Below, piece by piece: positions 1 through 64,000 of a stretch of 64,000 bases of DNA; positions within the stretch are counted from its first letter, which is position 1, and every line of letters begins with the position of its first letter. The notes under the pieces are model-generated. The model was given only the letters and a program-made list of their open reading frames with translations, was not told the DNA's origin and made no database searches. The DNA is from Octopus sinensis (lineage: Eukaryota), in the NCBI RefSeq assembly GCF_006345805.1, contig NC_043000.1:99510001-99574000 (forward strand), written 5' to 3'. Both the position numbers and the translations under genes were made by a program.

Positions 1-231
1 TTCACAAACAACATCAGTAATTTTATTCAGCTGAATACACGTCATTGATTGGTTGAAATTACCGAAATAGGACAACTTTAACGTGAAATAACTTCGTAAA
101 TATAAAGTTTTCTCAAAAACGCTAAGAGTAAAAAATGTTTTATATGACACATTCTACCAGTATACGAAGTTTGAAAGTGTTTAGTTACAAAAAATTATTT
201 TCTAAATCTGCCGGTCAAAAGGTAAAGATCC
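1..231 (-). mobile_element. Partial MITE, diverged relative of the element at 3759-4168
   Basis: The reverse complement aligns by eye with 3759-3960 (taactaaacact..aaacttcgtatactggtagaatgt, atttcaaccaatcaat). It ends in the TIR-like ctgccggtcaaaaggtaaagatcc. Confidence 0.7.
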
Positions 232-264
232 ATACAAACTGACACACATACCAATTTACCGTAT

Positions 265-1424
265 TTCTTTTATCTTTTACATCTTTCGGTCATTAGGCTG
301 CGGCCAGGCTGGGGCACTGGATTGAAGAAATTTTGGTCGAATGTATCGACCCCAGCACTTATTTGTTTTTTATAAAGCCTAGTAGCTATTCTGTCAGTTC
401 TTTTGCCGAACCGTTAAGTTACGGGGATGGGAACACACTAGCGCCAGAGGTCAAATGGTGGTAGAGGACAAACACGGACACACGCACACACGCACACACA
501 CAAACGTGCACATACACACACAAACGCGCGCGCACACACACACACACACACAATACATACATACACATACATACATGCATACATCATACGTACATACATA
601 CATCATACATATATACATAAACACACACCACACACACACACACACATACATACATACATACATACATCATACATACATACATACATACATACATATGGAT
701 CTATGTAAACGTTGATATGTGGGTTCGATTCCTACGTGTTCAGCTCATCATTTTTCAGTCATATGTTTAGATTATGTCGCTTTAATGGGAGTATATATAT
801 ATAATAATATATTATTATAGTTATTATTGTATAAAGAAGAATTTCGTGGTCGCTTTTCTCCGTAACTTACCAAGACTTCGGGTTTGTTTACAAAATTACA
901 TGTCATTAAATTTGACTGAAATTGATGGATGAAACTTTGGGTCAATCGGATATGCATGGAGCCGCGTAAGCGTTGATATATGGGTTCGATTCCAACGTGT
1001 TCAGCTCATCATTTTTCAGTCATATATTTAGATTATGTCGCTTTAATCGGAATGTATATTATTATAATACAGTATTATAGTTATCACTGTATATATATAA
1101 AAAAATAAAAAATAAAAAAAACTTTCGTGGTCACTTTTCTCCGTAAATTATCAACCCTTCGGGTTTGTTTACGAAATTATATGTATATATATAATTATAT
1201 GTATATACGACGAGCTTCTTTCAGTTTTTTTCTACCAAATCCACTCACAAGGCTCATGTTGGAATCGAACCCATATATCAACACTTACACGGCTCCATGC
1301 ATATCCGATTGGCTCAAAGTTTCATCCATCAATTTCAGACTTGCCCGAGGTGTCACACAGTTGGACTGAGCCCAGAACCATGTGATTCGAAAGCAAGCTT
1401 ATTACAACACAGCCACGCCTGCGC
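265..1424 (-). mobile_element. tRNA-derived SINE (CORE-like family A), split by microsatellite and a tandem insert
   Basis: The 3' half (265-480) and the head (1207-1424, ...cacagccacgcctgcgc) match the full copies at 1505-1899 and 43602-43986. Confidence 0.75.
696..1190 (+). repeat. Two ~261-bp tandem units with a tRNA-like A/B box
   Basis: cgttgatat.tgggttcgattcc.acgtgttcagctcatcatttttcagtcatat occurs at 710 and 971. Confidence 0.8.
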
Positions 1425-1504
1425 TAGTATGTATGTGTGCAAGCCAAATAATTTTTTTTTCAAACTTAATTTCGATTCAATCGTAATACGCACCATACTA
1501 CTAC

Positions 1505-1899
1505 TATTTACTATTTAACTTGTTTCAGTCATTTGACTGCGGCCATGCTGGAGCGCCGCCTTTAGTCGATCAAATCGACCCCGGGACTTATTCTTTGTAA
1601 GCCCAGTACTTATTCTATCGGTCTCTTTAAGCCGAACCGCTAAGTGACGAGGACGTAAACACACCAGCATCGGTTGTCAAGCAATACTAGGGGGACAAAC
1701 ACAGACACACAAACACACACACACACATATATATATATACATATATACGACAGGCTTCTTTCAGTTTCCGTCTACCAAATCCACTGGTCGGCCCGAGGCT
1801 ATAGCAGAAGACACTTGCCCAAGATGCCACGCAGTGGGACTGAACCCGCAACCATGTGGTTGGTTAGCAAGCTACTTACCACACAGCCACTCCTGCGCC
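1505..1899 (-). mobile_element. Near full-length tRNA-derived SINE family A (OK/OR-like octopus SINE)
   Basis: On the minus strand: head ggcgcaggagtggctgtgtggtaag (A box), gggttcagtccc (B box), CORE-like ggcatcttgggcaagtgtctt, internal (TA)/(TG) tract, and tail ctccagcatggccgcagtcaaatgactgaaacaag. Confidence 0.9.
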
Positions 1900-2197
1900 T
1901 ATCTGAAATTTCATAAAATAAAAAGATCCGTCTTTCGGAAAGTCATGAGGAAACAAAGGCAGCTTGTGGGAGAAACTGCTCTCCTCCCTCACCCTCGGAA
2001 AAAACTTTTTGACACCAAAGAAATTGTGATATAATCGGAATCTGAAGCACATTTCTAGAACATTTCATGAAAAATGTCCAGTTTTCTGGAACTGGAAGTT
2101 ATGAGGAAACTAAGTCGAAAGAAGGGGGGTGCACTAGTGGGGGTATGTCTAAATGACATCCCGATGACTTCGCCAATTTAACTTTTATTAATAGTTG

Positions 2198-2221
2198 CCT
2201 TACACACACACGCACACACAC

Positions 2222-2252
<31 letters not shown>

Positions 2253-2385
2253 CACACACACACACACACAGACACACATATATAACAGCAATTTGTAATG
2301 TTTCACCTGTATATATATTTGTGTGTGTGTGTGTATGTATGTATATATATATATATATATATACACGCACACATATACATACATA

Positions 2386-2425
<40 letters not shown>

Positions 2426-2477
2426 CACACACACATATATACATACATACCATACATAGATATATATATACATATAT

Positions 2478-2520
<43 letters not shown>

Positions 2521-2531
2521 TACACATACAT

Positions 2532-2579
<48 letters not shown>

Positions 2580-2585
2580 GTGTGT
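2198..2585. repeat. Compound (CA)n/(TA)n/(TACA)n microsatellite
   Basis: Read directly from the sequence. Confidence 0.95.
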
Positions 2586-3204
2586 TATATTAAACATACA
2601 GAAGGGTATTGATTGAAATACCCCTTGCTATGTACTGAGCTATCGTTCTAATCCACAATTTACTATAAAAATATGTTATTAATAATGTTAGTGATACTTA
2701 TTTAAATATACATATATATATATATACTTTATATAAAGCATATTACTCTACCACTGGTATTTGAGTACTCTTTTTTCCACCTTGTTTCACATTTATGTGT
2801 TTACTCCGGTATATATATATATATATATATATACATGTACATGTGTGTCTCTATGTGCATATGTATATGTGTCTATACACACACACACACACACACATAT
2901 ACATATACACACTGTAACACTCACACACTCAAACTTGCATGTATGTATCTATGTATTTATACTGATATGAGTAACCAAGTTACGTACCCCCTGGCATAAT
3001 TAATATATGTAAAAATAATACAGTAACATCAAATATCAAAAACTTCGCCGAATAGAGAACGCTACTTTCATTAATATGCATATCAAACAACTGTTACTCT
3101 CTCTCTCTCTCTCTCTCGCACACAAACACAGCTATATATATACCACTTAAAATGTAGAACTGTTTTCTAAAATTCGATATATTAAAAAGAAACACGAAAA
3201 CAAA

Positions 3205-3360
3205 AAACAACCAATAGTGACGGGCTTCCTTAAAAATACTTTGGCTGACACCCTTTCTAACCAATCTTAATTGTATGTATACACTAAAGAAGAAAAAAAA
3301 AAAGAAGAGAAAAACAAGCAAAAACAAAAGCATAGACAGTAGCCTCCCATAATGCAATAT
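3205..3360 (+). promoter_or_regulatory. Possible promoter motif cluster (two CCAAT boxes, ZNF143/Staf-like site)
   Basis: CCAAT at 3211 and 3261, tgacg at 3218, and cctcccataatgca at 3343-3356, all in non-repeat sequence. Motif match only. Confidence 0.2.
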
Positions 3361-3758
3361 GTTAAAGATAAAATTAAAGAATTAAAATGAAAAAGCTTGG
3401 CTGTTCTTGTGTGGAGTGTTAGGGTGCCGTTTGTATAAGTTCCCATCAACGGGAATTATTCAAACAATTAGTAGGCGAAATAATCTCTATCAGAATGCTA
3501 GAAGAGTGATAATTGCAAGTAAATTAGTCTAGCCAAATCAACGAACATATTTCGTTCTTATTAGACCTTCTTAGCGAAGTATATTCTGTTCGGGAATAAT
3601 ACAAATGATCAATATATATATAAGTTTCGAAAATCAATTAAGGTTATCATATTTTCAGTCTGTGGAGAAATGGCTAAAATTTTTCCTGTTTGTAATTATA
3701 CCATATGTTACATATTATTATTATGTGTGTGTGTGTGTGTGTATGTGTGTATATATAT

Positions 3759-4168
3759 GAATCTTTTCGGTTTGAACGGCAGTTTTAAAAAATAATTTCC
3801 ACGTAACTAAACACTTTTAAACTTCGTATACTGGTAGAATGTATTTATAAAACATCTTTTTCTCTTGGCTTTATTGAGAAAATTCTATAGTTTGTAAGAT
3901 ATTTGTTGTTTTTTTCTTCAATTTCTGCAATTTCAACCAATCAATAACGTCTATTGAGGTGAAAACATTCTGTGCCGTATGAATATGTCCCTCGTTTAAG
4001 AAACAGATTGGATTTATTTACATTCCTGAAGAAAAAAATATACCCTTACCCCTAACCCTAACCCTAAAACAGATTGAAATGCAATAGATCGATACTAGGG
4101 TCATAATTATGGGTGACAATTTCATATGACACCGCTAAAAAAGACTGCCGTTCAAACCAAAAAGATCC
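3759..4168. mobile_element. 410-bp MITE with ~27-bp TIRs and internal (CCCTAA)3
   Basis: Left end gaatcttttcggtttgaacggcagtttt and right end aaagactgccgttcaaaccaaaaagatcc are inverted repeats. Flanked by (TA)n. Confidence 0.85.
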
Positions 4169-4344
4169 TGTATATATATATATTATACAGTATATATATT
4201 ATACGATGGCCTTCCATACAGGCTCTGTTTTTGAAACAAGGTATTGGTCGGACCGGGGCTATCGTAGACACTTGTCCAAAGTGCCACGCAGTAGGACCGA
4301 ACCGGAAATCACGAAGTTTGAAAGGTAACTTCTAAAATCACTCC

Positions 4345-4688
4345 GGATTCAGTCTGACTACGTGGCACCTTGAGCAAGTGTCTTCTACTATAGCCTCGTA
4401 TCGACTAAAACCTTGTGAGTGGGTTTGGAAGACGAAAACTGAGAGAAGCCGCCACATGTGTGTGTGTCTGTGTGTCTTTGTGTGTGTTTATCTCCCACCA
4501 TCGCTTGACAACTGGTGTTGGTGTGTTTACGTCCCTGAAACTTAGCGGTTCGGCAAAAAAGATCGAAAAAGTAAGTACTAAGCTTAAAAAAAAAAGTACT
4601 GGGATCGATACATTCGACTAAAATTTCAAGACTGTGCCGCGGCATGGCCGCAGTCAAATCACTGAAAGAAGTAAAAGATAAAAGATCC
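4345..4688 (+). mobile_element. SINE family A, 5'-truncated, back-to-back with a minus-strand head fragment (4204-4330)
   Basis: gtggcaccttgagcaagtgtcttctactatagcctc ... gcatggccgcagtcaaat..ctgaaagaagtaaaag. Confidence 0.85.
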
Positions 4689-4999
4689 TATTTTAGCTCA
4701 CTTTATATCAATACCTCTTTCGAAAGGAAAAAGAACGAAAGAACTTCTTTTACTCGAACCACAGTAGGTTGATATTTTGGTATCGTTTGTGCGAGGTCGT
4801 TCGAGCTTGTCCTCGAGATAGCAACGAGATTCCTACTTCATCTCATTAAATCGTCTCAGTGAAGGAAATATGAGCCCAGAAGATGAAAGAATGGGTGCTT
4901 AAAACTTGGAATGCATTCTGTCGGAGTTATCCTGGAGCTAAAACATGAGCAACCAGCCGAAAATCTGCTTTAGATGACATCAGAAAGATTTATACTGGT

Positions 5000-5212
5000 T
5001 TCTTCAAATTTTGACACACGGCTAGCAAGTTCAGGGGAAAGGGTAAGTCGATTACATCGACCCCAGTGCCCTACTGGCACTTATTTTATCGGCCCCAAAA
5101 GGATGAAAGGCAAATCGACCAAAGTCGAATTTGAACTCAGAACGTAAAGACGGACGAAATGCCGCTAAGCAGTTTGCCCGGTGTGCTAACGATTCTGCTA
5201 GCTCACTGTCTT
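5000..5212 (-). mobile_element. tRNA-derived SINE family B (Nin/Deu-like central domain)
   Basis: Minus strand: gagttcaaatt (B box), then tttgcctttcatccttttggggccgataaaataagtgccag. Further fragments lie at 5735-6030. Confidence 0.8.
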
Positions 5213-5232
5213 CAGTGGACAATACCACCAGA

Positions 5233-5579
5233 TACTCTTTTACTTGTTTCAGTCATATGACTATGGCCATGCTGGGGCACCACCTTTAGTCGAGCAAATC
5301 GACCCCAGGACTTATTCTTTGTAAGACTAGTACTTTTTCTATCGGTCTCTTTTGACGAACCGCCAAGTTACGGTCATGTAAACACACCAGCATCGGTTGT
5401 TAAGCGATGTTGGGGTGACAAACACAGACACACAAACATATACACACACACACATATATATATATATATATCGCGTCTGTGGAGTGCTCAGCCACTTACA
5501 CGTTAATTTCACGAGCAGGCTGTTCCGTTGATTCAGATCAACCGGAACCCTCATCGTCGTAACCGACGGAGTGCTTCCT

Positions 5580-5615
<36 letters not shown>

Positions 5616-5733
5616 GACAGGCTTCTTTCAGTTTCCGTCTACCAAATCCACTCACAAGGCTTTGGTCGGCCCGAGGATATAGTAGAAGACATTTGTCCAA
5701 GGTGCCACGCAGTGAGACTGAACCCGAAACCAC
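5233..5733 (-). mobile_element. SINE family A with a family C tail fragment (5472-5580) inside its microsatellite
   Basis: Matches the family A consensus. The insert tgtggagtgctcagccactt..cgtaaccgacggagtg matches 15825-15925. Confidence 0.85.
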
Positions 5734-6705
5734 CGTTTGAGCTCAAGGAGGTAAAGACGGACGAACTGCTGCTAATCAATTTGCCCGGCGTGCCAACGAT
5801 TCTGCCAGCTCTCCGCCCTGAAATAGAAAGCAATCCATTATACTTTAGGGACAATAGAGGAGGGAGGGAGCTAGTCGATCAGATAGACTCCAGTGCTCAA
5901 CAGGTATTTATTTCATCGATCTGGATAGGATGAAAGACAAGGGCGACCTCAGCGGGATTTGAGCTCAGAACGTAAAGCGCCTGAAGAAATACCGCTAAGC
6001 ATATTATCCGACCCACTAGCTCGACTAAACAGATAGAATTAAGAAGAGGAGGCGTGACACAAGTCGATATTTTAAGCACTTTTATTTTATTAGCAAAGAT
6101 TCTTGTTTATTCTCTAAGCAATTGAATTCTTCTGCTTCGGCATATATAAAATATCATAAAATCTTATATATATATACTTCCCCTCTCAATATTACTTTGG
6201 CAAATATGATTATGGTTAAATCTATGATACTCTGATAAGGTCATAATAATTACAAAACATGTCTGGAGTTGTCTCCCGTACTTCCCGAAGAATTTGAAAA
6301 AAAAAATATTTTTCATTAACTGAAACATATTGCCGTTACTCTGAGATAACAAAACGCTGATATAATTTCTTACCTATTATCTCTGTCCTCATTCTTGTAA
6401 GAGGATATACACACGAAACCTTGACGCATAATTTCTTTATTCACATTGCAAATATACCAAGAATTTTACATGTTTTTGTTAATTTTTTCCGCACACCCAC
6501 TTTGTGTGGCTATATATCTGTGTGTGTGTGTTTATGTGTGTGTCTTTTAGTGAGTACGAACATGTGTTTATATATATATATATTTATATGTATGTATCTA
6601 TATACATATATACACACAAATATGTAATACACTCACACGTACACACATGTGCTTGTATATAAGTACATGCACACACTTAGACACATTCACACATTTATCT
6701 ATCTA

Positions 6706-6766
<61 letters not shown>

Positions 6767-7087
6767 TTGTCTGTCTATTTATATACGGTAGTCTCATGCG
6801 CGCACACACACATACTCACACACACCTGCGCGCGCACACGCACATACACCATAAGTTCTCACATATATATTATATACTGAGTTGCAAAACTTCGATTAAC
6901 TAACATCATTCACACTGTCGATCGATATAAAATCCCCCTTGAATTGTTAAAAAGAAAAGAAAAAAAGAATAAGAAAAACACTATGAGCAAGAGAAATAAC
7001 TGCAATAAAATAAAATAATTGACATATTTCGGAAAGTGGAATCGAAGTAGATGCAAGTGAATTTTGTTCCTAAAACCAACTGGTGGT

Positions 7088-7135
7088 AGCAAGTGACATG
7101 TTTCGGTCGTATTAGTTCTCTTCAGCGAAGCACAT
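7088..7135 (-). ncRNA. Degenerate minimal type I hammerhead-like motif
   Basis: Minus strand CTGAAGA-gaactaatacgacc-GAAA-catg-TC. Core and palindromic stem III are present; stems I and II pair poorly. Confidence 0.4.
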
Positions 7136-7551
7136 TGCACTCATCAAGACGATTTGATCTGCAAAGATAAAAAAGTTACACGAATGTTCTATCGCTGAAG
7201 AGAAAGATTTCAGTTTAAAACCCGGAAAAATATCCGTTACTTTTCGTCGTCGACTTTTAGTACAAGACACATTATCATCTACGCATAAATAATGTCAGTC
7301 AGTTTATACTAACCGCATAAATAATGTCAGTCAAACGCATTCTGAAATTATTGTATCATTATATATGTATGTAGTATATATGAGTATATACATGAAAAAA
7401 TATATAAGTACACAGACGTGTATGTACATACATGCACACGTATACATGTATATTATATATACACAAGCACACAAATGTGTACACATTGATATATGTACAT
7501 ACACACATACATGCATACAGATAGGTATGTGTACACATATACGTAGGTATT

Positions 7552-7594
<43 letters not shown>

Positions 7595-7608
7595 CACACA
7601 TACACACA

Positions 7609-7641
<33 letters not shown>

Positions 7642-7664
7642 CAACACATTTATATATATATGTA

Positions 7665-7700
<36 letters not shown>

Positions 7701-8075
7701 ATACATACATACATACAAATAGGTATGTGTGTATATATATAATCGTCATCATATATATATATATATACACACGCACACACACACATATATATTATATTAT
7801 ATATATCTATATAAATTTATATATACACATATACACTCATACACATGTTGGAATGTAGTGTCCAAGTAAAGTTAAAAGTACTCAATACAGACGTAGAGTA
7901 CAGTTTTCTAATGTTGAGATAACTCTGTTACTACTGACGTCTTTGAGTATCACTGCGATTGAGCGAATGGCGAAGCACGCGAAACTCCGAGTAACAACCA
8001 GAGAATAATCGCAAGTACTACAAGTACACACACACATATATGCGCGTGCGTGTGTAGTATATGTATAAGCTTTAC

Positions 8076-8109
<34 letters not shown>

Positions 8110-8189
8110 CTTACTCTATCGATATAGGCTTTACCTTATGCATGCCATGCCATAACTGCGACGATGTTTTAATAATGTTCTTGAAGTTA

Positions 8190-8910
8190 ATGTAGTTGTG
8201 GTGGTGGTGGATGCGGTGGTAGTGGTTGTAGTGTTGATAGTAGTGGCGGTGGTGTTCATATTAGCAGTAGCATTGCTCGTGCTGGTAGTGTGCTGTTGAT
8301 GGTAGTAGTGATGGTGGTGCTACTATGTAAGCAATTGCTCACTGTTTATTGTCAACTGGCAGTTTATAACTATCCCCTCCCCCTATTTGCCCCTACCTCC
8401 ACCCGTTTCCCCCTCCCCTACAAGTCTTAATATCTCCCTGTCTATCTATAATATCTCTCAAAATATACCTATCTACATAATATCTCTCAGTATCCTTCTC
8501 ACCCTCTCTCTATCACTATATCTATCTCCCGTTCGTTCTCTTACTATCACTCACCCTGTTTTATCCCTCCATTTAATCTCTTTCTATCTCTTCCTTTAAA
8601 GCTAACCTCCTCTTCCTTACCTCAACACACTCTCTGTCTTCGTCTCTGTTTTTCTTTTCTTCCCCCTCTCTCTCTGTCTTTCATTCTTTTTTCCCTCTCT
8701 GTCTGTCTGTCTCACTTTTCTTTATTTTTTAGTTTTATTTCCGCGCTCTCTTATATATTTTTTTTCTTTTTGCCTCCTCTTCATCTCTCATATTTTCTTT
8801 ACTTTTTTTCCCCCCCTCTTACTTCTCACATTTCTCACTCCCATTCTCCTCATTTCCCTTGTCTCTTTCTGTCTCTCTATCTTTCTCTCCCCCTCACACT
8901 TTCTCACCAG
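8190..8910. repeat. (GTG/GTA)n tract followed by a long CT-rich pyrimidine tract
   Basis: Read directly from the sequence. Confidence 0.85.
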
Positions 8911-8968
8911 CGATCACAACACATTTTCGCATGAAATGGCCACGGATTTTACCCAACTCTTTAGTTTG
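8911..8968 (+). other. Candidate short exon, possibly with a start codon (MATDFTQLFSL)
   Basis: Polypyrimidine tract and ccag acceptor ending at 8910, gaaATGG at 8936, donor ttg|gtatgt at 8968/8969. No homology recognised. Confidence 0.25.
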
Positions 8969-9814
8969 GTATGTATAAAAAACATTAATATATACATATA
9001 TATATAAGAAGCACTGTGTATATTTTATAACTAGACATATCTATATATCCATAACTATTTGTATATACTTATGTCTCTCTATATATATACATATATCTGT
9101 GTGATGTTATTTTTTCTGAGAGTAAGGGTGTAAATATATTTCTTGTGTTATGTATTTTTCTACAGTTAATATTCCATTCGAGAACGGTGTTTACACACAC
9201 ACACACACACTCACACACACACATAGACAGACATTCACACACATATATACATACATTTAGGTATGTGTATATTGGCATTTGGCTGCATATATCTGTTGTA
9301 TATTTATGTTTATATATATGCGTGTGTGTGTCCTCTTATATAGTCTTTCGTTTGTGTGAGTGTGTGTGTACTTAATATTTGTGTGGGAGAAAAGCGTTTT
9401 CAAAATATATATATATGTGTGTGTGTGTGTATGCATTTGGGGTTTTCGTTTAATGTAAAGTCTGCATGTGCGCGTGTTTGTACACACTCGTAGTTGTATT
9501 TATTAATGAATGTGTATAATTTCTTTCAGATTAATTCATATGTGTGAATGTATGCGTGCTGCGCATTATTATTATTATTATTATTATTGTTATTATTATT
9601 ATTATTATTATTATTTATATATTTATTAATCTATTTTGCTTTCACTGCGTGTGTCATTTTGCTGTGTGTGTATCAATTATATACATACAGGTGAGTGTGC
9701 ATGCGTGTTTATTTGTTTTGTACGTATGTTTTAATTTGAAGTGTATACGAATTTGGTGATAATGTATGTGTTGGTAAGAGTACGTTAACTTTGAAGTCTT
9801 ATTTTATTATTGTC

Positions 9815-10020
9815 CCTGATTAGCTCTTATTGAGCTGAACTATATTATTATGATCAGTGGCGTTCCAACAATGACCATCCTGTCACATTTTCAGACATAG
9901 TATACCGAGGACAACATTGATCGTTATGTTCTTCCCTTGTTTAGATATTAGGGTTTTATCTGATAAATATTTGGCTGCTATATCTAGCAAGTCGAGCAGC
10001 CACTTAAAAGTCTCCCCTTT
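9815..10020 (-). repeat. Dispersed repeat fragment (diverged copies at ~20300-20490 and ~55890-56070)
   Basis: Shared blocks tttggctgctat.tctagca and gaccatcc.gtc (reverse complement ctgctagaaatag, gggatggtcgtgactggaa at 55.9-56.0 kb). Confidence 0.55.
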
Positions 10021-10639
10021 AGCTTGAGTTTCAAGCGTGTGTGTATGCGTGCGTGTGCGCGCGCTTGGTTGCTTCTCAGTGTGAGAATATCTGTACGCTA
10101 TTGTTTTTTTTTCTTTTCAAGACAAACTCAGCGCTCCACCCATGATCATCTCAACTTTTATACATTGGACTGTAATTGCCTAATGTGTCCTTTTGTATTT
10201 TCATACAATAGGTTGTCATTTGACTGGTATTTCTAGCAGTGTCTGATTTGTATCATACTGTGTAAGACTATGTATGCATAATGACACATATACATTTATA
10301 TATATATATATACACATATATATATGAGTGTGTGTGTGTGTATACATGCGTAAACATTCACAACATATGTATACGCATGTGTGATTGTTTCATTAATGGT
10401 TATTATTTTGCCTCAAGTCTTCTTGTACTCGCTAGACTTCTGATAAAAAGCTTTCCACCCGTGACCATCATATTTAATTCATTTAAAACTACATTGACAA
10501 AGAAGAACTTTGGTTGCTATTTCTAGTACCTCAAACGACCTCGTAGACGCTCCGTCAATGGATGGTTCGTTTCATAAATGCATGTATCGAGGCTGATATG
10601 AAAAAATTTACCAAAATTTCTGGAGTTTGATATATTTTG

Positions 10640-11073
10640 TTTATATTGTACGCAAGTATATATATATACTATCGCGATCAGAGAACATTTCATATTTAAG
10701 AATCACACACATACACACACACACACACATATTTAAAATACATATATTTATAAATACATATTGACATATATACAAATACATATTCACACATTCATATCTA
10801 TGTGCATATATAATATATATAATATATTTATATTTGTCATTGTGTGTATGTACGTATGTATATATATATGTATAAATGGACATACGTGTGTTCATGTGTT
10901 TATATCTCTCTATATATACATATATTTACATGGTTATATATATATATGTGTGTGTGTGTGTATTTTTATACACACATATATGTATATATTTTTGTATGTT
11001 ATGTATATAGTTATGTATGTGTAGAAAAAGTAGGTACATATGAATAATAGTTTCTCTTTCTCTCTATGTATAT

Positions 11074-11105
<32 letters not shown>

Positions 11106-11305
11106 ATTGTACGTATATAAATATGCATCTATTTATAGGTGAGTTGTGTACAAATGAATTTCTATATGCGATTGCGTGTGTGTGTGTGTATATATATATA
11201 TATATGTACACAAATATAAATGCATCATATATATATATATATATAATGTAAACATGTATTATCAGACACGCGTATAGCTATATAAGTTTATATATTTACA
11301 CATGC

Positions 11306-11336
<31 letters not shown>

Positions 11337-11427
11337 ATGTAAACATGTATGTATGTATATCAGACACACGTATAGGTATATAGGTTTATATATTTACACA
11401 TGCATGTATATAATATATTATAATATA

Positions 11428-11465
<38 letters not shown>

Positions 11466-11709
11466 TTATGTATATATATTTGTATAGATATGGTCTATTT
11501 ACTGTATACACAGATATATGTGAAGTTTGTAGACATATACGCCTGATTATGTTGTGTGGTGTACGCAGAAAGGGAGATGAGCATAAAAGTGTGTACAAAA
11601 TTCTCAGGCCTCTGTGTTTGATTTATATTGCGCTTTTATACCGATATCTACAAAAATCAAGATTAATGCGTATGAGTATCAATACTTCAGTACGTGTGTG
11701 CGTGTATAT

Positions 11710-11756
<47 letters not shown>

Positions 11757-11935
11757 ACACATATATAGTTGTATACATAAATATATATATGAGTGTGCGC
11801 GCGCGCATATTGTACAACGTGTGTATCAATCTATATATAAATATATGTGTAGTATAACACAAAGTTAGGGGGTTATGGGTGTAATTTTTATTTATATATA
11901 TATATAACGCGTGCTCACAAACGTATGTGTGTATT

Positions 11936-11977
<42 letters not shown>

Positions 11978-12617
11978 TGTATATTAATGTATATATATAT
12001 ATATATATGCGTATATTAATATATATGCGTATATATATATATATATGCGTATATATATATATATATATGCGTATATATATATATATCATATATATTAATA
12101 TATATATATATGCATATATATTAATATATATATATATGCATATATATAGATATATATATATGCGTATATATACATATATGTATATATATGTTATATAATC
12201 ATATGTATATACATATATATATGCGTATATATACATATATGTATATATATGTTATATAATCATATGTATGTGCATGTATATATATAATATATATATATAC
12301 ACGCACACGCGCATAGAAATATACGTATATCCATATATATTCATTTGGGTGTGTGTGTATACATATACACTTGCACAACTTCATATATATATATATATAT
12401 AATATCGATCAATACGCGCGTATGTATTTATATCTCTGTCATTGCGTGTGAATATATAAATGTAATACATATATATATTATATATAATATGTATTTTGTA
12501 TATGTATATTAGAACACATACATAATATATATATAACATGCATATATATTATGTATATATATTTGTTTGTGTCTATTCAGTTATATATATCTAGATTCTT
12601 ATGCGCATATATATATT

Positions 12618-12666
<49 letters not shown>

Positions 12667-12919
12667 ACATATCCTTATGTCTTTGTGTCATACTATATGT
12701 ACATCAGCCAAATGTATTGATGAATGTGTGTACATGAATATATGTACATGTATATGTATATTTTTGAATGTGTACATATATACATATATACATATGAAAT
12801 GTATATATATATATATTTATGAATGTATATATATATATTATATACATAAAAAATATATAATAAATATATTATATTATATACCCATAATATATATATATAT
12901 ATCCATAATATATATATAC

Positions 12920-12975
<56 letters not shown>

Positions 12976-13676
12976 ACATAATATGAATACGTATATATAT
13001 ATATATACATATTTATATATGAATAAGTATATATATACATATTTATATATGAATACGTATATATATATATATACATATTTATATATGAATGTGTATATAT
13101 ATACATACATATATATGAATACGTAATATATATATATATACATATTTATATGAATGTGTTATATACATATATATGAATTTGTATTATATATCTATATATA
13201 TACATGCATGCATATATATATGAAAATGTGTTTTATATCACATATATATATCAATATTTATATTATATGTATATACATATATATATGCGTATATAACATA
13301 TAGTATATATATGTTATAAATCATATGTATGTGCTATATATATTATATATATATAATACACGCACACGCGCATAGAAATATACGTATATCCATATATATT
13401 CATTTGGGTGTGTGTGTATACATATACACTTGCACAACTTCATATATATATATATATATAATATCGATCAATACGCGTATGTATTTATATCTCTGTCATT
13501 GCGTGTGAATATTATAAATGTAATACATATATAATATAGATAATAGTATTTTGTATATGTATATTAGAACACATACATAATATATATATAACATGCATAT
13601 ATATTATGTATATATTTGTTTGTGTCTATTCAGTTATATAATATCTATATTCTCTATGCGCCATATATATATTTAA

Positions 13677-13707
<31 letters not shown>

Positions 13708-13993
13708 TATATATATATATCCACAACATATCCTATGTCTTTGTGTCATACTATATGTACATCCAGCCAAATGTATTGATGAATGTGTGTACATGAATAT
13801 ATGTACATGTATATGTATATTTTTGAATGTGTACATATATACATATTACATATGAAAATGTATATATATATATATTTATGAATGTATATATATATATTAT
13901 ATACATAAAAAATATATAATAAATATATTATATTATATACCCATAATATATATATATATATCCATAAATATATATATAACATAAATATATATA

Positions 13994-14035
<42 letters not shown>

Positions 14036-14588
14036 TATATCGAATATATATAATCTATATACATATTTATATATGAATAAGTATATATATACATATTATA
14101 TATGAATACGTATATATATATATATACATATTTATATATGAATGTGTATATATATACATACATATATATGAATACGTATATATATTAGAATAACATATAT
14201 ATATGAATGTGTATATATACATATATATGAATTTGTATACATATATATATATATACATGCATGCATATATATATGAAAATGTGTTTATATAAACATATAT
14301 ATATCAATATTTATATATATATGTATATACATATATACATGTGTATATATATGTATATATATATATGAATATACATATATATATATATGAATATATATGT
14401 GTATATATGTATATATATATATGAATATACACACATATATGGATATACATATATGAATATATATGTATATGCATATATATATATATATATGAATATATAT
14501 GCATGTATATAATGAATATACATATATATGCATATATATATATGAATATACATATCATCTGCATACCCACACACATATATTAATATAC

Positions 14589-14626
<38 letters not shown>

Positions 14627-14737
14627 CAATATGTATACATATACATACATGTATATATATATATATATTATATATATATATATGAATATATATACTTGTA
14701 TTCACGCACAGACAGTATATGATACGTATATACATTA

Positions 14738-14809
<72 letters not shown>

Positions 14810-14814
14810 TACCT

Positions 14815-14846
<32 letters not shown>

Positions 14847-15305
14847 CATTCCTATATATATATATATTATACACGCATATATATACGTACATACATATAT
14901 TCATGCAAACGCATTCGTCAACAAATTTGTGCGATTATTATAGATTTTATTTTAAAGCTTTTATATCATAACGTTTAATTGTGTATGCATGCATATTTTA
15001 GAATTGGTTTGCGCGTGTATAATTTATGGTGCCATATGTATTTTCATTTTATGTGTGTTTGTGCGTGTGCGCGCGTGCGTACATATATATATATATATAT
15101 ATAAATAAATATATTTTACACATTCTCTATTCGCATATTTAAGTCGTTTGTGTGTCCTTTTATGTTTTCAGTATGTATTTACTATTGGGGCGTACTTGTA
15201 TGCATGCATGTATGTATGTATGTACGTATGTATGTATATATGTACGTGCACTTACATTTATTCAGATTCTTAGAATTTATACATGTTTTTTTAAATCAGT
15301 GTACG

Positions 15306-15358
<53 letters not shown>

Positions 15359-15489
15359 GTTATTTAAAATAGTTTTACATACTTGAAACATCTTATATAG
15401 AGCTCAATACATTGGATAGAGTATGTAGATATATTTATATTAAAAGTTCACATTCTTAGTCTCACTTTGGAATGTTCACGACCGTTGTG

Positions 15490-15535
<46 letters not shown>

Positions 15536-15550
15536 ATTATTATTATTATA
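10640..15550. repeat. ~5-kb low-complexity (TA)n/(CA)n/(TG)n field containing a ~1.06-kb duplication
   Basis: Read directly. Unique anchors are repeated at 12300/13359 and 12670/13730. Confidence 0.95.
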
Positions 15551-15639
15551 TCATATCGTATGATATCATCTGAGTAAACATTTTGGCCTCCGTGTCACCA
15601 GTTAACTGAAGTTTCATTACTAAGACACACACACACCTA

Positions 15640-15925
15640 AGGCTTAGTGGTTGAGGTATTTGGATCGCAATCGTTGTGTCCTTGAGCAAGACTCTTTATT
15701 TCACGTTGCTGTAGTTCACACACCTGGCAAGAATGAGCGGCACCTGTATTTCAAAGAGCCAGTTTTGTCACACTCTGTGTCATGCTGAATCTCCTGGAGA
15801 ACTACGTTAAGGGTATAAAGTGTTTGTGGAGTGCTCAGCCATCTGTTTGCGCGTTAATTTCACGAGCAGGCTCTTCTCCTGATCGGACCAACGAGAACCC
15901 TCGTCGTCGTAAACGACGGAGCGCT
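15640..15925 (+). mobile_element. tRNA-derived SINE family C (Meta-like central domain)
   Basis: ggcttagtggtt A box, then cgttgtgtccttgagcaagactctttatttcacgttgct..agttcac.cacctggcaagaatgag. The B-box region is deleted. Confidence 0.8.
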
Positions 15926-15943
15926 AATATGTTACAGACATGC

Positions 15944-16043
15944 ACTTCATACTTGAGGCTCTGATGAAGCAATAATGTGTTACTCAAGCACTCAACTGAA
16001 TCCACTGCATCTTATAGCGGAAACAGTTGTAAGCTGATGAAGT
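15944..16043 (+). ncRNA. Type I hammerhead ribozyme motif
   Basis: ggct-CTGATGA(15961)-stem II-GAAA(16020)-cagttg-TA-agct. Distal stem I acttcat/atgaagt. The stem I bulge cttgag is complementary to ctcaag in loop II. Confidence 0.7.
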
Positions 16044-16124
16044 TCTTTAATTATTTATTCCTTTGTCATTTATTTTTCTTATATATTATCATTCACACAC
16101 ACACACTGTATATATATATATATA

Positions 16125-16447
16125 GATCCTTAAATCCTTAAAAATGTTCCAGCTCTAAAGCTGCGGCCATGCTGGGGCACCACCGTTGAATGAGCTACAC
16201 TAGTATGTAAAACCACCTCTGATATGTGGCACTTGGCCAACAAGGGAATTCGACGCCGCTGCCCGCATCTGTGTTTCCTGCTGAGAGGTAGGTTCATCTG
16301 GAACCCCTGACAAGAAGAGATCCAGTTTAGTTTTAAAGAAACCCACATCCATACCATGCAGGTTTCTCAGGCATTTAGGAAGGATATTGAAGAGCTGTGG
16401 TCCCCTGTAACCCAAGCGGTTGCAGTATCTGGTCCTGTATTTTGATG
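16125..16447 (-). mobile_element. CR1/L2-group LINE 3' end (RT C-terminus and 3' UTR)
   Basis: Translates RTRYCNRLGYRGPQLFNILPKCLRNLHG..FFKTKLDLFLSGVPDEP..RAAASNSL. Tail ggtgccccagcatggccgcagctttagagctggaac. Confidence 0.8.
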
Positions 16448-16499
16448 GTGATATATTAACATATATACATGTAATAAATATGCATGTATGTATAAAATG

Positions 16500-16900
16500 T
16501 TAATTTACTTATGAATGCAGAGACACCATTAGAACAGTAATTTTGGGTAAATTACTCTTAGAAAATGGAAAATATTGTCAATAAACAACCATGGGATTTG
16601 AATCCACATTCCTTGAAGACTCCAGTCAAATGCTTTACCTTTAATCTAAACTGCCCACTGAGAAATTAATCTGCAATATTGTTAGATTCTATAAAGCTAA
16701 ATGTACAATTATGTGTATATAAATATAAGCAAACTAACATTTGTTTTTTATAAGCATTGAAATGTGTATTGTAGATACAGTTAAGATGATAATTTACTTT
16801 TCAATGCAGAGATGCCATTAGAACAAAGTGGAAAAATTTGTCAACAAACAGCAATTAGACTCAAACCCACATGCCTTGAAGAGTCCAGCCAAGTGCTGTA
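16500..16900 (-). repeat. ~289-bp diverged tandem repeat with a tRNA-like segment
   Basis: taatttactt..aatgcagaga..ccattagaaca occurs at 16501 and 16790. The minus strand has a B-box-like ggattcaaatccc. Confidence 0.65.
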
Positions 16901-16905
16901 CATAG

Positions 16906-16958
<53 letters not shown>

Positions 16959-17069
16959 ATGGCCTACTCACTTAGCCAGCGGGGTGGCGTCATTCAAAGG
17001 CTAAACTATGCGAACGCATTGTGACCAGCGATGTGTAACAACATCTCATGGTCTGGTTGGTCACGTGAT

Positions 17070-17109
<40 letters not shown>

Positions 17110-17313
17110 GATCTGTATATGTGTGTATGCACATGCATTCTGTTGCTGGGAGATTCACTTGACCACATGGTTTCCAGTTCTGTTCCACTCAGTTGTGTAT
17201 TACCAGCCATGGTTCAGCAAAATGCTTTTACACGGGTTGGTGGGCCATCGCTCTAGAAAGCCCATTGCGTGTGCATGTTTGTGTGGGTATCTCTCTATAT
17301 GTATATGTGTGTG

Positions 17314-17348
<35 letters not shown>

Positions 17349-17887
17349 GTTTGTAGTGCAATTTGTGGAATCCTGTGTCAATCATAGAAAAGCTCCTCTT
17401 GTGTACCTGGCTGCTATACAATATACTAATCCAATACAGAGGAGTATAATGTAGGGGTCTTGGCTTCTGAAATCCAGGAGATCCAGCTTATGAATTTTTT
17501 TCATGTGGACTATATAAACCATAAAATATGTGGTAGTATGAAAGGTTAATATATTTATTGAACCACTTGATGCCCATAAGTATGCAGTGGTTTTGCTGCT
17601 TTCATCATGCAATAATAATTTCTGTGCATAATAAATTGTTTTACATGTCAGCACCAATATATATGCTACACATTGTACAGTAGAACTCTAGAATTGAAGC
17701 ATTGGGTCCCCATTATGTTCTGGCGATCTGAAGTGCTAGCCTTCTATATCTGCACTGTACTGTGCAATGCGTACATGCATATTGGTGCAGACATGTAAAA
17801 TAATTTATTATATGTTGATGAAGGCTGTGTAACGACTGTAATACTACTGGATATACCAAGTGGTTCAATAAATATATACACCTACAT

Positions 17888-18085
17888 CTATGTGTGTAGG
17901 TCCGTCAGGCTCTTTGGGAGAATGTTAAAAAGCTGTGGGTTCTTGAAACCAAGACTGTTGCAGCACAATGCAGTGACAACCTGTTCTTGCATTTGTATAG
18001 CTTTCAATGGTAAAATATGGCACAATCTCTTCCAGGATCTTCAAGATGTTTTGATATATATATATCAATATGAGCCTCTGCCTCA
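17888..18085 (-). mobile_element. Second fragment of the same CR1/L2-group LINE
   Basis: Minus strand ILKILEEIVP...CNSLGFKNPQLFNILPKSLTDLH, matching the 16245-16440 translation. Confidence 0.75.
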
Positions 18086-18197
18086 CTAGTCCTCAGTCAA
18101 ACCGTCCAATCCATGGACGTTAAACGATGATGATGATGATGATAATATTTTTATTTAGATATATATTTATATATTCAGATATATATTTATATATAGT

Positions 18198-18245
<48 letters not shown>

Positions 18246-18262
18246 TATAATATATATATATA

Positions 18263-18613
18263 TTGAAAAAGTGAAATCAAACAATGATAAATCTCAGAGC
18301 GAGTTATAAACAGTATAAACTTTTTCAATATCAGTGTCAATCGATACTGGAAAAAGTATATGTATTTGTGAAGGGAACCGACTTCTCGTCGACAACTATG
18401 ATTGTCACACGCCGATGACGGGTCAATACCCTGAAACTCGAATCCGTGTGTATCATAAGTTGAAGACGGGAAGGATGGCTTCCCTTTGCAAATACTGATA
18501 GGGCACAGAAAGTGTGTCTATAGCCAGCTGGAGGAGGTGTCCTCCTGGGGCTACAAACTACAGTAGCATCCACCCTTAGGGGTTAGCCATATTCAAATGG
18601 CAAATATACGTCA

Positions 18614-18615
<2 letters not shown>
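18263..18615 (+). mobile_element. ~350-bp hammerhead-bearing element (retrozyme/Penelope pLTR-like) in (TA)n
   Basis: cacacg-CCGATGA-cgggtcaataccct-GAAA-ctcgaa-TC-cgtgtg at 18406-18450, with an extended stem I. Downstream blocks are shared with 30202-30535. Confidence 0.65.
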
Positions 18616-18684
<69 letters not shown>

Positions 18685-18929
18685 ATATACATATAAATTG
18701 ATAAAAATTAAGAAAACAGATTTACATATCCAGGTTTTATTATATATATTTAATCACATCTTTACATGTCAGTACCTACGCGTGTTTTTGCTGCATATAG
18801 TGACATCGATTTACCTAAGTGAGGATTAATGGGTATAGTAAAGTAAACTAACTAGAGTTCATCTATATTGACTTAGCCAACATTGTTAACAAGGTATGTC
18901 CCTATTAACCCATTTTGGAAATTTACCTT

Positions 18930-18964
<35 letters not shown>

Positions 18965-20704
18965 ATAATCATCATCATCATAAGTCTTTTCCATGCTAGT
19001 ATAGGTTGGAAAGTTTAACCAGAGGTGGCCACTTAGAGATCTGTACAAGGTTCCAACCTGATTTGGCTTGGTTTTTACAGCTGGATGTCCTTAATGCCAA
19101 CCACTTAGCAGAGTATGTTGGGTGCTTTTTATGTGACACCGGCATGGTTGTCTCTCTTTTGGATTGCCATAAGCGCTTTCTACATGGACTGGCATGGGCA
19201 CTCTTTATGTGAACTTGCATGGAATACACACACACACCAAATTTCACTTTGCAATCACATGATTTCAGATTTAGTTCTGTGTGACACCTTGAGCAAGTGT
19301 CTTCTAGTTTAATTCTGTTTGGTGGATCTATGCCTTGTGAGTGAATTTAGTAGATGAAAATTGCATAGCAGCCCATCATATATATGTATCATTGTGTGCC
19401 TCTGTGTTTGTGTCCCCACTACACCATGTTGTAACCGGTGTTGGTTTCTTTATATCCTCATAACTTAGCAGTTGAACTGAAGAGACTAGTAGCATAAGTA
19501 CCTAACCAGAAAAGCAAAAACTAAGTACTAAAGGTGATTTGTTCAAATAAATCCTTGAAGTCATTGCTACATCATGGCCACAGGTCACTGACTTAAACAA
19601 TTAAAAGAAATGCACACACACACACTTGCACATACACACACACATCATTATCATCATTTAATGTCTGCTTTCCATGCAGGTATGTGTAGGATGGCTTGAC
19701 TAGGAACCCAGTAAGTTGCAAAGCTGTGTTAAGCTCCAATATCATCTTTGACGTGGTTTCTATGGCTACCTGCCCTCCTTAGCACCAACCATTTAACAGA
19801 GTGTACTGGGTGCTTTTTTTCATGTCACCAGCATTATTGAGGTTGCCATATAACCAATAAGCCCAAAAAGAACAGAGAAGGATGAGAAAGAAAGGGATGA
19901 TTGTCTTTGCCTTTCAGTATATATTATAGTGTAAGTGTGAATGCATGCTTTTATTTTACCACAAGTGTGTCTTTGTATTTGTTGGTGTTCCCCAAGTCAT
20001 GCCTGACTGAACATCTTTACATGTGTTGGAACTGAATATATATATTGTGGCATATTGCGTACAGAATTACACTGCCTAATGTGTCCTTCCTTCCTTTCTG
20101 AAGTCAGTGGTGTGTGATCGAGGAGGAATTTGGTAGCTATTTCTTCTATATATATGTGTGTGTCAATCTTTGTGTTTGTATTTATGAACAGTCATCTAAA
20201 TATGTGTGTGTATATGTTTTGTTTTTAAACATGTGTGTATCTATGGTGGAGATGTGTGTTTGTCTATTTGTTTCCTGATACAATTTAACCTCAGGCAATG
20301 CTGATACTGTAGATATGTAATCAAAGGCATTTCAGCCATATTAATCTTGTTGTTTATTAAAAATTTATTTCGTCAGAGTGATATCTTGGCCTACATTATC
20401 AAATTCTTCCTGCCCCTTCTTAAGATGTAATTAATTTGTAATTCAAGTGATCTTTCTAGCAATGCAAAATACCATGTAAAAGCTCCCCTTTTGGGTCACT
20501 TTTTCATACAAACTCACACCGTCAGATTCAGAGATAAGATATGTTCCACATTTCTCTCTCTCTATGTCTGGTAGCTGAAAGAGTAGTCTATATAATGTAT
20601 TATAACTTGGTCCTTAGTTAGACATGCTAACCTGGAAGACAATAATACAAGTATGTGTTGTGCCTATTTCTGGCATGAAGTATTCATGTCTGCATCATTT
20701 TTTT

Positions 20705-21600
20705 AGTTATGTTTTGTAATGTGCATTATCATCCTGAAAGATTGTGTTTCCCTCCGGAAACAGTTCCGCAACCATAGGACGAATTTGATCAGATAAATTG
20801 CTTAAATAGTCTTGACTATTAATTCTGCCATGAAGGGAAGCCAGCGGATTTCTAAGATATAGCCCCCGCCCTTCGATCATCACAGATCTTCATCCATGGT
20901 TAACAGTTGGAAGAAGGCAATCTGGGTCACTTGCTTCTTTTGGTTGTCTCCACACATATGTAGACTCGGCCAGTGGTCGTAAATAAGGTAAAGGATGACT
21001 CATCCGAGAAAATAACCATTCTTCCACTGCTCTATTCTGTAGGTTTTTACTCCACTCTAAACACTTTGCAATGTTTGTTTCTGAAAGTAGTGGTTTTCTG
21101 ATTGCAGCCCTCCTGTGAAATCCAGCTTTGTACAGCTCCCGGCTAACAGTTTTTTTGGAAACTGGGTTCTCGAGGTGGTCATTAAACTCTGCAGTAATTT
21201 TAGGAGCTATACTTTTGTGATCCTTTCTAACAATTCATGTAAGCATCCAACGGTCCCTATCTGAAAGTTTTGGTTTTCTTCTGGAGTTGTGTTTTGATGA
21301 GGTGGTTTTTCCCTCTTTCGCAAAGGCTGTCATTACTTTTGAGACCGTACTTCCTGATACACCAAAACATTTCATTATACTAGCACCTGTCATATGAGCA
21401 CCAACAATTTGACCTCTTTGAAAGTGCGATAGATCTGTCATTTTAATGAATTTTAATTACCTTTTTCTGATGATATCTGAAAAGAAACTGCAATTTTAGC
21501 AATACATATTAAGCAACGGCAATAATAAATCAAGAAAAACATAAAAATGAGTGTTTTATAGATATTTCAAAATTATGATGCTAGGAGTTACCATTATTTT
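20705..21600 (-). mobile_element. Tc1-like transposase pseudogene fragment
   Basis: MTDLSHFQRGQIVGA..HTH, then VIFSDESSF, VWRQPKE, LLPTVNHG, IFQDDNA, with frameshifts. Confidence 0.9.
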
Positions 21601-21611
21601 GTTACCATTAT

Positions 21612-22185
21612 GTTGATAGGAAGTAACCACATGATTCTGGGTTCGGTCCTGCTGTATAGCACCTTGAGCAAGTGTCTTCTACTATAGTCTCTGGTTGATC
21701 AAAACCTCATGAGAGGATTTGGTAGACAGAAACTAAATAAAGCCTGTTGTATATATATATATATCATCATCATCATCATTTAACGTCCGTTTTCCGCGCT
21801 AGCACGGGTTGGACGGTTTCGACCGGGGTCTGGGGAGCTCGGGACTGCCCCAGGCTCCAGTCTAGTCTGGCAGTGTTTCTACAGCTGGATGCCCTTCCTA
21901 ACGCCAACCACTCCGCGAGTGTAGTGGGTGTTTTTTACGTATATATATATATATCTATCTATGTGTGTATGACTTTGTGTCTGTGTTTGTCCCCACCCCC
22001 GTCACTGCTTGACAATTGGTGTTGGTGCGTTTACATCCCTGTAACTTAGTGGTTCAGCAAAGGAGATTGATAGAATAAGTGCCAGGCTTAAAAAAAGTCC
22101 TGGGGTCAATTTGTTTGGCTAAAATCCCTGAAGGTGGTGCTCCAGCATAACCACAGTCAGATGACTGAAATGTGTAAAAGAATAT
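21612..22185 (+). mobile_element. SINE family A with an antisense RTE 3' tail (21765-21940) inserted in its microsatellite
   Basis: The head and body match family A. The insert begins catcatcatcatttaacgtccgttttcc. Confidence 0.8.
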
Positions 22186-22225
22186 ATACATTTACACATG
22201 CATATTTATATAGTTATATTTATGC

Positions 22226-22259
<34 letters not shown>

Positions 22260-22260
22260 A

Positions 22261-22752
22261 TCATCATCATCATCATCGTTTAGCGTCCGCTTTCCATGCT
22301 AGCATGGGTTGGACGGGTCAACTGGGGTCTGTGAAGCTGGAAGGCTTCGTCAGGCCCAGTCAGATCTGGCAGTATTTCTACGGCTGGATGCCTTTCCTAA
22401 TGCCAACCACTCCGCGAGTGTAGTGGGTGTTTTTTACGTGCCACCTGCACAGGTGCCAGACAGAGCTGGCGAACGGCCACGAACGGATGGTGCTTTTACG
22501 TGCCACCGACACGGGGCCAGACAGAGCTGGCAACCGGCCACGAATGGACGGTGCTTTTACGTGTCACCGGCACGGGGGCCAGCCGAGGCTGGCAATGGAC
22601 GCGAACGGATGGTGCTTTTACGTGCCACCGACACGGTTGCCAGACAGAGCTGGCAAACGGCCACGAGCGGACGGTGCTTTTACGTGTCACCGGCACGGGG
22701 GCCAGCCGAGGCTGGCAACGGACACGGACGGATGGTGCTTTTACGTGCCACC
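22261..22752 (-). mobile_element. RTE LINE 3' UTR fragment with ~5 copies of a ~62-bp GC-rich minisatellite
   Basis: (GAT)n tail, and repeating ggtgcttttacgtg.cacc...ggctggcaacgg..acga.cgga. Same sequence as the UTR attached to the RTE ORF at 27908-28715. Confidence 0.85.
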
Positions 22753-22917
22753 ATATATGATTATGTATATATGATGATGGACTCTCCTGTTGAAGACGAC
22801 AAATGAGCTTTTGCTGAATGACCTGCACATATGAGTTGTTTATAGTGATGAAATGTTTGTGCCACACATCAGCTCACTCTCTCCATCAAATCTATGGGAT
22901 GTGGCTGTGTGGTAAAC

Positions 22918-23362
22918 GGAGGTGCAGGTGTGGCTCTGTGGCATGAAGTTTGTTCTTCTTAGTCATATATTTGTTGCTTCAGTTCCACTCAGTGGTACCT
23001 TGGCCAAGTGACTTATAATATTGCCCTGGGCCAAGCCAAACCTAAAACCTTGTGGGTGGATTTGGTAAAAAGAAACTGAAAGAAGCCTGTCATACATGTA
23101 TATATGCTTGTGTATGTGTGTGTTACTGTCTCTTTGTCTTGATTTTGCTTAGTAGTTGTAAACAAGTGTCACTGTTGTGCAAGCAGTGTCTTTTATTTCC
23201 AGTCTTCCATGGAAACATCTCTGGGCTTCAGGAATTATTACCCAGTTGGAACAGGTGATGGGTAGTGACAGGAAGAGCATCTGGCTCTTGAAAAATCTGC
23301 TGTAATATATTCCATTTGACCTAGCAGGCATACAAAAGTGGATATAAAAACAATGATGATGA
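22918..23362 (+). mobile_element. SINE with a family A head and an RTE-type tail ending in (GAT)n
   Basis: ggtgcaggtgtggctctgtgg head, gtggtaccttggccaagtg, then ggaacaggtgatgggtagtgacaggaagagcatctggc ... aaaagtggatataaaaacaatgatgatgat. Confidence 0.7.
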
Positions 23363-23415
23363 TATATATATATATATTGCATATCTTTGTAAAATGTCTC
23401 TCTCTCTACCCCTCT

Positions 23416-23447
<32 letters not shown>

Positions 23448-23449
<2 letters not shown>

Positions 23450-24195
23450 TACAAAATTAGAGAATGGAGAAACATACTTAAATCAGTAAAACATCAACTA
23501 TCCGATGATACTCAATCCATACTTTAATACACCATTACATATGAGTAAAGGCAATATATAAAATGAAATGAGATATACAGTAATAGTAAAAAGATAAAGA
23601 GATATAAGTAAAAAATTTTCAAATATAATATGCAAATAAATCAAAACTGACAGCTGTTTCGGCAGTGAGGACAGTCATACCTCATTTAACCTATAAGCCA
23701 TAAAGGCAGGTATAAATGAGGCATTAACAAGGATGCCCCACGGCCTCTTCAGAGAATTAAATTAAATTTGTTATAATAGTGAAAAATATTATACAATCAT
23801 ATACATATAAATATAAAAATATAAAAATATAAAAATGTAAAATATAAAAACTTATACATCATAATGCTACACTTATATAATATAATACACATTTGTACAA
23901 AAAAGGAAGGTAAACAGAACAAAATAAAACAAAATATATAATAGTGTATATATTAATATTAATAAGTACCGATATTATACATATTTGGCTAATAGTTTTT
24001 TTTATATAAAATTAATTTTGTAGTATTAATTTACGGCAATATTATTACCTTTACCCATATAATGCAATAGATGAACTGATTGTTTGACAATTTTTAACAT
24101 CTATGTATTAATTTTGTTGGGTACCTATCTAGCAGTATATTGGATATATATTATCCCATGGTGGGTTGAATTTTCAACCCCTATCTCATTTTATA
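23448..24195 (-). mobile_element. AT-rich hammerhead-bearing element (Penelope pLTR/retrozyme-like)
   Basis: Bounded by (TA)n runs and contains the hammerhead at 23643-23760. Boundaries are inferred. Confidence 0.5.
23643..23760 (-). ncRNA. Type I hammerhead ribozyme with an intact core and an 85-nt stem II
   Basis: Minus strand ct-CTGAAGA-ggc...gcc-GAAA-cagctg-TC-ag. Stem II pairs atgcctcattta/taaatgaggtat, acct/aggt and gcc/ggc. Confidence 0.85.
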
Positions 24196-24220
24196 ACCTA
24201 TATATATATATATATATATA

Positions 24221-24549
24221 CTGGCACTTGTGCTGATGGCACAGGAAAAAACATTCGAGCAAGGTCGTTGCCAGTGCCGCTGGACTGGCTCCTGTGCAGG
24301 TGGCACATAAAAAGCACCATTTGAGTGTGGCCATTGCCAGTGCAGCCTGACTGGCCCTCATGCCGGTGGTACGTAAAAGCACCCACTACACTCTTGGAGT
24401 GCTTGACGTTAGGAATGGCATCTAGCTGTAGAAACTCTGCCAGATCAGAGTGAAGTCTGGTGCAGCCATCTGGTTCGCCAGACCTCAGTCAAATCGTCCA
24501 ACCCATGCTAGCATGGAAAGTGGAGATTAAACGATGATGATGATAATGA

Positions 24550-24552
<3 letters not shown>
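24221..24552 (+). mobile_element. RTE LINE 3' UTR fragment
   Basis: aaagcacccactacactc ... ccaacccatgctagcatggaaagtgg..ttaaacgatgatgatg. Confidence 0.8.
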
Positions 24553-24584
<32 letters not shown>

Positions 24585-25285
24585 TAGATACACATATACA
24601 TACATACTAGCAAAATATCTGGTATTACACAGACTGGAAATTAGTTCTAAATGGTTCAGAATTGTTCTTAATGAAGCCATATTTAGTTCAACAGAATGCT
24701 ATTGCATTTCTCTTGAAACATTATCTTTGATATAAGAAATGAAATTGTTTCCCAATACTTCAGTAGCATTCCACTGTCTAATGCACTGTCGTACAGTCAG
24801 GCATTCAAATATTTATAGTATATCGTATTAATTTGTGTAAATGATACATATCTAATTCAAGCACATTTAATAAGAATACTGGATTAAGTAAATGTGAATT
24901 TAGTTACATTTCTTTTGTAGCTATTATTGAACATAATAATATATTATTATCTTTATTTCTTGAAATTTCTCTAATTCTTAAAATAATTTAAACAGTGAGT
25001 CACAAAGTAAACCACCTGTGGAAATAAAATCAATCTTGTTGCTGAACTATGTCAAAAATAGTAGAATAGACAGCCCTAGTATTTTTTTTCTTTTGGTCTG
25101 TTGTCATTGACATGATATTATATGTGTAAACATTATATGATGCGGATATGGTGTGTGATAAAATGTTTGCTTTCAAGCCACATGGTTCTTGGTTCAGTCC
25201 CACTGTGGAGGCACCTTGGGCAATTGTCTTTTAATGTAGCCCTGGACAAACTAAAGCCTTCTGAGTTGAAACTGAAAGAACTCTG

Positions 25286-25318
<33 letters not shown>

Positions 25319-25673
25319 ATGAATGTATGTGTTTTACTCTTTCTGTGCCTCCACATTGCATGATAGTCGTAAACAAGTGTCACCATCCTGCAAGCAATGT
25401 CCTTCATTTCCATTGCATGGGTCAGCTGGAATTTACTGGGGCAAGTATTTGACAACTTGCTACCAATCCTCACTTATTTCCAAGTAAGGTAATGTTTACC
25501 TATGACCAGACATTTTTTCATGGAAGGACTTTGCTTGCATGGATTCTGACACTTGTTTACAACTATCTTGCTATGTGAAAGCAAGAAAATAACACATACA
25601 CACACGCACATACATATATCAAGCTTCTTTCAATTTCCTAAAATCTACTCACAAAGTATTAGTCGGCCCAGAG

Positions 25674-25931
25674 TGGAGGCATGTGGCTTAGTGATTAGGG
25701 TGTTGGACTCGTGATTGTAAGATGGTGGTTTCGATTCCTGGACTGGGCGACGTGTTGTGTTCTTGAGCAAAATCCTGCATTTCATGTTGCTCCAGTCTAC
25801 TCAGCTGGCAAAAATGAGTGATCCTGTGATAGACTGGCATCCCGTCCTGGTTGGGAATATATATATGCCATGGAAACTGGGAAACTAGCCCTTATGAGTC
25901 AGCATGACTTGAGTAGGCACCTTTTAAGGTA
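25674..25931 (+). mobile_element. SINE family C nested in an antisense family A head, 8-bp TSD
   Basis: tggaggcatgtggcttagtg (A box), ggtttcgattcc (B box), gtgttgtgttcttgagcaa. gcccagag is duplicated at 25666 and 25932. Confidence 0.85.
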
Positions 25932-27399
25932 GCCCAGAGCTACGGTAGTAAACACTTGCTCCTGGTGCTGTGCAGGGGGATTGTTAAATAGCAAGTTAAA
26001 TATTTCCTCAGGGTGAGAATTAGACACAAAAAAAAAATCACATCATAAGTGACCGTGTGATCATCAACAGACTCTACATATCAATAATGTTTGTGCATGT
26101 GCATATTAATATTTAAAAAAAAAACATTATATATCTATGTCTTTTATTTATTTGTATTTGTGTGTCTGTATTAAATTTATTTGCATGTATGCACGTTAAT
26201 ATTAAAAAAAAACATTGTGTATCTGCTTTTGTTTTTTTTTGTGTGCATATGTATGGTAATATGTTTGATCATGTGATAGTGTTAGAAATTACATAACTTA
26301 CTACAGGTATGCTATTGTATTCTACATCATCAAAATATGTGTTGCAAACAATTTTATCATTCAACAAAATATTATTATTATTATTATTATTACCTGATTA
26401 TATCTAAAAATTAATTATTTCATATTTTATTCCACATAACTTAATATAATATTATTGTAATTATACTTTATAATATGTATTTATATCTATTAAATTATCC
26501 AATTTATATTTTATCCTATTATTTTACATTATTTTAATTTTATTTGTAGTTTTTAAATACGAATTTATATGAGTGCATCCATGTTAAACATTTATCATGC
26601 CTACAGTTAAGAATTTTGTGCTTAGATTTTGAAATCTGGAAGATTTCATTAATAGAAAGATCATAACAGGTATTGGCTACTTTATAGGCTCTAACATGGC
26701 TGATGGTTTCTCACTTGGGGTTAAAATCCTTATTTTCGTCCTTTAATTGCCAAATAAATTTGCTTGGACTGGTGCTGATTGATTTATTTTTGTTTCTAAA
26801 TGTGTTTTCATGGTTGCCGATTCTTCGCTTAATAAAATTTGCCATGGAACCTATGTAATAATAATTTAGTCTCAGATTCTATTTTGCCTCTATATACCAC
26901 ACCTTTCTGTTGGCAAAAATTATTAAGCCAACAGTTATCTTTAAATTTGCAATCACAGTATTTTTGTCCTTCCCTATAAATCTGTAGTCAAAATTAATCT
27001 TCTCCATAGTGTTAGTTTTTTTCCCTTATAATTCCATGGTTAAAATTGGAGAATATGTGGGTTATCTCCCTTTCTTCACTTGGAGATCTAATTTCTTGCT
27101 TATTAGAATTGGGAATTATTCTGGTTGCTTAGATATTATCATAGCACATATTTCTATTGTTATAGAAACTGTTCAGTTTTTTTGTCATTTAGTAAATAAA
27201 TAAACTAAGAAACATTAAGATGGAAAAAACAAATTTAACTAATTCCATGTTAATTATCTCATAGTACTTATTTTCTTCAATAAAATATTTCGAAATAATT
27301 CTATTAAAAAATTTAATTAAATTACTTTTAACTTGTTTAGCAAATGGTATTATTAACCATATAATATCGTTTTTATTAGAAATTTTATTAAAATTATCT

Positions 27400-27792
27400 C
27401 AGGAGTGGCTGTGTGGTAACTAGCTTGCTTACCAACCCCATTGTTCTGGGTTCAGTCCTACTGCCTAGCATCTTGGGCAAGTGTCTTCTATTATAGCCTC
27501 GGGCCGACCAAAGCCTTGTGAGTAGATTTGGTAGACAGAAACTGAAAGAAGCCCGTCGTATATATATATATATGTGTGTGTTTGTGTATCTGTGTTTGAC
27601 CCCCAACATCGCTTGACAACTGATGCTGGTGTCTTTATGTCCCCATCACTTAGCGGTTCAGCAAAAGAGACTGATAGAATAAGTACTAGTCTTACAAAGA
27701 ATAAGTCCTGGAGTTGATTTGCTCGACTAAAGCCAGTGCTCCAGCATAGCTGCACTCAAATGGTTGAAACAAATAAAAGAAAAAGAAAAAAA
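27400..27792 (+). mobile_element. SINE family A inserted in the Penelope element
   Basis: caggagtggctgtgtggtaa ... gtgctccagcatagctgca..aaacaaataaaag. Confidence 0.9.
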
Positions 27793-27907
27793 AATTCTGG
27801 TTTATATTCATAAATGGGTATGCTGTTTAGTTTTATTTTTATGAATTTTATTATCAAGGCTTTGGGTACCGACTGCTTTATTGATTTTTAACTCTATTTT
27901 TCTTATT

Positions 27908-28715
27908 TCATCATCATCATCATCGTTTAACATCCGCTTTCCATGCTAGCATGGGTTGGACGGTTCAACTGGGGTCTGGGAAGCCCGAAGGCTGCACCAG
28001 GCCAGTCAGTTCTGGTAGAGTTTCTACAGCTGGATGCCCTTCCTAACGCCAACCACTCCGTGAGTGTAGTGGGTGCTTTTTTTGTGCCACCGACACAGGT
28101 GCCAGACGAGGCTGGCGAACGGCCACACTCGGATGGTGCTTTTTATGTGCCACCGACACAGGTGCCAGACGAGGCTGGCGAACGGCCACGCTCGGATGGT
28201 GTTTTTTATGTGCCACCGACACAGGTGCCAGACGAGGCTGGCGAACGGCCACGCTCGGATGATGCTTTTTACGTGCCACCGGCACGGAAGCCAGGCGAGG
28301 CTGTCATGGCCACGATCGGATGGTGTTTGTTACGTGCCCACAGCACGGAGGCCAGTCGATGCGGTACTGGCTACGGCCACGTTCGGATGGTTTTCTTATG
28401 TGCCACCGGCACTGGTACCACAAAAATACAAATTCCACTGATGTTCATCGATTTTGATTTGATTTGATTTTCACTTGCCTCAACAGGTCTTCACAAGTGT
28501 CCCAAGAAGGAAGGTATGCACAGGTGGACTGACTACGTCCCAGGTAGGGGCCATGGGTTATGGCCTCACGTGTCCTGCCGGGTCTTCTCGCGCACAGCAT
28601 ACTTCCAAAGGTCTCGGTCTCTGGTCATTTCCTCAGTGAGACCTAAAGCGCGAAGGTCATTCTTCACCACCTCGTCCCAGGTTTTCCTGGGTCTACCTCT
28701 TCCACAGGTTCCCTC
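27908..28715 (-). mobile_element. RTE-clade LINE 3' end (ORF C-terminus, long 3' UTR with 63-bp repeats, (GAT)n tail)
   Basis: Minus strand EGTCGRGRPRKTWDEVVKNDLRALGLTEEMTRDRDLWKYAVREKTRQDT*. Three near-identical 63-bp units at 28073-28270. Confidence 0.9.
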
Positions 28716-29562
28716 ATAATTAATAAATATGTATTCATAATCATTACTGTTATATAGATGTTGTTATAATACATAGCTTCAGGTCCTTTGCTTTTATGAT
28801 TAAATTTTAGATTTACTTGCTCTGTATTATTATCATTCATACTGTACAAGTTTTGTTCACTAATTCCGGAGTGTAATATTTTATTGTTATTTAGTGTATA
28901 TTTATTAAGACCATAATGCCTATTCTTCCTTGAGTATTTAGATTTTTGGTCACTTACCGTCTTATCCAAGATATTCCTATATTGTAGCTATTACTCAATT
29001 TGTGATATTTTAATTTTTGTTTATAAAGAGCCTTCCTATGCCAAGTTATAATAATCTATATTATTGTTAAAAATGTCCTTATTTGATGATACAAAATTTT
29101 TCTTGAAATATTCCAGACTAAAGAATTTGTGACAGATCTAGGATGATTACTTCAAACATTTTTATACCTTAGATTGGTATTAGGTTTATGGTAGGCTTTA
29201 TGCTTCACCGTACCAAAGTTTAGGTTCTCATCTAAGAAGTTGACTGAATTATGTTAATTTTCAATATTAATGGATAGACTATTGTTTTTAAAGAATTTAT
29301 GAAATTTCTTTTTATATAATTCCAGTTTCCTATTAGATAGGTTTCTAAGGGTAAAAACATTTCATCCCTATACAGAGCCCCACCTGACAAGTTCAGGAAA
29401 ATCTCTAAAGTTGAATAAAATATATATATCCACTAAATTGGTGATATGTGCCAAATCAGCTGATCCCATTGTTATATCAAAGTTGTTGCTAGTATCCTCT
29501 CTAAACGAATATTGGTTGTCAAATTTGTTTTTCTGGCAGCTAAGATAATGTTAATTTCATTC

Positions 29563-29609
<47 letters not shown>

Positions 29610-29623
29610 CATGCATACACATA

Positions 29624-30190
29624 CAGGGTGTGATAGGTAAATTGTTGCCACTTTATATTTATAATTTCATGCATACGCATTGCTTTTGATTTTGTCAACT
29701 ACACAGTATAGTAGAGTCAGTTGGGCACCATCTGTGAGAAAAACACCACCATAATGCAATTCACTCTGTCAGAAATTTGGAAATAACGTGCTGTACTGCT
29801 TGGCATTCGTGCCAGATGCTCCAATAAGAACATAATCCGAGAGTGATAAAAATCAAACATCCAGGCAACATGGTGTTTGGAGTGATGGCAACGTTATGTC
29901 TCCATTCACCTTTCCACATGGCCTCAGACTCAACATGGAGGCCTATATCAAGTGCTTGGAGGAGGTAGTGCTACCCTGGTTCAAGAGGGTGGCTGCTGAA
30001 AGACCCTATCTCTGGCAACAGGACTCTGGACCATGCCACACAAGCAGGAAAACCCAATCATAGCTGTCAGACGATTTCTGCCACCATCTAACTCCCCAGA
30101 CTACAACCTCCTTGGTTAGTATGTGTGGGGCACAGTTGAATGAGAGACCAACAAAGATGAACTGAAGACAAGGATTATGGCAGCAAACCG
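29624..30190 (+). mobile_element. maT/DD37D-like transposon relic with left TIR
   Basis: ta|cagggtgtgataggtaaattg end. Translates DGNVMSPFTFPHGLRLNMEAYIKCLEEVVLPW..PYLWQQDSGPCHTSRKTQ..SNSPDYN..YVWG, with deletions. Confidence 0.8.
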
Positions 30191-30201
30191 AGGAGGGCAA
30201 C

Positions 30202-30539
30202 AAACCATCACTTTATCGTGCTGCTACTGCATAACTCTCACTGAGAGATTTAGAAATACGATATTTCTAATTTTGTAGATCAGTGAATTTATTTCACTTG
30301 AAATTCTATAAGTTTTCAACAGCGATTTAGCACCGACAGCTAGCAAAGACAAGCTACTCCAGACTGATGAAGATCAATTACCCTGAAACTAGTCTCTGAA
30401 TGCTGGCTTTGTTGGGTGGAGGTGCTTATCTCCTCTCTTTGAAAACTTAAGGACACAGAACGCTTGGGGCTAAATAGCAGTAGCATTCTTCCCTTTCCTG
30501 GGACTGCCACATTATGTTAGTAAAAAACCATCACTGTAT
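30202..30539 (+). mobile_element. ~323-bp hammerhead-bearing unit bounded by direct repeats (retrozyme-like)
   Basis: aaaccatcact(t/g)tat at 30202 and 30525. Internal caga-CTGATGA-agatcaattaccct-GAAA-ctag-TC-tctg at 30360-30398. Confidence 0.7.
30331..30418 (+). ncRNA. Type I hammerhead ribozyme motif
   Basis: Intact core and palindromic stem III (actagt). Stem I caga/tctg, plus distal agctagca/tgctggct and ccgaca/tgttgg. Stem II is weakened. Confidence 0.75.
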
Positions 30540-32321
30540 ATGTATGTATCCGGACGTACATTTTTATATATGCTTGAAATATCGTTTCCATTTTCCCATC
30601 TAAAATTTTCACCGAGTATCATTCTAATATATTCACTGTGTATGTCTAATTGGCTTTTGTTGTTTCTTACTGATTTTTTATTCTATTTTCTATCTTCATG
30701 CTGAACACTCATATGTTGTCTCTAGTAGGAAAATCTATCATATATATATATATATATATATACCAGTAGGACCCATGGAAATTCCATAGAATGGAAAAAA
30801 TTAAGAAGACCTATTTAAGAAAGAAAGGATGATTTGCATTTTTACAGTGTTCATAGTTTAGCTTTCTTTAAATATTCTTGTCGTTCATCGACATACATTT
30901 CCTCATGTCTCCATCAGTGTTGTCTTTTTCCCCTTCTTATTATATCTCCTCACTGTTTGTCTCTGATCCGTGCTCTATATCTGCGCATCCTTTCTCAGGC
31001 AGCTTGGAACCGTGTTTGTTGTGAATCAAGAGTTTAGGCTAAATTAACCCTTATAAACAAATATCAATTTTTTAAGCCAGCAGACGATAATTGCACTTAT
31101 GCGATGGCTGCTATAAAAAATTAGTTCAATAAAAAAAATATACTTTTCAATATCAACACACCACCATCACTGCTATCTTCTCTCTCGCTTCCCCTATCCA
31201 TCTCTCTCTTCCTTTCTCTTCAGCTAACTTTCTAACCACTTAATAAGTATTCCTTCCCCACTTCACTGCACATTGTTAACACTTCTCTCTCCTTCTTTTT
31301 CTCTCATCGTCTTTTTCTCTCGTTCTTCACCTCTACCTTCAGCTGACCACATGACCATTCAGCCTAAGTGTATTAATATTAATCACCTTTCTCTACTTCT
31401 TTCTCCTTTCTTCACTCCTTTCTCTCTCACTCTTACTCCACCTCTCAAACTAATATATAATGGGTCAACAAGCAAGCAAATTTTTATATAGATAGATAGA
31501 TAAATGTATATATGTGTGTGTATGTGTGCAGGATAGGGAAACTAATATCAAAACACTTTGTGGTATAAAAACTAATATTTTGCATGTTTGGGGTTGTGAT
31601 AGATTGTTCATGAACTATGGAATAACTTCAATGAAATATTGGTGAAATGAACTACATGGAATATAGCTTTCATAACATCATAGCTGACACAGGCTATGCA
31701 AAGGCAATAGTTTATACTACATTTTAACTAAACCTAAAGCTACAGGAGATCTTTTCCATTCATCTCTCTGTATTTGCAAAAATTGCAAGCATGATCTCAG
31801 CACCTTTCTGACTGTTTTAAAATTATCCGAAATAGATCTCTACCCACCAATAATGACCAAACTTGTAGCCAAAATCCCATAGTGTGTGTTGCAGAATGAT
31901 AACTATGAATGTGAAGAATGAGTTAAGCATGAAGTCATATATTTACAGATGTTAAAGTATTCTAAAGCTATTTGGGCTGAAAGAGTGCCTCCCCCGCCTT
32001 AACTTTTTAATTACTTAAATCACATGGGAGGGAAAATGAGTATTTTTGTAGCGTAAAGAAATTTGTTGTCAACCAAGTCATCAGTTTGCTACAAATGCAG
32101 AATTATGGGCATTCTAGCCTTCCCAAATTTCTACAGATATAGTGCTTGGAGCAGATGCAAATGAAATATGTGTAATCTCATTTCATATGGATCTTAACTT
32201 TAAAAGAGCTGATTACTTGGATGCCTTTGATAAAGTTCTATTACAAAACATGATCTGAGTAAGGTTATGTTCATTCAAGACTCTGTACTAGCATAGAATT
32301 CAAAACCTAAACAGGATTATT

Positions 32322-32552
32322 TGTTTCTTTATTCCCCACAAGGGGCTAAACATAGAGGGGACAAACAAGGACAGACAAACGAATTAAGTCGATTACATCA
32401 ACCCCAGTGCGTAACTGGTACTTAATTTATCGATCCCGAAAGGATGAAAGGCAAAGTCGACCTCGGCGGAATTTGAACTCAGAACGTAACGACAGACAAA
32501 ATACGGCTACGCATTTCGCCCGGCACGCTAACGTTTCTGCCAGCTCGCCACC
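32322..32552 (-). mobile_element. Young SINE family B copy
   Basis: Minus strand ggtggcgagctggcagaaacgttagc..gagttcaaattccgccgaggtcgactttgcctttcatcctttcgggatcgataaattaagtaccag. Confidence 0.9.
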
Positions 32553-32809
32553 CTACCCAAACAGGATTATTTCAATGTCAAACTTCTACTGTTTGTCACT
32601 AAGAATGCCTGACTCAACAGATCTAAATATATTTAACTTCTGGATGTGGGATATTGTTGAGGAGAAGTCTAATGTAACAACTCACCATTAGGAAGACATT
32701 GATGTCTATAAACATAGACAAGCAATGAGGGCAAGCTCACATTTCTATAATCAGTCAATAATTACATTTTGTAACAATATTTTAATTTTTTTTTTTTTTT
32801 TACTTCGGT

Positions 32810-33230
32810 CAGTAAGTGTTATTTCCTATTAGCTTCTATCTAAAAATCAAAGTAAATGACTACTATTCCCTTCACATTTTGCTTTTGTGACCTGGACATC
32901 AGTGTTTTGAAATTGACCTATTCTCCATTAGATTTCAGACAGATTCAGCACCAAGTTACTGAAGCAGAAATATCATTATAGCAAATATTCTGCTCAATAT
33001 CACAGATTTCTTTGTCGGTTGCTTGATCTTAACTACTTGATCATGTCCCTTAGCGGTTGACAATATGTGCATCTCTGATCATGCGCAGGGATAGTGGAGA
33101 GCATTATAGCCATGTGTTGAGAGGGATTCCTTGGAGTTTGAATAAATGTAACAAAAGCAAAGTTTGAAAGAAATATTAACCATTTTTCATACTTTCAAGG
33201 AGTAAGCAAATGGGAAATAACTGTTGCTAC
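32810..33230. mobile_element. Element with long imperfect terminal inverted repeats (MITE-like)
   Basis: gttatttcctatt/aatgggaaataac and ttcacattttgcttttgtgac/gtaacaaaagcaaagtttgaa are inverted pairs. Confidence 0.5.
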
Positions 33231-33326
33231 ACAGGGACAAAAATCGTGAAAATATTCGCTAACATCTTGCTTTATGTGATGACAAATTAGCATAAAAATT
33301 TCAAGCTTCTATTTGTTTCATACCTT

Positions 33327-33735
33327 AGGAGTGGCTGTGTGGTAAGTAGCTTGCTAACCAACCACATGGTTCTGGGTTCAGTCCCACTGCGTGGCACCTT
33401 GGGCAAGTGTCTTCTACTATAGCCTCGGGCCGACCAAAGCCTTGTGAGTGGATTTGGTAGATGGAAACTGAAAGAAGTCCATCGGATATATGTATATATA
33501 TATGTATGTGTTTGTGTGTATGTTTGTGTGTCTGTGTTTGTCCCCCCAACATCGCTTGACAACCGATGCTGGTGTGTTTACGTCTCTGTAACTTCGCGGT
33601 TCGGCAAAAGATTCTGGTAGAATAAGTACGAGGCTTACAAAGAATAAGTCCTGGGGTCGATTTGCTCGACTGACGGCGGTGCTCCAGCATGGCCACACTC
33701 AAATGACTAAAACATGTAAAAGAGTAAAGAGAGAG
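33327..33735 (+). mobile_element. SINE family A, near full length
   Basis: Full head, body and tail match. Further copies lie at 19255-19610, 34745-34965 and 35203-35570. Confidence 0.9.
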
Positions 33736-35090
33736 TAGTTACAGGTTTTGAAATTTCTGAATCCAGTCTCCATTTGACTATCTTGCCCTCCTCCTCATCA
33801 TCATTTTGACATCAACTTTTCCACTGCTAGCATGGGTCAAACAGGACTACACTGGGGTGGAGTTTACTGCTGCTTGATACTCTTTCTGACACCAATCCTC
33901 ATCTGTTTTCAAGCAAAGAAATAATCCCATTGTCTATCAAACAATGAAAAGTCATCACAGTCACACAGAGAATTGGAAACAAATGAGATCCTTTGAATAT
34001 GCCTTTTATTTACAAATGTATATTGACATGTTGCACATGTCAAGAAGCATGGACCTTCTTTTGCAGTGGACTACATGCAATATTACCTGCCCTATCAGTA
34101 ATACTTTTGTTTACAATAAGTGAACACACATAAAGCAGTGATGAAATATGAGTTCCCTTATCATATGCATCATCATTATTTTAACGTCCACTTCTCCATG
34201 CTTATTTGGGTCACACCGAATTTGTTGAGGCAGATTTTCAGTGGTTGTACACCTTTACTGTCACCAACCCTCACCTGTTTTCAAGCAAGGTAATATTTTC
34301 CCATGGTTAGACATGTCCCTGTAGTTCACTGAAATAGACCAGCTTGTTCATCCTGATTGATGCCTAGAGTTTCTCCAAGAATGTCATCACTCTTATTCAC
34401 CAATAGATTTCTATATATTGCTACCATAGAGCTACAGATGTTTCCTTGCTAGCTAGGAAACATATGTAGCCTGGATTTTACTTGATCCATTCCTTCAATT
34501 TGGATTTTTATTTGCATTTGTAGCAAACCTTTTTGTAACAATGAATTATAAAAGAATTTTTTCAGCTTATCGAATTTCTATATGGGAAAAAACCTACAAC
34601 CTTCGATGTCAATAAACTATTATTGTTCCTGAAAGTTGTTTTTATACCTACAACAGACTGCTTGAAACTTACTAACTTCCTACACTTGGATCCTTGGAGC
34701 TTGCAATTACATATCAATATGATGATGATGATGATATATATGTGTGTGTGTGTCTTTGTGTCTGTATTTGACCCCCACCACTGCTTGACAACTGGTGTTG
34801 GGATGTTTACATCCCTGTAACTTGGCAACTTGACAAGAGAAACTGATAGAATAAATAACAGGTTTTAAAACAAGTACTGGGCTGAATTCTTTTGACTAAA
34901 ATTTTTCAAGATGGTGCTCCAGCATGGCCTCAGGCTAATGACTGAGACACACAAAAGATAAGAGATGTGTAACTAGGCTGGTCAATGAATGTTTTATGGG
35001 TTTGCCTATGTGTAAGTGTATACATACATACATACATACACATACATACATACATACATACATACATACATACATACATACATACACACA

Positions 35091-35133
<43 letters not shown>

Positions 35134-36048
35134 TATGCACACACACATATACACCTATAATAGCATGGAAGGTGGACATTAAATGATGATGATGATGATA
35201 TATGCAAGTATGGCTATGTGGTAAGAAGCTTGCTTCCCAACCACATGGTTCCAGGTTCAGTTCCATTGCATGGCACCTTGGGCAAGTGTCTTGTATTATA
35301 GACCAAAGCATTGTGAATGGATTTGTACACACACACACACATATATATACATACATACATACATATATGTATTTATGTATTTGTATGTGTGTGTCTGTGT
35401 TTGTCCCACCACCATTGCTTGACAATATCGGCGTGTTTATGTCCCCATAACTTAGCAGTTCGGCCAAAGAGACCAATAGAGTAAGTACTAGGCTTACATA
35501 GTATAACTTCTGGGATCGATGCTGCTCCAGTATGGGCCGTAGTTAAATGACTGGAACAAGTAAAACAATAAATGAATATGTGTAGGTGTGTCTTTGTGTA
35601 TTGAAATATGTGTGTTGTGAGGATGTTTACAGTAGGTGTGCATGTGTGTGAGAGAACTTGTATTTAAACAACCTGGTGAATATTGTTGCATGCCTTCATG
35701 TAAATAGACATATGGGTTTGCATATTTGTGTGCTGTGTCTGTGTGTGTGATGCTAGGCATGCATGTATGTATTGTCTGTGTATGGTATATATGTGTATGT
35801 ACAGGCTATGTTTGCCATGATGTGTACTGGTTTGGGAGTGTATGTGTATGTCAGTGTATGTTTGTGTGTAGGGCATAGGAATGGAGACGAGGGCTGTTGC
35901 ACATGTATGTGTGTATATACACATATATATATATATATGAATGAAAAGCCAGTGGTGGTGGTGGATTTGGTGGGCGGATGCCTGTGCAATGTCTGAATTT
36001 GTGCATCTGTATAGGGTGGGTGAACACAAACATACATGCACACGCACG

Positions 36049-36084
<36 letters not shown>

Positions 36085-36669
36085 TTTGTGTGTGTTCTGC
36101 CGCTCCACTTAAATTATGTTAAATTACTGAAGTTTTAGTCTTATCAAATTTATCTGTTTTAAAAGAGAGAAACTTAATTGAGATGATAGCACTGCAGACA
36201 TTTTTTTTTATTGCTACGTATGTATGTTTATTTGTGTATAAATGTATTTCTCTCTCCCACTCACTCTCTCTCTCTCCTCTCTCTCTCTCTATCTATCTAT
36301 CTCTCTTTCTCTATGTGTATATAGGTATATGTATACACTCTCACACGTAGTATTATCTGATGTATTTGTTTTTCTTCTCTTTTTTCTCAGCATGTATTTT
36401 CAAGGTTTATCTTTATCTCCCCTCTCTACGTATCTCAATATGTGTGTGTGTATTTCAAACTGTCAGGGTGGGATAAAGTAGGGCCCAGTTAAACCAGTGC
36501 ATAACTGATACTTATTGAAATGACCCCGGAAGGATGGAAAGCAAAACATGATCAGTTGTACACTGATGTGTGTGTGTTTTCTATATATAACTTCATATTT
36601 GTATACTTACTGTTATATATAAGTGTATGTAGTCATATAATGTTTTATATATATATATATATATATATC

Positions 36670-37274
36670 AGCGCCGCCCCGACTGGCCTCCGTGCCGGTG
36701 GCATGTAAAAGCACCATCCGTTCGTGTCCGCTGCCAGCCTCGCCTGGCCCCGTGCCGGTGGCTCGTAAAAGCACCATCCGTTCGTGGCCGTTTGCCAGCT
36801 CCATCTGGCACCTGTGCAGGTGGCACGTAAAAAGCACCCACTACACTCACGGAGGGTTGGCATTAGGAAGGGCATCCAGCCATAGAAACACTGCCAAATC
36901 AGACTGGGCCTGATGCAGCCTTCTGGCTTCACAGACCCCAGTTGAACCGTCCAACCCATGCTAGCATGGAAAGCGGACGCTAAATGATGATGATGATGAT
37001 GATACACCATCCGAGCGTGATCGTTGCCAGAGCAGCCAACTGGCTTCCGTACCCGTGGAACGTAAAAGGGCACCATTCGAGCGTGATCATTACCAACGTC
37101 ACTTCACTGGCACCTGTGCCGGTGGCACGTGTAAAAAGATTCGAGCGAGGTCATTGCCAGTACCACCTGCGAGATCAAGATTGGAGCCTGGTGCAGCCAT
37201 CTGGTTTGCCAGCCCTCAGTCAAAATCATCTAACCCATGCGAGCATGGAAAGCGGATGTTAAACGATGATGATG
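36670..37274 (+). mobile_element. Two head-to-tail RTE 3' UTR fragments
   Basis: Each has the 62-bp repeats and ends catgc.agcatggaaagcgga...gatgatgatg (at 37002 and 37274). Confidence 0.85.
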
Positions 37275-37301
37275 ATATATATATATATACATACACATAC
37301 A

Positions 37302-38335
37302 CAGACATGCAGGAAATAAATAGACACCTTTAATTTTCAGAATCTTTTTAATACGCAAAGCGAACAATTGAAATGTAATTGATAGGTAGGACTATATACT
37401 TTAGTATTTTGCCGTTTTTAATTCAGAAACTCTTTTTGGCATTGAACTGATGTGCTTTGTGATTGTCTCTTGTGGAATTTCTGCCCACTTTTCATGCAAC
37501 AATTGAAACAATTCATCTTTAGATTTAAGATTCTGCCAAGTTTTTTGTATAGCTCTATCTAGTATGCTCCAAAGATTTTCAATTGGGTTCATGTCAGGAG
37601 ATTGGCTCGGCCAAGGAAGCTTTTTGATCCCATTTTCAGTCAACCATTGTTGATTCCTTTCAATGTGTGGTATGGAGCCCCATCTTCCATGAATAAAAAC
37701 TCATTTTTCGTTATTATTGTGTGAATACATCGGAAATAGTGCTTGCTTAACCCTTTTAATACCAACCCGGCTGAAACCGCCTCTGGCTCTGTAGTACAAA
37801 TGTTTTATTTTCATAAGTTTTGAATTAAAATCTTCCACCACACCTTAGTCACAATTTATGTTCCTAACACCAGCTGAATGATAACTAAGTTATTTTACTA
37901 AATTCTTTGTTATATTTGAAGTAATTGAAAGAGACACAGAGCATCTCAAAATAAATATGGTAACGAAAGGGTTAAGTATTTCGATGTATTTTTCAGAGTT
38001 TATGGTGCCAATACATTCGATCAGAACGACCATTGCTGGTGACAGCTCTCCATACCATTTCACAGATACCACCAAGTTTCACAGTTGGTTGGAGTTGTTT
38101 CAAATTATATTCTTGATTGGGAAGCCTCCAGACCCAAATACGTCCACTGACTGAAAATAATGCAAATCTAGATTCATCTGAGAAAATCACTTTATCCCAA
38201 AATGAACTGGATTTTTCTGACATCTCCTTAGCCTATTTCTTTCTTTTCATGATATTAATCGGTTGAAGGAGAGGTTTTCTTCTAGCTGCTCTTCCATAAT
38301 AGCCAAGCTTATGCAGATACGTAACACACGTTCTT
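37302..38335 (-). mobile_element. Tc1 (DD34E-type) transposase pseudogene
   Basis: RAARRKPLL, WDKVIFSDESRF, FMEDGAPYH, LPWPSQSPDMNPIENLW. Interrupted by a MITE. Confidence 0.9.
37751..37971. mobile_element. piggyBac-type MITE with TTAA TSD
   Basis: ttaa|cccttttaatacca ... tggtaacgaaaggg|ttaa, splitting the Tc1 ORF. Confidence 0.9.
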
Positions 38336-38389
38336 GAATGCAAAGGACATGTGAAAATGAATGCAAAGGACATGTGAAAACTAGAAAGA

Positions 38390-39030
38390 GATTAAGCTAG
38401 TATGTTCTGATGGATGTGCAACATCAGTGTGCATGTATAACAGTGTAAATGTGTTGAGTGAAAAACTGGGTAGAAGAGGAATGAGACGTAGGGTGCAAGA
38501 GAGAAGTCATCACTGGGATGCTCATGTGATACATCTGTTTGTTCCTTCTCGAGCCATGCCTGGTTCATAAGGGCTGGTTTCCCAGTTTCCTTGGTGTATA
38601 GGTTTCCCACCTGGACGGGACGCCGGTCCGTCACAGGTGAGCTGCAAGATGCGGGAGGAAAGAGTGAGAGAAAGTTGTGGTGAAAGAGTCAGCAGAAGTT
38701 CGCCATTACCTTCTGCCAGAGTCACGTAGAGCTTAGGTGTTTCGTTCATACACACAGATATCGCCCAGTCTGAGATTCGAACCCTCGATCCCTCAACTGC
38801 GAGTCTGCTGCTCTAACCACTAGGCCATGTGCCTCCACATGTGATACATCTGGATGAGAACAGATACATAAAGAGATGCTGATTGCTTGAAGTGGATGTA
38901 TCTTGTGGAGGATGGAGCCCAAGGAAAATGTGGGATGAAGTAGTGAAGACTGATGTCAAGATGTTGAAGCTCATGGTGGAGAGGACGAAGGCTATAGATT
39001 ACTGGTGTTTTGCAGTGCTCAAGAGACCCA
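38390..39030 (+). mobile_element. Old RTE LINE ORF fragment split by a SINE
   Basis: ASMF*WMCNISVH..EKLG.RG.R..VQER..W.AHV ... PRKMWDEVVKTDVKMLKL. Confidence 0.7.
38538..38837 (-). mobile_element. tRNA-derived SINE (family C-related) with a perfect 15-bp TSD
   Basis: Head tggaggcacatggcctagtggttagagc..gagggttcgaatctc. catgtgatacatctg occurs at 38523 and 38838. A related copy lies at 62220-62520. Confidence 0.9.
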
Positions 39031-39824
39031 TCTCTTAAAGCATTATGTTTATACACAAACTGGGCCCAATCTCTGCACCTGATTTGTTGCTGTCAAGTTC
39101 TCTTCATCTCTTATATATTTGTAACATCCATCTCTCCCCATCACTTTTCTAACATTTTCATCCCTTTTATGCTACTTTGTTACTCCATCTCTCTCTGAAA
39201 CAATTTACTTTAACATCTATTCACTACTCTCAGTATCATGGACAAACAGACATTAAATGATGACCATGATTTCCAAAATGGAGGCTAACACTGTTCTCCA
39301 TGTGATCAGCTTGAAAAATTTTTAAGACACTAGGATATTTTACTACTTTTTTTTAACATGAAACCAATGGTAGCTTTAATTCACAAATAAAGAAATTATA
39401 TTCACCAATGTGGTGTTGAGCACTCATTTTCATCCCTTGACATTTAAGTATATATATATAAATATATATATGTATATATGTATGTATATATATGTATGTT
39501 TGTATGTAAAGTTAAAGTTTATGTGTGCTTTTAGTTTTTAATTAGCTTCAGCTTAAGAGTCAAGTACATACCAGAGCACTACTTCAAGAGTACTTAACTT
39601 TTGGGGAGTAAGGGAGTTTGATGCTACTATCTTCAGTAGTGTTTCTTGCTGTATCATTTGTTCAACAACGAATTTCAGATAAACCACATACCCCTGGATA
39701 TATCTCTGCAAATAATAACTCTCTACTCGAATGGGCTGTGGTGACCAAAGAACTGTTCATACGAAACACCTAAAAATATATTTTCCAGGTGGTGTTTATT
39801 AAGTTAGACTTATCTAAGTAAATC

Positions 39825-40160
39825 TATTTCTTCACTACTCACAAGGGGCTAAACGCAGGACAAACAAGGACAGACAAACGGCTTAAGTTGATTACATCGA
39901 CCCCAGTGCCTAACGGGTACTTAATTTATTGACCCCAAAAGGATGAAAGGCAAAGTTGACCTCGGTGGAATTTCGACTCAGAACGTAATGGCAGACTAAA
40001 TACGGCTACACATTTTGCCTTGCATAACTGGTACTTAATTTATCAACCCCGAAAGGATAAAAGGCAAAGTCGACCTCGGCGGAATTTTGACTCAGAACAT
40101 AATGGCAGACGAAATATAGCTACGCATTTCGCCTGGCGTGCTAACGATTCTGCTAGCTCA
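39825..40160 (-). mobile_element. SINE family B with an internal duplication
   Basis: The gtacttaatttat..ggat.aaaggcaaagt.gacctcgg block occurs twice (39917, 40031). Confidence 0.8.
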
Positions 40161-40411
40161 GTGAGTGTGTGTATGTTTGTATCTTGCCTTGATCTCACAT
40201 GATGTCACTGTCATGCAAGTGTTGTTATGCATTACTGTTATTGCTTGGAAACAGGTTGCGTTTTGGCAACAGAAAGGACATCTATAGAAAATCTGCCTCA
40301 ATAAACTCCGTCCAACTTATTCAAGCAGCAAGTATGGAAAAGCAGATGTTAAAAGGATGGTCAGAATGATGATAATGATATAAGAGAAGCATTGTTTTGG
40401 GATAGTAGCCC

Positions 40412-40750
40412 ATCTTCTTCTTCCTTTATGTCTTTAACCCTCCAACGTGGAGTATTGGCCACTTATAATTTTTGGCTTCTGTAATTTTTGGCTTCTGTAC
40501 TTATACTCTGTCAAGAATGTCGCCCTTTCTCTAGTTCCTTTTGTGTTGATCTCTGCCATGAGTTCTTAGGCCTATCTCTCCTATATCCATCCGGTTCCTA
40601 CTGTAAATCACTTTTCACTGCATTTGGTGTGTCTTTTCTAATTGTGCTACCAATCCACTTCCACTTTTTCTAATATATTTGCTCCCTAATCGAAACTTCA
40701 TTTGTTCTTTGCCATAGCTCCATATTGCTTATGGAGCCCATTATCCTTCA
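40412..40750 (-). mobile_element. RTE LINE 3' fragment with a (GAA)n tail
   Basis: ISNMELWQRTNE..KKWKWIG.TIRK...RPKNSWQRS. Confidence 0.7.
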
Positions 40751-40904
40751 TCAAAAGAAAGAGCTAAACACAAAGGGAGCGAGAAAGAGAAAATAGTCCG
40801 CAAGACGGAGATAAAATACAGGCATATTGTTGAGATAAAAGGGAAGAAATATACACATCAAAGAGTAAAGAAGAGAAGAAAAAGGGATGTGTTGTATACT
40901 TTTA

Positions 40905-41152
40905 GATGCTTTTCGGTAATCAATCCAGGCCATGTTAAAGGTTGTTTTTATTCATTTTAGCTGTCTTCTCTAATCTTGTAGATACACAAAAGTTGTTCTT
41001 TACAAAAATAAATCCCTTTCTCACATTCTCTCTGTTCCTCCGATATTATGTTATTTGCTGAATAACCAGCCTGTTGTAAAGCATAGATTTAAGTATGGAA
41101 GGTAGAGTATGTTGTTGCTAAGCATGTTGTAGGCCAATAGTTTTGAGAATCT
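40905..41152 (-). mobile_element. R4/Dong-like (RLE-class) LINE RT fragment
   Basis: NYWPTTCL (NYRPITCL-like) ... KEQLL ... LNMAWIDYRKA. Confidence 0.65.
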
Positions 41153-41169
41153 CTTTAATAATAATATAG

Positions 41170-41490
41170 TGAAGGCATATGGCTCAGTGGTTAGAGCGTC
41201 GTGTTCACAGTCATGAGGCAGTCAGTTCAATTCCTGGACTAGGTTGTGTGTTGTGTTCTTGAGCAAGACACTCCAGTTTGCTCAAGTGTAAAAATGAGTT
41301 GCAACATCACTGGTGCCAAGCTGCATTGCCCTTTGCCTTTCCCTTGGATAACATTGTTGGTATAGAGAGGGGAAGCTGCTCTGTATGGGCGACTGCTGGT
41401 CTTCCATAAACAACCTTACCTGGACTTGTGTCTCGGAGGAGAACTTTCTAGGTGCAATTTCATAGTCAGTCATGACCAAAAGGGGTGTTT
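41170..41490 (+). mobile_element. SINE family C
   Basis: tggctcagtggttagagcg (A box), agttcaattcc (B box), gtgttgtgttcttgagcaagacact. Other copies at 45620-45870 (+) and 59870-60185 (-). Confidence 0.85.
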
Positions 41491-41509
41491 AATAATAATA
41501 ATGGTAATC

Positions 41510-41948
41510 ATTTCAAATTTTGGCACAAAACCCAGTAATTTTGGGAGAGGGTATAAGTTGATTACATCAATCCCAGTGCTCAAGTGGTACTTATTTCATT
41601 GACCCCAAAAGAATTAAAAACAAAGTCAACCTTGGTAGCATTTGAACTCAGACCGTAAAGATGGACAAAATGCTGCTAAGCATTTTGTCCGGTGAGTTAA
41701 CGATTCTACATTCTCGCAGCCTTAATTATGATAATAATTCTTTCTACTATAGTCACAAGGACTGAAATTTGGGGGGCAAGGGATAGTCAGTTATATCAAC
41801 CCCAGTGCTTGACTGGTACTTAGTTATTGATCCCGAAAGGATGAATGGCAAAGTTGACCTCTGTACACTTTGAACTCAGAATGTAGAGACAGGTGAAATG
41901 CTGCCAAACATTTTGTCCCACATACTAATGACTCTTCCAGCTTGTTGC

Positions 41949-41950
<2 letters not shown>
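41510..41950 (-). mobile_element. Two tandem old SINE family B copies separated by (AAT)n
   Basis: Each has gaccccaaaa/gatcccgaaa..aaagt.ac..tttgaactcaga. Other copies at 47170-47370 (+), 48900-49112, 49980-50160 and 52080-52280. Confidence 0.75.
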
Positions 41951-41981
<31 letters not shown>

Positions 41982-42295
41982 GCAATAACATGGTTTTCTG
42001 CAGCTCAACTCTTTGATAGAGCTGCATTCCTGGACCAAGAAAAGACCAAGCTTAGGTACCTGGTATCTGAGGTGTCAAGCATTCATTGCTCTCTACTTTA
42101 TGGGCAATACTGTTGGTGGAAATTCTATGGTAGCAATATTTAGAAATCTAGTGGTGAGTAAGAGTGATGACATTCTTGGGGAAACTCTAGGCATCGGCCA
42201 GGATGAACAGGCTGGTCTGTTTCAGTGAACTTTTGGGCCTGATACTACTTTGGATGACTTTCAGAAATCCCTGGTGGTGCTTCTGAGGAGAGGGA

Positions 42296-42331
<36 letters not shown>

Positions 42332-43084
42332 CATACATTAGCTTTTCTTTGGGTTGGATGGGACTTTCAGTTTCTTCATAGTTATCAACTGGTTCACACA
42401 CATGCATGCACACACACAAATTTAAACAAAAGCAAAAAAGAAAAGCAGGCTAACTTTTTTGGTATTTTTTCCAATATGATTATGGCTTACGAGGATTTAT
42501 AGTGGATGTGACTGAAAGATTTAAGGACAGGATTCATCAAGTTTATCATGCACCATTTGAAGCAGTAAGTGAGAGTGGAAAGAGATATTCTGTCCTCAAA
42601 CAAATTTGATGAAAGGTTGTAGCAAGTGGCAAGATTAAATTATAGTTTTAATAGAGGTCCAGAGAGGCCACCATTTCAATTCTGCTTGAAGTTTGTAACT
42701 GGAAGAGGGCAACTGCTTTAGAGCACAATGTGGTCATGGGTTTAGGGTCCTTTAACTTAACCTTATAAAAAGGGCAATTCCTAACCCTTATGAGTGCCTG
42801 TGTATTACTTTAATGTAAACTTGTCAAGTATGTTTTCATATTGTATTACATTTTTGCTCCTCCTTCATTTCTTATATAAACATAACTTCATAAGATTTTG
42901 CAACAATTTTGTGTGTGTGTTATGTTGCATGTGTGTATGAGCAGGCACAAAGCCCCCATCACCAAATAAAGAAAAGATTTTGTTGTAAAGTACTGGAGAT
43001 GATGTATTTGACTAGGCTCTTCCCACAATTGAGAGACCTTGTACCAATGATTGAAACCATTGTTATTAGTATGCATATGTATGC

Positions 43085-43121
<37 letters not shown>

Positions 43122-43327
43122 CACACATCCCATGATCCAGTGATGTCATTCATAACCCTATGTATTTTTACATGTGTCTAGGAATGCATTCAAACATGTT
43201 AAATATAACTTTAGATGAACACACACACACACAGACACATATGTTCTTATTGAACAGTGAGAATGAGTGCTCAACACTGCATTGGTGGATGATGTTAAGC
43301 AATGATGATGATGGTCCTCTTTATTTG

Positions 43328-43575
43328 TGAATTAACCAGGCTACAATTGGTTTCATGTTATGAGAGGTATATATTTCTCAGCAATTTTCAAGCCCATTGC
43401 ATGGGACATTGGTGTTCATTTCCATCTTGGATGAAAACATAAGATCACCATGCTGTAATTTTATCATGTTCTCATCCATGATTGCAACAACACCAACATC
43501 TCATGCAATAAGCTTGAAAATTGTTAAGGGATATACCTCTCTTAACATGGAACCAATAATAACTTGATTAGCACT
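43328..43575. repeat. ~250-bp imperfect palindrome (foldback/MITE-like)
   Basis: attggtttcatgttatgagaggtata..caattttcaagcccattgcatgggacattggtgtt pairs with aacaccaacatctcatgcaataagcttgaaaattg..tatacctctcttaacatggaaccaat. Confidence 0.8.
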
Positions 43576-43601
43576 CAAATAAAAAAATGTGTGTGTATAT
43601 A

Positions 43602-43772
43602 GGCGCAGGAGTGGCTGTGTGGTAAGTAGCTTGCTAACCAACCACATGGTTGCGGGTTCAGTCCCACTGCGTGGCATCTTGGGCATGTGTGTTCTGCTAT
43701 AGCCCCGGGCCGACCAATGCCTTGTGAGTGGATTTGGTAGACGGAAACTGAAAGAAGCCTGTCGTATATATG

Positions 43773-43804
<32 letters not shown>

Positions 43805-43986
43805 ATTGTGTGTCTGTGTTTGTCCCCTAGCATTGCTTGACAACCACCCGTCACTTAGCGGTTTGGCAAAAGAGACCGATAGAATAAGTACTGGGCTTAC
43901 AAAGAATAAGTCCCGGGGTCGATTTGCTTGACTAAAGGCGGTGCTCCAGCATGGCCGCAGTCAAATGACTGAAACAAGTAAAAGAG
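43602..43986 (+). mobile_element. SINE family A, young copy
   Basis: ggcgcaggagtggctgtgtggtaagtagc ... ggcggtgctccagcatggccgcagtcaaatgactgaaacaagtaaaagag. Confidence 0.92.
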
Positions 43987-44012
43987 TATATATATATATA
44001 TATATGTGTGTG

Positions 44013-44074
<62 letters not shown>

Positions 44075-44394
44075 GAAACAAACTTTGTAACCACACAGCC
44101 ATACTGGAATCTTCATCTATCTTTTATTTTATCGCCCACCATTATTTTTGTCACCTCTACTATTGTCAATCACTCTGTTACTCCTCACCTTTTTACATTT
44201 TTATCTCATCATCCATCTCTACCTTTGTTCATCTTTACTATTGCAAATCACTCCCCTGCCTACCTTGCCTTCATCCAGATAGTTCTGCCTTTTTTTCATT
44301 AACTCTTTAGCATCCAGTCAAATGTAATGCTTATTTATTGACATTGTTTTGTATTAATCCTGCATTATCTCATAGCTTTGAGATTTCAATGATG

Positions 44395-44765
44395 TCATCA
44401 TCGTCATCATCATTGCTTAATGTCCACTTTCCATGCTAGCATGGGTTGGATGATTTGACTGAGGACTGGTGAACCAGATGGCTGCACCAGGCTCCAATCT
44501 TAATCTGGCAGAGTTTTTACACCTGGATGCCCTTCCTAACACCAACCCAAGAGTGCAGTGGGTGCTTTTACGTGCCACCGGCACAGGGGCCAGTCAGGTG
44601 GTACTGGCAACGTCCTCACTTGAATGTTTTTTTCACGTGCCACTGGCACAAGCACCAGTAAGGCGACGCTGGTAACGATCATGCTCAAATGGTGCCTTTT
44701 ACATGCCACCAGCACGAAAGCCAGTTAGCTGCTCTGTCAACGATCACGCTCAGATGGTGCTCTTT
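44395..44765 (-). mobile_element. RTE 3' UTR fragment nested in an older piggyBac-type MITE (44299-44856)
   Basis: The flanks tgcattatctcatagctttgagattt and ggtgagagaggctagatttggc..tagaatatt..tggatatggcc are the reverse complement of 45214-45433. Confidence 0.75.
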
Positions 44766-45213
44766 GCACCAAATTACTTTGTTGATTAGGTGAGAGAGGC
44801 TAGATTTGGCTGCTTTGAGCATAAAATAAGTAGAATATTTAGACTGGATATGGCCACTCATCCTTACCTTTCTCCATTTCTGTTATTACCATCACTCCCA
44901 CATATTTCTGCTGCTTCTTATATTCTTCTTCCTTTCATCCTCTCACCCACTCTGGTCTTTCTGATATTGTTGCATTCTCTCTCCTTTGAACTACACATTT
45001 CTAGCTTTTCTTTCATTATTCTTTCCTCTACTGCTCCCACTATAAATTGATTGGCTGTGTATGAGCAGAAAAGGTGTAGGGTTATGAGGGTTCTCTAGTC
45101 CTGACTCATGGAGGACTTTGAATCTCTCTAGCATTGGGGGTCACAAAATAATTTACCCAGTACATTCTGTAAAGTGACTGGTATTTGGTAGGGCATCCAG
45201 CTGTGCAGATTAA

Positions 45214-45433
45214 CCCTTTAGCATTTAAACCGGCCATATCCGGCCAAAAGTATTCTACCTGTTTTATGTTCAAACTGGCCAGATCTGGTCTCTCACACCA
45301 ACCCTACAATATCATCTTAAAAATTAACAGCTACCTCATCAAAATCTCATAGCTACAAGATAATGCAGATTAGTTCAAAACAATGTGGATAAAAAAGGAT
45401 TAATTTTGGTAGAATAATGTGAACACTAAAGGG
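45214..45433. mobile_element. piggyBac-type MITE with TTAA TSD
   Basis: ttaa|ccctttagcattta ... tgaacactaaaggg|ttaa. Confidence 0.9.
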
Positions 45434-45948
45434 TTAAGCACAGATGATATGCAAGAACACTGTATAAACAGTTGCTCTGAAAGGGAAATGACCTGGACTG
45501 TGACAACCTGTGCAACCCATGTCAGAAGGGAAAACATGTAAAATAGTAAGGATAATGATGATGAGGAAACACTTATGCATGCACTATGTTTGTTTATTCA
45601 GTTTTATATAGGTATGATGATATGACTTAGTAGTTAAAGTATTGGACTCATGATTGTAAGATTGTGGTTTCGATTCCTGGAACAGGCAACGTGTTGTGTT
45701 CTTGAGCAAAACTCTTCATTCCATGTTGCTCCAGTTCACTCAGCTGGAAAAAATTAGTAATCTTGTGACAGACCGGTGTCCTGTCCAGGTGGGGAATACA
45801 TACACCACAAAACTGGGAAACTGGCCCTTGTGAGTCAGTATAATTTGAGATGGTAACTTCATCTTTTACCTTATAGGTATGATGGTAATAACTCTGCAAA
45901 ATGTTTTTTTTCTATACATGTGTGTGTGCATATATAAATGAATAAATG

Positions 45949-45979
<31 letters not shown>

Positions 45980-47559
45980 GCACATACACATATATGTGTA
46001 AAGAAACGCAAATGTTACTATACAATAGAGAGAAATTTGTATTTTGATGTATGTATATGTTGAAAGAAAACACACACCAACAACAGCAGATAGAAAATTA
46101 TAAATTTTTATGTTAAATAAACTCTTACAATAATAAATCTCTGAACGAGGTATACATACTTCACATAAATTCATACACCTTTTTATTTAATTATTCAATT
46201 ATTATTTCTTGGAAATTAATATCTTTAGGAATCATTTGAAATAAAATAATTTGATGGGAATTTATTTGTCTATTTATTGTTACTTATTTTTTTCTTTTTT
46301 AGTAAATCGCTTTCTATCATAATGTTCTTCTATAAGCAACACATCACGTGTCTTAGAGTAGGTAAAAAAAAATATATATGTAACAGAGAGAGGAAAGTCT
46401 ATGTGCTGCTTGCAAATGTGAAAAGACTTTATTGTTTAGAATATTCAATATTCAGGATAGATTGAAAGAGCACAAGGAATGTACCGGAATGGTTATTGTC
46501 ATCTGGTATTCTGGTTCTTGTGTGTATGTGTATAATGTGTGTGAATATATGTGGGTGTGTGGGTATGCAAATGTGTATGCTATTCTATATATGTGTATAT
46601 ACTACTTTTTGTCAACTATTAGAGAGTAGAAGCAACATTAGTAAACTACTGCTACTACTACTACAAGAAGTAGCAACAGAGATGTGATATGAGGGTAATA
46701 GAGTCATTATGTGAGCAATTGTTGCAAAAACAAATAAATATGAGATCAATTTTGTGAAATTAATTATTTAAGGTGTTTTTGTGGTAAAGTTTGACATAGA
46801 AATGGAAGCATGGCTGTGTGTTGCTGTGAAGTTCACTTAGCAGCCATGTGCTTTTGGGTTCTGTCCCACTAGGTGGTACCTTGGGCTGATCCATGTTTTG
46901 TGAGTGAAAGTTAGTAGATAGAAAGTGTATGAAAGTCTCAAATATCAGTATCTTCATCATCATTGTTTATATTTATTTTCTATGTTGGCATGGGTTGCAC
47001 AGATCAACCTGGTTGGAGTTAATTCATATTTAATGGATTAACTTTAGCTGACCCTGGCTGCTCCCACTTTTCTTACATTATGGATCTTAATTTAACCAAC
47101 TCGCATGGTTTTGTGCTGGCACTAGAAGTTATTACCATTATGATAATTATTAATTGAAGAGGGGTCTTCCAGGAGAATCATTAATGCATTTGACAAAATG
47201 CTTAATAGTATTTCTTCAAGCTTTATGTTCTGAGTTCAAATTCTGCCTATATCGACTGTCTTGTATCCTTTAATAAAATAAGTACCATTTAAGCACTGGG
47301 GTCAATGTAATCGACTAGCCCCCTCCCCCCAAAATGTCAGGCCTTGTGCCTATAGTAGAAAGAGTTATTACTATTACTAGAGCATGCCAATGGTAAAAAT
47401 TTATGTGTTCAATGAAATGAAATGTCATATGTATTGAGCAGTTGTGGTGTGTGTGTAAATGGAAGTAGAGAAAATGTTCAAGTGAGATTTGGAAATGTGT
47501 ATTGAGCTTTCAACATTTTAAAGCTTGTTGATTAAATGCGAAAACTGTCTTTATATGTA

Positions 47560-47958
47560 TTAAGCTTCAAACATTTTCAATTAAGTGTTCAGAAAAACAC
47601 ATGCTGAGCATTAGATATTCAGAAATTGTGAGCAACAAAGATCTTTGGGCCATGATCAAACAGGAGCCCATTGGTCAACAAATAGCGAAATGTAAGTAAA
47701 GATGGGTAGGCCTTACATTAAGAAGAGAAGACCAAAATTATGTTTGGTAAGACCAGACTTTAGGATTGGAACCTAGTAGGGAAAAGGAAGGTAGAAAACC
47801 CCAAAGATCATCAAGCAGAGATCAACAGTACAAGAACTGATGATGACATGGGGCCAAATGAAGGCAGAAAAAAAAATCCCCTAAATAAACCACATTGGAA
47901 GACTGTGAAGAGTTCTGTGTTTCACTAGGATTCTGTTCAAACCTTGATGATGATGATG
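47560..47958 (+). mobile_element. Old RTE LINE 3' fragment
   Basis: LSIRYSEIVSNKDLW..KQEPI.QQI...RWVG.TLRR..DWN..GKRK, ending in (GAT)n. Confidence 0.7.
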
Positions 47959-48605
47959 TACCTGTTAAACTAGGGTTGATCTAATGAACTGTATGTATAT
48001 CCTCTAAATTTGAAGTCTTTTTGGCTCTGCTAGAAATCAGTAACTGGAGAGTAGTGACTTGAAGAATTGGACAAGATGTAATATCTTCACAGTAGCCGGT
48101 TACATTCCAATCTTTGTTCTTTTTATTAAAAAATCCCACCAATGTTGGTATTTTGCCTTTCATATTTCCAGTGATGGTGGGGGACAAAGCAATGCAAGGC
48201 AGGACAGAGAATAGAAAGAGCTTAAAGTACCAGTTGTATATTGTGGGTAGTTCAGGCAGTTACCTCATTTCTAGCATTCCACGTTCTCCAAAAATTTAGA
48301 TAAATTATGGAAAGAAAAGAATTTGTAGTCTCGTGCCAATGTCATCATCACCACTACTATCACCATCATTATTGTTGTTGTTGTTATTATTATTATTAGT
48401 ATTATTAGCAACATCATCATCAATGTCATGTTTATTTCATAGTGATGAAATTCTGTGATCTATTTATAGAAATCTAAAACTTTTTGAAACTTTGCTCATG
48501 ACACAGTTCCCATGCCAACCAAAGAAATAGTTTTTTTTTTCTTTTTCTCTTTTTCTTTAAATCTTGTTAACAAGTAATATTTTGTTTGTTTTATTCTCTG
48601 TTTGT

Positions 48606-48639
<34 letters not shown>

Positions 48640-49171
48640 ATATATATGCATGCACCCACACATATATTTCACAAGGGTGTGTTATATTCTGTTTCTCTTT
48701 TTGTTTTGTTTCAAATTGAATTTATATATTTATTATTTTATTCAATTTGCTGTAGATGATGGTGGCTGGTTGTGGGGTGGAGTGGGGAGTGTTATTTTCC
48801 GTTTGTTTTCTGGGTTTCTTTTTTGTAATCCTTCATGAACTTAAGCATGTGATCGAAATCCTCTCATTAGAATCTTATGAAATATATGATGATGATGATC
48901 GTTTCTACTATAGGCAAAGACTTGGAACTCATGGGTAGGAGGATAGTTGATCATATCGACCCCAGTTCTTGATTGGTACTTAATTTATCGACCCCAAAAG
49001 GATGAAATGCAAAGTCGATTTCAGCAGGATTTGAACTCAGAACATAGTGACAGATGAAATACCACTAAGAATTTTGTCCAGCATGCTAAAGATTCTCCCA
49101 CCTTGCAGCCTTGAATAGTAATAATAATAATAATGATAGTAGTAGTAGTAATGATGATGACGATGATGACA

Positions 49172-49942
49172 ACATAATGGAAACTAATATGCACAAATCA
49201 AATTTTGCAACATCACTACATCACATATAAAAAAATGACATCGCTTAATTGGCAGCCAATTTCAGCTTGCACACCTGTGCTCTTTCCAAAACTTGCACCA
49301 TAACCCCCTCAAGAGTTTCAGACCCCACTTCTCTGAATTCCCTTTTGATGTTCTCCTTCAGTTGCACCAGGGTCTCCTGTTTGTTGACATAAACCCTCTC
49401 TTTCAGTCATCCCTGCAAGAAAAAAATCCAGTCGAGTCAAGTCTGGGGAACGTGTAGGCCAGTTGATATTGCCGTGGCAGAGGATTATTCTCTCTCCAAA
49501 GCACTGCCATTGCAACTGCATTGATTCTCTTGCAGTATGAGCAGTTGCCCCATCTTGCTGGAACCATGTGTGAGGTCTACTTTGAATGGCCGGGTGCAAA
49601 AAGGTCTCAATCATGGATACCTGAAAGAGAGGATTTACGTAAAAAAACTGAAGACCCTGCTGCAACTGAAGGGGAACATCAATAAAGAAATCAGAGAAGT
49701 TGGGTATGAAACTCTTGAGGGTGTTAAGATGCAAGTTTTGGAAAGTGCGCGGGCATGTGAAGCTGAAAATGGCTGCCATTTAAGCAATGTCATTTTTGAT
49801 ATATGATGTGTTGCAAAATTTGACTTGTGCATATTAATTTCCATTATGTCCCTTATATTGTATCAAAATTTCATGCATTTATTTGTACAGTTAAGAAAGT
49901 TATTAAATTTTGAAACCCATCGTTGACTTTTGGGACGCCCTG
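49172..49942. mobile_element. DD41D (rosa/Visitor-type) transposase relic: two 3' ends in inverted orientation
   Basis: Minus strand WFQQD-x41-D (WPTRSPDLTRLDFFL). Plus strand GYLKERIY..ACEAENGCHL. Right TIR gacttttgggacgccctg|ta. Confidence 0.85.
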
Positions 49943-50560
49943 TATATGTGTGTGTGTGTAAATATTTCTTACTTTTTTTTTTATTTCTTTATTGCCCACA
50001 AGGGGCTAAACATAGAGGGGACAAACAAGGACAGACAAAGGGATTAAGTTGCTGACATCGACTCCAGTGCATAACTGGTACTTTATTTATCGACCCCAAA
50101 AGAATGAAATGCAAAGTCGACCTCAGCGGAATTTGAACTCAGAACGTAATAGCAGACGAAATGTGTGTGTAAATATATATACACATATATAGAAACCATG
50201 CCAATGTGGAAAATGGACATTAAAGGATGGTGATGATGATATACATATATGTAGATACTCTCACACACACACACACATATATATATATGTATATGGTTGT
50301 GTGATTAAGCAGTTTGTTCCACAACCATGTGGTTTCATGTTTGTTCGCAGTATGTAGTAATTTAGGCAGGTGTCTCCTACAGTTGCCTCAAGAGACTGTT
50401 TAAAAAGTGTTTTTGGTGGCTTGTACTAGCAAGAGTTGTAACTGGCACTGTAGAGAACTATTTCTAGTTGTAAATCACAGTTGTTAATGAACTAAGCTAA
50501 ATCTTTATAAGCTCTCAAAGCTGTTGATACTATCTTTTTCATCTCATTCCAACCTCTCAG

Positions 50561-50595
<35 letters not shown>

Positions 50596-51544
50596 GACCA
50601 CCCCTCTAAAAAAATTAAAAAGCACAGAGTGCCATCTGACTGATTTGTAAACTTGTAGTTGCAAACACACAGACACACGTATTTCTTTAATCTGTTTCTT
50701 CTACTTGCAGTTATTGCTTCTCTTGAACTATCAAATCGTGTTCTTCCTTCCATCCCCCCATTCATTTTACTGCTCTTGTGTTCTTGTCATCTTTAGTGTG
50801 GTATGTGGTGTATCTATCTTGCTTCTCACTACAAAACTTGCACTGAACATTTCCCTGCTAGACATGCCCAGAGCTGCAAACAACCACCTTGATCTCCGTC
50901 ACTACTCATATTTTGTTTACCTACAAGCAATCAACAGATAGAAATTCCAACTGAATTATAGGTGAAAGCATGACTGAATGGTTATAAAAATCGGCCTCAA
51001 TACCATGATCTTTTGGGTTCAATCTCATTGCATAGCATATTATGTAAGAGTTTTCCATTGAGAAATGGAAACCAGTATAATGTCCCTTCTTTTTTTTTTT
51101 TAATATTTTATACTGAAACAATGCTACAAGAATTTGTAGGGCCATACTTATCATTTATTGAACCCTTCCCAGTATATTACTAGAGATAGCGTTAATGATT
51201 CCAGAGGATCAAATATAGAGATGACCACAGTAGGATGAACAGGTATGGAAATAAATACTAAGAGATATTTTGCTTTGGACATTACTGCCTCTGAATCATT
51301 CTTGTATATTAAAAAACACATTAAAATATGTGTGTGTTTATATAACAAATACGCTCGAACATATTGTGTATTTTGATAGTTTTTGTTTACTAGGTAACCA
51401 TGGTGTTTTCTACCTCCATTTATAGAGAGACGTTATGTGCCATTGGCCATTTGATTCAGATGAGTCACCAATACAACTAAGCACTTTATAGATGCAAAAC
51501 CCAATGGTCTCTCTGCCCAGCCATAAAAACCAACTTTGAATAAT

Positions 51545-52029
51545 TATGTATGTATATATGTATGCATGTATGTAAGTGTGTACATATATATGTATGTGTA
51601 TGTATATATATATATGTATGTGTATATATGTATATATTTGTATATATACATATATATGTATGCATGTATGTGAATATGTATGTATGTGAATATATATATT
51701 TATATATATATGTATATATTTGTATATATACATATATATGCATGTATGTGAATATGTATGTGAATATATATATTTATATATATATATATATATATAAACA
51801 TATATATATATATATACACGTATATGTGTATATATATATGCATATACATATATAAGTGTATATATATAGCTATATGTATGTATATATATATGTATATATA
51901 TATATGTGTGTGTAATATGTGTATGTATCTATACATGTATGTTTGTGTGTATGTATATGTGTGTATGTATATGTATGTGTGTATGAATGTGTATATGTGT
52001 ATGTATGTATATGTGTGTGTATATGTATG

Positions 52030-52072
<43 letters not shown>

Positions 52073-52075
52073 ATA
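51545..52075. repeat. (TA)n/(TG)n/(TATG)n microsatellite field
   Basis: Read directly from the sequence. Confidence 0.95.
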
Positions 52076-52748
52076 TGCCCTTTCTATTATAGGCACAAGT
52101 CTGAATCTCTAGGGCTGAGGTATTGTTGATTACATCAACTGGAAATTATTTCATCAACCTCAAAAAGACGAAAAGCAAAGTTGACTTCAGTGGAATTTGA
52201 ACTGAGATCATACAAATAGACAAAATACCATTAAGCATTTCATTCAGTGTGCTAACAGGTCTGCCAGCTCATTGCCTTATGTATGTATGTCAACATTATT
52301 TTAATGTCCACTTTTCCATGCATGCATGGTTTGGACAGAATTTTTTAAAGATGACCTTTCTGTTGCCATCCTTTGCTGGTTTCTAAGTAAGGAAACCAGA
52401 CATGTTTTCACTTGTTTACAACTATCACATAATGTCAAAGGAAGGAGACAGCAACAATACAAATACTCATGTATATATGTGTGTGTTTGTGTGTGTGTAT
52501 AGAAATGGCATACTCTGAATATATAAGTTAATGTAATCTAATGGTAGTAAGAAATCTGCAAATTAGGTACTCTAAAGCCAGTCAGAAGGACAGTTCTATG
52601 TGAGCATGAAGTAAAGTGCATGTGTGTGCGTGTGCTCACGTGTATGTTTTTTATGGATTCCAAAACTGAGTTGCTGATTTTGATGTATGAGGTATCAAAA
52701 AATTCAATAATCTTTCGGATACTGAATAAAGTATGTTTTATGCACAAC

Positions 52749-53190
52749 AGGTGCAGGAGTGGCTGTGTGGTAAGTAGCTTGCTTACCAACTACATGGTTC
52801 CGGATTCAGTCCCACTGCGTGGCACCTTGGGCAAGTGTCTTCTACTGTAGTCTCGGGCCGACCAAAGTCTTGTGAGTGGATTTGGTAGACAGAAACTGTA
52901 AGAAGCCCGTCGTATATATATATGTATATATATATACATATATATATATATGTATGTATGTATGTGTGTGTATATGTTGTGTGTCTGTATTTGTCCCCCC
53001 AACATCGCTTGACAACCGATGCTGGTGTGTTTACGTCCCCGTAACTTAGCGGTTCGGCGAAAGATATCAATAGAATAAGTACTAGGCTTACAAAGAATAA
53101 GTGCTGGGGTTGATTTCATTTGACTAAAGGGGGTGCTCCAGCATGGCCGCAGTCAAATGACTGAAGCAAGAAAAAGAGAGAAAAGAGAGT
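52749..53190 (+). mobile_element. SINE family A, full length
   Basis: ggtgcaggagtggctgtgtggtaagtagc ... ccagcatggccgcagtcaaatgactgaagcaag. Confidence 0.92.
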
Positions 53191-54392
53191 AACAACTCTT
53201 TTACTACAAAAATAACCTCGTAAACAAGGTTGGGTCGCACAATTTTGAGCTCTTTAGGTAAGTGAGGCAACTCTGCTGGACACAATACTTAACAACAAAT
53301 GTAACACACACATACACACACACACACATTAGGTGCAAGAATGACTGTGTGGTCGAGAAGTTTGCTTCCCAATCACATGCTTCCATGTTCAGTCCCTCTG
53401 AATGGCATAGGGCAAGTGTTTTTTACTATAAACCTAGGTCAATCACAGACTTCTGACTGGTTTTGGTAGATGGAAACTGCAACATTGTTCATCTGGAAAT
53501 GACCGGAAAACATGTTTAGAAAAAACCGTTGTTTGCTTCATACTCTTTGTGTTCCAATTCTATCCATAAGAAAGGAACAAATAATAGAATGTGGCTGTAA
53601 GTTATAACACCCGGGCAACACCGGGGTGTATTGCTAGTATAATACACACACACACACACACACACTGATAATGTATGTGTGTATATGTTGTGTGTCTGTA
53701 TTTGTCCCCCCAACATCGCTTGACAACCGATGCTGGTGTGTTTACGTCCCCGTAACTTAGCGGTTCGGCGAAAGATATCAATAGAATAAGTACTAGGCTT
53801 ACAAAGAATAAGTGCTGGGGTTGATTTCATTTGACTAAAGGGGGTGCTCCAGCATGGCCGCAGTCAAATGACTGAAGCAAGAAAAAGAGAGAAAAGAGAG
53901 TAACAACTCTTTTACTACAAAAATAACCTCGTAAACAAGGTTGGGTCGCACAATTTTGAGCTCTTTAGGTAAGTGAGGCAACTCTGCTGGACACAATACT
54001 TAACAACAAATGTAACACACACATACACACACACACACATTAGGTGCAAGAATGACTGTGTGGTCGAGAAGTTTGCTTCCCAATCACATGCTTCCATGTT
54101 CAGTCCCTCTGAATGGCATAGGGCAAGTGTTTTTTACTATAAACCTAGGTCAATCACAGACTTCTGACTGGTTTTGGTAGATGGAAACTGCAACATTGTT
54201 CATCTGGAAATGACCGGAAAACATGTTTAGAAAAAACCGTTGTTTGCTTCATACTCTTTGTGTTCCAATTCTATCCATAAGAAAGGAACAAATAATAGAA
54301 TGTGGCTGTAAGTTATAACACCCGGGCAACACCGGGGTGTATTGCTAGTATAATACACACACACACACACACACACTGATAATGTATGTGTG

Positions 54393-54394
<2 letters not shown>
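52965..54394 (+). repeat. Near-identical 711-bp tandem duplication
   Basis: Identical ORFs at 53204/53915 and 53262/53973 are offset by exactly 711 bp. Confidence 0.95.
53500..53637 (+). mobile_element. Helitron-type 3' terminus (duplicated, second copy ends 54348)
   Basis: GC-rich hairpin cacccgggcaacaccggggtg followed by ctag|t. The 5' boundary is uncertain. Confidence 0.6.
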
Positions 54395-54434
<40 letters not shown>

Positions 54435-54604
54435 GCCTGATGAAGCCTTCTGGCTTCACAGACCCCAGTAGAACCGTCCAACCCATGCTAGCATGGAAAA
54501 CGGACGCTAAACGACGATGATGATGATGATGATGATGATACACACACACACACATGCTCACACTCACATGCACTATATACACACACACACTTTTTGTCTC
54601 TCTC

Positions 54605-54642
54605 TCTTTCTGAAGAAGGACTAACATCTGAAATATTAAGGA
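54605..54642 (+). ncRNA. CpG-decayed minimal hammerhead relic
   Basis: CTGAAGA-aggactaacatct-GAAA-tat-TA. Restoring three CpG sites gives ggac/gtcc stem II and GAAACGTTA. Confidence 0.4.
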
Positions 54643-57600
54643 CACTAATTTTTAAGTGTTAAACTAATACCATTTCATTGTATCATTAGCTAATTGGTTA
54701 CCTAGTTGAGTACTTGAGTTAATTGTTTTACAGTTTTTTTTTACTATATCTTCAGTGTATCTTGAGATGAAATTCTGTTATTTTTCAGTTGTTTTTGTTT
54801 TAATATTTAGTATCGCTAATTGAATTTCATCAGTCAGTTGATGGGGGCTGCACATTTCTAATTACCACCCTTTCAAATTTGTTGTTTTTGGCACCACTGG
54901 AGAAAAACTTTTTAAAAAATTCTCAATAAGGCGTTTGTTGTATTTCTACAACTCTTTGGATGGTTGTTAATATTATTACATCATCATCATCATCATTTAA
55001 CGTCTGTTTTCCATGCTGGCATGGGTTGGACGATTTGATAGGTGCTGACCAGCTGAAGGGCTATCTGTTTTGGCATGGTTTTTATGTTTGGATGCCCTTT
55101 CTAATGCCAAAAACATAAGAGAGTAAATTAGGTTCTGCTGAGATTTGTGGACATTTAAGTGCCTATCTCTTGCCGTATAGATTCTTAATTCCATAAGTGA
55201 GATTATGAAAGAAGTGCCCTGAGGATGGTATCTGACAGTGCCTCCATTCATATTCCTTGTCTTCATGCTTTTCTTTATTCCAAAGTTTGGATTTGGTGTA
55301 TATAAAGGAGCTAGATTGGACTGAATCGCAAAAAAATTCCTTGTAAGAATGTTCGTGGATCATAAAGAATTTTTCAGATGTGTATTTTAATTATATACCT
55401 TTATATGATATGTGTACTATTCTATCGCACAAGTACAAGGAGGAATAAATACTCATACATAAATCCACAAAAGAACAAACACACACACACAGAAACTCAA
55501 GCACATATGTACGCATCCGTATACATGAAAACACACACCTCCACACATAAATATATCTATATTTTATTGTTAGCGTGTGTGTGTGTGTGTAAAATTTTTG
55601 CCATTCTTCATCATCCTAAGCAACTTGATAATCTCATGGAATTCAGTTTGTGGAATTTGGTTTCCACGATGTATGCAACGATCACAGAAGCTACCGTTTG
55701 AAATACATAACCTATTTAGAAAGTTTTCTTTTGCTGATTACTGATATATAATATCTAGCAAGATTCAGCCATACCAAAAATCTTAAACATTGCTAATCTC
55801 CCACAAAAAAAAAAAGAAAAAAGACTTCCCCCAACCACATACACACACACATGAACATTCACATCCATCCAGTTGAGCCAGTAAGGGAGGCTTTTAATTG
55901 ATTGTTAAGTCTGCTAGAAATAGAACTTAAATTGCCCTCAGATTACATCTTACAATCTTAAGAAAAATGGAAGGAAACATTGGATAATGTCAGTCCTAGA
56001 TGAATAATTATGATGGGATGGTCGTGACTGGAACACATTTGATCTTTGGTCTGCTTAATCTGGGCTAAGTTTAGTATAGACCACTATAGCAATATCTATC
56101 CTTTTCTTTCCAGTAAATTTCATTCATAAAAATGTGGTTGACCTGAGGCTATTATAGAAGTTGCTTGACAAAGAATTGAACTCAGAACTACGTAGTTGTG
56201 AAACAAAATTCTTAACCACATAGCCGTAATTGTCTCAGCCACTCACTGCTCATCACCTGATTGATGTAAACAAGGTTCTATAAACTTTCTCATCACTGGA
56301 ATGGTTGGTAGCTGGTTAAGCAGGTGGTGTGTTTGCATTAGACAAGATCAAACATAGTGTCAAGGCTAGCTGAAGTAATTTCAGCTATGTTGTTGGTATG
56401 GTCAGTCAGTTAGTTTTCCCCCTGGATTTGAGACTGAGTGGTGAGGAGATAGATAGAGAAATAGATTGACTGAGCAATAGATGTAGATATATAGACAGAT
56501 AGCATAGACAGATATATTTGCAAGAAAAATAGGTAGATAGATAAGACAGATAGATTGAGAGACATATATTTGCTAGAGAAATAGTTTGATTGAGGGATAT
56601 AGATGTATACGACAAGTGTTTGCTAGAGAAATGGACAGAGAAAAAGATGTACTTATAGAGACATGATTTTATTTGCTAGAGAAATACATCGATAGAGGAA
56701 TAAAGAAGTAGACTGAGTTCTGGATATAGATAAAAAGATATAATTGAATTTCTAATATAATATGGTACAAAAGTGCATGCACACACACACACTCACACAT
56801 GTATATTTGTGTGTTGATAGCCTCTTAGATATACTAAAAAAATAAGGCAGTCTTTACTTGTAGATAGTAAAATAAATGATTTATATATATGTATGTACAC
56901 AATTATTTGTGTTTATCAATAACCAATCAAATATGACAACGTTCTTAACCTAAGTTGTCTTTCAGAATATTTGTTTTGAGAATAAACATAAGAAAATAAT
57001 TTGAACAGTGGTGAGCTAGTTTAAAAAAGAATATATATGAAAATAATGAAATATAAAATTAAATTTAACATTAAAAAAAATTGTTTGTTGAAGAGTAATA
57101 TCTAACCCCCCCACCCCTATTTCTTCATCATCATTTAATGTCCATGTTCCATACTGGCATGGATTTGGATAGTGTGACAGGATCTGATGGGCCCAAGGCC
57201 TGCATTGTGCTTCAGTATCTGCTTTGGCATAATTTCTATTGTTAGATGCCCTTTCTAAAATGCCAACCAATTTACAGAATGTATTGAGTGCTTTTTTTTT
57301 TTTCATGCTACCAACACAAGTGAGGTCACCATGCAGCTTGTAAAATTATGATCATCTAGTGAGGAGGGAGAACTTTACACTAGCAGAATAAAGAATAAAG
57401 TGGGGTTAAAGTTTGAGGGAAAAGTGCCAGAGTAGAACAGGTTTTTTTGCTGTACATTATGTGCTGGCATGGTTGTGTGTTTAAGAAGGTAATTTCCTAA
57501 CTATGTGGTTTTGGTTTCAGTCACACTGTGGACATTTAAGTGTACTATTCTATCACACAAATTTCTTTTACTATGGCTCTAGGTTGGCCAGAGCCTTGTG

Positions 57601-58216
57601 AGTAAACTTGGCAGATGTGAAAACTGAAAGAGACCCATTGTGTGTATGTACCTGTGTGTGTTGGTGTACTTATGGTTCTTTGTCATCATATCTTGACATG
57701 TCTTAAAGTCATGTGTTAGTTGTAAACAAGTGTTACTGTCTCACAAGCAGTGTCCTTCATTTTCAGTCTTCTGTGAAAATTTGTCTGGCTTTGGAGAACT
57801 ATAAACCTTGCTTAGAAACAGAGGAGGACAGGCAACCGAAAGAGCGTCAAACTGTAGAAAAACTGCCTCTACAAATTCCACCTCACTCATGGAAGCATGG
57901 AAAAAATGTCTGCTCCATCACATTGACCTTATAATCAGATAACTGATGTTGATATTATAACAAAAACAACCGCATCATTTGAACTGACCAAAGGAGGCCT
58001 AAATACAGAGGAACAATTTAAAATTTTCTTTCAAATTGTCTTCCCTGTCTTCAAATGTTTGATGAGGGAATGTGTCCTACAATCACAAAACTTTAAGCAA
58101 TGTGGAACTGAGTAAAACTCTTATTAAATACATTAAACTACAACTAAATGTATTGAGTACTGCTTTCTTTTGTTCATTCACCCACTAATGTTTGTGTGTG
58201 TGTGTCTCTCTCTATA

Positions 58217-58850
58217 TATATCTGAGGCTTTATATAGCTATCTATCTGAGGCTTTATATAGCTATGGTGCGGCCTCATCTGGAATTTGCATCACTGGTCT
58301 GGAGCCCCTATCTTGCCCAGGATATTAATCATCTGGAAACCGTTCAGCAACTTGCAACCAAGAGAACACCCTCCATCAGGTATTTGCCGTATTCTGAATG
58401 CCTTACTTCCCCGGGCATGGATACATTGAAACTCTGACGTCTAGCAGCTAACTTGGCAGACACCCATAAAATTATTAACTATCTTACTAACAATAACTCT
58501 AACACCTTTTCAAACTCCACCTGTCTAACACCCGTGGACATGTTTACAAAGTCAGGAAGCAGCACAGCTCCCATGACTTTCAGAAGCATTTTTTCATGCT
58601 AAGAGTTGCTGAAGCATGGAACAAACTGCCGACATCAGTTGTTGGAGCTCTGCATCCTTCAAAACTTCCATGCTTCCTGAGATTCGCCAACACTACACCT
58701 GATTTTCTCCCCTCCATACACACGCAAGAATGTATCTGACTCATACACTGTTCACTTCCCAGACATTTGTACATTACTGCATATGCTTTATACACACTTT
58801 TGACAAGTTGTGGTGCACCTGAGCACTGTATACAATAATTTCATTATTAT
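58217..58850 (+). mobile_element. CR1-clade LINE 3' fragment
   Basis: LYIAMVRPHLEFASLVWSPYLAQDINHLETVQ.LATK...NTRGH.YK...FF.LRV..AWNKLP, then a 3' UTR ending ttcattattat. A 24-bp tandem duplication sits at the 5' junction. Confidence 0.9.
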
Positions 58851-60739
58851 ATATAGTCAATTTGAGGATGTCAAGTCCTCATTAGGGATTAAATAATCCA
58901 AAAATTTCACTGGTTAATCACTATCATATAAGGAGAAAGTCTCGATATGTTAGGGATTATTATGGCAGATGCAATTTCTTTTTTGGAGATTTATAATTTA
59001 TTCGTATTGTTTTTTATAAAAAAATTTTCAACCTCATAATATCATACTAATAAATTAATTATAAATCCATAATTCTCCATTTTCTTTCTTTCATTATATA
59101 CATTTATAGTTTCTGATGCAAAATGCATTTCAGCTTCATAGGCCTCTTCCATGCTATGTACTTACATCCAGCCATATGCCTAGATGAGAATTCATTTCCT
59201 CTTATGTAGGACAATTGAATAAAACATTCACTGATGTTTTATTTAGTGGCCTGGCTGAATAAAAGTCTGGTATATGCAATTGAAGCAGTGTTAAATTAGA
59301 ATATCCATGTATGTATCAGCTCAAAGTATATACACTTTTGTAGCACTATTAAGTAAAAGAGAACTCAATGCTGAATTGCAGAAGAAAATATCATCACCAC
59401 AACGACCACCACCACCATCACCCTCGACATTTGTTGTCCTTTTTTCCATGCTGGCATGGGTTGGATGGTTTGATAAGCAGAAATGAGTCAGAGGATTCTG
59501 CCAGGTTCTGTGTCTGCTTTGGTATGGTTTCTACAGCGGGATGCCCCTCCTAACACCAACAGCTTAACAGATTGTACTGGGTGCTTTTCATGTGACACCA
59601 GCACCAGTGAAGTCACCAAGTATCCGCAAGATAAGACCCCTATGACTGAGGAGGATATAAGAAACTGTAAAAAAGGAAAAGGAGCAAGTGTCTTGCTGAA
59701 GAGGTGGATACATAGCTAGTGTGTGTGTGTGTGTGTGAGAGAGAGAGAATGAAAGACATGGGAGATTCAGGTACAACATGAATATAAAACAGAATAGGAT
59801 AGAGGAGCAGAAAAGATGGATATTCTGTCATTATATGACAGCTAATAAAAGGGTAAAAAAAGAGTAGAGACCCCATTCCAACATGAATGACCATGGGATT
59901 GTACCTACAAAGTTACCCTTTGAGATACAAGTCGGAGCAAGATTATTTTATGGAAAACCAGCAATTGCCCTTGCATAGCAGTCACCCTTCTCCACACCAC
60001 CGATATAATCCAAGGTAAAGGCTGATACAGCTTGCTACCAGTGATGCCACAACTTATTTCTACAGCTGAGTGAACTGGGGAAATGTGAAATAAAGTGTCT
60101 TGCTCAAGAACACAACACTCAGCCTGGTCTGGGAACCTAACTCGTTACTTCATGATTGTGAGGCTGATGCTGTAACCACTGAGCGGATAAAATGGCTCTT
60201 TGGGTAATGCACTTTATTTCACCTTAATATAAGCACAGAGGCAAATTGTGCTTCTTCTGGGGTTCTTTTACTATGATTGAATTGTAGGGCATGTATTTTT
60301 TATTGGCTGTTATGTTTGTGGTGTTTGTGTGTCCTTTTGAACATTTCAATGCATTTTTGTCTCTGTGCATATGATTGTGTGTGTGTGTGTGTGTTTGTTT
60401 GAATTGTTTACTCTATATGTGTATGCATATGTGTTTTACTGTTTTATTAGCAACAGAAACAGTATTAATACCAAATGGTAATCGTTATATCCAACTTAAA
60501 ATGGATGTGTTGTGAGAACACTGAATACTATGTAATTAGCCCTGAGAGAGCCTCTCATATAGGTACTTGGTGCATAAGAGCACACACACACAGATCATAG
60601 CAGACAAAATTCATTTGTCATGGGCACCTGAATTTCTGTATCACATGATCTCGGTGTATTGGAGCTCCTCAGTGGGAAGCACTGCTCACTGCATGCCAGT
60701 CAATTCTTGCTACTACTGTGTATACGATTTCAGATGCTG

Positions 60740-60778
<39 letters not shown>

Positions 60779-61125
60779 TAAGTGTGTATCTGTGTGTGTG
60801 TGTGTGTGCACGCACACATGTATCTGTTTGTATATGTGTATATATATATATGTATATATGCACACAGACATGCTGTCTATAATCATAACCAGTAACACTG
60901 CTAAATACAGTAGTCTAACAACTATACTAGAAACTGACTGGATGAGGATAATCTATATGGAGCTCATACTGTATAGTCATGCGTCTAACTGTACAAACAG
61001 GATTTATATATAATGTGTGTGTATACATATGTATGTATGCACACATACACTTTATATACATTTATGCATGTGTATGTGTGTGCACCATGTATATTGATTG
61101 ATATAGACATGTATATATATACATA

Positions 61126-61231
61126 CGAGTGGTATATGAAAAGTTTTGAGCCTTGAAGTCTTGTACCTTCATCAGAAGTCTTCTGCCATGTTTTGCTTTT
61201 TTGAGGCTCAAGACTTTTCATACACCCCTCA
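61126..61231. mobile_element. 106-bp mariner-type mini-MITE with TA TSD
   Basis: ta|cgagtggtatatgaaaagttttgagcct ... aggctcaagacttttcatacacccctca|ta. Confidence 0.8.
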
Positions 61232-61241
61232 TATGTATGCA

Positions 61242-61272
<31 letters not shown>

Positions 61273-63059
61273 CTTAGAAGAACAGAATAGAGTAAGTGGA
61301 GCAAGAACACACATGAAAATGAAAGGTGTCACTGAAGAGGTCACAGATGTGTGAAGAAAATTTCTGGACAATGGACATGAATTAAAATAATAAAATAAGA
61401 ACAGTAATAAACAAGTAAAGAAAAAATATATAGTGCATGTGATTATCTGGCAAAAAAAGAAGAAAAAATACAATGCACACACACTCATAAATTTGTATGT
61501 TTTGTATGTATGTATACTTGTGTGTGTCTGCTTGCATTTGCATGCATATATCTCTGCTGGAGTGGTATAGAGGCAGTTGCTCTGCAAACTTATTAAAGAA
61601 GGAAGGAAAGCTAAAAGGTTCTTTTGCCTTTGCAGATTTTTGAAAGTGAACTATTTTGGTGGGTAGGGAACAATGGCTTATTGAGCTACTGTATATTAAT
61701 TTATTTGGGAAAGATACAGGAGATTCTTGAATAGTGGAGGTCATGCTAATGTTATTACTAATTAGGCACGAAATGCTATTCGAAGAGAAAAGAGAAAATG
61801 AAAGACTCCATCAACATAATTACACATTTAGAATATTACAAAGAAGATTGGACGTAAAATTAGCAGCACATGTCTGGTTTTTGAAAAATACACCTCCACG
61901 TAATTAAATGCTTACACCTTGAAAGAAAACTCTGACTTACATTTAAAGACTTTTTGTTGACTTTGTACCCCAGAAATTCTAATCTTGACAATCCCACACT
62001 GAAATAGTGAATAAGTACATAATTTCTTCATGCACTCATATGTGGAGGTACCTACTTGAGAAGCAGAGCAACTTTCCAATAAGTGTAATGTGAAATCCCA
62101 ATAGAATCTCTTCATTTTTATTTTCTCCATTCTCTTCAAATAGTATTTTGTTTTTAATTTCTAATAATGTTAAAATGACTCAAAAAATCTCTTGTGCCTT
62201 TCTCAAATACGATAAACGTCGCCCTTTACAAGCCTAGCCAGTCTCATGGGCTCGGTTTCTCGGTTTCTGTGGCGTATGTGTTCCCCCCAGCTGGACGGGA
62301 TGCCAGTCCATCACAGCCTTACACAAGAAAGAGGAAGAGAGGGTGATAAAGTTGTGGCGAAAGAGTACAACAGAGGTCGCCACCACCCCCTACCGGAGCC
62401 TCGTGGAGCTTTTTAGGTGTTTTCGCTCAATAAACACACACAACACCCGGTCTTGGAATCGAAACCACGATCCTCTGACTGCGAGTCCGCTACCCTAACC
62501 ACTGGGCCATTGCACCTCCACCCTTTCCCAAATAAATGAACAATAATTATATATATAAAACAAAAAAGGTAACACAATTCTCACTCCTCTTAGTGTAGTT
62601 TGTTTTCAATGACCTACTATGGCAAAAAAAAAAAAATCTTTTTAATAAATTCAGATAGCAGTTTCCACCATGCCATCCTAATAGACATATAAATGTGTAT
62701 ACACCTATATCTCGACAGGCACACAGGGGCACATTCATATATATGTATACAACCACTACTCACAACAAACTGTCCAAATAAATACACTTACAGTTGCATG
62801 CGCTCATATAGAAAATAGTTCAAACAAGCCTCGTAGACTTGAAACATGCTTCAGGAGGCATGTGAGACATTCAAATGCAGGCATCAGAATGTTCTAATGA
62901 AACACAAACACAGAAACAATACAAACATAATAACTAATGAAAATGCATACTTAACTTTTCTTTGTTCTTTTAAGAAGCAATTTGTGAAGGTAGAATAAGG
63001 TGCATTACACAAACTACCATGTAATGGCAAAAATTATTAGTTCTTGAGATAATAAAAAT

Positions 63060-64000
63060 AATAAGGCACATGGCCTGAAATTTTGGTTGAGGGAGTAAGT
63101 CGATTATATTGACTCTAGTGCTCAACTGGTACTTACTTTACAAATTCCGAAAGGATGAAAGGCTAAGTAGTCCTTTGCTGCATTTCAACTCAGAACGTGA
63201 AGGCAGATGAAATACCTCTAAGCATTTCACCTGGCATGCTATCTATAATAATAATAATAATCCCTTCTACTATAGACACAAAGCCTGAAATTTTGAGGGA
63301 GGAGACCAGTTGATTAGATCAGCCCGTGAAAGGATGAAAGGCAGTGTTGACCTCAACAGAATTTGAACTCGGAACGTAAAGGCAGATGAAATGTTGCTAA
63401 GTATTTTGCCTGACATGCTATTCTGCCAGCTTGCCACCTTTGGTTTCAAATTTTGCCACAAGGGTACCAATTTTGGGGGAGGGGATAAGTTGATTTCATT
63501 GACCTCAGTGTTTCACTGGTACTAATTTATTGATCTCGAAAGGATGAAAGGCAAAATCGACCTCACCGGAATTTGAACTCAGGACATAGTGACAGACAGA
63601 ATACTGCTAAGCATTTTGCCAGTGTGCTAATGATTCTGCCAGTTTGCTACCTTAATAATAATAATGATAATAATAATTTCAAATTTTGCTGCAAGGCCAG
63701 CAATTTTGGAGGAGAGGATGAGTTGATTACATCGACCCCAGTATTCAACTGGTACTTATTTTTTCGATCCTGAAAGGATGAAAGGTAAAGTTAATCTTGG
63801 TGGAATTTGAACTCAGAATGTAGTGACGGACAAAATGCCGCTAAGCATTTTGCCTGGTGCAGTAATGATTACACCAGCTTGCTGCCTTGTTAATAATAAT
63901 AATAATAATAATAATAATTATAATGATAATAATAATAATCCTTTCTACCGAAGACACAAAGCCTGAAATTTGAGTAGGGAGGGGATTAGTCAAATCGACC
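63060..64000 (-). mobile_element. Tandem cluster of four SINE family B copies plus the start of a fifth, with (AAT)n spacers
   Basis: The block gaaaggatgaaagg..aa.t.ga.ct...atttgaactc.gaa repeats at ~63150, 63328, 63538 and 63772. Confidence 0.85.

What the first reader, a model, noticed from the sequence alone, without database searches (positions are those of the whole stretch)
15944..16043. Hammerhead with a predicted 6-bp loop II/stem I pseudoknot
The stem I bulge cttgag (15952-15957) is perfectly complementary to ctcaag (15983-15988) in loop II. This is the geometry of the tertiary contact that accelerates natural hammerheads. The core is intact with a GUA site, but the first pair of stem II is an A-G mismatch, so this copy may be impaired.
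Basis: partly seen in the sequence, partly recalled or inferred. Interest (0 to 1): 0.7.

Follow-up and report, generated by a model that had tools for sequence, protein, structure and literature searches.

The report
Decayed Penelope-type hammerhead, pseudoknot not conserved
This is one worn, likely dead copy of a self-cutting RNA motif (hammerhead) at the end of a very common jumping repeat, and the perfect six-base pairing that drew attention is present in this copy but is not kept across its family, so it is likely a product of drift.

Summary
The type I hammerhead motif and the CUUGAG/CUCAAG match are there. The stretch is a 5'-truncated copy (15941-16082) of a dispersed repeat with about 1,500 search candidates. 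It shows Penelope-like insertion marks: inverted truncated pairs in 34 of 59 loci, tail on one arm in 32 of 34, microsatellite flanks. No coding partner was found.

The perfect 6-bp match occurs in 2 of 115 copies, as independent columns predict, with no covariation. The commonest source lineage likely had a C.A mismatch inside it; a minority lineage could form 7 bp with two G.U. The family stem II is 12 bp and 'loop II' is an internal loop plus hairpin, not the canonical geometry.

The purine-purine pair opening stem II is a family trait (A.A 84, A.G 21 of 115), not this copy's lesion. The copy is predicted dead for other reasons: two stem II mismatches, a broken apical hairpin and a broken helix III palindrome. 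The family likely cleaved as a dimer.

The scan has no note on this sequence; similar Penelope hammerheads were noted in other genomes.

The parts
15941..16082 (+). 5'-truncated, tail-less copy of a dispersed Penelope-type repeat, followed by (TA)n/(CA)n
   Evidence: 86% identity to the computed family reference over this span
15944..15950 (+). stem I distal, 5' strand (pairs with 16037-16043, 7 bp)
   Evidence: pair probability 0.90-0.97
15951..15957 (+). 5' side of the stem I internal loop; holds the proposed pseudoknot strand 15952-15957
   Evidence: 15952 is T in 104 of 115 copies (C here); 15954-55 is a CpG-decay site
15958..15960 (+). stem I proximal, 5' strand (pairs with 16032-16034; G15957.U16035 can add a fourth pair)
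   Evidence: constrained fold
15961..15967 (+). hammerhead core CUGAUGA (C3-A9)
   Evidence: 15962-63 reads TG 83, CG 18, CA 9 of 115 copies
15968..15968 (+). near-invariant A after A9, opposite the purine at 16019
   Evidence: A in 113 of 115
15969..15980 (+). stem II 5' strand (12 bp with 16007-16018 in the family; mismatches at 15971 and 15976 in this copy)
15981..16006 (+). distal stem II region: 6x3 internal loop plus apical hairpin in the family; holds CUCAAG 15983-15988; this copy lacks 2 nt after 15996 and has G>A at 16000
16007..16018 (+). stem II 3' strand
16019..16019 (+). purine between C11.1 and G12 (G here; A 84, G 23, T 6 of 115)
   Evidence: (A in 87-97% of depth in three runs)
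16020..16031 (+). GAAA, helix III (16023-16030; an 8-nt palindrome in the family majority, C>T at 16027 here) and predicted cut after A16031
   Evidence: perfect palindrome in 56 of 115
16032..16043 (+). stem I 3' strand
16044..16082 (+). element 3' end, about 55 nt after the cut site in the family, abutting (TA)n

Best explanation
This is a decayed, likely inactive copy of a type I hammerhead at the 3' end of an old repeat that is likely Penelope-derived, and its perfect 6-bp complementarity likely arose by drift on a partly complementary family background. In the source elements the ribozyme would have worked like other Penelope hammerheads: two RNAs would pair their palindromic helix III into a double hammerhead and cut after GUA, helped by a long stable stem II that opens with a purine-purine pair. 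Shown: motif, copy abundance, insertion architecture, column statistics. Inferred: source-lineage sequences (from CpG-decay patterns), dimer cleavage, inactivity of this copy (folding models only). Untested: any cleavage.
For: Family: 1,473 candidates, 43 matches at 77-90% identity apart from the self-match. Penelope-type architecture: 34 of 59 tail-selected loci hold an inverted truncated partner and 32 of those 34 have the tail on one arm only, as described in PMC8557442. Both ends abut microsatellites. GIY-YIG-bearing elements in the same genome end the same way, with a hammerhead-like motif shortly before a (TA)n-abutting end (read by eye). Pseudoknot: 2 of 115 perfect, no covariation. Flank-selected copies read TG 23, CA 20, CG 8 of 55 at 15954-55, the symmetric signature of a CpG source, which puts C opposite A15986. 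Geometry: stem II 12 bp and proximal stem I 3-4 bp, against 4 and 6 bp in canonical type I motifs (PMC4209133). Dimer: the double-hammerhead fold is 6.1-8.1 kcal/mol better than two monomers for the majority and A-lineage sequences, but 19.6 kcal/mol worse for the window copy. In the window copy stem II has probability 0.0 and UUGAG pairs with a second CUCAA (15991-95) at 0.71.
Against: No RT or GIY-YIG sequence is linked to the family: 1 of 227 family loci held a GIY-YIG fragment, and it is a separate insertion beyond the 3' end. Penelope membership therefore rests on architecture. All six positions can pair, G.U allowed, in 43 of 115 copies. The G15951 lineage could form 7 bp (shuffle P 0.09), and its double-hammerhead fold is not favoured (+1.9 kcal/mol). 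5' ends show only a weak excess at the cut site (10 of 95 in the 0 to +5 bin, 2 exactly at 0). Folding models ignore pseudoknots and proteins. Copies that decay neutrally cannot show covariation even if the source RNA used the contact, so its absence is weak evidence.
Confidence: 0.78

Rival explanations
1. The family used a real wobble-containing pseudoknot between the stem I internal loop and the stem II internal loop (up to 7 bp in the G15951 lineage). The later dominant lineage weakened it, and this copy happens to restore perfect pairing.
For: The unpaired segments in the family fold are exactly the two strands in question. G15951 copies read TG at 15954-55 in 32 of 38. Duplex energy is -7.7 kcal/mol for that lineage and -8.2 for the window. 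About 40% of hammerheads are predicted to use pseudoknots (PMC3088659).
Against: Shuffle P is 0.09 for the 7-bp run. Both lineage-level changes in the bulge (15951, 15954) break pairs, with no matching change in the loop strand. Pairing would have to open the apical hairpin base and probably the distal 4 bp of stem II to span about one helical turn (inference). PMC3088659 shows 1-2 bp changes in stem length lower activity substantially.
Confidence: 0.13
2. The complementarity is an off-switch rather than a brace. The stem I 5' strand pairs with CUCAA/CUCAG segments in the stem II extension and blocks the active fold until a partner RNA or the element's protein refolds it.
For: In the window copy the alternative helix dominates (0.71); mean 0.21 over 71 copies. 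Protein-assisted cleavage is reported for an anole Penelope hammerhead (PMC11167929).
Against: In the majority and lineage sequences the alternative helix has probability 0.00-0.06, so it appears only after decay.
Confidence: 0.04
3. The ribozyme was already non-functional in the source elements of most copies and was carried passively.
For: The CpG-decay pattern at 15962-63 (TG 33, CG 10, CA 8, TA 3 of 55) implies a source with C at core position 4. Stem II opens with A.A. There is no sharp 5'-end peak at the cut site. Cleavage is dispensable for insertion in vitro (PMC11167929).
Against: A lineage-level stem II change (G.U to A-U at 15972) preserves pairing. The majority keeps the palindrome and the core. 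Another repeat in this genome also has the C-at-4 core with a purine pair opening stem II, which suggests tolerance.
Confidence: 0.05

Closest known systems
Hammerheads of metazoan Penelope-like elements (Cervera and De la Pena 2014, PMC4209133; read parts 1-2 of 4)
   Same: Type I, longer-than-usual helix II, short proximal helix I, extra nucleotide after A9 followed by G-C, palindromic helix III, opposite-strand pairs of motifs, mostly solo truncated copies
   Different: Helix II is 12 bp plus internal loop and hairpin (they report 7-8 bp); a second purine lies between C11.1 and G12; helix III is an 8-nt palindrome; no ORF-bearing partner found
Pseudoknot-braced natural hammerheads, including human HH10/C10orf118 (Perreault et al. 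2011, PMC3088659; read passages and section 8)
   Same: Potential Watson-Crick contact between a stem I segment and a stem II loop; a mismatch opening stem II is known (U.U)
   Different: There the contact is mutationally validated and sensitive to stem length; here it is unconserved and the stem lengths are far from canonical
Non-LTR retrozymes (PMC7229834, read passages; bioRxiv 10.64898/2026.07.22.740005, read parts 1-2 of 5)
   Same: Protein-free repeat of a few hundred bases with a type I hammerhead and a proposed Penelope origin; axolotl HHR_Amex2 has a mismatch at the base of helix II
   Different: No head-to-tail tandem arrays seen; copies are solo or head-to-head inverted with a tail
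PK hammerhead (Zhan et al. 2024, PMC11300833; read passages)
   Same: 6-bp pseudoknot in a hammerhead
   Different: There the pseudoknot replaces helix II on a one-pair stem; here helix II is long and intact

Membership tests
Type I hammerhead ribozyme | Core CUGANGA, GAAA and NUH in type I order with three helices | tested here: met
   constrained folds; canonical core letters in 55 of 115 copies
Type I hammerhead ribozyme | Standard pair directly after A9/G12 | tested here: not met
   A.A 84, A.G 21, A-T 6 of 115; G-C is the next pair. Natural exceptions are known
Type I hammerhead ribozyme | Match to an Rfam hammerhead model | tested here: not met
   the long stem II is the likely reason (inference)
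Type I hammerhead ribozyme | Self-cleavage | not testable with these tools
   Only assembled contigs were available; 5'-end footprint inconclusive
Penelope-like element | Inverted 5'-truncated partner with tail at one end only | tested here: met
   34 of 59 loci; 32 of 34
Penelope-like element | Hammerhead near the 3' end, microsatellite target | tested here: met
   same layout in GIY-YIG elements
Penelope-like element | Extra nucleotide after A9 and palindromic helix III | tested here: met
   against PMC4209133
Penelope-like element | RT plus GIY-YIG ORF in the element or an identified autonomous partner | tested here: inconclusive
   No linked GIY-YIG in 227 loci; 14 of 14 longest-tail copies do not run into an ORF. 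Loci reach mostly 1.5 kb and searches score only the top 40 candidates
Pseudoknot-braced hammerhead | Pairing conserved or covarying across representatives | tested here: not met
   2 of 115 perfect; Fisher p 0.12-1.0; lineage changes break pairs
Pseudoknot-braced hammerhead | Stem lengths that bring the two strands level | tested here: not met
   12-bp stem II against 3-4-bp proximal stem I; judged against published canonical sizes, no 3D model built
Pseudoknot-braced hammerhead | Kinetic loss on disruption and rescue by compensation | not testable with these tools
   bench assay needed
Non-LTR retrozyme | Head-to-tail tandem units each with a hammerhead | tested here: not met
   No tail followed by the element's 5' part on the same strand in the loci held; direct pairs seen (L094, L095, L121) are 1.4-1.8 kb apart with unrelated spacers

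The most novel reading that the evidence does not exclude
A Penelope-type hammerhead family in which an internal loop placed a full helical turn up a 12-bp stem II folds back to form a 7-bp wobble pseudoknot with the stem I bulge, and whose core tolerates a symmetric purine-purine insertion at the base of stem II and C at position 4: a long-arm brace I did not find described (five library searches; Lunse et al. 2017 could not be read).
Probability: 0.12. Interest if true: 0.45.

Novelty: new member of a known kind. Interest (0 to 1): 0.2.

Why it matters
As it stands the finding is ordinary: Penelope-type hammerheads occur in thousands of decayed copies in animal genomes, and pseudoknot braces are common in hammerheads. 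It is a useful caution that a perfect pairing in one repeat copy can arise through CpG decay and conversion of wobble pairs to Watson-Crick pairs. The residual interest is at family level. If these elements cleave despite an A.A or A.G pair opening a 12-bp stem II and C at core position 4, standard search descriptors and Rfam models miss whole families of animal hammerheads.

Tried and rejected
Rfam: no hammerhead match for the window or a near-majority copy.

Expression: no RNA holder listed. Four runs guessed to be RNA hold family-like contigs, and one 223-nt contig at depth 2.5 covers 15890-16036 with 2 differences. These are contigs of unknown kind, so they say nothing on transcription, strand or cleavage.

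Coding partner: the first tblastn was swamped by other repeats in the queries; the clean repeat gave 1 unlinked fragment in 227 loci. Tail extension into an ORF: none in 80 tails or 14 pattern hits. Sequence shared upstream of about -215: none beyond microsatellite in 30 loci. Candidate counts fall 1473, 209, 32 going upstream (different queries), so a longer parent is not excluded.

Circular or tandem permutation (tail followed by 5' end): none. Cut-site footprint in 5' ends: a broad spread, 10 of 95 at 0 to +5 and 12 of 95 at the foot of stem I; several may be microhomology or internal indels; inconclusive.

Purifying selection on the core: core substitution rates are slightly below non-core medians in 55 copies, not convincing. 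A sister family for cross-family covariation: the long-stem-II family from L134 is too different to align. Split-core or permuted reading (lead): not needed, all elements lie in plain type I order. Lunse et al. 2017 is not held, so its variants could not be compared; supplements of the cited papers were not read and may contain such variants.

Full report
Observation. The window holds a hammerhead-like motif in plain type I order: stem I strands at 15944-15960 and 16032-16043, core CUGAUGA at 15961-15967, GAAA at 16020-16023 and GUA at 16029-16031. CUUGAG (15952-57) and CUCAAG (15983-88) are exact reverse complements, and A15968 faces G16019. Rfam finds no hammerhead. Folded alone, the 100 nt do not adopt the hammerhead fold and are not unusually stable (z -1.4). 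Shuffling the loop region gives six Watson-Crick pairs with the bulge in 1.1% of trials.

What the stretch is. It is one copy of a dispersed repeat in a 2.7-Gb animal genome: 1,473 candidates, 40 scored, 43 matches. The label 'octopus-like' is recalled from repeat content and an earlier scan note and was not tested. The family is also present in runs coded as organisms A, E and G. Shared sequence runs from about 215 nt upstream of the motif to about 55 nt after the cut site, with an optional tail of about 90 nt; both ends abut (TA)n, (TG)n or (CA)n. In loci chosen by the tail rather than by the ribozyme, 34 of 59 contain a head-to-head, 5'-truncated partner, and 32 of those 34 have the tail on one arm only. 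This is the insertion signature of Penelope-like elements described in PMC8557442 (passages). The genome holds thousands of GIY-YIG candidates (5,029; 150 scored). Several of the elements read end with a hammerhead-like motif shortly before a (TA)n-abutting end (by eye). None could be linked to this family. The window copy spans 15941-16082, is truncated at the foot of stem I, lacks the tail and lies beside an unrelated repeat.

Family structure. From 271 profile hits, 131 distinct near-complete copies were kept and 115 passed identity filters (16 dropped). Of these, 55 were reached by flank queries; the other 60 came from ribozyme queries, two of them chosen to enrich one lineage. The majority sequence folds into a 7-bp distal stem I, a 6x1 internal loop, a 3-4-bp proximal stem I, a 12-bp stem II, a 6x3 internal loop and a 7-bp apical hairpin (computed on 71 copies). 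Helix III is an 8-nt palindrome, perfect in 56 of 115 copies. The A after A9 is present in 113 of 115 and faces A (84), G (21), T (6) or other; depth-weighted contigs of three runs read A at 16019 in 87-97%. The purine-purine pair is therefore inherited. An extra nucleotide after A9, a long helix II and a palindromic helix III are published features of Penelope hammerheads (PMC4209133). A mismatch opening stem II is known as U.U (PMC3088659; PMC7229834).

The pseudoknot. Six Watson-Crick pairs occur in 2 of 115 copies (window and L049); independent columns predict 1.24 of 107. No pair covaries (five pairs tested, p 0.12-1.0). Relative to the majority, the window gains two pairs by turning G.U wobbles into Watson-Crick pairs (15952 T>C, 15987 G>A). 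Position 15954-55 reads TG 23, CA 20, CG 8 in the 55 flank-selected copies, the symmetric pattern of a decaying CpG. The main source therefore most likely had C opposite A15986 and only three Watson-Crick pairs (duplex -3.5 kcal/mol). Against my reading: a minority lineage (G at 15951; 8 of 55 flank-selected) had TG there and could form seven pairs with two wobbles (-7.7 kcal/mol; shuffle P 0.09). All six positions can pair in 43 of 115 copies when G.U is allowed, and the two strands are the unpaired parts of the family fold. Neutrally decaying copies cannot show covariation, so the informative comparison is between lineages. There both bulge changes break pairs with no compensation, while the stem II change preserves pairing. 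The geometry is also unlike the canonical contact (helix I 6 bp, helix II 4 bp): the loop strand starts two nucleotides above a 12-bp stem, roughly a helical turn beyond the bulge (inference, no 3D model). Validated pseudoknots are sensitive to 1-2 bp changes in stem length.

How it likely works. The source RNA would pair its palindromic helix III with a second copy and cut after GUA, as proposed for Penelope hammerheads. The computed double-hammerhead fold beats two monomers by 6.1-8.1 kcal/mol for the majority and A-lineage sequences, is slightly unfavourable for the G lineage (+1.9) and strongly unfavourable for the window copy (+19.6). The window copy differs from the majority by eight substitutions and a 2-nt deletion. 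These include two stem II mismatches (15971, 15976), a damaged apical hairpin and a broken palindrome. Its stem II has probability 0.0, and the bulge strand pairs instead with a second CUCAA at 15991-95 (0.71). It is therefore likely dead. Whether the family cleaved at all is untested. 5' ends of truncated copies are broadly spread, with only a weak excess at the cut site, and part of the family descends from a source with C at core position 4.

Comparison and novelty. It works like, and by insertion architecture likely belongs to, the hammerhead-bearing Penelope-type repeats; the coding criterion is inconclusive. It fails the tested criteria for a pseudoknot-braced hammerhead and for a tandem retrozyme. 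Five library searches showed no description of this family; Lunse et al. 2017 and all supplements were not seen. The scan holds no note on this sequence. It does hold notes on other hammerheads in this genome and on similar Penelope motifs in other genomes, which are unchecked leads.

Verdict. A real motif and an ordinary kind of element; the pseudoknot as described is not supported. Interest 0.2.

Noticed in passing
L133, L147, L158 (e.g. L158 near 2822 minus and 2846 plus in the oriented copy): A second, compact hammerhead repeat with core CCGAUGA or CCGACGA, an A.G or A-U pair opening a very short stem II with a tetraloop, in head-to-head inverted pairs. It shares the core oddities of this family.
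   Followed up: no
L129-L158 and the list: Thousands of GIY-YIG (Neptune-like, label recalled) retroelement copies, several with 780-781-aa open frames; the 3' ends of L136, L144 and L148 carry a hammerhead-like motif with the U3-A8 core variant (read by eye).
   Followed up: partly
L258-L277: A repeat family (177 candidates) with a type I hammerhead whose stem II is over 35 bp long and opens with U.U, with an 8-nt palindromic helix III and a tail; one copy lies downstream of a GIY-YIG frame.
   Followed up: partly
L095:3110-3337 and 4823-5050: Two copies of this family, 98.7% identical and 1.7 kb apart, apparently in neighbouring introns; local duplication or gene conversion.
   Followed up: no
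L278-L291, tail end: The longest tails end in an ATG-initiated stretch reading MPKRNIK in CpG-intact copies before the microsatellite; possibly the start of a lost parent ORF, but none of 14 continues.
   Followed up: partly
L106 and L115: Two loci share the same inverted junction beginning at the predicted cut site and the same extra tail fragment; probably one event duplicated.
   Followed up: no
window 16583-16655 (-): tRNA-like match just over the Rfam cut-off (30.6 bits).
   Followed up: no
window 15673-15925: A separate dispersed repeat (SINE-like, label recalled) directly upstream of the hammerhead copy.
   Followed up: partly
window 20890-21234 (+) and 49318-49779 (-): Frames resembling Tc1/mariner transposase fragments (motifs recalled).
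   Followed up: no
window 11932-14900: A 3-kb degenerate (TA)n array.
   Followed up: no

What the first reader, a model, noticed from the sequence alone, without database searches (positions are those of the whole stretch)
23643..23760. Hammerhead with an intact core and an unusually long (85-nt) stem II
The minus strand has every core nucleotide (CUGAAGA, G10.1-C11.1, GAAA, GUC site). Stem II extends through a 12-bp helix (atgcctcattta/taaatgaggtat) and further helices. Stem I is 2 bp, a UU/UU loop, then AU-rich pairs. Minimal Penelope hammerheads usually have short stems II, so the extension may be an added domain. This is the best candidate for activity.
Basis: partly seen in the sequence, partly recalled or inferred. 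Interest (0 to 1): 0.75.

Follow-up and report, generated by a model that had tools for sequence, protein, structure and literature searches.

The report
Long-stemmed hammerhead in Penelope retrotransposon
This is a complete hammerhead-ribozyme motif in a truncated copy of a recently spreading jumping gene; its unusually long hairpin arm is shared and kept paired across the gene's family, and it is predicted to cut RNA only when two copies pair or a protein helps, not alone.

Summary
The motif is real: all core bases, an 85-nt stem II (z -6.4) and a GUC site at 23649, minus strand. It lies in an ORF-less, two-armed insertion (23446-24198) in (TA)n, from a young Penelope-like element. A fuller copy elsewhere encodes a 960-aa protein with Hydra-clade motifs. 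The long stem II is a family trait: 83-113 nt in this lineage, tracking the RT tree and shortest in the youngest copies, and 55-60 nt in sister families. Published Hydra hammerheads have 10-24 nt. Seven of 29 pairs covary across 14 subfamily representatives. The monomer is predicted inactive, a dimer is favoured, and this copy has no partner in the window. Genomic copies read through the cut site (0 versus 125), so uncut RNA is the integration template. Cleavage is untested. This scan noted the same long-stem architecture before, in this genome and others. Verdict: new variant of a known kind; role of the arm open.

The parts
23746..23752 (-). Hammerhead core 5' strand C3-A9 (CUGAAGA)
23661..23745 (-). 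Stem II, 85 nt: basal GGC/GCC helix, mismatch, 8-bp helix with a 3' U bulge, 5-nt pyrimidine bulge, 12-bp middle helix, variable apex
23713..23724 (-). Middle helix 5' strand, the most sequence-conserved part of the extension
   Evidence: 92% identity to the 86- and 100-nt subfamilies
23677..23688 (-). Middle helix 3' strand
23657..23660 (-). Core G12-A13-A14-A15.1
23650..23657 (-). Stem III as a loopless palindrome ACAGCUGU; predicted 8-bp dimer helix
23649..23649 (-). C17; predicted cut between 23649 and 23648
   Evidence: cleavage untested
23753..23770 (-). Stem I 5' strand (2 bp, UU/UU loop, AU-rich pairs)
23633..23648 (-). Stem I 3' strand
23446..24008 (-). Arm 1 of the insertion: 563 nt of the element's 3' UTR, ending at the shared 3' end 'site 1' against (TA)n
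   Evidence: 97.5% identical to L033
24013..24198 (+). Arm 2, inverted: 14 nt before site 1 plus the ~172-nt tail, ending at shared 3' end 'site 2' against (TA)n
23418..23445 (.). (TA)n target, left
24199..24220 (.). (TA)n target, right

Best explanation
This is a type I hammerhead motif in the 3' repeat of a truncated copy of a young Penelope-like retrotransposon with Hydra-clade motifs; it likely cuts the element's RNA after C23649 only when two copies pair through the palindromic stem III or the element's protein assists, and its 85-nt stem II is a family-wide, pairing-conserved hairpin that likely serves as a rigid scaffold or docking arm. Shown: motif, family, copy structure, covariation, read-through of the cut site in genomic copies. 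Predicted by folding: a lone motif is trapped with C3-U4-G5 paired to the CAG of stem III, and palindrome pairing frees the core. Inferred: in tandem arrays two ribozymes 5,570 nt apart would pair and release a unit-length RNA whose 5' end lies about 515 nt before the ORF start, while uncut RNA is reverse transcribed from two fixed sites about 200 and 375 nt downstream of the cut. This single truncated copy is likely a passive passenger.
For: Family: 40 of 40 scored matches are 100% identical over 161 nt, of 1165 candidates; 497 exact matches to core plus stem II base. L033 holds repeat-ORF-repeat with a 960-aa frame bearing RWR, DKT, YRDD, CxCx5C, VY..YIG, CxxC and CxH, matching the Hydra description. 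Stem II: 83-86 nt in 101, 99-100 nt in 35 and 103-113 nt in 33 of 169 rows; length follows the RT tree; 55-60 nt in 19 of 19 sister-family loci L067-L085. Covariation: 94.8% of cells paired, 7 of 29 pairs with two-sided change, score 0.200 against 0.150, 0 of 500 shuffles; slid controls 31-45% paired. Stepwise series U-A, U.G, C-G at columns 76/132. Sister families carry different palindromes (ACGAUCGU, ACAAUUGU, ACACGUGU). Folding: P(A15.1-U16.1) 0.001, P(C3:CAG) 0.81; active double ribozyme -90.5 against -77.8 kcal/mol for two active monomers. Precedent: PLE hammerheads work as dimers with low activity (PMC4209133); the Poseidon one needs protein and is dispensable for insertion in vitro (PMC11167929).
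Against: No cleavage or expression data. No genomic trace of cut RNA: 0 copies with a non-C before the post-cut 33-mer against 125 with C; 29 of 30 arms chosen on downstream sequence run through the site and none starts at it. The constrained active dimer (-90.5) is still 2.4 kcal/mol above the unconstrained fold (-92.9). A 100-nt subfamily spread widely with a U4C core (32 of 35 rows; 1383 candidates), a change reported to lower activity (PMC3088659 passage). Stem II of the 103- and 109-nt forms folds only weakly (z -1.6, -2.0), as do three of six sister stems (z -1.2 to -2.0). The covariation set is 14 related, hand-picked rows of 88 distinct; the 105-113-nt group was left out; pairs with two-sided change reached 16 of 500 shuffles and further pair types 476 of 500. 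Pfam found neither RT nor GIY-YIG in the protein. The tree is a quick one with open forks and 6 rows without an assigned ribozyme.
Confidence: 0.6

Rival explanations
1. Stem II extension is mainly a recognition handle for the element's own RT-endonuclease, so selection acts on protein binding rather than on cutting.
For: The middle helix 5' strand keeps 92% identity out to the 100-nt subfamilies while UTR flanks fall to about 30-60%. The core tolerated U4C in a successful subfamily. Integration uses uncut RNA. Four copies end 5' at the base of stem II, 91-92 nt before the cut.
Against: Apex length and sequence vary; the middle helix is not recognisable in the 109-nt form (50% and 33%). In Poseidon, RNA truncated to +20 of the ORF still supports insertion, and the required part lies downstream. 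Paired sites evolve slowly anyway, and AT-rich flank alignments are unreliable. The four truncations are a post hoc cluster among about 500 arms.
Confidence: 0.2
2. The extension has no function of its own: any closed stem II serves, it grew by insertion in an AT-rich UTR, and pairing is kept only so that the core does not misfold.
For: Length varies from 55 to 113 nt and has shrunk by about 25 nt along the lineage. Short 16- and 21-nt stems II occur in the same genome and in all published Hydra elements. Descriptor searches cap stem II length, so long forms may be common and merely unseen (method passages).
Against: Compensatory changes lie up to about 20 pairs from the core, and the 12-bp helix stays 95.8% paired across 14 subfamilies. 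Three distantly related families (about 50% RT identity) all keep a long stem.
Confidence: 0.15
3. The motif is an efficient stand-alone ribozyme, with the long stem II supplying tertiary contacts to stem I that let it cut as a monomer, possibly to allow cap-independent translation of the downstream ORF.
For: A bulge or mismatch 4-7 bp from the core recurs in all three long-stem families. In tandem copies the cut lies about 515 nt before the ATG. Ribozyme-driven translation is reported for viral type I hammerheads (PMC13725137 passages).
Against: Stem III has no loop and is predicted to form in 0.1% of monomers. No complementary partner for the stem II bulges was seen by eye in stem I. Efficient monomer cutting would give copies starting at the cut, and none was found.
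Confidence: 0.05

Closest known systems
Hammerheads of Hydra-clade Penelope-like elements (Craig et al. 2021, PMC8557442; seen: passages, section 11, supplement parts 1-2 of 59 and search hits)
   Same: Sense-strand type I motif near the 3' end; palindromic or near-palindromic stem III; (TA)n targets; protein motifs RWK/RWR, DKT, CxCx5C, CxxC, CxH.
   Different: Published stem II plus loop is 10-24 nt (26 Hydra rows of File S2; 22 nt in Hydra-1_oBim); here 85 nt, 55-113 nt across relatives. Unit length 5.6 kb against under about 3 kb. The longest non-Hydra entry in that file is 53 nt (PLE-X1_sMoe).
Minimal PLE hammerheads (Cervera and de la Pena 2014, PMC4209133; seen: parts 1-2 of 4)
   Same: Short stem I, palindromic stem III, G10.1-C11.1, proposed dimer action, low intrinsic activity.
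   Different: Helix II there is 6-8 bp with an extra base after A9; here about 30 bp and no extra base.
Poseidon element of Anolis (Frangieh et al. 2024, PMC11167929; seen: parts 1-2 of 4)
   Same: Two fixed 3' ends downstream of the ribozyme with a tail between them; AT-rich targets; copies made from uncut RNA.
   Different: There the ribozyme overlaps the ORF start; here it lies about 515 nt before the next ATG, and the tail is about 172 nt, against the 30-40 bp that paper cites for Drosophila Penelope.
Animal non-LTR retrozymes (PMC7229834 passages; bioRxiv 10.64898/2026.07.22.740005 part 1 of 5)
   Same: Type I hammerhead with weak stem III, dimer cleavage, link to PLE repeats.
   Different: Retrozymes are non-coding tandem monomers; this family has a coding master and this copy is a truncated inverted insertion.

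Membership tests
Type I hammerhead ribozyme | Core CUGANGA, GAAA, UH site | tested here: met
Type I hammerhead ribozyme | Three helices around the core, stem I open | tested here: met
   Stem II P(G10.1-C11.1) 0.98; stem I 2 bp P 0.64; stem III only as dimer
Type I hammerhead ribozyme | Canonical loop 2 to stem I tertiary contact | tested here: not met
   No terminal loop at 4 bp; stem II continues for about 30 bp; an alternative contact is not excluded
Type I hammerhead ribozyme | Self-cleavage at C17 | not testable with these tools
   No assay; no genomic copies start at the site
Minimal PLE hammerhead | Palindromic, loop-poor stem III | tested here: met
   ACAGCUGU; other palindromes in sister families
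Minimal PLE hammerhead | Helix II of 6-8 bp with an unpaired base after A9 | tested here: not met
   85 nt, G10.1 follows A9 directly (description)
Minimal PLE hammerhead | Location in the terminal repeat of a PLE | tested here: met
   L033 repeat-ORF-repeat
Hydra clade of PLEs | RWK and DKT motifs before RT | tested here: met
   RWR and DKT in P0001
Hydra clade of PLEs | C-terminal GIY-YIG with CxCx5C linker, CxxC and CxH | tested here: met
   CNCRNKNKC, VYQ..YIG, CSLC, CIH read from the sequence; Pfam gave no supporting hit
Hydra clade of PLEs | Insertion in (TA)n | tested here: met
   Most arm ends abut TA repeats
Hydra clade of PLEs | Generally under 3 kb | tested here: not met
   Unit 5,570 nt; a tendency in the paper, not a strict criterion
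Hydra clade of PLEs | Placement in the clade by RT phylogeny | not tested
   Tree holds only this genome's copies; likeness to Hydra-1_Obim judged by eye
Non-LTR retrozyme | Non-coding tandem monomers, each with a ribozyme | tested here: not met
   Coding master exists; window copy is single and inverted

The most novel reading that the evidence does not exclude
These Penelope-like elements have built a structured RNA domain into hammerhead stem II that their telomerase-related RT-endonuclease binds, coupling ribozyme activation to assembly of a dimeric RNP that copies two RNAs into the two arms of each insertion; the ribozyme would then be a protein-gated switch, with a dated in-genome series (113 to 85 nt) recording how the domain was refined.
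Probability: 0.2. Interest if true: 0.75.

Novelty: new variant of a known kind. Interest (0 to 1): 0.45.

Why it matters
What hammerheads do in Penelope-like elements is an open question: they are conserved, slow in vitro and dispensable for insertion in the one reconstituted system. This family offers an intact 960-aa protein, hundreds of near-identical copies, a natural length series of stem II and a natural U4C variant, so it can separate cutting from protein binding experimentally. It also shows that Rfam models and length-capped descriptors miss a high-copy class of hammerheads. The single window copy itself is likely inert.

Tried and rejected
Rfam: no match over the motif; the miRNA hits are microsatellite noise. 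Pfam on the protein: one chance hit. Metagenome contigs: 185 pattern matches, none a relative, so stem II length outside this genome was not sampled. Sequencing runs: no RNA holder listed; no reads or contigs were laid, so expression is open. Earlier-findings search by sequence gave nothing. Cut-site truncation signature, a lead from e1-8664355: not found here. Naiad clade considered first and rejected: the endonuclease is C-terminal. Chance motif rejected. Retrozyme rejected. Host-gene regulation: no convincing host exon seen among stop-to-stop frames of 70 aa or more, judged by eye; an intronic position is not excluded. Pre-miRNA origin of the hairpin: no Rfam hit, apex not conserved, no small-RNA data; left at low odds. 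The script picked a neighbouring 60-nt motif in L108; the 109-nt form was folded. De-duplication failed, so only loci L197-L226 were counted, by hand. Lunse et al. 2017 is not held.

Full report
Observation. The minus strand of 23753-23647 carries a full type I hammerhead: CUGAAGA at 23752-23746, an 85-nt stem II closed by G10.1-C11.1, GAAA at 23660-23657, U16.1 at 23650 and C17 at 23649. Stem II folds far better than shuffles (z -6.39, 0 of 200). A strict descriptor finds 1 hit in the window and 0 in 300 shuffled windows. Rfam has no match over 23450-24200 at E<=10.

What it sits in. A search of the own genome gave 1165 candidates; 40 of 40 scored are identical over 161 nt. An exact 31-mer of core plus stem II base occurs 497 times, and a 34-mer specific to the youngest subfamily 125 times. 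The window copy has two arms in opposite orientation: 563 nt on the minus strand (23446-24008) and about 186 nt on the plus strand (24013-24198), each ending in (TA)n. Other copies share these two 3' ends and have scattered 5' ends. Locus L033 holds repeat, ORF, repeat, with a 960-aa open frame whose RWR, DKT, YRDD, CxCx5C, VY..YIG, CxxC and CxH motifs fit the Hydra clade as described in section 11 of PMC8557442. Pfam did not recognise it, and no tree with published proteins was made. The repeat landscape and likeness to Hydra-1_Obim (by eye) suggest an octopus-like host; this is inference.

The long stem II is a family trait. Among 169 motif rows from fetched loci (88 distinct; the pattern selects for the palindrome), stem II is 83-86 nt in 101, 99-100 nt in 35 and 103-113 nt in 33. 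On a quick RT tree of 40 rows (1 of 41 dropped as too short, 6 without an assigned ribozyme, assignment by proximity), the longest forms branch deepest and the 85-nt form is at the tip, so the arm has shortened. Two sister families at about 50% RT identity have 55-60 nt in 19 of 19 loci, with other palindromes in stem III; 16-, 21- and 68-nt stems also occur in those loci. The 26 Hydra rows of File S2 of PMC8557442 have 10-24 nt.

Pairing is conserved. On 14 hand-picked subfamily representatives (83-103 nt group; the 105-113-nt group left out), 94.8% of cells pair, 7 of 29 pairs change on both sides, the covariation score is 0.200 against 0.150 with 0 of 500 shuffles as high, and slid controls pair at 31-45% (RNAalifold gives 7 of 25). 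One pair steps U-A, U.G, C-G along the tree order. Caveats: related sequences inflate these controls; the pair count was reached by 16 of 500 shuffles and further pair types by 476 of 500. The 103- and 109-nt forms fold only weakly (z -1.6, -2.0), and sister stems range from z -1.2 to -5.0. The 5' strand of the middle helix keeps 92% identity to the 100-nt subfamilies while flanks drop to about 30-60%, but is not recognisable in the 109-nt form.

Mechanism. Folding predicts that a lone motif pairs C3-U4-G5 with the CAG of stem III (P 0.81) and forms A15.1-U16.1 at P 0.001. Two motifs paired through the palindrome in the active arrangement cost -90.5 kcal/mol against -77.8 for two active monomers and -92.9 for the free fold. 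This matches published dimer action and low activity of PLE hammerheads (PMC4209133, parts 1-2 of 4; review passage PMC6765202) and the protein-assisted Poseidon ribozyme that is dispensable for insertion in vitro (PMC11167929, parts 1-2 of 4). In L033 the two cut sites are 5,570 nt apart and the upstream one lies about 515 nt before the ATG. Genomic copies give no sign of cut templates: 0 matches with a non-C before the post-cut 33-mer against 125 with C (a foreign C would be missed), and 29 of 30 arms chosen on downstream sequence run through the site, one starting 43 nt after it. A successful 100-nt subfamily has U4C in 32 of 35 rows, a change described as lowering activity in vitro yet sufficient in a viroid (PMC3088659 passage); it would also weaken the predicted trap. 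Four copies end 5' at 91-92 nt before the cut, at the base of stem II; of 12 non-C hits, 10 were point changes and 2 truncations. This is a weak, post hoc hint.

This copy. It has no ORF and no second same-family motif in the window, and only 2 proximal stem I pairs against 3-4 in most older subfamilies. Its arms overlap by only 14 nt, so it is not masked by a long inverted repeat, but it would need a partner in trans.

Novelty. Hammerheads in Hydra elements are known. A stem II of this size was not found in print in six searches (listings and the passages named above; 'long stem II' had 0 occurrences in the 15 papers listed). Lunse et al. 2017 is not held, and the supplements of PMC4209133 and PMC11167929 were not read; either could show long forms. 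PMC7229834 and PMC13725137 were seen as passages and the 2026 retrozyme preprint as part 1 of 5. This scan has noted the same architecture before, in this genome and others; those notes are unchecked and are not counted as support. No relatives were found in metagenome contigs. Verdict: new variant of a known kind, interest 0.45.

Noticed in passing
L094:7439-7557 and relatives L137-L166: A high-copy subfamily (99-100% identical copies) carries a U4C core, CCGAAGA, with a GUA site and a 100-nt stem II.
   Followed up: partly
window 15961-16031 (+): A second hammerhead-like motif with a 52-nt weakly folding stem II, imperfect palindrome ACAGUUGU and GUA site; not matched by profiles of the three long-stem families.
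   Followed up: no
window 26555-29558 (-): Decayed remnants of an older element of the same kind (35-51% identity to the 960-aa protein), with no ribozyme found nearby.
   Followed up: partly
L221, L206, L228, L233: Four arms are 5'-truncated at the base of stem II, 91-92 nt before the cut site.
   Followed up: partly
L077:821-911; L074:1704-1743; L074 and L099 minus strand: Other hammerheads with 68-, 21- and 16-nt stem II and palindromic stem III beside these elements.
   Followed up: no
L235, L236 (G000:C30:2408800 and 2410147): Two same-orientation copies 1,347 bp apart, a short tandem that could pair its ribozymes in one transcript.
   Followed up: no
L033:4690-7572: The 960-aa protein has two asparagine-rich insertions between RT and endonuclease, making it longer than the published Hydra proteins seem to be.
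   Followed up: no
window 24027-24198: The tail between the two fixed 3' ends is about 172 nt and is predicted to fold into several hairpins.
   Followed up: partly
window 20893-21456, 37404-38232, 49321-49803: Frames that look like Tc1/mariner transposase remnants (label recalled, not searched).
   Followed up: no
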